Source of the DNA: a virus
Lineage: Duplodnaviria > Caudoviricetes
IMG/VR virus record: IMGVR_UViG_3300044676_004539
Coordinates: 1-29,620 of that record
DNA: 29,620 nt
Reading direction: 5' to 3' (one strand)
This document shows, in pieces, positions 1 through 29,620 of this stretch (the first letter of the stretch is position 1; each line of letters opens with the position of its first letter). The notes beneath the pieces are model-generated. The model saw only the letters and a program-made list of their open reading frames with translations, did no database searches and was not told where the DNA came from. The translations under genes and the position numbers were made by a program.

Positions 1-2
1 CT

Positions 3-518
3 TTGAGAATACAAGGTTTAGATAGTTCTTATAATTTTGCTGAAGAGACTGTTGATATGGATGGAACAACCACAGTTACAACTACTCAAACTTTTTTAAG
101 AGTATTTAGAATGTCTGTAGAAACAGCTGGTACAACTGGAAATAATCAGGGGACAATTACTGTAACCTATACAGGGGGATCAGATGTTGCTGCAACTATA
201 TCGGAAGGTAATGGACAGACACTAATGACATTGTATACAATACCTGCAGGCTATACGGGTTATTTATTATCAATGAATATATCATCTGGTAAAGACCAAG
301 AAATGGATTTTAAATTCATACAAAGACAAAATGAAGGTAGTAATGGAGCTTTTCAAACAAAACAATTTTTAAATGTTAGAGGTGGTCAAACAACAGTTAT
401 ATTTAATGCAATCAACGTGATACCAGAAAAATCTGATATTTATGTATCTGGTAAAGCAAGTTCTACCTCTTCCGCTTCTGCATCATTTGATTTATTATTA
501 GTACAGGATGGTTATTAA
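3..518 (+). CDS. Phage structural/tail-associated protein, 5' truncated
   Basis: T/S/G-rich, beta-strand-like ORF running in from the window edge; its stop overlaps the next start (TAATG). Confidence 0.6.
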   Translation: MRIQGLDSSYNFAEETVDMDGTTTVTTTQTFLRVFRMSVETAGTTGNNQGTITVTYTGGSDVAATISEGNGQTLMTLYTIPAGYTGYLLSMNISSGKDQEMDFKFIQRQNEGSNGAFQTKQFLNVRGGQTTVIFNAINVIPEKSDIYVSGKASSTSSASASFDLLLVQDGY

Positions 519-862
519 TGGCAAATAATATTTACAAAAATGCATTCTTTGATCCTAGTGATACCTCTAATACTGTAGTTTATGCTACCGATTCTTTAAC
601 CAGAGCTATTATTCAGAATATTCAAGTTACGAATGAAAGTGGTAGTAAAGTTGTGAGAGTCTATGTATTCGATGCAAGTAATTCTAATACCGCTACTCAA
701 GTAGCATATGCTAGTATTTCTGGACCAACTATCTGTAATTTAGCAAAAGGTCCTATCATTTTAGAAGAGAGTGATACCTTAGTTTTAAGTAGTTCTAACA
801 CATCTGGAGTTAGTGCTACAGTCTCTATTTTGGAAGTAAATAGAGGATTAATACAACAATAA
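518..862 (+). CDS. Small phage structural protein (beta-sandwich-like)
   Basis: 114 aa, translationally coupled to the upstream gene, within the structural operon. Confidence 0.55.
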   Translation: MANNIYKNAFFDPSDTSNTVVYATDSLTRAIIQNIQVTNESGSKVVRVYVFDASNSNTATQVAYASISGPTICNLAKGPIILEESDTLVLSSSNTSGVSATVSILEVNRGLIQQ

Positions 863-902
863 TCCTATTGATTTCCTAGGTTTTCCTCGTTAAAACTATA
901 AT

Positions 903-1160
903 ATGGCAAAGATTATAGATGAACCAATCATCTTACGCTATGAATATGACATCGAAGGAAATCAAATCCCAGTCTATAGCTGTAAGGTCGAAACTACAAT
1001 TACCAATACTAGAACAGGCGTGGAATATGACTCAGAGGATCATGCCAATAACGATATTGCCGATCCTAATACTGATACTACTTCCGAAGATATTCGTCGG
1101 GATGTTAATGTCATCGCCCCTAAATTATTCACGGGTGCGGTTACGCCTAAACAAGGATAA
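903..1160 (+). CDS. Hypothetical phage protein (acidic, 85 aa)
   Basis: ATG start, natural composition, ends 3 nt before the next gene. Confidence 0.6.
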   Translation: MAKIIDEPIILRYEYDIEGNQIPVYSCKVETTITNTRTGVEYDSEDHANNDIADPNTDTTSEDIRRDVNVIAPKLFTGAVTPKQG

Positions 1161-1163
1161 AAA

Positions 1164-1988
1164 ATGTTAAAAAAACTTATACCCGCTATCACAGGTGCGA
1201 TTGGATTCGCAGTAGGTGGACCAATAGGAGCATCTATTGGAGCAGGTTTAGGTTCAGCAATTCGAGGGGATAATCCTGCGAACATTGCAACATCAGCATT
1301 AATGGGTTTTGGTTTAGGAAGTTTGGGTGCTAGCGCAGGTTTAGTTGGTGGAAAAGGTTTGGGCGCACTTGGTACAAGTGCTAAAGAATTAGTAGCTCCA
1401 TCTCTTGGTATGAGCCCGGGAGAATCAATGGCTCGATATGGAAATATAAGTAAAGCAGGTAGTACACCTAGTGTATTTCAAAGAGGAGCAGAAGCTTACA
1501 AAGGAATGAGCACTCTAGCAAAAGGCGCACTAGGATTAGGCGCAGTAGCTGCATTAAGTTCAATGGACGAAGAAGATAAAGGAGTAGATATTGCTCCTCC
1601 ACCAACACCAGGTAGTATAGCACCATTAGATATGAGCACTCCTAATGTAACTTATTATGATCCAAGCACAGGTGGTTATGGTGCAGCCGCACCAACATAT
1701 CGACCACTTGCTCAAGGTGGAGACGTTATCGATACAGAGTCAAGATCTCTTGATGATGTCGTCAACAACTTCCCTCGTAAAGTAGGACAGATCGATGGGC
1801 CAGGGACAGAGAAATCTGATGACATCCCTGCGATGCTATCGGATGGAGAGTTTGTCATGACTGCTGCAGCGGTTCGTGGGCTAGGGGCATTGAATGGTGC
1901 AGATAAAGATGATAAGTTAGAGCAACGTCGCAAAGGTGCCAAGATGATGTATGATATGATGGATAAATTTGAAAGTAAGGTAGCGTAA
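1164..1988 (+). CDS. Ejection/internal virion protein
   Basis: Gly/Ala-rich hydrophobic N-terminus; C-terminal LAQGG...GPGTEKSDDIPAMLSDGEFVM motif typical of tape-measure/ejection proteins. Confidence 0.65.
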   Translation: MLKKLIPAITGAIGFAVGGPIGASIGAGLGSAIRGDNPANIATSALMGFGLGSLGASAGLVGGKGLGALGTSAKELVAPSLGMSPGESMARYGNISKAGSTPSVFQRGAEAYKGMSTLAKGALGLGAVAALSSMDEEDKGVDIAPPPTPGSIAPLDMSTPNVTYYDPSTGGYGAAAPTYRPLAQGGDVIDTESRSLDDVVNNFPRKVGQIDGPGTEKSDDIPAMLSDGEFVMTAAAVRGLGALNGADKDDKLEQRRKGAKMMYDMMDKFESKVA

Positions 1989-3004
1989 TGGCAGATGAAA
2001 TAGTTCAATATTCGAGACAAGCCCCCTTTATTGAGGAGAGAGCAGAACAATTATTAGGTTCTATCTATGGTATTCCTAATTATCAACAACAAGCGGGAGA
2101 AACAGATGAAGAGTATAAATTAAGATTAGAAGAATTAGGAGCTACTAGAAGACCTGACGAAACAGACGAGCAATATAATTTAAGATTAAAAGGATTGGCG
2201 GGTATTCCACAAGCAGTGCCTGCAAAACAAGTAGCTGGTTTAGAGGAAGCACAGTTAACAGCTATTCAAAAAGCACAAGAAGGTTTAGGTGCGTATCAAC
2301 CATTTTTACAAGCCGCTGGTGAAACAGTCGGTGCAGGACTCGGAGCCATTGGTGCAGGAGTGAGAACTCTTGATCCTTCTCAAGTCGGAACATACATGGA
2401 TCCGTATCAACAACAAGTTACTCAAGAAGCATTAGCGGAATTAGACAGGCAGGCACAAATGCAAAGTCAACGAACTTCAGCGGAAGCTGTAGCTGCGGGT
2501 GCATTTGGTGGATCACGATTCGGTGTCCGTGAAGCAGAGGAAGCGAGAAACTTAGCACAGGTAAAATCACAAAGAATTTTTGAAGACTTATCTCGAAACT
2601 ATTTACAAGCACAAGCTGCACAAAGAGCAACAGCACAACAATTAGGACAACTTGGAACACAAACACTTGGCGCTGCTCAAGCACAATCTGGGTTAGGATC
2701 TTTAACTCAGCAACTTCAAGGTGTGGATATTAACAGATTATTAAGTGTGGGTGGTGTTCAACAACAGCAACAACAAAATGTTTTAGAAGCTGCTCGACAA
2801 ACTGAACTTGCTAGACAACAAGAACCATTTAGAAGAGCAGGATTTGCTTCTGATATTCTACGAGGCGTTCCGACATCACAAGTTCAATACACACAACAGC
2901 CTTCACCATCGCTCTTCCAACAAGTAGCTGGTTTAGGTATCGCAGGTTTAAGCACCTTAGGTGCACTAGGTGGATCGGGGGCAGGCATCAGCCTGTTATC
3001 ATAA
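1988..3004 (+). CDS. DNA transfer/ejection protein
   Basis: Q/A/G-rich helical protein with YMDPY..QV and AGAFGGSR motifs and a hydrophobic Gly-rich C-terminus; coupled by TAATG. Confidence 0.65.
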   Translation: MADEIVQYSRQAPFIEERAEQLLGSIYGIPNYQQQAGETDEEYKLRLEELGATRRPDETDEQYNLRLKGLAGIPQAVPAKQVAGLEEAQLTAIQKAQEGLGAYQPFLQAAGETVGAGLGAIGAGVRTLDPSQVGTYMDPYQQQVTQEALAELDRQAQMQSQRTSAEAVAAGAFGGSRFGVREAEEARNLAQVKSQRIFEDLSRNYLQAQAAQRATAQQLGQLGTQTLGAAQAQSGLGSLTQQLQGVDINRLLSVGGVQQQQQQNVLEAARQTELARQQEPFRRAGFASDILRGVPTSQVQYTQQPSPSLFQQVAGLGIAGLSTLGALGGSGAGISLLS

Positions 3005-4134
3005 TGGCTATATTAGATAGACCCATGTTTCAGCGCCCACTGACCAAGGACCAATTACGTCAATATGGTATCCCTGCTTTTGCTAATGGTGGTATTGTAA
3101 AGATGAGCAATGGTGGTGATCCATTAGGATTATTTACACCAGGTGGTTTAGGGAAACAAATAATGGAAGAGAAAGAAGCTCGTCCTAAAGCCATGCTATC
3201 GGATATTATGGCTTCACCAAAAGAAAGCGATTCTATTGCAAATCAAATTCAAAGATTAGAAACAATCATAGCAAATAAAAAAGCCAACAATCCAAATGCA
3301 GATACATCTGCTGAAGAAGCAAAGATAGCTGAATTGAAAAAAGAGTTAGTTGCAACACAACAAGAAGAAGTCAAAGACATTGCTACTCCTGTACCAGAGG
3401 ATATTCGAACAGCAAAAACAACTACTGAATTAAAAGAAGCTATCTTAAATCAAGGTGGTCCTGGAACAAGTGAAGTGGTTGAGGAAAAAACAGAGAGCAT
3501 CACAGATGATCTTGGAACACCAGAAAAAGAAAGACTTTCAGATTTAGAGTCTTTGGTTAAAGAACGATCTGATCTTTATAAGAAAATTTTAGGAGACCCT
3601 AGAGAAGGATTAAAGCAACAAGGACTACTTCAACTAGCACAATTTGGTTTAAATCTAGCATCAGCCAGAGGTGGAAATCTAGCAGAGAAGATTGCAAAAT
3701 CAGCTAAAGATCCATTACAAGCTTTCGCAACTTTAGGCAGGGAAGCGATGAAAGACGAAAGAGCGATTGACATGATAGCAATTAAAGGTGCTGAAGAAGA
3801 ACTAGGTAGAACTCAAAAACCAGGAACCTTTGGTCAATTAGTACAAGACATCATGAACACTAAAGGACTTAATCGAGAAGAAGCTGCTAAAGAAGCAACT
3901 AAAATATACGAACAAAAATCTGGTAAAACTATCGCAGAGATAAGAGATGAAAGATATTCAGAACTATTAGCTTTCTATGAAAAAGAATTCGGTGAAGTTG
4001 AAAAAGCAAGAACAGCAGCTAATAAGGCTATTAAACAAGAGTTTGGAACACCAATGTATGAAGAAGAAGGTGTATCAGATACAGAAACTACAACCACTAC
4101 CACTACAGAAACAGACGTAATTAAAATAGATTAG
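3004..4134 (+). CDS. Internal virion protein
   Basis: Coiled-coil, E/K-rich, with FANGG/MSNGG motifs; lies between ejection genes. Confidence 0.55.
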   Translation: MAILDRPMFQRPLTKDQLRQYGIPAFANGGIVKMSNGGDPLGLFTPGGLGKQIMEEKEARPKAMLSDIMASPKESDSIANQIQRLETIIANKKANNPNADTSAEEAKIAELKKELVATQQEEVKDIATPVPEDIRTAKTTTELKEAILNQGGPGTSEVVEEKTESITDDLGTPEKERLSDLESLVKERSDLYKKILGDPREGLKQQGLLQLAQFGLNLASARGGNLAEKIAKSAKDPLQAFATLGREAMKDERAIDMIAIKGAEEELGRTQKPGTFGQLVQDIMNTKGLNREEAAKEATKIYEQKSGKTIAEIRDERYSELLAFYEKEFGEVEKARTAANKAIKQEFGTPMYEEEGVSDTETTTTTTTETDVIKID

Positions 4135-4142
4135 GAGGTCTT

Positions 4143-7100
4143 ATGCCAATTTATGAATATCAAGGGCAAAAATTTGACCTCAAAGAAGGGCTATCTAATG
4201 CCGAAGCAAAAGAAAAAATACTTAATTTTTTAGAAGAACAAAAAGACGAAAAAGATAAAAAGCCTAATTTTTTTGTAGGTCTTGCTTCTGGTGTAGCATC
4301 CGGAGCATTAAAGATACCAGAAGGTTTTGCCTCTCTAGCTGCAGAATTAATTGATTTAGGAGCGGATACAGATACAGCTGCTAGTGTAGAAACTTTTTTT
4401 GATAAATTAAATCCTTTTGAAGAAATAGCAGAACAAACATTAACTGGTAAAATAGCTGAGGGATTAATTCAATTAGGTGTACCTGGTGTAGCGGGCTATA
4501 AGTTAGGGGCGGGCTTAGCGAGAAGAGCTATTGGTGCAAAGAAAACCGGTAAATATCTAGATGAAGCAACTGGTAAAGGTTTACGTAGAAAAGACATTGA
4601 TCAAAATACTTTAAAAAGTGATTTAGCTACTAAGTTAAAAATTGGTGGTGGAGGACTATTAGGTTCCACTATTGGTGAGGGCTTAGCGTATACCGACGAT
4701 TTTGGAACAATTGGTGACGCTATCGGTGGTCCAACAGAAACAGATAAAACAGAAGGACTAGAGGGTAGAGAAGAAGCATTTAGAAAATTTACTAACCGTT
4801 TTAAGTTTGCAGTTGAAAGTGGTGCTATCGGTGCGGGATTAGGAGCAACCATATCTGGAGTCACCAAAGCCGTGAAAGCGACTCCTCTTGCAAGACAATT
4901 TGATAGAAGTCCTTTACAAAATGTAATTGGTAAAGGATTAAATATGCTCACCCCTAACAGTGCCCTTGGTAAAAGAGCATTTAATATTTTAAAAGACGGA
5001 GATCAAATAGCTACAACGTATGCTTTGAAATCACAGATGATGAGTGAAGCTTTAGCAACTTCAGCTGAAAAAATTTCAAAACAGGCATTAAAAAATGCAG
5101 GTTCTCAAAAAGAAGAAATCTTTACAAAGTTTCAAAAGCTCGTCAATGATCGACTAACGGATTTCGGTAAATTTAAAAAATCAGATTTTGTTTTTGATCA
5201 AAAAGGAAATATTGTTCAAAAACAATTACCTGATGCAGCTTACGCTCTTCCAAAAGAAATTGTCAAAGTAAACTCTAGAGGAAAAGAATTTAGAGTAGCC
5301 AACCCTGCATATAAAAAAAGAGAAGCACTTCACGATTTTATGAAAAATACTTTGAAGGCAACAGACGACGATATTTTAGAATTTGAAAACTCATTACTAG
5401 CAAATCGATATCTCTTAGATTTAAACTCTATTACCTTAGATAATCAATTCTTAAAACCTTTGATTAGAGAAGCAAGAGATGTTCTTGGAATTAAAGGATT
5501 ATCCAGACAAGAAGAAAAGATAGCTAGAGATGTTCTCGCTAGTGCTACTGAATTGAGTGATACTTTCACCAGTCAGCTTGGTAAGTATATGAATAGAGAG
5601 TACAAGATATTTAAAAAAGAAAAAAATATATTTAAGAAGATATTTTCTGGTGATGATTTCAAACCAACACAAGAAATTATTCAAAAATCTGAAAGAGTAT
5701 TTAGAACAGCAATTGCTCAAGCTTATAAAAATAGCGACACTACAAGAGCAAAGGCAACAGAGATTGTTGAGTTAAGAGCATCACAACGTCAAAAGCAACC
5801 GACAACAGGTAGAAGAGATCCTCTTTTAGAAAGAGAAAGAAAAATCAGTAAACAAAAAGCTATTGAAGAACAAATAGATAGAATGTCAAAAGATTACTAC
5901 GATAATGTTGCTCCTCAAAAAGCAGCTGATGCTGTTGAAGCTATCATAACAACAAGAGGAAAAAGTTTATTTGAAACTCCTACTGGACCTATTAGTGGTT
6001 TTAAAAAGTTTATTAAAGATGAAGCAAGTCTAGAATTAGACGAAGGAATATTCAAAGAAAGAACTCTACGTAATCCTGTTATTAGACAACTTCTAGGAGA
6101 GATTGAAGATCCTTTTTACAACATCGCCAATACCAATTCTAAACAAGCTCAAATCATGGCACAATTACAAACACACAATAAACTATTTCAAGATACTGTA
6201 ACATCTGGAGAAGGCGGAGCAGCTAAGAGTAATATGTTCTTTGATAGTAGTGCAGAAGCTAGAGAAGCTATAAAAAATTTACCTGAGTACAAAGATATCT
6301 ATGTCGGGCCCGATGATATTGTTCAGATAAAAACTAAAAATGCTGATATTGTTCCTAGTGTACTAGATGGTAAATACACATTTAAACCTGTAGCTGAAGC
6401 AATTACCAGCCAAGATCAAATGTTGGCTGATAATACTTTAAATAATCTTTACAAATGGATGGTGTTAATCCCTAAAAGTATATCTCAGCAAGCTAAAACT
6501 ATTTATTCTCCATTTACTCACGTTAGAAACGTATTGTCTGCCACTTTATTTACAACCATGAACGGTAATATTTTATTTCAAAACCCCGCACAAACAGCTC
6601 GATATTTTAAAAGAGCGTTAAAAGATATTACAGGTAATGATGCTGAGTCTGTTGCTCGTCGATTAAGAAATCAAAGATTAGGTATTAATGGCACTAGCCC
6701 TATTGCAGGAGATATTGATGCATTAGCAAAAGAAGTTGGCACCGATATTTACACAGGTAACTTCAATGGTTTTATGGATAAGTTACTAGGAAGAACCTCT
6801 AAATTAGCAGAGAAAGCAAGACGAGCTTATCTCGCTGAAGATAATCTATGGAAGAACTATAACTTTGAAGTTGAATTAGACGCATTAAAAAACAATTTCT
6901 CAAAGCTAGGGATCACTGCTGATAATATTTTTGATCCAAAAAACATGAATGCATATAGTAAACTACTTGGTAGACAAGTAACAAAAAACGATCCGATCTT
7001 TGATCGTATTGTAGATATTAGTCCTGACGGTAAATTTTTAACTATTGGTAATCAAGGTGTTCGATTAGAAGGAGATAAGTTACTAGAAACTTTCTATGAG

Positions 7101-8576
7101 AATATGGCGGCACAAATTACTAAACACAATCTTCCAAACTATGAGTATGTTGGTGACTTTATCAAAAGCTTAAGAAGACTACCTCTTGGTACCTTTGTGG
7201 CTTTCCCTGCTGAGATTATTAGAACAGGATACAATACTATTCAAAGAGGTTTAAGAGAACTGCAAGTCGAAGGATTTAAACAAACAGGGATGAGAAGATT
7301 AGCAGGTGTTGCAACTACAGCTGCTGTTGTTCCCGCAGGTTTAGTTGAGTTTGGTAAATCATTAGCTGATATGACTGATGATGATATGAGAGCACTGAGA
7401 ACTTTTGTTCCTTCATGGTCAGAGAACGGTTTGTTAATGCCAGTCAGTAGAGATGAAAAGACAGGTAAAGTAAAATATGTTGATCTAAGTTATATCTTTC
7501 CTTACGATACTTTAGTTCGTCCTGTTAATACTATTCTTAACGAAGCATCTAAAGGTCAACAAACAGGAGAGAGTTTAAATAAATATTTATTAGATGCAGG
7601 TGCGACTAGCTTCTATGAATTATCCAAACCTTTTATTTCTGAATCTATTTTCTTTGAGGCTTTTGCTGATATCGTAGCAAGAAACGGTCGATCAAGAGAT
7701 GGTAGACAAGTCTTTAGACCTGGAGATTCTGTAGGAGAGAAAGTTTATAAAGGTGGTATGCATGTTTTAGAAACATTTATGCCAGGTTCTGTAAATCAGA
7801 TAAATAGATTATTTCAAGCAGGTGCTTTAGGTAACGAAAAGATTCCAGATAAATATGGTAACACTTATAACTTACTTGATGAAGCAGGGGGTATCTTTGG
7901 ATTTAGAGCAATTGAAGCTGATCCTATAGATGCGATGCCGTTTATCGTTACTGACTTTAATAAGAAAAATGATAGTGCAAGAGCATCGTTTGTTGGTGAT
8001 GTTTTAAAAGGTGGTTTTGTTTCTCCAGCAGAGATTGTTGAACAATACATTAAGTCCGAAAGAATTAGATTTCAGAACTTTAAACAAATGCACAACGCAT
8101 ATAAAGATGCTTTACAATTAGGAGCGAATAGAGGAAAGCTTAATAAAGAACTAGGTCGTATGACTAAGGCTGAAAGACAAGCTGTGATTTCTGGTCGATA
8201 TCTACCTTACGTTCCAGGAGATGGAGTAAGACAAGCATTTAATGAAAACTTTAGAGAACTAAGGAAAGAACTAGGTAGAGATGTTCAAAACCCGTTTATT
8301 TTAGCTTATCCAGAGATTATGAAGGTAAGAAGAAACAATAGAAACATTGACGTTAATTCTGGTGACTTTGATTCTACCTTTGTTGTACCAGAGGGCTTTA
8401 ATATTAAAGAGATTGTTCCTGAAGCACCGCCCACGACCACTGGTCCAGTGACCACGTCGGGAGGACCAGGGACCACGGTCACCGGCACACAAACCCTTGA
8501 ATCTCAATTTGCAGCTGATACACTCTTTCCCAATGACTCACTCTTTCAGGAATTATTTAGACAAAGGAATACATAA
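4143..8576 (+). CDS. Large internal virion/ejectosome protein (1477 aa)
   Basis: AGGAGG SD; Gly-rich hydrophobic segments in the N-terminal part; size and position match the largest podoviral ejection protein. Confidence 0.65.
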   Translation: MPIYEYQGQKFDLKEGLSNAEAKEKILNFLEEQKDEKDKKPNFFVGLASGVASGALKIPEGFASLAAELIDLGADTDTAASVETFFDKLNPFEEIAEQTLTGKIAEGLIQLGVPGVAGYKLGAGLARRAIGAKKTGKYLDEATGKGLRRKDIDQNTLKSDLATKLKIGGGGLLGSTIGEGLAYTDDFGTIGDAIGGPTETDKTEGLEGREEAFRKFTNRFKFAVESGAIGAGLGATISGVTKAVKATPLARQFDRSPLQNVIGKGLNMLTPNSALGKRAFNILKDGDQIATTYALKSQMMSEALATSAEKISKQALKNAGSQKEEIFTKFQKLVNDRLTDFGKFKKSDFVFDQKGNIVQKQLPDAAYALPKEIVKVNSRGKEFRVANPAYKKREALHDFMKNTLKATDDDILEFENSLLANRYLLDLNSITLDNQFLKPLIREARDVLGIKGLSRQEEKIARDVLASATELSDTFTSQLGKYMNREYKIFKKEKNIFKKIFSGDDFKPTQEIIQKSERVFRTAIAQAYKNSDTTRAKATEIVELRASQRQKQPTTGRRDPLLERERKISKQKAIEEQIDRMSKDYYDNVAPQKAADAVEAIITTRGKSLFETPTGPISGFKKFIKDEASLELDEGIFKERTLRNPVIRQLLGEIEDPFYNIANTNSKQAQIMAQLQTHNKLFQDTVTSGEGGAAKSNMFFDSSAEAREAIKNLPEYKDIYVGPDDIVQIKTKNADIVPSVLDGKYTFKPVAEAITSQDQMLADNTLNNLYKWMVLIPKSISQQAKTIYSPFTHVRNVLSATLFTTMNGNILFQNPAQTARYFKRALKDITGNDAESVARRLRNQRLGINGTSPIAGDIDALAKEVGTDIYTGNFNGFMDKLLGRTSKLAEKARRAYLAEDNLWKNYNFEVELDALKNNFSKLGITADNIFDPKNMNAYSKLLGRQVTKNDPIFDRIVDISPDGKFLTIGNQGVRLEGDKLLETFYENMAAQITKHNLPNYEYVGDFIKSLRRLPLGTFVAFPAEIIRTGYNTIQRGLRELQVEGFKQTGMRRLAGVATTAAVVPAGLVEFGKSLADMTDDDMRALRTFVPSWSENGLLMPVSRDEKTGKVKYVDLSYIFPYDTLVRPVNTILNEASKGQQTGESLNKYLLDAGATSFYELSKPFISESIFFEAFADIVARNGRSRDGRQVFRPGDSVGEKVYKGGMHVLETFMPGSVNQINRLFQAGALGNEKIPDKYGNTYNLLDEAGGIFGFRAIEADPIDAMPFIVTDFNKKNDSARASFVGDVLKGGFVSPAEIVEQYIKSERIRFQNFKQMHNAYKDALQLGANRGKLNKELGRMTKAERQAVISGRYLPYVPGDGVRQAFNENFRELRKELGRDVQNPFILAYPEIMKVRRNNRNIDVNSGDFDSTFVVPEGFNIKEIVPEAPPTTTGPVTTSGGPGTTVTGTQTLESQFAADTLFPNDSLFQELFRQRNT

Positions 8577-10093
8577 TGGCAGTACCAGGCGAACAGGAAT
8601 CTTTTAAATCACAATCGTTTAGTGGTGGATCTAAAACACCTAAAAAAACTACATTCAGTAGCCCTGCAGCTATGGCACAAGCTCAAAGAGGGGCAGAAGC
8701 TCAGAGTATGAAAGCTCTTCAAGATAGAAGAGAAAAAACAAGACAAGAATTTTTTAAAGGACGAGAAGATATTTCTGATGACAGATTAGACAGAAGACAA
8801 CTTCAAGATGATTTATATGAAAAATTTAAAAAAGAAACCTATCAAACCTATGTAGGAGATGACGGTAAAACTTATACAAAAGATCTTTCTTTAAGATTTG
8901 ATACTGACCCTATGAGTCCGACCTTTGGTCAATACACAAGAACAACGATCGCTGATAAAGCAACTGAGCTTGCAATGAAGTATGGTCCTACCTTCAAGGA
9001 AATAGCAAGCGACATGGGCTATGCTATAGGGAGTATGACTAAAGGCGCTGGAGATTTAATCATGGGAGGCAATATTGGTCTACTAGGTATTGTAAAAGGA
9101 ATTTACAACAAAGCAGTAGGAGACGCTAACAAAGGCTACGATAAATTAAATTCTGTACAACAAGAGATATTTGATAACCCTGATAAATATCCTTACGCCT
9201 CTAAAGTTCCTCAAGTTGAGTCTGTTAATAATTCAAGGCTACTGGCCCTTGAAGCACAAAGAGATGTAAATTCATTTGCAGCTGATGCAACAGGTATTCT
9301 TGGCATTGATCAAAATAGATTAGATGGATTCGTTAATGAACCTATTGATACATTTGGAACTGCTGGCCCAACAGTAGATATGAGACGACCAACAGAAGAA
9401 GAACTAGATCCAATGGATATTGGATATGTAGAGTCTGGTCAGTTCAAAGAAGACTTACAAAAGTCAGGTATTTTATCTGTTGATGATCCATCAACAGGAG
9501 ATCCATTTTCTGATAGCACAAAAATACCAGGGCAAAATGCAACCCTTGGCGACTTAAGAAAAGCTTTAGAAAATCAAGGTCTGGATGATCTTCAAATTCA
9601 GTCCGCTATTAATCAAGTAGGACAACAAATTATTTCTGGCGAATATACAGGAGACTTTGAGGTTGATACAGGATCAACAACAGACGATCAAGTATCTTTC
9701 ACTCCTTATAACAATCCTTTCAATTTAGAATTCAGAGGACAAGAAGGAGCCGAACCTGGATATGGTGGACAAGAAGGAACTAGGTTTGCATCGTTTGATA
9801 CTTTAGATACAGGGATAACAGCAGGGATAGATAGAGTTGCTGAGATCGTTGGAGAAGGAAAAAGCACAGATGACTTTTTAAATATATACGCTCCTCGATC
9901 TGATAATCCAGAATCTTATGATAACTATTTAGCAACCCTACAAGACAAAGTAGGAGAAACTATTGAACCAAATGAAATTAAATCTTTAACAGAAGGTATT
10001 GTTAAGTTTGAGAATAAACCAGAATTAGCTGACCAATATTTAAATTATCTTGAACAACAAAAAGATAAATTATATAGTGGCATCGTTTCGTAA
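8576..10093 (+). CDS. Virion protein with C-terminal lysozyme-like muralytic domain
   Basis: C-terminal NNPFNL...FASFDTLDTG...YAPRSDN...Y...IVKFE pattern characteristic of phage virion peptidoglycan hydrolase domains. Confidence 0.6.
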   Translation: MAVPGEQESFKSQSFSGGSKTPKKTTFSSPAAMAQAQRGAEAQSMKALQDRREKTRQEFFKGREDISDDRLDRRQLQDDLYEKFKKETYQTYVGDDGKTYTKDLSLRFDTDPMSPTFGQYTRTTIADKATELAMKYGPTFKEIASDMGYAIGSMTKGAGDLIMGGNIGLLGIVKGIYNKAVGDANKGYDKLNSVQQEIFDNPDKYPYASKVPQVESVNNSRLLALEAQRDVNSFAADATGILGIDQNRLDGFVNEPIDTFGTAGPTVDMRRPTEEELDPMDIGYVESGQFKEDLQKSGILSVDDPSTGDPFSDSTKIPGQNATLGDLRKALENQGLDDLQIQSAINQVGQQIISGEYTGDFEVDTGSTTDDQVSFTPYNNPFNLEFRGQEGAEPGYGGQEGTRFASFDTLDTGITAGIDRVAEIVGEGKSTDDFLNIYAPRSDNPESYDNYLATLQDKVGETIEPNEIKSLTEGIVKFENKPELADQYLNYLEQQKDKLYSGIVS

Positions 10094-10098
10094 GATTA

Positions 10099-10200
10099 AT
10101 GAGAATATTAACACATATAAAGAACTTAATACGTTCTATTATATATAGAAGAAAGGAAAAAGATCCTCATGAAATACATTGGGGAATAGGTGGAAAATGA
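10099..10200 (+). CDS. 33-aa microprotein MRILTHIKNLIRSIIYRRKEKDPHEIHWGIGGK (not in ORF track)
   Basis: Hand translation; fills the gap and its TGA overlaps the endolysin ATG (ATGA). Confidence 0.55.
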   Translation: MRILTHIKNLIRSIIYRRKEKDPHEIHWGIGGK

Positions 10201-10658
10201 ATGAGATAAAAATTACTGATGAACTGAAGGCACGGATTCGTGACCATGAAGGTTGCAGGGACGAAGTTTATTTAGATTCGCTAGGCAAAGCCACTATTGC
10301 CATAGGACATTTGGTACAGCCACACGAAAGAGATCGTTTTAAACCTGGTGTTAAAATAACAGCAGATGAGATAGAAGACCTATTTTTAATAGATTTGAAT
10401 AGAGCATGTGCAGGAGCAGAGCAGCTAATCGGAGAGTTGTATAAAGGCGATAAGAGATTGCCTCAAGCCATTGAGCACGTAATCGTGGAAATGATTTTTC
10501 AACTGGGAAAGACAGGCGTTTCAAAGTTCCGTAAGATGTGGAAAGCATTATCAGATGGTAATAGAAAACAAGCGTCGCTGGAAATGAAGGACTCCAGGTG
10601 GCATTCGCAAACCCCTGTGAGATGCGAAGCCCTAGCTGAAATCGTTGAAAACGCTTAG
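10197..10658 (+). CDS. Endolysin, GH24 (T4-lysozyme-like muramidase)
   Basis: Catalytic E-x8-D-x5-T pattern in HEGCRDEVYLDSLGKATIAIGHL; C-terminal SRWHSQTPVR. ATG 10197 follows an AGGTGG SD. Confidence 0.9.
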   Translation: MNEIKITDELKARIRDHEGCRDEVYLDSLGKATIAIGHLVQPHERDRFKPGVKITADEIEDLFLIDLNRACAGAEQLIGELYKGDKRLPQAIEHVIVEMIFQLGKTGVSKFRKMWKALSDGNRKQASLEMKDSRWHSQTPVRCEALAEIVENA

Positions 10659-10831
10659 AGCGTTCTTCTAATAAAATTTGGGAAGCGGCCTTCTTGCTTA
10701 AATGTCATGTAGGCTGCATACCAATCTTTTTTATATTCTGACTGACAGAATTCTTTAATTGATTCTTCTTTTTCATCACTCTTAAAAAAGTTTAAGAAGT
10801 GATTCATTGCTCTATTAGTTAAGTTAAACAT
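10655..10831 (-). CDS. 58-aa protein MFNLTNRAMNHFLNFFKSDEKEESIKEFCQSEYKKDWYAAYMTFKQEGRFPNFIRRTL (not in ORF track)
   Basis: Hand translation; strong AAGGAG SD; stop overlaps the convergent endolysin stop. Confidence 0.75.
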   Translation of the reverse strand: MFNLTNRAMNHFLNFFKSDEKEESIKEFCQSEYKKDWYAAYMTFKQEGRFPNFIRRTL

Positions 10832-10866
10832 GTATATCTCCTTGTTATTTCGAGGAGAATATAATG

Positions 10867-11100
10867 CTATTTTTTCTTTTTACTTGTGCTCTTTTGAAAT
10901 ACCTGATGTTCTCTAATCGCTTGAAATACTTCTACCTTAGACCAATGCGCCATGTAAGCTTTTTGAATATCATCTTTAAACACATATAGTTGATCAATAG
11001 GTAACTCAACAGGCATTGAAATGTCTTCACTAGCTCTTTGAATTTCTTCTTTTGTTAGGTGTAAATATAACCTACCATCTTGATAAGTTATCCTACTCAC
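10867..11100 (-). CDS. Hypothetical protein
   Basis: 77 aa, GTG start overlapping the upstream stop. Confidence 0.6.
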   Translation of the reverse strand: MSRITYQDGRLYLHLTKEEIQRASEDISMPVELPIDQLYVFKDDIQKAYMAHWSKVEVFQAIREHQVFQKSTSKKKK

Positions 11101-11321
11101 TAAGCTACTCCGTCAACTGATAAAATCTTTTCTAGTTTAGTAAGATACCATTGAGCTTTTCTAATATCTTCTAGTCCATTCTTTTCTCGATGTCTTGCAA
11201 GATACTTCCAGATTTGCCCTTTCAAGTATCCAATAAATTCATCTTTGGTTAGTTGAGATTCTATCGCATCAATAGTTTCGATCGTTTTATCTTTGTAGTA
11301 GTTCGGGTTTATCTTATCCAT
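11100..11321 (-). CDS. DUF3310 family protein (related to T7 gp1.7 nucleotide kinase)
   Basis: INPNYY...IETIDAI...GYLKGQIWKYLAR..KNGLEDIRKAQWYL signature. Confidence 0.85.
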   Translation of the reverse strand: MDKINPNYYKDKTIETIDAIESQLTKDEFIGYLKGQIWKYLARHREKNGLEDIRKAQWYLTKLEKILSVDGVA

Positions 11322-13201
11322 TATTTTATTTCTCCCCAGTTATCTCCAATCTCTGCATCACATTTGACAGGAACGTGTAGTTCAACAGCAGATTCCATTA
11401 TCTCTTTAATCTCTTTTACCTGGGTCTCATTGGCTACGGAGACGTTGAGTTCGTCATGTATTTGAATCATAGGAATAACCCCTACATCCTTCCACAGATT
11501 CACCATGGCTTTTTTGGTTTGATCTGCTGCTGAACCTTGTATTAACCTATTCAATGCACGATAGGTACCTGCTCTTTTTATTTCATTCCAACCCCAAGTT
11601 TTCTTGGCATTCTCATAAGACATCATTCTTTTGTCACTGAAGTCTTTGCTTTCGTATAATTCAAAACGACAACGTCGTCCGAGCAGTGTAGTGATATACC
11701 CGTTGTTTTCGGTATATCTTGTAGCTTTAATAATAATATTGTTGAGGAAGTGAACATTGTCATTGTATTTTTGTTTCAATGCTTTGGCTTGATCGGGGCT
11801 GATATCTAGTGAAGCTGCTAGTTTAGCAATACCCATGCCATACATCAAACCCAGTCCAATTGTTTTAGCTTCTTTCCTTGATATTTGTGCCATATCAGCA
11901 GTTACTTGATGGAAGTCCTTACCCTCATGGAAGAACTTAATTAGGGTGTCAGCGCCCTCTAAACCGTGTTTTTTGGCATAATGTACGAGGAGTCTAGGCT
12001 CTTGCTGAGAATAATCCAGTGATGCCCATTTGTGTCCTTCTTCTGGTAGGAATAAAGATCTAATCTTAGGACCAATTGCTTCGTTTCTAGCAGGCACCTG
12101 TTGTAGGTTGGGATTGTTCATGGACAACCGCCCACTGACCGTGCCTCCATATTCTCCTTTTAACTGATTAATCTCTGCATGAATACGACCATCGACTTGA
12201 TGTTTGAGGATCGAATCAATAAAGGTAGTGTGCGCTTTATTATATTCCCTGGCTACCGATAAAGAATTAATCAAAGGATTTTTACTTTCCCTCATCGCTT
12301 CATTACTAATCTTAGCTTGATTGTTTATTTGAGTTCTTTCGTACTTCTCTCCTAGTTGATCAAATACTTTTTGAAGTGAAGCTGCTGTATAGATATCGGA
12401 TTCATCAATTTTAATCCCTGTTTCTTTTTTAATGTTTTGATAAATCTTTTCTTCTTCTGCTTTGAAAAACTTCTTTGTCTTTTCTGCTTTGTCTAAATCA
12501 ACACGCACACCTTTCCAACGCATCTCAATCAACAAGCGAAGTAAATCTGTTTCTAAATTAAAGACATCAGTGAGTCCTTGTTTTTGTATCTCTACTCGTA
12601 GGAATTCCCAAAGTTTTAACGTTAACCTGGTATCTTGTTCTGCATAAATACCGGCATACTCCACAGGAACTAAATGCATATTCTCAATAGCTTTGAAACC
12701 ATGCTCTTTACCAAAGTCTTCTAAAAGGTTTCCTTGTTTTCTCTCGTTCAAGTAATCTTTTGCTAGGTTGTTTAAGCTATAACTAAATCTGTTCTCATCA
12801 ACTAACGGAGCTGCTAATAGTGTGTCATAAATTTTTGATACATTACATTCGACACCCCAACGTCGAAGCCAACCAATATCATAAGAGGCATTATGACAGA
12901 TCACAATGGGATCATGTTTAAATAATTTACGAAGCCACTTCTTGACTTCTTCTTCTGGAAAATTTCCCCCTCGCTCATGACGCACGGGAAAGTATCCATC
13001 AAACCCTTCAATAGAAATAGCAACACCGACTACAAATCCTTTGCCCGTGGCCCACCCGCCACCGAGTTTTTTAATCTCTGGATCATAAGTTTCTAAATCA
13101 ATGGCAACTTGTTTGATTTGTTTTTCATCTGGAAACTTTGGTCTTACCCATTCTGGTTTGTTTTCTTTTTTTAACAAATCCATTTGTTGTTCAAATATCA
13201 T
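11321..13201 (-). CDS. polA: DNA polymerase family A with 3'-5' exonuclease domain
   Basis: ExoI DLET, ExoII HNASYD, ExoIII YAEQD; motif A DYSQQEPR, motif B KTIGLGLMYG, motif C IHDEL. Confidence 0.95.
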   Translation of the reverse strand: MIFEQQMDLLKKENKPEWVRPKFPDEKQIKQVAIDLETYDPEIKKLGGGWATGKGFVVGVAISIEGFDGYFPVRHERGGNFPEEEVKKWLRKLFKHDPIVICHNASYDIGWLRRWGVECNVSKIYDTLLAAPLVDENRFSYSLNNLAKDYLNERKQGNLLEDFGKEHGFKAIENMHLVPVEYAGIYAEQDTRLTLKLWEFLRVEIQKQGLTDVFNLETDLLRLLIEMRWKGVRVDLDKAEKTKKFFKAEEEKIYQNIKKETGIKIDESDIYTAASLQKVFDQLGEKYERTQINNQAKISNEAMRESKNPLINSLSVAREYNKAHTTFIDSILKHQVDGRIHAEINQLKGEYGGTVSGRLSMNNPNLQQVPARNEAIGPKIRSLFLPEEGHKWASLDYSQQEPRLLVHYAKKHGLEGADTLIKFFHEGKDFHQVTADMAQISRKEAKTIGLGLMYGMGIAKLAASLDISPDQAKALKQKYNDNVHFLNNIIIKATRYTENNGYITTLLGRRCRFELYESKDFSDKRMMSYENAKKTWGWNEIKRAGTYRALNRLIQGSAADQTKKAMVNLWKDVGVIPMIQIHDELNVSVANETQVKEIKEIMESAVELHVPVKCDAEIGDNWGEIK

Positions 13202-14712
13202 CTTAGTATCTCCTCAAATTCGTATTGTGAAGTTGATGGAATAATGAATAAGTTTTCTTTTGCTCTGGTCATTCCCACATAAAAGACTCTTCTTTCATCG
13301 TCTCTATTTACAGCCATGTCATCAACTATTCTCTTGGAGATGTCAGTAAACAAAACAACGTTCTGACTTTCCCCTCCCTTTGCACCATGAATGGTAGATA
13401 ATCTTAGATTAGATTTCTTACCTAGGTCATAGCCCCTTCTGATTATTTGCCTCATGTAAACAAGTTCTTGATCACCGATACCATTGAGAGCGATATCCCA
13501 AGGAGTTTCAATGTTTACATTGAGTCCCCATTCTTGAGATAATTCTTGATAAGAATATTTCTTTTCCTCATCAGCACCTTTCATCTTCTTGAATCCACGA
13601 GCAATACCATACTCACCAGACTTGATGTATTGATACATAACCTTAACATCTGGTAGAGAAACTTCTGTGTTATGTTGAAGAGCCTTCCAACAATTAAAAG
13701 CAGTGAGCACTTCATCTTTGATTGATAGTTTATTATTCTTCTCAAACAAATATCCTTTGCTTCTTAAATCATTAGCAATTTCATTTAAGTAATAATTAGT
13801 TCTGCACAAAACTAACCATTCATTTTCTCTAAAACTTAATCTTTCGTAATTAATATTTGATACTGTACCTAATGCTTCTCTTGAATTCCACTCTTTTGGT
13901 ATTCTATTTTTTACTTTACCAATTAATTGATTAGCCCTGGTAAAAACATTTTTAGGTATTCGATACGACTGATCTAAAACTCTTTCATGACATTGTAAAT
14001 TAATTAATTTAGAAACATCAGCGCCACTCCAGGAATAGATTGCTTGGTCATCATCACCACCAAGATAAACAACTCTTGCTTGATCCATCATAATTTTTAC
14101 CATGTCCCATTCCACAGGTTTCAAATCTTGAACTTCATCAACAATGAGAACTTCTAACTTAGGAGACATATTCTGTTTTTTAAATTCTAAAATTAAATCT
14201 GTGTAGTCAAAGACACCTCTTGATTTTTTAAAATGATAATAGTCGTGAGCCACTCTTTGTAGTCTTTCAAACCCACCTTGAATGTGCCCTGCTTTTCGAT
14301 ACTCCTCATGCAGTGTCGTATTCTTTACACGATATAAATCAATTAAATGAAAACCATCGGGATCTCTACTTCCTACATTATTATTAGAACGTAGAGCAGG
14401 AGATAGATCTACACCATACTCTTGTCTAAACTCTTCAAAATCTTGGTCTTGAATCATGTCTGTATGAGTGCAACCCAAGAATTGATAAGCACAAGAATGT
14501 AATGTTCTAAACCATTTGAATTCTTTTCGATCAATTTTAAATTTATTGACCGCTCTAAAAACCGCTTCGTTAGCAGCTTTTTTCGTAAAAGAAAAGTATC
14601 CGATTCTATCGGGCTCTAATTCTTGTTGTAAGTTTTCCTCTACATATTTTAAAAGTGTAGTGGTTTTACCAGTGCCTGGAGGTCCAATAATCTTGTAGAC
14701 GTGATCTAGAAT
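13198..14712 (-). CDS. SF1 (UvrD/Rep-like) DNA helicase, 504 aa, probable ATT start
   Basis: The frame is open upstream of the ORF-track start (14478) and there contains motif I GPPGTGKT, Ia FSFTKKAANEA and Ib FRTLHS. Downstream motifs: VDEVQD, GDDDQAIY, QSYR, STIHGAKGGE, YVGMTRAKE. Confidence 0.9.
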   Translation of the reverse strand: MLDHVYKIIGPPGTGKTTTLLKYVEENLQQELEPDRIGYFSFTKKAANEAVFRAVNKFKIDRKEFKWFRTLHSCAYQFLGCTHTDMIQDQDFEEFRQEYGVDLSPALRSNNNVGSRDPDGFHLIDLYRVKNTTLHEEYRKAGHIQGGFERLQRVAHDYYHFKKSRGVFDYTDLILEFKKQNMSPKLEVLIVDEVQDLKPVEWDMVKIMMDQARVVYLGGDDDQAIYSWSGADVSKLINLQCHERVLDQSYRIPKNVFTRANQLIGKVKNRIPKEWNSREALGTVSNINYERLSFRENEWLVLCRTNYYLNEIANDLRSKGYLFEKNNKLSIKDEVLTAFNCWKALQHNTEVSLPDVKVMYQYIKSGEYGIARGFKKMKGADEEKKYSYQELSQEWGLNVNIETPWDIALNGIGDQELVYMRQIIRRGYDLGKKSNLRLSTIHGAKGGESQNVVLFTDISKRIVDDMAVNRDDERRVFYVGMTRAKENLFIIPSTSQYEFEEILR

Positions 14713-16274
14713 GGTATCACCTCTTCTTCTTTCTGTTCAACAATCTCTTCTATTTTTTCAATCGAGTTGAACTTATCATTGTCCACGAACCAAACTAATT
14801 GACCAGGTTTGTTGTTGAGTTTTCTCTTTGTACAATCCCCACCTAAACCACGAATGAATACAGCTACTTGGTTAGTCGTCAGAGCTGCGTGCTTTCTGTT
14901 TCTCATATACTCTTGCAACTGATCAATACGAAAGAACACTTTGTTTTCTTCATCGTCCACGAAACACTGCCCATTGAGAATGTCATCAATGTCCATAGCA
15001 TTTGCTTGGTTAGAAATATATTTTGCTAAAACAATTTTGAATTGACCTTCTGGTGTCATCTCTTCATCAGTCTTAACTTCAATTGCCTTTGATACAAGAT
15101 TGACAACGAAAGCATCGAAGTCATTTCTCGACATCATCGGAGGCATTGATTTGGTTTTAACCAAACATTTTTTTCTAAACTTATGTTGATCGTATAACTC
15201 TTCAACGGTACACACAATTGTGCTCTCTTGATTTATAGTAATATGATAAATAGCATCATCATTATTTCCATACTGAGTGACGTTTCCTACATCAGTAATC
15301 ACACTATTCTCACCAATACCAAATTTTCTTAAACGACATTTGGATTTATTACAGAAAGAACACATCGGTTGATCTTTACATTTGTATCCCCAATCTTTCT
15401 TATCTGCTTGTTTAATAACCTTTTCAATTTCTCTTGGTCGAAGTGCTTCTTCAAAATATTCATGATGAAATTTATGCACTTCATCCTCAAAAGACTCTCC
15501 ATATTTCTTCTTCGCATACACTGCATATTGAAATAAGAAGTTGTCTCTACTACCTTTTTGTACCTTACCGTTTTCTGTTAGGTAGGCTTCAATACAATAA
15601 GGTGCATCCGCAAACTCTGATTTTTGTTTATCTTTCTTTAAAGATAATTTTTTTAAGTCATCCAGGGATAATGATTTCTTTTCTACTTCTGCAATGAAAT
15701 CTTCAAGACCTAGAATATTTCCTTCATCACTGAAAGCATATCGATCTGTATGCTCTAGTCCATTATGATAAGGCATGTTAAGAAAACTACCGACTTCCCA
15801 ATCAGCTTCGTTTCCTTCTCGTAATAATTTTTCTTGTTTAGGAAATACCTCACAGTGTCCAAGCCCCATAAAAGAAGCAAGTTCTCTTATCTTATGATGA
15901 ACAATACCTGCTGGCACATACTCTTTAAAAAACAAAAAGATGTGAGCACCACCACTTTTAGATTTAGTTACAACGAACGGCAGCTTTCTTTCTGCCAACT
16001 TGCGAGCTATCTCTACGTGATCGAGTGGATATTCATCGACATCAATACATCCCCATTTACATTTGTCTTCATCGTTAATAGGAAAGATGCCAATACTTGG
16101 CCAAGATCCTTTTAAATGGTTTTCCCAAAGAGAGTCCTCAACTGGTAGCTTTCTAATGAAAGTCTGACCTTCAGTTTTGTTATCCTCTCGAAGACTCTCT
16201 TTAGGGATGAACGCACCATAGGCACGCTCTAAACCAAAAAAGATCTCTTTGAATTGTGAGACCCTTTTATCCAT
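14706..16274 (-). CDS. Archaeo-eukaryotic (AEP) primase with PriCT-like/Cys-rich domain
   Basis: hhhDhD (WGCIDVD), SKSGGAHIF and LNMPY motifs, followed by a GSRDN helical domain with conserved Cys. Confidence 0.8.
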   Translation of the reverse strand: MDKRVSQFKEIFFGLERAYGAFIPKESLREDNKTEGQTFIRKLPVEDSLWENHLKGSWPSIGIFPINDEDKCKWGCIDVDEYPLDHVEIARKLAERKLPFVVTKSKSGGAHIFLFFKEYVPAGIVHHKIRELASFMGLGHCEVFPKQEKLLREGNEADWEVGSFLNMPYHNGLEHTDRYAFSDEGNILGLEDFIAEVEKKSLSLDDLKKLSLKKDKQKSEFADAPYCIEAYLTENGKVQKGSRDNFLFQYAVYAKKKYGESFEDEVHKFHHEYFEEALRPREIEKVIKQADKKDWGYKCKDQPMCSFCNKSKCRLRKFGIGENSVITDVGNVTQYGNNDDAIYHITINQESTIVCTVEELYDQHKFRKKCLVKTKSMPPMMSRNDFDAFVVNLVSKAIEVKTDEEMTPEGQFKIVLAKYISNQANAMDIDDILNGQCFVDDEENKVFFRIDQLQEYMRNRKHAALTTNQVAVFIRGLGGDCTKRKLNNKPGQLVWFVDNDKFNSIEKIEEIVEQKEEEVIPF

Positions 16275-17066
16275 TTAGAAAGGAATGTCCCCAGATTGTT
16301 CTTGTGAACTTCCTTCCTCATCTTCATAGCCGGCAACGACTTTACCTTTTTGGATAGAGTCGTGGAACTCAGAAGCAAGGTTGAAGATTTCCTCTTCATT
16401 AAGGAACTCATCCTTCTCAATTTTCCAACCATACCAAGAACCTTTGTCGTTCTTATCTTTGAAAGAACTGACGTTGTAGATTCTGTACCAAGAAGGCGCT
16501 AAGAAAAGCTTTTTAGTTTTAGGGTTTTGAATGAACTCATTCTTTAAACTATAAGCCCAACTTCTAGCAACCTTTAGTCCTGACACTTTCATTGAAATGA
16601 TTGCAGGTTGAGGTGCTCCTTCGCCTATTACTAGGACAAAGAAGTTAGCTGTTTCTTCTAAGTAGTTTCCGCTTGGAAGACGAAACTTTCCGTCATCTCC
16701 ACGTACCGCATCTCTTGGTCTATTGTGTGGAAGATACTCATTCACAGGAGCATTACCTGTCCCTGTTCCTCTCTCTTTCCACTCATACCATTTTTTCTCA
16801 TAGCCACAGACTACAAGTTGAACACCATCTGATCCGTAGACAGAGTTACTCGCATTGTTATAAATCAATCCAGGTTTAGCACCTTTGACTTCATCTAATT
16901 CTTTATCAGAATTATTCTGTAAGACTTTGAGTCTCGCTGTTGGTAGGTCGTCTTGTGTGACTGACTCTAGACCTGTGCCAGCAAACTTCTCGAGATCCTC
17001 GAAGTTCATTGCTGGTAGTTTATCTGCCTTTGTGGTGACAGCACCATTTGCTTTTTCGTTTGTCAT
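16275..17066 (-). CDS. Single-stranded DNA-binding protein (putative)
   Basis: Acidic tail ending EDEEGSSQEQSGDIPF (SSB-like C-terminus), NDKGSWYGW motif, replication-module position. Confidence 0.7.
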   Translation of the reverse strand: MTNEKANGAVTTKADKLPAMNFEDLEKFAGTGLESVTQDDLPTARLKVLQNNSDKELDEVKGAKPGLIYNNASNSVYGSDGVQLVVCGYEKKWYEWKERGTGTGNAPVNEYLPHNRPRDAVRGDDGKFRLPSGNYLEETANFFVLVIGEGAPQPAIISMKVSGLKVARSWAYSLKNEFIQNPKTKKLFLAPSWYRIYNVSSFKDKNDKGSWYGWKIEKDEFLNEEEIFNLASEFHDSIQKGKVVAGYEDEEGSSQEQSGDIPF

Positions 17067-17084
17067 TTGTTTGTTTTTCCTTTG

Positions 17085-17648
17085 TTATTTTTTTCGTTCG
17101 ATCTTCACTTTTTTATAAGTGAACACTCCAAATCTTTCTTGATCAACAGATGTCATCGAACCTTTCGCCACCTGTTCCTCTACTAATTTGGAAAGTGTAT
17201 TCCACGGCACTGCTTTTTTATTACTCGGATACAATCCTTTGTCTTGTAACTCGTTAATTAAATTAGCAGCATCGGAATCTTGTCCACGGCCAAAGGTCAA
17301 CTTTACTTCGTTCTTAATCACATCATCAAGACCAAGTTCTTTTAGTCTAGAAAAACAATAGTCTTCGTTTTCCATGGTGATGTTTGCACGTAGTTGATCC
17401 TTGACGGAAACTTTTGAGCCATCAGTTAGTGTTAAAGACTTAACGCCAGCACCTTCAATCATTGAAGGGATTACTTCGTTCTCTAACTGAAACTCTCTAT
17501 CTTTGAGTTGTTTAATCTCTGCTTCTTTATCAGAGATTGTTTTACGAACATTATCTAATTCGTTACAAGCTTCTCCTAAATCAGAGACTTGTGAACTATC
17601 TAAAGTATTAAGCTTAGACTGCTCGTATGCTTTTTCTAATAGACCCAT
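17085..17648 (-). CDS. Phage replication-module protein (coiled-coil N-terminus)
   Basis: 187 aa with AAGGAG SD, directly upstream of SSB. Confidence 0.65.
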   Translation of the reverse strand: MGLLEKAYEQSKLNTLDSSQVSDLGEACNELDNVRKTISDKEAEIKQLKDREFQLENEVIPSMIEGAGVKSLTLTDGSKVSVKDQLRANITMENEDYCFSRLKELGLDDVIKNEVKLTFGRGQDSDAANLINELQDKGLYPSNKKAVPWNTLSKLVEEQVAKGSMTSVDQERFGVFTYKKVKIERKK

Positions 17649-17658
17649 TTTATTCTCC

Positions 17659-17982
17659 TTATTTTAATTCTATATTTATAGGAATATATATAGCACTTTC
17701 CCTATCCCATTTCAAGACCTTAAAATTATTATTTGTAATTTTTGCAGCTACGGCACAGATAATCCCAATTAATACGGGATCTCCCATCAATAACAAATAA
17801 TCATTAGGGGTAAAATCTTTCAGTTTTTTTTCAATTGAAAACACAAATCGTGAGGAATTTACCTGGATTTGTTTTGGATTTTCAAACATGATAATAGGCA
17901 TACCGAATCTTTCACAGTCGGAAATATCTCGATACCCACCATTAGGTAATTTAGTGTTAGTCGTTACGTATACTTTGCTCAT
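17659..17982 (-). CDS. Hypothetical phage protein
   Basis: 107 aa, DYLLLMGDP...LKWDR...Y pattern, overlaps the end of the MTase gene. Confidence 0.65.
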   Translation of the reverse strand: MSKVYVTTNTKLPNGGYRDISDCERFGMPIIMFENPKQIQVNSSRFVFSIEKKLKDFTPNDYLLLMGDPVLIGIICAVAAKITNNNFKVLKWDRESAIYIPINIELK

Positions 17983-18934
17983 TCTCTATCGTTTCTTTTA
18001 TAGCTAATCCTATCACATATGGTATTTGAGGTACAACAGAATTTCCTAAACATTTAAGTCTGTCCACCCTTTTGGGTATCCCATTAGCCACTCTACCCAC
18101 GTCGGGTTCAATGTCCCACCAGCGACCGCATTGAGAGGTTTCGTTTTCCTCTTCTGTTGTGAAGGACCGCCATTGTTCTTCGAGTCTTGAACTGTTGGAG
18201 TTGGTAGCATCGCAGTCATGGCAACCTTCTCTTCTAATTTGCCCCTCTGCTTTCCTCTTCTCTGAATGTTCTCGATATTCTCCGCCATCGCTGCTGATGC
18301 TCTCGCTGTCGGCCATAATCTCGGCTCCCTCACTTGATCGTGTAATCTGATTTGTATCGGTTGACCACTCGGACGTTTCAAATGACCAGAGTCCAATGCC
18401 CTCTGAATTCCTGGAAGATTGCTCCCTCCCGATACTGCGTCTGGAGTTCGCCACAATCCAGACTCTTTCTCTTTTGTGGTTGGCACCGACGCTAGAAGCT
18501 GAAATACTAAACGTCCTTGCGGAGTAGCCTTCACTCTCCAAGTTCTCGAGTACGGTGTCGAGACCGAGTTTAATGTGTCCACCAACGTTTTCTCCAATGA
18601 CCCAAGTAGGTCGGAGTTCTTTGATAAGTCTAAACATTTCTGGCCAGACATGTCTCGGATCTTGCTCACCTTTTTTGCGACCTGCGACGGAGAAAGGTTG
18701 GCAAGGATATCCTCCTGTGATGATGTCGATTTGATTAATTCCGTCTGCTTTAAGTTTGTCATAATTTAATTCCTTTACATCTCCATAGACTGGTACACCA
18801 GGAAAATTTTTATTTAAGACTTGCTGACAGTATTTATCAAAGTCACAAAACGCAACTGTTTCAACTAATCCAGCAGATTCTAATCCTAAACTAAATCCAC
18901 CAATACCACTAAATAAATCTAAGTGTTTTAACAT
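17957..18934 (-). CDS. DNA (cytosine-5)-methyltransferase, alpha chain
   Basis: Motif I DLFSGIGG, IV GGYPCQPFS, VI ENV, VIII HKRERVWIV, X LGNSVVPQI; motif IX is absent from this frame. Confidence 0.92.
   Translation of the reverse strand: MLKHLDLFSGIGGFSLGLESAGLVETVAFCDFDKYCQQVLNKNFPGVPVYGDVKELNYDKLKADGINQIDIITGGYPCQPFSVAGRKKGEQDPRHVWPEMFRLIKELRPTWVIGENVGGHIKLGLDTVLENLESEGYSARTFSISASSVGANHKRERVWIVANSRRSIGREQSSRNSEGIGLWSFETSEWSTDTNQITRSSEGAEIMADSESISSDGGEYREHSEKRKAEGQIRREGCHDCDATNSNSSRLEEQWRSFTTEEENETSQCGRWWDIEPDVGRVANGIPKRVDRLKCLGNSVVPQIPYVIGLAIKETIENEQSIRND
18046..18762 (-). CDS. Overprinted C5-MTase beta chain (TRD-like repeats plus motif IX)
   Basis: Nested 238-aa alternative-frame ORF ending LNPTWVEWLMGYPKGWTD (motif IX-like), with LWRTP/LWPTA/MLPTP repeats. 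Exact start uncertain. Confidence 0.75.
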   Translation of the reverse strand: MTNLKQTELIKSTSSQEDILANLSPSQVAKKVSKIRDMSGQKCLDLSKNSDLLGSLEKTLVDTLNSVSTPYSRTWRVKATPQGRLVFQLLASVPTTKEKESGLWRTPDAVSGGSNLPGIQRALDSGHLKRPSGQPIQIRLHDQVREPRLWPTARASAAMAENIENIQRRGKQRGKLEEKVAMTAMLPTPTVQDSKNNGGPSQQKRKTKPLNAVAGGTLNPTWVEWLMGYPKGWTDLNV

Positions 18935-18983
18935 TCTATAATTATCTATATAATAGATAGTTTATTTAGGATAGGATTGCAAG

Positions 18984-19187
18984 ATGAAATTTATATTAAT
19001 ACTTTTTGTTTGTATCAACGATCCACTGATACCGATCGATAGCACTTGTATCATGCAACCGTTAGATATGACATTTGATTCTATGGAAGAATGTCGATTG
19101 GGAGCACAATATATTTATAAAGATATAAATGATCCTAATGTTCACATGACTTCTTTCTGTGCACAAAAGAACTTGACATCTATATAA
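18984..19187 (+). CDS. Small four-Cys protein with hydrophobic N-terminus
   Basis: AGGA SD; MKFILILFVC start; Cys at 10, 22, 37 and 59. Confidence 0.65.
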   Translation: MKFILILFVCINDPLIPIDSTCIMQPLDMTFDSMEECRLGAQYIYKDINDPNVHMTSFCAQKNLTSI

Positions 19188-19200
19188 GTTATCCTATATA
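19172..19200 (+). promoter_or_regulatory. Sigma70-type promoter
   Basis: CTTGACA...CTATAT (TTGACA-N16-TATATA) upstream of the 19223 gene. Confidence 0.5.
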
Positions 19201-19222
19201 AAGAACGTAGAAAGTTTTTATT

Positions 19223-19486
19223 ATGTTAAGAATACCGACAAAGCCGTTTACGGATAATCAAATTGAATACTATAGTTACATTAATTATAACTATTATAAT
19301 GATCGTCTAATAGAAGAAGATCGCATACTAGACAGTATTGATTATCATCTTCCGACAAGAGAAGAATATTTTTATAGAAAAATAAAATACAGAGCACTGA
19401 TGAAGCCTTGGAAGTATTTAAAAGATTGGAGAAACTTAATGAGATTAAAATATTTAAAAGGAGGCGTTGATGTATCCGAACTTTAA
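19223..19486 (+). CDS. Hypothetical protein (Tyr-rich)
   Basis: 87 aa ORF downstream of a promoter, overlapping the SNF2 start. Confidence 0.5.
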   Translation: MLRIPTKPFTDNQIEYYSYINYNYYNDRLIEEDRILDSIDYHLPTREEYFYRKIKYRALMKPWKYLKDWRNLMRLKYLKGGVDVSEL

Positions 19487-20933
19487 AACAAAACCATTTA
19501 ATCATCAGCTGCAAGCATTGGGTTGTAGTTGGGACAAAACTAATTTTGCATACTTCATGGAAATGGGGACAGGCAAATCGAAAGTATTAATTGATAATAT
19601 TGCCATGCTCTATGACCAGGGCAAAATTAATTCTGCCGTTGTGATTGCACCCAAAGGGGTGTATCGAAACTGGGAACGATTAGAAATTCCTAATCACTTA
19701 CCCGATCACATCACGACAAGAATTACCACTTGGGTGGCACCGAGTTCTCGTAACAAAGAAGATCAAAAGAATATCGATAAGCTATCAGAAACTTTTGACG
19801 GCTTAGATATTTTCTTAATGAACGTTGAGGCTCTATCGAGTAAACCCGCTGCTGAATTTCTATCCAGATATTTAAACTCAACCAATAGTTTGTTAGCGGT
19901 AGATGAAAGCACCACAATCAAAACACAAAGTGCAGGACGTACAAAAAATATTGTGAAAGTTGCACGCCTCGCTAAGTACAGAAGAATATTGACAGGATCT
20001 CCCGTCACTAAAAATCCTATGGATTTATATTCGCAGTGTGCTTTCTTAGACGAAGACCTTTTAGGTTTTGCATCTTACTATGCTTACAAAGCGAGATACG
20101 CTATCGAAGTAAAAAGACATACGTCGACTCATGCGTTTCCTCATATTGTGGGATTTAGAAATTTAGATGAGTTATCCAGGAAGCTAGCGTTCTTTTCTTT
20201 TCGAGTATTGAAAGAGGACTGTTTAGATTTGCCAGCGAAAATTTATTCACCCAGGTATATCGAACTAACCAAGGAACAAGAGAAAGCGTACAATGATCTA
20301 GCGACGTTTGCGATTACGCAGCTCGAGGGACAGACGCTCACGGTTAATAATACAATGACCATGTTGCTTCGATTACATCAGATTACTTGTGGCTACTTGC
20401 CCACGGACGACGGCCAACCGAGCATTCCTTTGAAGAACAATCGCATGGACGAACTCATGAATGTTCTCGAAGAAACAGAAGGTAAAGTTATTATCTGGGC
20501 AAACTATCGACAAAGTATTTTTGATATCAAAGATGCATTGGCAAAAAAGTTTGGTGACGATTCTGTTGAGACTTACTTTGGAGATACCAAGGATCAAGAC
20601 CGACAGGAAATTGTCAGAAAGTTTCAGGACCCCGAAAGTCCTGTAAGGTTTTTCGTAGCCAACCAACAAACCGGTGGCTACGGATTGACACTAACAGCTG
20701 CTCATACGGTTGTTTATTTTTCTAACAATTATGATTTAGAAAAAAGAATACAATCAGAAGATCGAGCACACAGAATAGGTCAAAAGAATAATGTGACCTA
20801 TATAGATATAATTTGTGAGAATACAGTTGATGAAAATATCGTAGCGAGCCTACGAAATAAAATTGACCTAGCATCACAATCATTAGGAGAAACGCTAAAA
20901 GAATGGCTAATAGAAAGCAAAAAGAAAAAGTAA
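19470..20933 (+). CDS. SNF2-family (SF2) helicase/ATPase
   Basis: MEMGTGKS, VDEST, LTGSP, GGYGLTL, QSEDRAHRIGQ; AGGAGG SD. Confidence 0.92.
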   Translation: MYPNFKTKPFNHQLQALGCSWDKTNFAYFMEMGTGKSKVLIDNIAMLYDQGKINSAVVIAPKGVYRNWERLEIPNHLPDHITTRITTWVAPSSRNKEDQKNIDKLSETFDGLDIFLMNVEALSSKPAAEFLSRYLNSTNSLLAVDESTTIKTQSAGRTKNIVKVARLAKYRRILTGSPVTKNPMDLYSQCAFLDEDLLGFASYYAYKARYAIEVKRHTSTHAFPHIVGFRNLDELSRKLAFFSFRVLKEDCLDLPAKIYSPRYIELTKEQEKAYNDLATFAITQLEGQTLTVNNTMTMLLRLHQITCGYLPTDDGQPSIPLKNNRMDELMNVLEETEGKVIIWANYRQSIFDIKDALAKKFGDDSVETYFGDTKDQDRQEIVRKFQDPESPVRFFVANQQTGGYGLTLTAAHTVVYFSNNYDLEKRIQSEDRAHRIGQKNNVTYIDIICENTVDENIVASLRNKIDLASQSLGETLKEWLIESKKKK

Positions 20934-21376
20934 GTTATTACTTTGCGTATGGTTCAAACATGAATCATAAGCATATGAAAATGAGATGTCCTAAGTCAGA
21001 GTACGTAGGCAAATTTACTCTACAAGGATACGAACTTGTATTCAGAGGAGTTGCAGATGTTCAAGAATCTGAAGGTAAATCTGTACCTGGGGGACTATTT
21101 AAAATAACACCCGAGTGTGAAACAGCATTAGATTTCTATGAAGGATACCCAAACCTTTATACCAAGAAATATCATTGGCAGTTTCATAAAGATGATGAGA
21201 AGTACGTAGACGACAAGATTATGTTTTACAGCATGGTCGACAAGCAAGTTGTTTACCCACCTGGAGAAGGATATTTAAGTACCATTCTTCAAGGATATAA
21301 TGACTGTGAAATACCAATGGAGAATAGAAAAGGGATAACAGAAGCCTTAAATTTTTCTATCACAAGACTTGACTAA
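20903..21376 (+). CDS. Gamma-glutamylcyclotransferase (GGCT/AIG2-like)
   Basis: YFAYGSNM signature and LDFYEGYP catalytic region. Confidence 0.88.
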   Translation: MANRKQKEKVSYYFAYGSNMNHKHMKMRCPKSEYVGKFTLQGYELVFRGVADVQESEGKSVPGGLFKITPECETALDFYEGYPNLYTKKYHWQFHKDDEKYVDDKIMFYSMVDKQVVYPPGEGYLSTILQGYNDCEIPMENRKGITEALNFSITRLD

Positions 21377-21396
21377 ACTACATATTAATATATATT
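21368..21396 (+). promoter_or_regulatory. Sigma70-type promoter
   Basis: TTGACT-N16-TATATT upstream of an AGGAG SD and ATG 21416. Confidence 0.45.
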
Positions 21397-21415
21397 TATA
21401 TAATAGGAGAAAGAA

Positions 21416-21562
21416 ATGACGGACACCAACAAGTATAAGTCAATTATCGTAAGAATAGAAACACACACAAAGCTAAAGAAGTTAGCGGGAAAAGATCGAA
21501 AGATCTCTGGTATTGTTTCTAGTTTAGTTGACAAAGAATATGATAAGAGAAAGGCAATATAG
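21416..21562 (+). CDS. 48-aa ribbon-helix-helix-like regulator MTDTNKYKSIIVRIETHTKLKKLAGKDRKISGIVSSLVDKEYDKRKAI (not in ORF track)
   Basis: Hand translation; AGGAG SD; beta-strand KSIIV followed by two amphipathic helices. Confidence 0.65.
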   Translation: MTDTNKYKSIIVRIETHTKLKKLAGKDRKISGIVSSLVDKEYDKRKAI

Positions 21563-21804
21563 TGATAGTTAAACATATGCAGAAGAAAGAAAAGATGCTG
21601 AAGATTGCTGAAGCAGCTATTGAAAACAAAACTAAAATGGAACCAAACTTTACTTCAACAGAAAGTTTGATTAACCAATGGTTAGCAGAAGTTTTTGATT
21701 ACGCTTATGGTTTAGGTGAAGCATCTGGGTTGATGATTGCTCAAAACATGATTAAGAGCACGGATACTCAAATCAATAATATCCTCAAGAAGGATCCTCA
21801 GTAA
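21562..21804 (+). CDS. Hypothetical protein
   Basis: 80 aa, coupled to the RHH gene; start could be ATG 21577. Confidence 0.6.
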   Translation: MIVKHMQKKEKMLKIAEAAIENKTKMEPNFTSTESLINQWLAEVFDYAYGLGEASGLMIAQNMIKSTDTQINNILKKDPQ

Positions 21805-21806
21805 TG

Positions 21807-22054
21807 AGGAGAAGGGGTATAGTAATAACAATTTTTTAGGGCTAAGGCTCGGAAAGGTGTGTTGTTGCAAAAACTCTAGTCTAGTGTCTCTTGCAAAAAT
21901 CTAAACTAGAATATCCCTTCTCCTGATTACTGACAGCGAGAGTTGGTAATCTTCTCAGAAGTCTACCTCCCAAATCAGATGGATGAGACCTTTGATTCAC
22001 TCGCACGAACGGACTAGGGGCAGAAAGGAGCTAGGAACCCTCAAACCCCTAGTC
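21807..22054 (+). ncRNA. Candidate multi-stem structured RNA, family not recognised
   Basis: Six helices found by hand, several abutting, with G-U pairs on the + strand (see findings). Confidence 0.6.
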
Positions 22055-22072
22055 TTAAAAGAAAGGAAAATC

Positions 22073-22183
22073 ATGGACAAAAATTTATTAAAAGAACTGA
22101 CAGTCGAGCAGCTTAAAACCCTTGAAAATCAAGTAAAACAAGAGATCTCCAGGAGAACGATTGCAATTGTTGACAAGGAATAA
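22073..22183 (+). CDS. 36-aa peptide MDKNLLKELTVEQLKTLENQVKQEISRRTIAIVDKE
   Basis: GAAAGGA SD before ATG 22073, a better start than 21983. Confidence 0.55.
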   Translation: MDKNLLKELTVEQLKTLENQVKQEISRRTIAIVDKE

Positions 22184-22197
22184 TTTATTACTAATCT
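22170..22197 (+). promoter_or_regulatory. Promoter with a palindromic operator in its spacer
   Basis: TTGACA-N16-TAATCT; the spacer contains GGAATAATTTATTAC. Confidence 0.5.
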
Positions 22198-22202
22198 TTA
22201 AT

Positions 22203-22275
22203 TGTACTTAGGCACTAAAAGTACAGACATTACTCCGCATATGTTGAAGGGGGGATTTCGGTCCCCCCTTTTTTT
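22203..22275 (+). ncRNA. Candidate ~70-nt small RNA
   Basis: Lies between a promoter and a terminator; 5' hairpin TGTACTT/AAGTACA; no ORF. Confidence 0.45.
22247..22275 (+). terminator. Rho-independent terminator
   Basis: GGGGGGAT-TTCG-GTCCCCCC followed by T7. Confidence 0.9.
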
Positions 22276-22286
22276 ATGCCCGAATA

Positions 22287-22318
22287 GGAATTAATTATCT
22301 ATTTAATTCCCATTGACA
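22287..22318 (+). promoter_or_regulatory. Inverted repeat next to a -35 box
   Basis: GGAATTAA-N8-TTAATTCC just upstream of TTGACA (22313-22318). Confidence 0.4.
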
Positions 22319-22354
22319 TTTACTGTTTTATTTATCTAAAAAAACTATATAAAT

Positions 22355-22639
22355 ATGGATAAGAGCGGGAGTGTTTACCCTGTTTCGATCTCCCGCTTTT
22401 ACAAGGACAACATTATGTTGAACGAGATAAAAACAAAAATCGTCCTCGCTGTCCAACGACAACGAATGTACGATCCGGTATTGAAAGATACAGTCGATAA
22501 AGTCCTAGTGACTTTTAATGACGGGCAAGTTAACGGATACCTCGCTGATGAGTGGGATAATCTAATGACTCAGGTAGATTCAATGCTAGAGAAGGCTTTT
22601 ATTTTGGAGCCTAAAGCTAGTAGACCGCAGCTAGACTAA
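22355..22639 (+). CDS. Hypothetical protein
   Basis: ORF track; likelier start is ATG 22415 after AAGGA. Confidence 0.6.
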   Translation: MDKSGSVYPVSISRFYKDNIMLNEIKTKIVLAVQRQRMYDPVLKDTVDKVLVTFNDGQVNGYLADEWDNLMTQVDSMLEKAFILEPKASRPQLD

Positions 22640-22640
22640 C

Positions 22641-22790
22641 CTAGCTGTCCCGATCTTTCTTCTTTTTGCAAGCACAGTCTTCGCCACAAGAACAGTTTCC
22701 CTTGGAAATTTTGTTTTGTAATGACGCTATGTATAGATTTCTTAACTCTGTTGGAAGAAGTGCTTGGTGATTTAATTCATATTTTTTCAT
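22641..22790 (-). CDS. 49-aa protein with Cys cluster, MKKYELNHQALLPTELRNLYIASLQNKISKGNCSCGEDCACKKKKDRDS (not in ORF track)
   Basis: Hand translation; AAGG SD and an upstream TGaTATACT extended -10. Confidence 0.6.
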   Translation of the reverse strand: MKKYELNHQALLPTELRNLYIASLQNKISKGNCSCGEDCACKKKKDRDS

Positions 22791-22889
22791 TGTTAACGCC
22801 TTTTATTTAGTGGGAAACTTTAGTATATCAAACTTCGATACTAAATTTCTACCTCTTTATTTAGTATTTATACAAATAAATATCTTGAC

Positions 22890-23195
22890 TTAGAGAATTA
22901 TTTTTTTGTCCACGATCCACTGCCCTGGGATCACGGTCACCCGACCAACGTCTTTATCAATTTGATTGGAGCCGATATCAGCTGCCAAAATAATGTAGTC
23001 TTTCGTTTCTTTAAGAACGTAGCCAACAGAACGGACTTCGGGAGGTTTGATTTTGAGTGCTTCTTCAAGATCTAACCAACCCGATTCCATTTCATAGGCG
23101 TCTAGCCACCTAATTTCATAGAGTTTTGACCTGGGATCAGCTTTAGACTGTCCGCTATCTCGTTGCTCCGATCGTTCTTTACTTGGGCGAACCAT
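22890..23195 (-). CDS. Hypothetical phage protein
   Basis: IRWLDA...GW...VRSVGY...IILAAD...IP pattern; overlaps the upstream gene by 94 nt. Confidence 0.65.
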   Translation of the reverse strand: MVRPSKERSEQRDSGQSKADPRSKLYEIRWLDAYEMESGWLDLEEALKIKPPEVRSVGYVLKETKDYIILAADIGSNQIDKDVGRVTVIPGQWIVDKKIIL

Positions 23196-23740
23196 GCTTC
23201 CCGACCTTTGAGTATGTTAAATCTGTCAATTCCAAATTTCGCAAATCCTTTTGCAGCTCCCTGCATCACAGACTCCCAGTCTACATCATCTCCGACCATG
23301 ATTCCACCGTCTTTTATCTTCGGCCACCAGTTCTCGACATCATCTTGAACGGCTTCCATAGTATGGGCACCGTCTACGATAACCCCAAAAACACTATTAT
23401 CGTCAAAAGAATTAAGAATATTTTGGTTATCTGATCTGTTGACATTGACTACCACCCTTTCTTGATCAATATAGTCCCCTAAATTCCTCATAAAATCGTC
23501 GTACATGGAGTTTAAGTTCACGGTTGAGTGTTCCATACCCGAGCCTTCAAAAGTGTCTATCACATGCACTTTAACCTTGTGTTTTCCTGCATAATCTAAG
23601 CTGTCCATCAAAAATCTAGTCGATCTGCCAGCGAAACAACCTATTTCCACAATATCATCACCGTCTTCACAGTATTTCACGAGGTTCATATAGGCGTCGT
23701 GCATATTAAACCATCCAGGTATATCTAAATATTTATACAT
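23102..23740 (-). CDS. Class I SAM-dependent methyltransferase (Methyltransf_24-like)
   Basis: VEIGCFAGRST, IDTF, VDGAH and GGIMVGDD motifs. Confidence 0.85.
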   Translation of the reverse strand: MYKYLDIPGWFNMHDAYMNLVKYCEDGDDIVEIGCFAGRSTRFLMDSLDYAGKHKVKVHVIDTFEGSGMEHSTVNLNSMYDDFMRNLGDYIDQERVVVNVNRSDNQNILNSFDDNSVFGVIVDGAHTMEAVQDDVENWWPKIKDGGIMVGDDVDWESVMQGAAKGFAKFGIDRFNILKGREAWFAQVKNDRSNEIADSLKLIPGQNSMKLGG

Positions 23741-23742
23741 TT

Positions 23743-23979
23743 CTACCGTACCTCCTTTCTATTATCCATATCTCTCCAGAAGCGATCACTTACTGTATTT
23801 TTCTTTGATCCCGAATCTCTGTGATTATCTCGGTATCCTTCTATGTATGTTTCTAACATCACTGTATGTATTATATCGGAAAATTTTTTCCTATTTTCTT
23901 GAGTAAGTTTAAATAATTTTTTTCTCTTTGCTTCGTCTAATCCTCTTCTGATTAAACTATTTCTTGTTGTTATGTCCAT
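23743..23979 (-). CDS. Hypothetical protein
   Basis: 78 aa, coupled operon member. Confidence 0.55.
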   Translation of the reverse strand: MDITTRNSLIRRGLDEAKRKKLFKLTQENRKKFSDIIHTVMLETYIEGYRDNHRDSGSKKNTVSDRFWRDMDNRKEVR

Positions 23980-24176
23980 TAGTCTTTTCCTTTCGACATT
24001 TCGATTGCTGCTTCCATCATCACAGCCTGCATATTGGTAAAGTAATTTTTACCCATAAGTTTTTCTGCGAGTTTTCTGGCTCGCTTTCTTTTATCCGTTT
24101 GATAGGCGTATCGAACAGAAGTTCCTCTCCCGTCTTGATACTCATGAATCGGACTTACTTTTTTTCTTGTTCCCAT
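23979..24176 (-). CDS. Hypothetical basic protein
   Basis: Likely ATG 24176 after GGAGGGG; ORF track extends it to 24236. Confidence 0.55.
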   Translation of the reverse strand: MGTRKKVSPIHEYQDGRGTSVRYAYQTDKRKRARKLAEKLMGKNYFTNMQAVMMEAAIEMSKGKD

Positions 24177-24421
24177 GCTATCCCCTCCATTGGATGTGTG
24201 TCTACACCTGGAATCCAATATGGAACTCTTAACCAAGCGTATTCGTTAATTAGTTTTAATGCTATGTGATCGTATTTGTATTTTCGATCTGCGTTTTGAA
24301 TCGCACCATCTAAATCATTGTTCTTCATCCAATTCTTCATGGCGTCTCGATATTCTTCAACGTCTTTAGGTTTAAACTTCTGTGATGTAGCCAACCTTTC
24401 TAAATTATTATTAAGACGCAT
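24155..24421 (-). CDS. Hypothetical protein
   Basis: AAGGAG SD before ATG 24421. Confidence 0.6.
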   Translation of the reverse strand: MRLNNNLERLATSQKFKPKDVEEYRDAMKNWMKNNDLDGAIQNADRKYKYDHIALKLINEYAWLRVPYWIPGVDTHPMEGIAWEQEKK

Positions 24422-24596
24422 AGCTGCTCCTTTCACATGATGCATTGAATGTTTCTAAATCCATAAAGTCTTGATTGAGTTCTTCGACTTTCTGTTCGCA
24501 CATCTGCTGACTTTTCATTTCTTCCTTCATGAAAAGACATTCTGTTTGTCCGTCATTCGGTAAACAAAGATGTAATAAAAGAATGATTGTTTCCAT
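24411..24596 (-). CDS. Small four-Cys protein with hydrophobic N-terminus
   Basis: METIILLLHLC start; Cys at 11, 20, 33 and 54. Confidence 0.6.
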   Translation of the reverse strand: METIILLLHLCLPNDGQTECLFMKEEMKSQQMCEQKVEELNQDFMDLETFNASCERSSYAS

Positions 24597-24718
24597 TATC
24601 GTTTCATCTTTCTGATATTATTTCTTTTCTTTTTGGCTCGCTTCATCGCAGCTACGTTCTGTAGTCTATTCGATCTACCAATCGCACGAATGACTCTTTT
24701 ATTTCCTGGTACTGGCAT
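24596..24718 (-). CDS. 40-aa highly basic peptide MPVPGNKRVIRAIGRSNRLQNVAAMKRAKKKRNNIRKMKR (not in ORF track)
   Basis: Hand translation; TAATG overlaps at both ends; GGAGG SD. Confidence 0.65.
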   Translation of the reverse strand: MPVPGNKRVIRAIGRSNRLQNVAAMKRAKKKRNNIRKMKR

Positions 24719-24921
24719 TACTCCTCCATTTCTTTCTTCACGACTTCTCGTGATATGTACTTTAGCCCTGGTAGGACTGTTCCTTCATGCTCGACTCCCA
24801 TTCTTTCCACGATATCCACTAAGACATGGATCGTTAAAGGATACGGTAGTCTTGCCACGAACGAATTATCTTTGATAGTTTTTCGTTCTTTCGGTTTTTT
24901 AAATTCTAGAACTTTCTCCAT
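24718..24921 (-). CDS. Hypothetical protein
   Basis: 67 aa, coupled by TAATG, AAGGAG SD. Confidence 0.6.
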   Translation of the reverse strand: MEKVLEFKKPKERKTIKDNSFVARLPYPLTIHVLVDIVERMGVEHEGTVLPGLKYISREVVKKEMEE

Positions 24922-25622
24922 TAGATTCTTGCTCCTTTCTGTAAATTTTCTCTAGCCCAAAGTGGTTGCAAATTGGTGTAGTGAAAACATTTCTTTTGCT
25001 CTGACGGTTTCGTCAAATCAAAACTTGCACAAGGAATGATATGATCAATATGCCAATCACCATAGTTTTTTAATGTCATTCCTTTTTGAAACTTTTTTTC
25101 TAAATGTTTAACAAATCCTTCAACGGAAATACCTAATAGGTCTAGAGTAGAGGCTTGCTTATTTGTTTTCAATTTTCTCATCATCGATGAAACTCTAACT
25201 CTCAACATATTTGTCATTTTAAAAACAGGATCTGTTTTATAATATTTTCTAAACTTTAGCTTATCTCTCAAAGCAATCTTTTCTTTGTTTCTTTCCCTGT
25301 ATGCCTTGCCTTGCTTTCGTTTATTTTCTATGTTGTTGTAATACGATTTTTTATCCAACATACGAAAATGTTCTGGATTATTTTTTCTAGCTTCCCTTTG
25401 TTTTCTGTTTATTTCTTCTCTGTTTTTTTCCACATATTCTCTTCTTTTCTTTAAAAGAAGTTCTTTATTCTCTTCATAACGTTTTTTTCTGTATGCTTTT
25501 ATTCTTTCCTTGTTTTTTTCTGCATATGCTTTTTTCTTATCCTTGTTGTTTTGATAATATAGGTTGATTTTATCTCTGTTCTTTTCTCTCCATCTTCTTT
25601 GTGCCTCATATTTATCTGCCAT
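24921..25622 (-). CDS. HNH/endonuclease VII-like nuclease with K/R/E/Y-rich helical repeats
   Basis: WHIDHIIPC...FHYTNLQPLWARENLQKG; N-terminal Y/W-x-E-K-N-K/R-E/D repeats. Confidence 0.8.
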   Translation of the reverse strand: MADKYEAQRRWREKNRDKINLYYQNNKDKKKAYAEKNKERIKAYRKKRYEENKELLLKKRREYVEKNREEINRKQREARKNNPEHFRMLDKKSYYNNIENKRKQGKAYRERNKEKIALRDKLKFRKYYKTDPVFKMTNMLRVRVSSMMRKLKTNKQASTLDLLGISVEGFVKHLEKKFQKGMTLKNYGDWHIDHIIPCASFDLTKPSEQKKCFHYTNLQPLWARENLQKGARI

Positions 25623-25639
25623 CTTTCTATCCTTTCTAT

Positions 25640-25834
25640 TTACTTCGGGTTAAACAATTCGTCATAAGTGAACTGTTTAGACTCTTCTTCACTAGAGAAG
25701 AATATGTCTATGTAATGGTGTTTATTGTCTTCGATATACTCTTGCATTTGAGGGAGTATTTGTTCTTTGTCCCCGACAAATGTTTTACCATACATCTTGC
25801 CACCCCGTTCTTTGACCTTGATTGTTATATCCAT
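25640..25834 (-). CDS. Hypothetical protein (64 aa)
   Basis: Likely ATG 25834 just downstream of a promoter; the ORF-track extension is low-complexity intergenic DNA. Confidence 0.55.
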   Translation of the reverse strand: MDITIKVKERGGKMYGKTFVGDKEQILPQMQEYIEDNKHHYIDIFFSSEEESKQFTYDELFNPK

Positions 25835-25847
25835 TTCTATATAGGAT

Positions 25848-25876
25848 AATATAGATATTAATTGCCCGTGGTCAAG
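25848..25876 (-). promoter_or_regulatory. Sigma70-type promoter for the leftward accessory operon
   Basis: CTTGACC...CTATATT on the minus strand (TTGACC-N16-TATATT). Confidence 0.5.
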
Positions 25877-26024
25877 GGCTAATGTTATAGAAAGGAGGAA
25901 AAGTATTGGACAGGAAAGGATGACTGCCCACGGCCCAAGGACCACGGAAGAATAGAATACCTCTATAAAGAGGAATTTCTACAAAAATAAAAAAAATATT
26001 TTCAAATTCTACAGATCTCACTCT

Positions 26025-26120
26025 TTCATTCTTCGACAAGCTATTATCATTGATATACTTCAATAGTAGCCAAATATTTCATTCTTCTAGTCATTCTTCT
26101 GAAGAATAACATATTCTTCT
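26025..26120. repeat. Short iteron-like ATTCTTC repeats
   Basis: Direct copies at about 26025, 26078, 26091 and 26112, an inverted GAAGAAT at 26101, next to an A-tract. Confidence 0.5.
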
Positions 26121-26192
26121 GAGGGGGCTCGCAAATCTGAATTGACTTTATATTTTTGTTGATTTTGTTAGATTTCTTCTTATAAGGGAATT

Positions 26193-26804
26193 ATGAAGTT
26201 TAGAAAACCAGGGGATGATATCGTGTTGACTAAAGAGTTGACCGAGATGAGAGATGAACTGACACCAAAACAAATAGCTTTCGCTGAAAACTTAGTTGCT
26301 CAAGAGAATCGAAAAACTGCAACTGAATGTGCTGTTATGGCAGGCTATAATCCTAACTCTGCTAGAATTACAGCATCTAAATTACAAAGTGCCAAAGAGT
26401 TCCCCAAAGTTCATGCTTATATTCGAGCCTTACAGGAAGATCTTTGGAATAAATATAAAATTTCACCGGCTACACACATGAGAAGATTACACGAACTTGG
26501 TCTTCGTGCTGAGAATCCTACCTCAAAAGATATCAATGAGTTTGATATGAAACCAGATCTCAAAACAGCTTTAGCTGCTGAGATTAGTAGAGGTAAAGCA
26601 GCTGGATATTATGAGAAAAAAGAAAAACAAACAGGGAAAGGAATTGATAACTTGACTCTCGAAGAAGTTGATAAGATGTTGCAAGATTTGAGAAAAACTT
26701 CTATCATTGATCAAACCCCTACTGATTTGGATATGGAGGACAATGAATCCAAGGCAGTACAAAGCGACGATCAGCGAGAACAAAGCGATCAACAAATTTC
26801 TTGA
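26193..26804 (+). CDS. terS: Terminase small subunit
   Basis: LTPKQIAFAENLV...ATECAVMAGY...ARITASKL HTH signature. Confidence 0.82.
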   Translation: MKFRKPGDDIVLTKELTEMRDELTPKQIAFAENLVAQENRKTATECAVMAGYNPNSARITASKLQSAKEFPKVHAYIRALQEDLWNKYKISPATHMRRLHELGLRAENPTSKDINEFDMKPDLKTALAAEISRGKAAGYYEKKEKQTGKGIDNLTLEEVDKMLQDLRKTSIIDQTPTDLDMEDNESKAVQSDDQREQSDQQIS

Positions 26805-27126
26805 AGAAGGTTATTACGTCTTTAAAAACTGTTGCGAGCAAGGTCCTATCGATATCGTTGTTGTTAATCCAAAGAATGGTAGAGCACACTTCTTTGATGT
26901 TAAGACATCTCAAGGGAGTAGAATTGTAAATGGCAAGTCGGTTGGTGGGTCGGGAAACAAACTCAAACCTACTCAAAAAGAACTCGGAGTCCGACTTTGT
27001 CTTGTCGAAGGAGAAGAGATTCGCATTGTTGAAAAAAGAGAAACAATCACCAAAAGACAGAAAAAAGAAAACGGCAACCCCTTCCGTAAAGCGAGGAAGG
27101 GAATCAACTTTTTGGAAGAATGTTAG
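26743..27126 (+). CDS. PD-(D/E)XK endonuclease
   Basis: SENKA...GYYVF...GPIDIV...FDVKT; GGAGG SD before ATG 26743. Confidence 0.7.
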   Translation: MNPRQYKATISENKAINKFLEEGYYVFKNCCEQGPIDIVVVNPKNGRAHFFDVKTSQGSRIVNGKSVGGSGNKLKPTQKELGVRLCLVEGEEIRIVEKRETITKRQKKENGNPFRKARKGINFLEEC

Positions 27127-27505
27127 GTCGATAACTCCAAACATTTATTGGACAAGAATTGAAACTTACGGAACCCCAGGAATACCAGATTTACTGGGAG
27201 TTTATGTAGATAAATCTTTAAAGAAGAATATTTCTTTTTGGTGTGAATTGAAGCTAACAAAAGGAAACAAACTAGATCTCTCACCTTTCCAAATTTCATG
27301 GAATTTAAAGCGTTATTCTCTATGCCAAGATAATTTTATTATGGCCAAGGGGGTGGAAGAGAGGAAGATTTTCTTTTGGCCAGGAGCCGTGGCCCGTGAG
27401 CTTGTCATCAACTACAAGGACGTTGAACCTTTGTTCACGATCGACCAACCATGGACGCATGTGCTTGAGCCCGCTATCGGGCGTGTGCTTGTGCATGTCC
27501 CTTAG
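26930..27505 (+). CDS. VRR-NUC/Holliday-junction resolvase-like nuclease
   Basis: ESTFW...RIE...GIPDL...FWCELK...LSPFQ; start uncertain. Confidence 0.75.
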   Translation: MASRLVGRETNSNLLKKNSESDFVLSKEKRFALLKKEKQSPKDRKKKTATPSVKRGRESTFWKNVRSITPNIYWTRIETYGTPGIPDLLGVYVDKSLKKNISFWCELKLTKGNKLDLSPFQISWNLKRYSLCQDNFIMAKGVEERKIFFWPGAVARELVINYKDVEPLFTIDQPWTHVLEPAIGRVLVHVP

Positions 27506-27546
27506 AATTTTGGGAGATAATATTTGCCCTGGGACTCCAGCTCTTG

Positions 27547-28282
27547 GTAATATTTTATTACTTTCCAGATGGCAGCTTGCTCCGCAGCTGAATCACTACG
27601 GAGCATTTTTTTTCTGAGTCGGGCAATCTCTTGACCGGTGGTCGTGAGCCTATGATCGTTGTTCATCTGCCTTCATCTTCTTGTGCATGTAATCGTTCCA
27701 CCTGGACTCGTCAAAGTTTGGTGCGTGTCGCTGAGCAAAACTTTTAATTTGGCTTGCGACTGCCTCAAGATCTTGGTCGCCAGGTCCTGTGCATGTTTCT
27801 GCCTTTTGCTGTGCATCGTAGACGATGTCGGCTAGTTCTTTTAAATGTTTCTTTGTTATTGTCATAACAAATCCTTTCTATATATTCTCCCATAATCTAT
27901 CAAAAAAGACCTGGATCTGCAAATAAAAAATGGTCATAAATTATTACCTTGTAGCTCCCCAGGGCCCGCAGCTCCGGATCGTGATTCGTCATAAATTATT
28001 ACTTTATGAGCTGACCTGGTGCCGGGGTTGCTGGTGCGTGATTCGTCATAAATTATTACCGGAGTGCCTGTGCTTGAGCCTGCGTCCTCTGCCTGTGCTT
28101 GTGCGTGCGATTGTGCTTGTGAATTTTTCACGGCCCACGGAAAGCTGCATGAGCTTGTGCGTGTGATTGGTAATATTTTATTACTTTTAGGATCTGGAGA
28201 CCTGGGGACGCCTGAGCATTGGGGTAATATTTTATTACTTTGCCCTGACGCCCCCTGAAATTTTTGAGTCATAAATTATTAC
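27547..28282. repeat. Array of the 15-bp palindrome GT(A/C)ATA-WWT-TATTAC
   Basis: Copies start at 27547, 27933, 27988, 28045, 28170, 28224 and 28268. Confidence 0.85.
27650..27865 (-). CDS. Hypothetical phage protein
   Basis: 71 aa, GAAAGGA SD, TKKH...LA...PNFD..RW pattern. Confidence 0.7.
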   Translation of the reverse strand: MTITKKHLKELADIVYDAQQKAETCTGPGDQDLEAVASQIKSFAQRHAPNFDESRWNDYMHKKMKADEQRS

Positions 28283-28503
28283 TAGTCAAAAATTTCTATT
28301 AAAGACTCTTTCAATGGATAGTTATCAACAAAGCCATTAACGTCATTAACGTCTTTTCCTGTTGATGACTCAAACTTTAAAACTAATTCTTTTAATAGTC
28401 TTAATTCCGCATTGAGTCGATCTACTGACTTCAAAATTCTGATTTCTTGAGAAAGTTCAATTACAGAATTTTCTTTCATTTCTACTATTTCGTTTATTTT
28501 CAT
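28282..28503 (-). CDS. Hypothetical protein
   Basis: 73 aa with GAGGT SD. Confidence 0.55.
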   Translation of the reverse strand: MKINEIVEMKENSVIELSQEIRILKSVDRLNAELRLLKELVLKFESSTGKDVNDVNGFVDNYPLKESLIEIFD

Positions 28504-28598
28504 TCTAAATACCTCACGAATATTTATTAATTAGTTATATAAATATAGATATTTTTATATATAATACAAACAGAATATTCAGAAAGGAAAAAACAATT

Positions 28599-29620
28599 AT
28601 GAATATTAGAAATGTAATAGAAAGACTCAGAAAGATTTATAATAGCGACTCTGAGAATTTCACAAAATGCGAACTAATGGAAAACATCCTTAGAGCGTAT
28701 CAAAGAAGTATTGAAGATAGAATTATGAAAAAATTCCACAATGGTTTTTTTGATATTTCAATTCATACTACCAGAAGCATTATCAGAAAAAAAATAAACG
28801 CAATTGCTGATTTAATTAATATGCAAATTGAGGGGCTATTAGATAATTCTAATATCAATCTATTTGTTTGTTATGAAGAAAATCAGTTTTATGTTTCTAA
28901 TTATTTTTTAACTACTACCGATAACAGAACAATTTCGCAAGATGCGTATGAAGACGACTATTTTACTTGTACAGAATGCGATAATATTTGTCATAATGAC
29001 GACTCAAGAACATATTACGAAAATGATGATGATCTTTATTGTTATGACTGCGTCAGTGAGAATGGGTGGTATTGTGATTACCATGATGATACTCATCATT
29101 CGGATTATAATTGTGAAGAAAATGAGGATGAGGATAGACCGAATTATAATCTTGATGATTTTAATGAAAGAATATTTCTTCATTTTTTAGGTAAGGCAAT
29201 CGCTGAAGCGGGAATACAAAATGCAAATGTATTAATCGATAGTGTTTTATTTTATGGTATTGAGGTTGAACTTCATACAAGACATGAAGTTATTTCAAGA
29301 TATGACATTGTTGAAAAATTTCGTGATACTATGAATTCTGAAAAAGAATTTATTCTTTGCAAACACGATGGCAGTCTTCATGCCGATCATGGTTTTGAAC
29401 TAGTATCAACAAATGCAACTTTTCATTATCATAAAAAAACATTTTGGAATGAGTTTTTTGAACTTAACCCAAATGAATTTGTAAAGGCTTATCATGGTTA
29501 TAATTGCGGAATACACATTCATTTTTCCAGATCAGCATTTACAGATAATCAGTTAAGACGTTTAAATTGTTTCTATAACAATCCACAAAATAGAAAGCTG
29601 ATTGTTGAAATTGCGGGGCG
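28599..29620 (+). CDS. Putative amidoligase (COOH-NH2 ligase, Amidoligase_2-like) with N-terminal Cys-rich region, 3' truncated (not in ORF track)
   Basis: Hand translation is open to the window end: YGIEVE, KHDGSL, GFELVS, CGIHIHFSR; upstream CTEC and CYDC; GAAAGGA SD. Confidence 0.82.
   Translation, partial: MNIRNVIERLRKIYNSDSENFTKCELMENILRAYQRSIEDRIMKKFHNGFFDISIHTTRSIIRKKINAIADLINMQIEGLLDNSNINLFVCYEENQFYVSNYFLTTTDNRTISQDAYEDDYFTCTECDNICHNDDSRTYYENDDDLYCYDCVSENGWYCDYHDDTHHSDYNCEENEDEDRPNYNLDDFNERIFLHFLGKAIAEAGIQNANVLIDSVLFYGIEVELHTRHEVISRYDIVEKFRDTMNSEKEFILCKHDGSLHADHGFELVSTNATFHYHKKTFWNEFFELNPNEFVKAYHGYNCGIHIHFSRSAFTDNQLRRLNCFYNNPQNRKLIVEIAG

Follow-up and report, generated by a model that had tools for sequence, protein, structure and literature searches.

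An apparently uncatalogued, covarying RNA motif of phages, predicted to fold in two states

Introduction

Between two small genes of a tailed phage (Duplodnaviria; Caudoviricetes), the DNA can be folded into a chain of stems. Does this locus encode a conserved structured RNA, does it belong to a described family, and what might it do? We analysed the whole 29,620-nt stretch of IMG/VR record IMGVR_UViG_3300044676_004539 (hereafter the window) and homologous loci from other records. An earlier note on this DNA, made from the sequence alone, had described positions 21807–22054 as a large RNA of six stems (P1–P6), and proposed a novel phage non-coding RNA or a switch controlling the downstream 36-aa open reading frame (ORF).

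The phage and the neighbourhood of the element

The record has an estimated completeness of 51%, and the window encodes a family A polymerase, a primase, two helicases, an endolysin and a small terminase. The identity to HTVC023P, HTVC027P, 023Pt_psg01 and DSL-LC04 is 43–49% for the polymerase and 48–56% for the SNF2 helicase, so the phage is a relative of this group, yet distinct from it. Next to the SNF2 helicase, phages of its own clade have a cassette of small genes and RNA that varies in content (19467–22639 in the window); in the three named relatives MN698239.1, MN698241.1 and OR003939.1 the helicase adjoins other genes.

The element lies on the + strand, in the order promoter-like site, 48-aa ORF, 80-aa ORF, element, 36-aa ORF and terminator-like hairpin (Table 1). 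Judged from sequence, the transcript carrying the element likely starts at this promoter-like site and likely ends at this hairpin; matches to the promoter consensus number 4, with 6.2 expected in shuffles. The 48-aa ORF, for which a ribbon-helix-helix (RHH) likeness is a lead, gave no hit in a Pfam search, and it adjoins the element on the upstream side in many relatives. In L013, L018, L021 and L023, the stop codon of the RHH-like gene is 7 nt before the leader of the element, within a small hairpin. For the 36-aa ORF no family was found in Pfam or the Atlas, and a suspected likeness to H-NS or L29 was unsupported by these searches. Together with its homologues it forms a family of 35–46-aa peptides with the pattern LKELS(I/L/V)EEL...E(I/V)xRR, encoded downstream of many element copies.

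Several other features of these genomes were observed. A conserved hairpin (22361–22400 in the window, about 8340–8385 in L088) precedes a 74-aa gene (22415–22639); its loop CCCU...UUUCG is conserved and its stems differ in the divergent group, and ahead of it stands a conserved block TTGAC...TATATAAAT, with a spacing too long for a sigma70 promoter. After the small terminase, the gene-poor stretch 27455–28241 contains interspersed direct repeats (TTGGTAATATTTTATTACTTT and CGTGATTCGTCATAAATTATTAC, each in two exact copies, plus GC-rich 25-mers) and is a possible origin or packaging region. A gamma-glutamyl cyclotransferase is encoded at 20903–21376, and the relative L417 (12683–14802) has one amidoligase-like and one weakly amidotransferase-like gene, which together suggest a peptide-ligase module.

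Table 1. Features of the element and its surroundings (positions in the window)
Feature	Position	Strand	Remark
Sigma70-like promoter consensus, TTGACT-16-TATATT	21369–21396	+	Consensus match alone
48-aa ORF, ribbon-helix-helix-like (lead)	21416–21562	+	Score 0.93 to a cluster that is 76% RHH_1
80-aa ORF	21562–21804	+	Stop codon TAA (21802–04) inside the RNA leader
5' leader UCAGUAAU, 5' strand of P0	21798–21805	+	Pairs with 21926–33
P1 (21807–20/21911–24) around variable insert	21807–21924	+	Here P2 and P3; elsewhere one hairpin or a short loop
Mobile pyrimidine-rich-GCA loop motif	21887–21895	+	UCUCUUGCA here, UCUCCGCA in many copies
Shared strand AUUACUGAC	21926–21934	+	Complements the leader (P0) and 21942–50 (P4)
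GCGAG, P4 loop	21936–21940	+	Partner CUCGC 22000–04 (PK1)
P4 3' strand	21942–21950	+	Degenerate second copy of the leader
UCUC, PK2	21953–21956	+	Predicted partner of GAGA 21985–88 in the P5 loop; crosses P5
Near-invariant strand GUCUACCUCCCAA (GUYUACCUCCCAA)	21961–21973	+	Anti-Shine-Dalgarno core CCUCC and AbcR-type hexamer CUCCCA (21967–72)
P5, register variable	21973–21997	+	Conserved loop GGRUGAGA; at least 4 bp in 55/57
CUCGC, PK1 3' strand	22000–22004	+	
P6, hairpin of at least 9 bp	22012–22054	+	About 5 nt past CUCGCA; sequence and loop variable
36-aa ORF	22073–22183	+	Other gene or none at that place in many relatives
Intrinsic-terminator-like hairpin and U run	22246–22271	+	

Boundaries and stability of the fold

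All six stems of the earlier note were found where it had placed them, but they hold six G-U pairs and one C-A mismatch instead of seven G-U pairs, and the P5 loop ends in GAGACC rather than in GAGA. The 3' end was kept and the start was corrected to 21798, 9 nt earlier. Here TCAGTAAT (21798–805) forms eight pairs with ATTACTGA (21926–33), and this helix, P0, prolongs P1 beyond a G-G mismatch and excludes P4.

The span 21807–22054 folds with a z-score of −3.62 on the + strand and −2.31 on the − strand, while 21798–22054 reaches −6.55, with none of 200 shuffles as stable. The minimum free energy (MFE) of this 257-nt element is −93.9; among 115 non-overlapping tiles of that length in the window, the best one reaches −77.7. 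The + strand folds better than the − strand in 76 of 79 copies. We consider it almost certain that the structure is real. Its size ranges from about 160 to 275 nt, the shortest natural copies having about 160–175 nt.

Distribution among phages

A motif scan of IMG/VR gave 52 loci, namely 50 homologues and two chance pattern matches (L028 and L051), which were left out. Two divergent copies (L088 and L090) were found via their helicase neighbours, and the element is present in 52 IMG/VR contigs, many of which are near-identical, so that counts are of records and not of lineages. Of 42 loci whose helicase has an identity of 80% or more, 34 carry the element, and the other 8 end inside the helicase or less than 1 kb from it. 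Of 120 metagenome loci, the first 100 were compared with model R1, and 66 of these match; the copy number is one per record in five relatives.

Searches further afield reached no other lineage. BLASTN against 50,697 named phage records gave only 4 chance hits, and GTDB genomes contained no pattern match to the element. With model R1, no score exceeded 13.9 bits in 93 loci (85 with a helicase 48–58% identical, and 8 truncated loci of the clade), and the highest limit reached in five whole records, among them HTVC023P, HTVC027P and DSL-LC04, was 10.4 bits; helicase flanks may miss an equivalent region, since other genes follow the helicase in three named relatives. The best score in 39 extra loci was 19.7 bits, and no further lineage was reached with the neighbouring 74/78-aa protein as bait. 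On present sequences, all carriers apparently form one clade of uncultured marine phages, distantly related to HTVC023P.

Assembled RNA contigs from 8 of 24 listed runs were compared with the locus, and the element is partly covered in five of the eight (X1, X2, X3, X8 and X10), a cover that carries no information on strand, ends or level and is given no weight here. In X10, one 153-nt RNA contig lies entirely within the element, and in X8 one contig extends upstream of the leader.

A conserved core with two crossing helices

The conserved part of the element, not singled out in the earlier note, is a core of about 95 nt that contains P4, two crossing helices and a near-invariant strand. In 57 distinct copies the four core helices are 98.2% paired, versus 23–51% in slid controls, and the pairs of P4 and PK1 are kept at 100%. 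The closing pair of P4 is U-A in 41 and C-G in 16 of the 57 cores, with two changes on the tree, and all one-sided changes in P4 give G-U pairs on the + strand. PK1 is a pseudoknot if P4 forms and an ordinary helix if P0 forms. In three divergent copies it changes from GCGAG/CUCGC to GUAGG/CCUAC, which makes three compensatory pairs in a single tree event.

For PK2, three pairs never vary and one varies to U-G; its outer pair changes from A-U to G-C twice, is broken in 22 of 57 cores and in several copies overlaps with the register of P5. It had been proposed that CTTCTC (21951–56) is an alternative partner of the P1 5' strand, but the comparison favours pairing of TCTC (21953–56) with the GAGA of the P5 loop. 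The near-invariant strand includes CCUCC, the conserved core of the anti-Shine-Dalgarno (anti-SD) sequence (PMC10783764). Its invariance is partly a product of selection, because ACCUCCCAA was fixed by all search patterns; likewise, CUCCCA occurs in 57 of 57 cores, though it was fixed by these patterns. Many unpaired core bases are invariant, while P1 and P6 are variable peripheral arms. The comparison across copies shows P0/P1, P4, PK1, P5 and P6 to be kept across the clade, and PK2 is less firm.

The P1 insert and the mobile loop

P1 has about 10 bp with exchange among G-C, A-U and G-U pairs, and P0 and P1 stand in one register in 68 distinct copies. The region that P1 encloses differs greatly in length, with 34–146 nt between the leader and the shared strand (83 distinct copies). 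P2 and P3 are seen in single-sequence folds, but a consensus was not recovered in 31 long-insert copies, and covariation is therefore not established for them.

The pyrimidine-rich-GCA loop motif of this region is found in all 75 main-group copies (65 by pattern, 10 by eye). Its place is the P1 insert, except in the 8 copies with a short loop and no insert, all of which have it in P6; it is missing in the 3 divergent copies. The motif resembles the 3' strand of PK1. It also recurs outside the element in the window, where two small hairpins precede the terminator (22205–22245) and the loop of the second contains CTCCGCA (22233).

A second, uncatalogued RNA module was observed between P6 and the next gene in ten loci (L018, L022, L023, L025, L053, L221, L230, L234, L293 and L298). 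Its first part is a stem-bulge-stem capped by a UGAACA loop, and a long hairpin with CCUCCUUU in a loop comes next, with a terminator-like end; the stems differ between two lineages. Rfam gave no hit to this module in the loci tested.

The leader, the stop codon and the two states

The eight pairs of P0 are kept in 65–68 of 68 copies per position, and position 9, between P0 and P1, is unpaired in 67 of 68 (purine-purine). Since no two-sided change was found in P0, the support for this helix is its conservation, seen also with a non-coding leader (11 of 69 contexts). The strand AUUACUG is complementary both to the leader and to the P4 3' strand. Nested folding favours P0 over P4 in all 79 copies, whereas P4 forms in 77 of 79 when the leader and about nine next bases are held open and the PK1 strands are reserved; GCGAG/CUCGC is able to form in both states. 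Such modelling indicates that the fold probably has two states.

This predicted two-state fold differs from that of the earlier note, the competing partners being the leader and the P4 3' strand. As a control of the 36-aa ORF, a switch is unlikely, because the element persists in 16 of 78 distinct copies without an ORF that bears a ribosome-binding site (RBS) at most 45 nt from P6; the downstream genes also differ, and the conserved strand pairs weakly with the start region of the 36-aa ORF (−4.2 kcal/mol). The idea that switching exposes the anti-SD strand is unsupported, the predicted accessibility of UACCUCC being 0.60 versus 0.58 between the states in a model without pseudoknots.

The genes upstream of the element are unrelated, yet in 69 of 69 contexts they stop within the leader or no more than 7 nt ahead of it. 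The stop codon is in the leader, as CAG-UAA, in 52 of these 69. This overlap may reflect genome compaction. A small ORF starting from the TAATG overlap in the leader was considered and is not conserved.

Comparison with known RNAs

With Rfam 15 at the gathering cut-off, there were 0 hits in the window, in 12 homologous loci and in 63 kb of two relatives. In the window and two divergent copies, sub-threshold hits did not exceed 23 bits, and no ribozyme model was among the hits up to E = 10. ARAGORN found 0 tRNA or tmRNA genes in the window. With covariation across homologues and no Rfam match, the view of the element as a novel structured phage RNA is supported.

Several known systems share some features with this RNA. 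CUCCCA is motif M1 of the alphaproteobacterial small RNAs AbcR1 and AbcR2 (passages in PMC5461406), but their second motif, GUUCCC (M2), is absent from 21798–22054, no Rfam hit was obtained, and the hexamer is here in the pseudoknotted core of a phage RNA, behind a stop codon. The cuckoo RNAs (RSs0680, CcsR), as described in passages of PMC4615179, are likewise transcribed together with a small gene in front of them, lie ahead of a terminator and have modular hairpins with anti-SD-like loops. They are composed of 2–4 adjacent simple hairpins, each loop with CCUCCUCCC, and have no multiloop, whereas the phage RNA has one ACCUCCC outside a simple hairpin loop, multiloops and crossing helices. 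At best, the element would work like AbcR or cuckoo small RNAs; it fails their structural definitions. RNase III sites of T7 early mRNA such as R1.1 are similar in that their helix has about two turns, is interrupted by a mismatch and is placed between genes of a podovirus-like polycistronic transcript (passages in PMC1540722 and PMC8708148), but in the element one strand can pair a second time, in P4, and the putative processing stem precedes a conserved folded domain.

For DUF2693-FD (RF02926), P4 of two copies is matched by an 18-nt hairpin whose UAGCGAGAA loop is identical, but at 18.3 bits against a cut-off of 44.5 and over model positions 25–42 of 49 only; 0 of 5 records were above the cut-off, and the other two element-bearing records searched had no match. 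Small double-pseudoknot ribozymes such as twister, HDV-like and pistol resemble the element in their compact core, in which two helices cross and unpaired bases are invariant, and in their variable arms. The strand order of the element differs, and it shows no recognisable cleavage motif and no Rfam match. ROOL and GOLLD RNAs are also phage-encoded and pseudoknotted (passages in bioRxiv 2024.12.08.627333), but the element is far smaller than these, has no tRNA nearby and gives no Rfam hit.

In the literature searched on phage and non-coding RNA, there was no description of the element, and non-coding RNA did not turn up when PMC9599517 and PMC12753301 were searched by term. Fremin et al. 2023 mined intergenic regions of IMG/VR v3 (PMC10690425), and their roughly 8,500 unnamed DNA-virus candidates may include the element or a part of it; neither its motif nor a contig id was seen in the part of that material covered. 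In summary, this RNA motif of phages is real and covaries, is predicted to fold in two states and is apparently uncatalogued.

Possible functions

As the best explanation, we tentatively suggest a small anti-SD RNA that would act in trans and mature from a precursor through a cut of the RNase III type. As transcribed, the leader would hold AUUACUG in the P0/P1 helix of 18–23 bp, so P4 could not form in the precursor. By length and position, this helix would be an RNase III processing stem as in T7 early mRNA. The RNAs that Escherichia coli RNase III cleaves usually have two helical turns, and for one cut a 12-bp stem that carries a tetraloop is enough (passages in PMC1540722 and PMC8708148); the stem found here has 8 bp, a mismatch and about 10 or more bp (68 copies). 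A cut near the conserved purine-purine mismatch, or a ribosome halting at the leader UAA, would free AUUACUG, and P4 is then predicted to form at the new 5' end, with GCGAG/CUCGC becoming an H-type pseudoknot. Loss of the leader through such a cut, with P4 folding as a result, would explain why one strand keeps two partners. In the weakest step, the UACCUCCCAA strand and the pyrimidine-rich loops of the mature RNA would serve as anti-SD seeds in trans and block the RBSs of other mRNAs, a use of seeds that resembles alphaproteobacterial AbcR and cuckoo small RNAs.

A trans-acting small RNA is favoured because of the ORF-less copies, the weak local pairing and the extra CCUCCUUU-loop hairpins in relatives. 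However, a fold this elaborate seems to exceed the needs of a seed, AbcR and cuckoo RNAs being simple hairpin arrays. No conserved phage target was found in the phage start regions scanned. The endolysin start region was rejected as a target: its −14.6 kcal/mol in the window does not stand out from 6,578 tiles, and 2 of 5 relatives lack the TTGGG tract.

Other readings have to be weighed against this small RNA. It is rather unlikely that the element is a self-cleaving or catalytic RNA of a new class, whose double-pseudoknot core would be active and whose P0 would be inhibitory until freed by a terminating ribosome. Inhibitory upstream pairings are known for HDV-like ribozymes, and the two crossing helices, the many invariant unpaired bases, the variable arms P1 and P6 and the small intergenic site in a phage operon would fit, but no Rfam family matched, ribozymes included, by-eye mapping to the consensus elements of twister, HDV, hammerhead and hairpin ribozymes failed, and no junction skipping the element was present in the RNA contigs, at low cover. 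A translation-armed form of ribozyme or RNA machine, in which a ribosome at the leader UAA strips one strand, the internal copy takes over and the active double-pseudoknot core folds, is in our view unlikely. The stop codons within the leader (52 of 69 contexts), the two predicted states and the 62 of 78 copies with an SD-led ORF at most 45 nt from P6 would also suit a cis element, a broader version of the switch in the earlier note, by which downstream translation or stability would be tied to termination of the upstream ORF; this is doubtful given the 16 copies without such an ORF, the several families of downstream genes, an SD that is unpaired after P6 in folds of the window and a duplex with the SD of only −4.2 kcal/mol.

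The mobile loop could instead make the RNA a protein-binding decoy or a multimer, if UCUC(Y)GCA binds a protein or kisses the GCGAGA/GAGA loop of another copy. Phage ROOL and GOLLD RNAs are a precedent, as they multimerise through kissing loops (passages in bioRxiv 2024.12.08.627333), and the loop is kept throughout the main group, moves to P6 where the insert is absent and is similar to the PK1 3' strand; its loss in the three divergent copies, a relocation that was maybe one event and the lack of an identified co-occurring RNA-binding protein leave this with a low probability. For a ligand-sensing aptamer similar to purine riboswitches, GCGAG/CUCGC in the leader-bound state would close a three-way junction with two kissing loops. 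In 51 of 79 unconstrained folds the probability of this pairing exceeds 0.5, and the junction is visible in the window MFE, but the second junction arm (GUA/UAC) appears in just 9 of 79, and downstream there is neither a metabolic gene nor a constant expression platform, which makes an aptamer quite improbable. Least credible is a signal at the DNA level, such as an origin, an operator array or a single-stranded DNA hairpin, which we regard as very unlikely: folding with DNA parameters does give a z-score of −4.36, and short CTCYYGC-type repeats adjoin the RHH-like gene, but the G-U-only asymmetry is on one strand, the long-range helix covaries, and the stem sequences of P1 and P6 vary freely.

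Significance

The core stays nearly unchanged while the genes on both sides swap, which indicates a function under strong selection. Its design is unusual: one strand can pair with either of two others, the leader contains a stop codon, the core is doubly pseudoknotted and one loop is mobile. The element may prove to be a processed anti-SD small RNA of a phage, a translation-coupled RNA switch or a new class of ribozyme.
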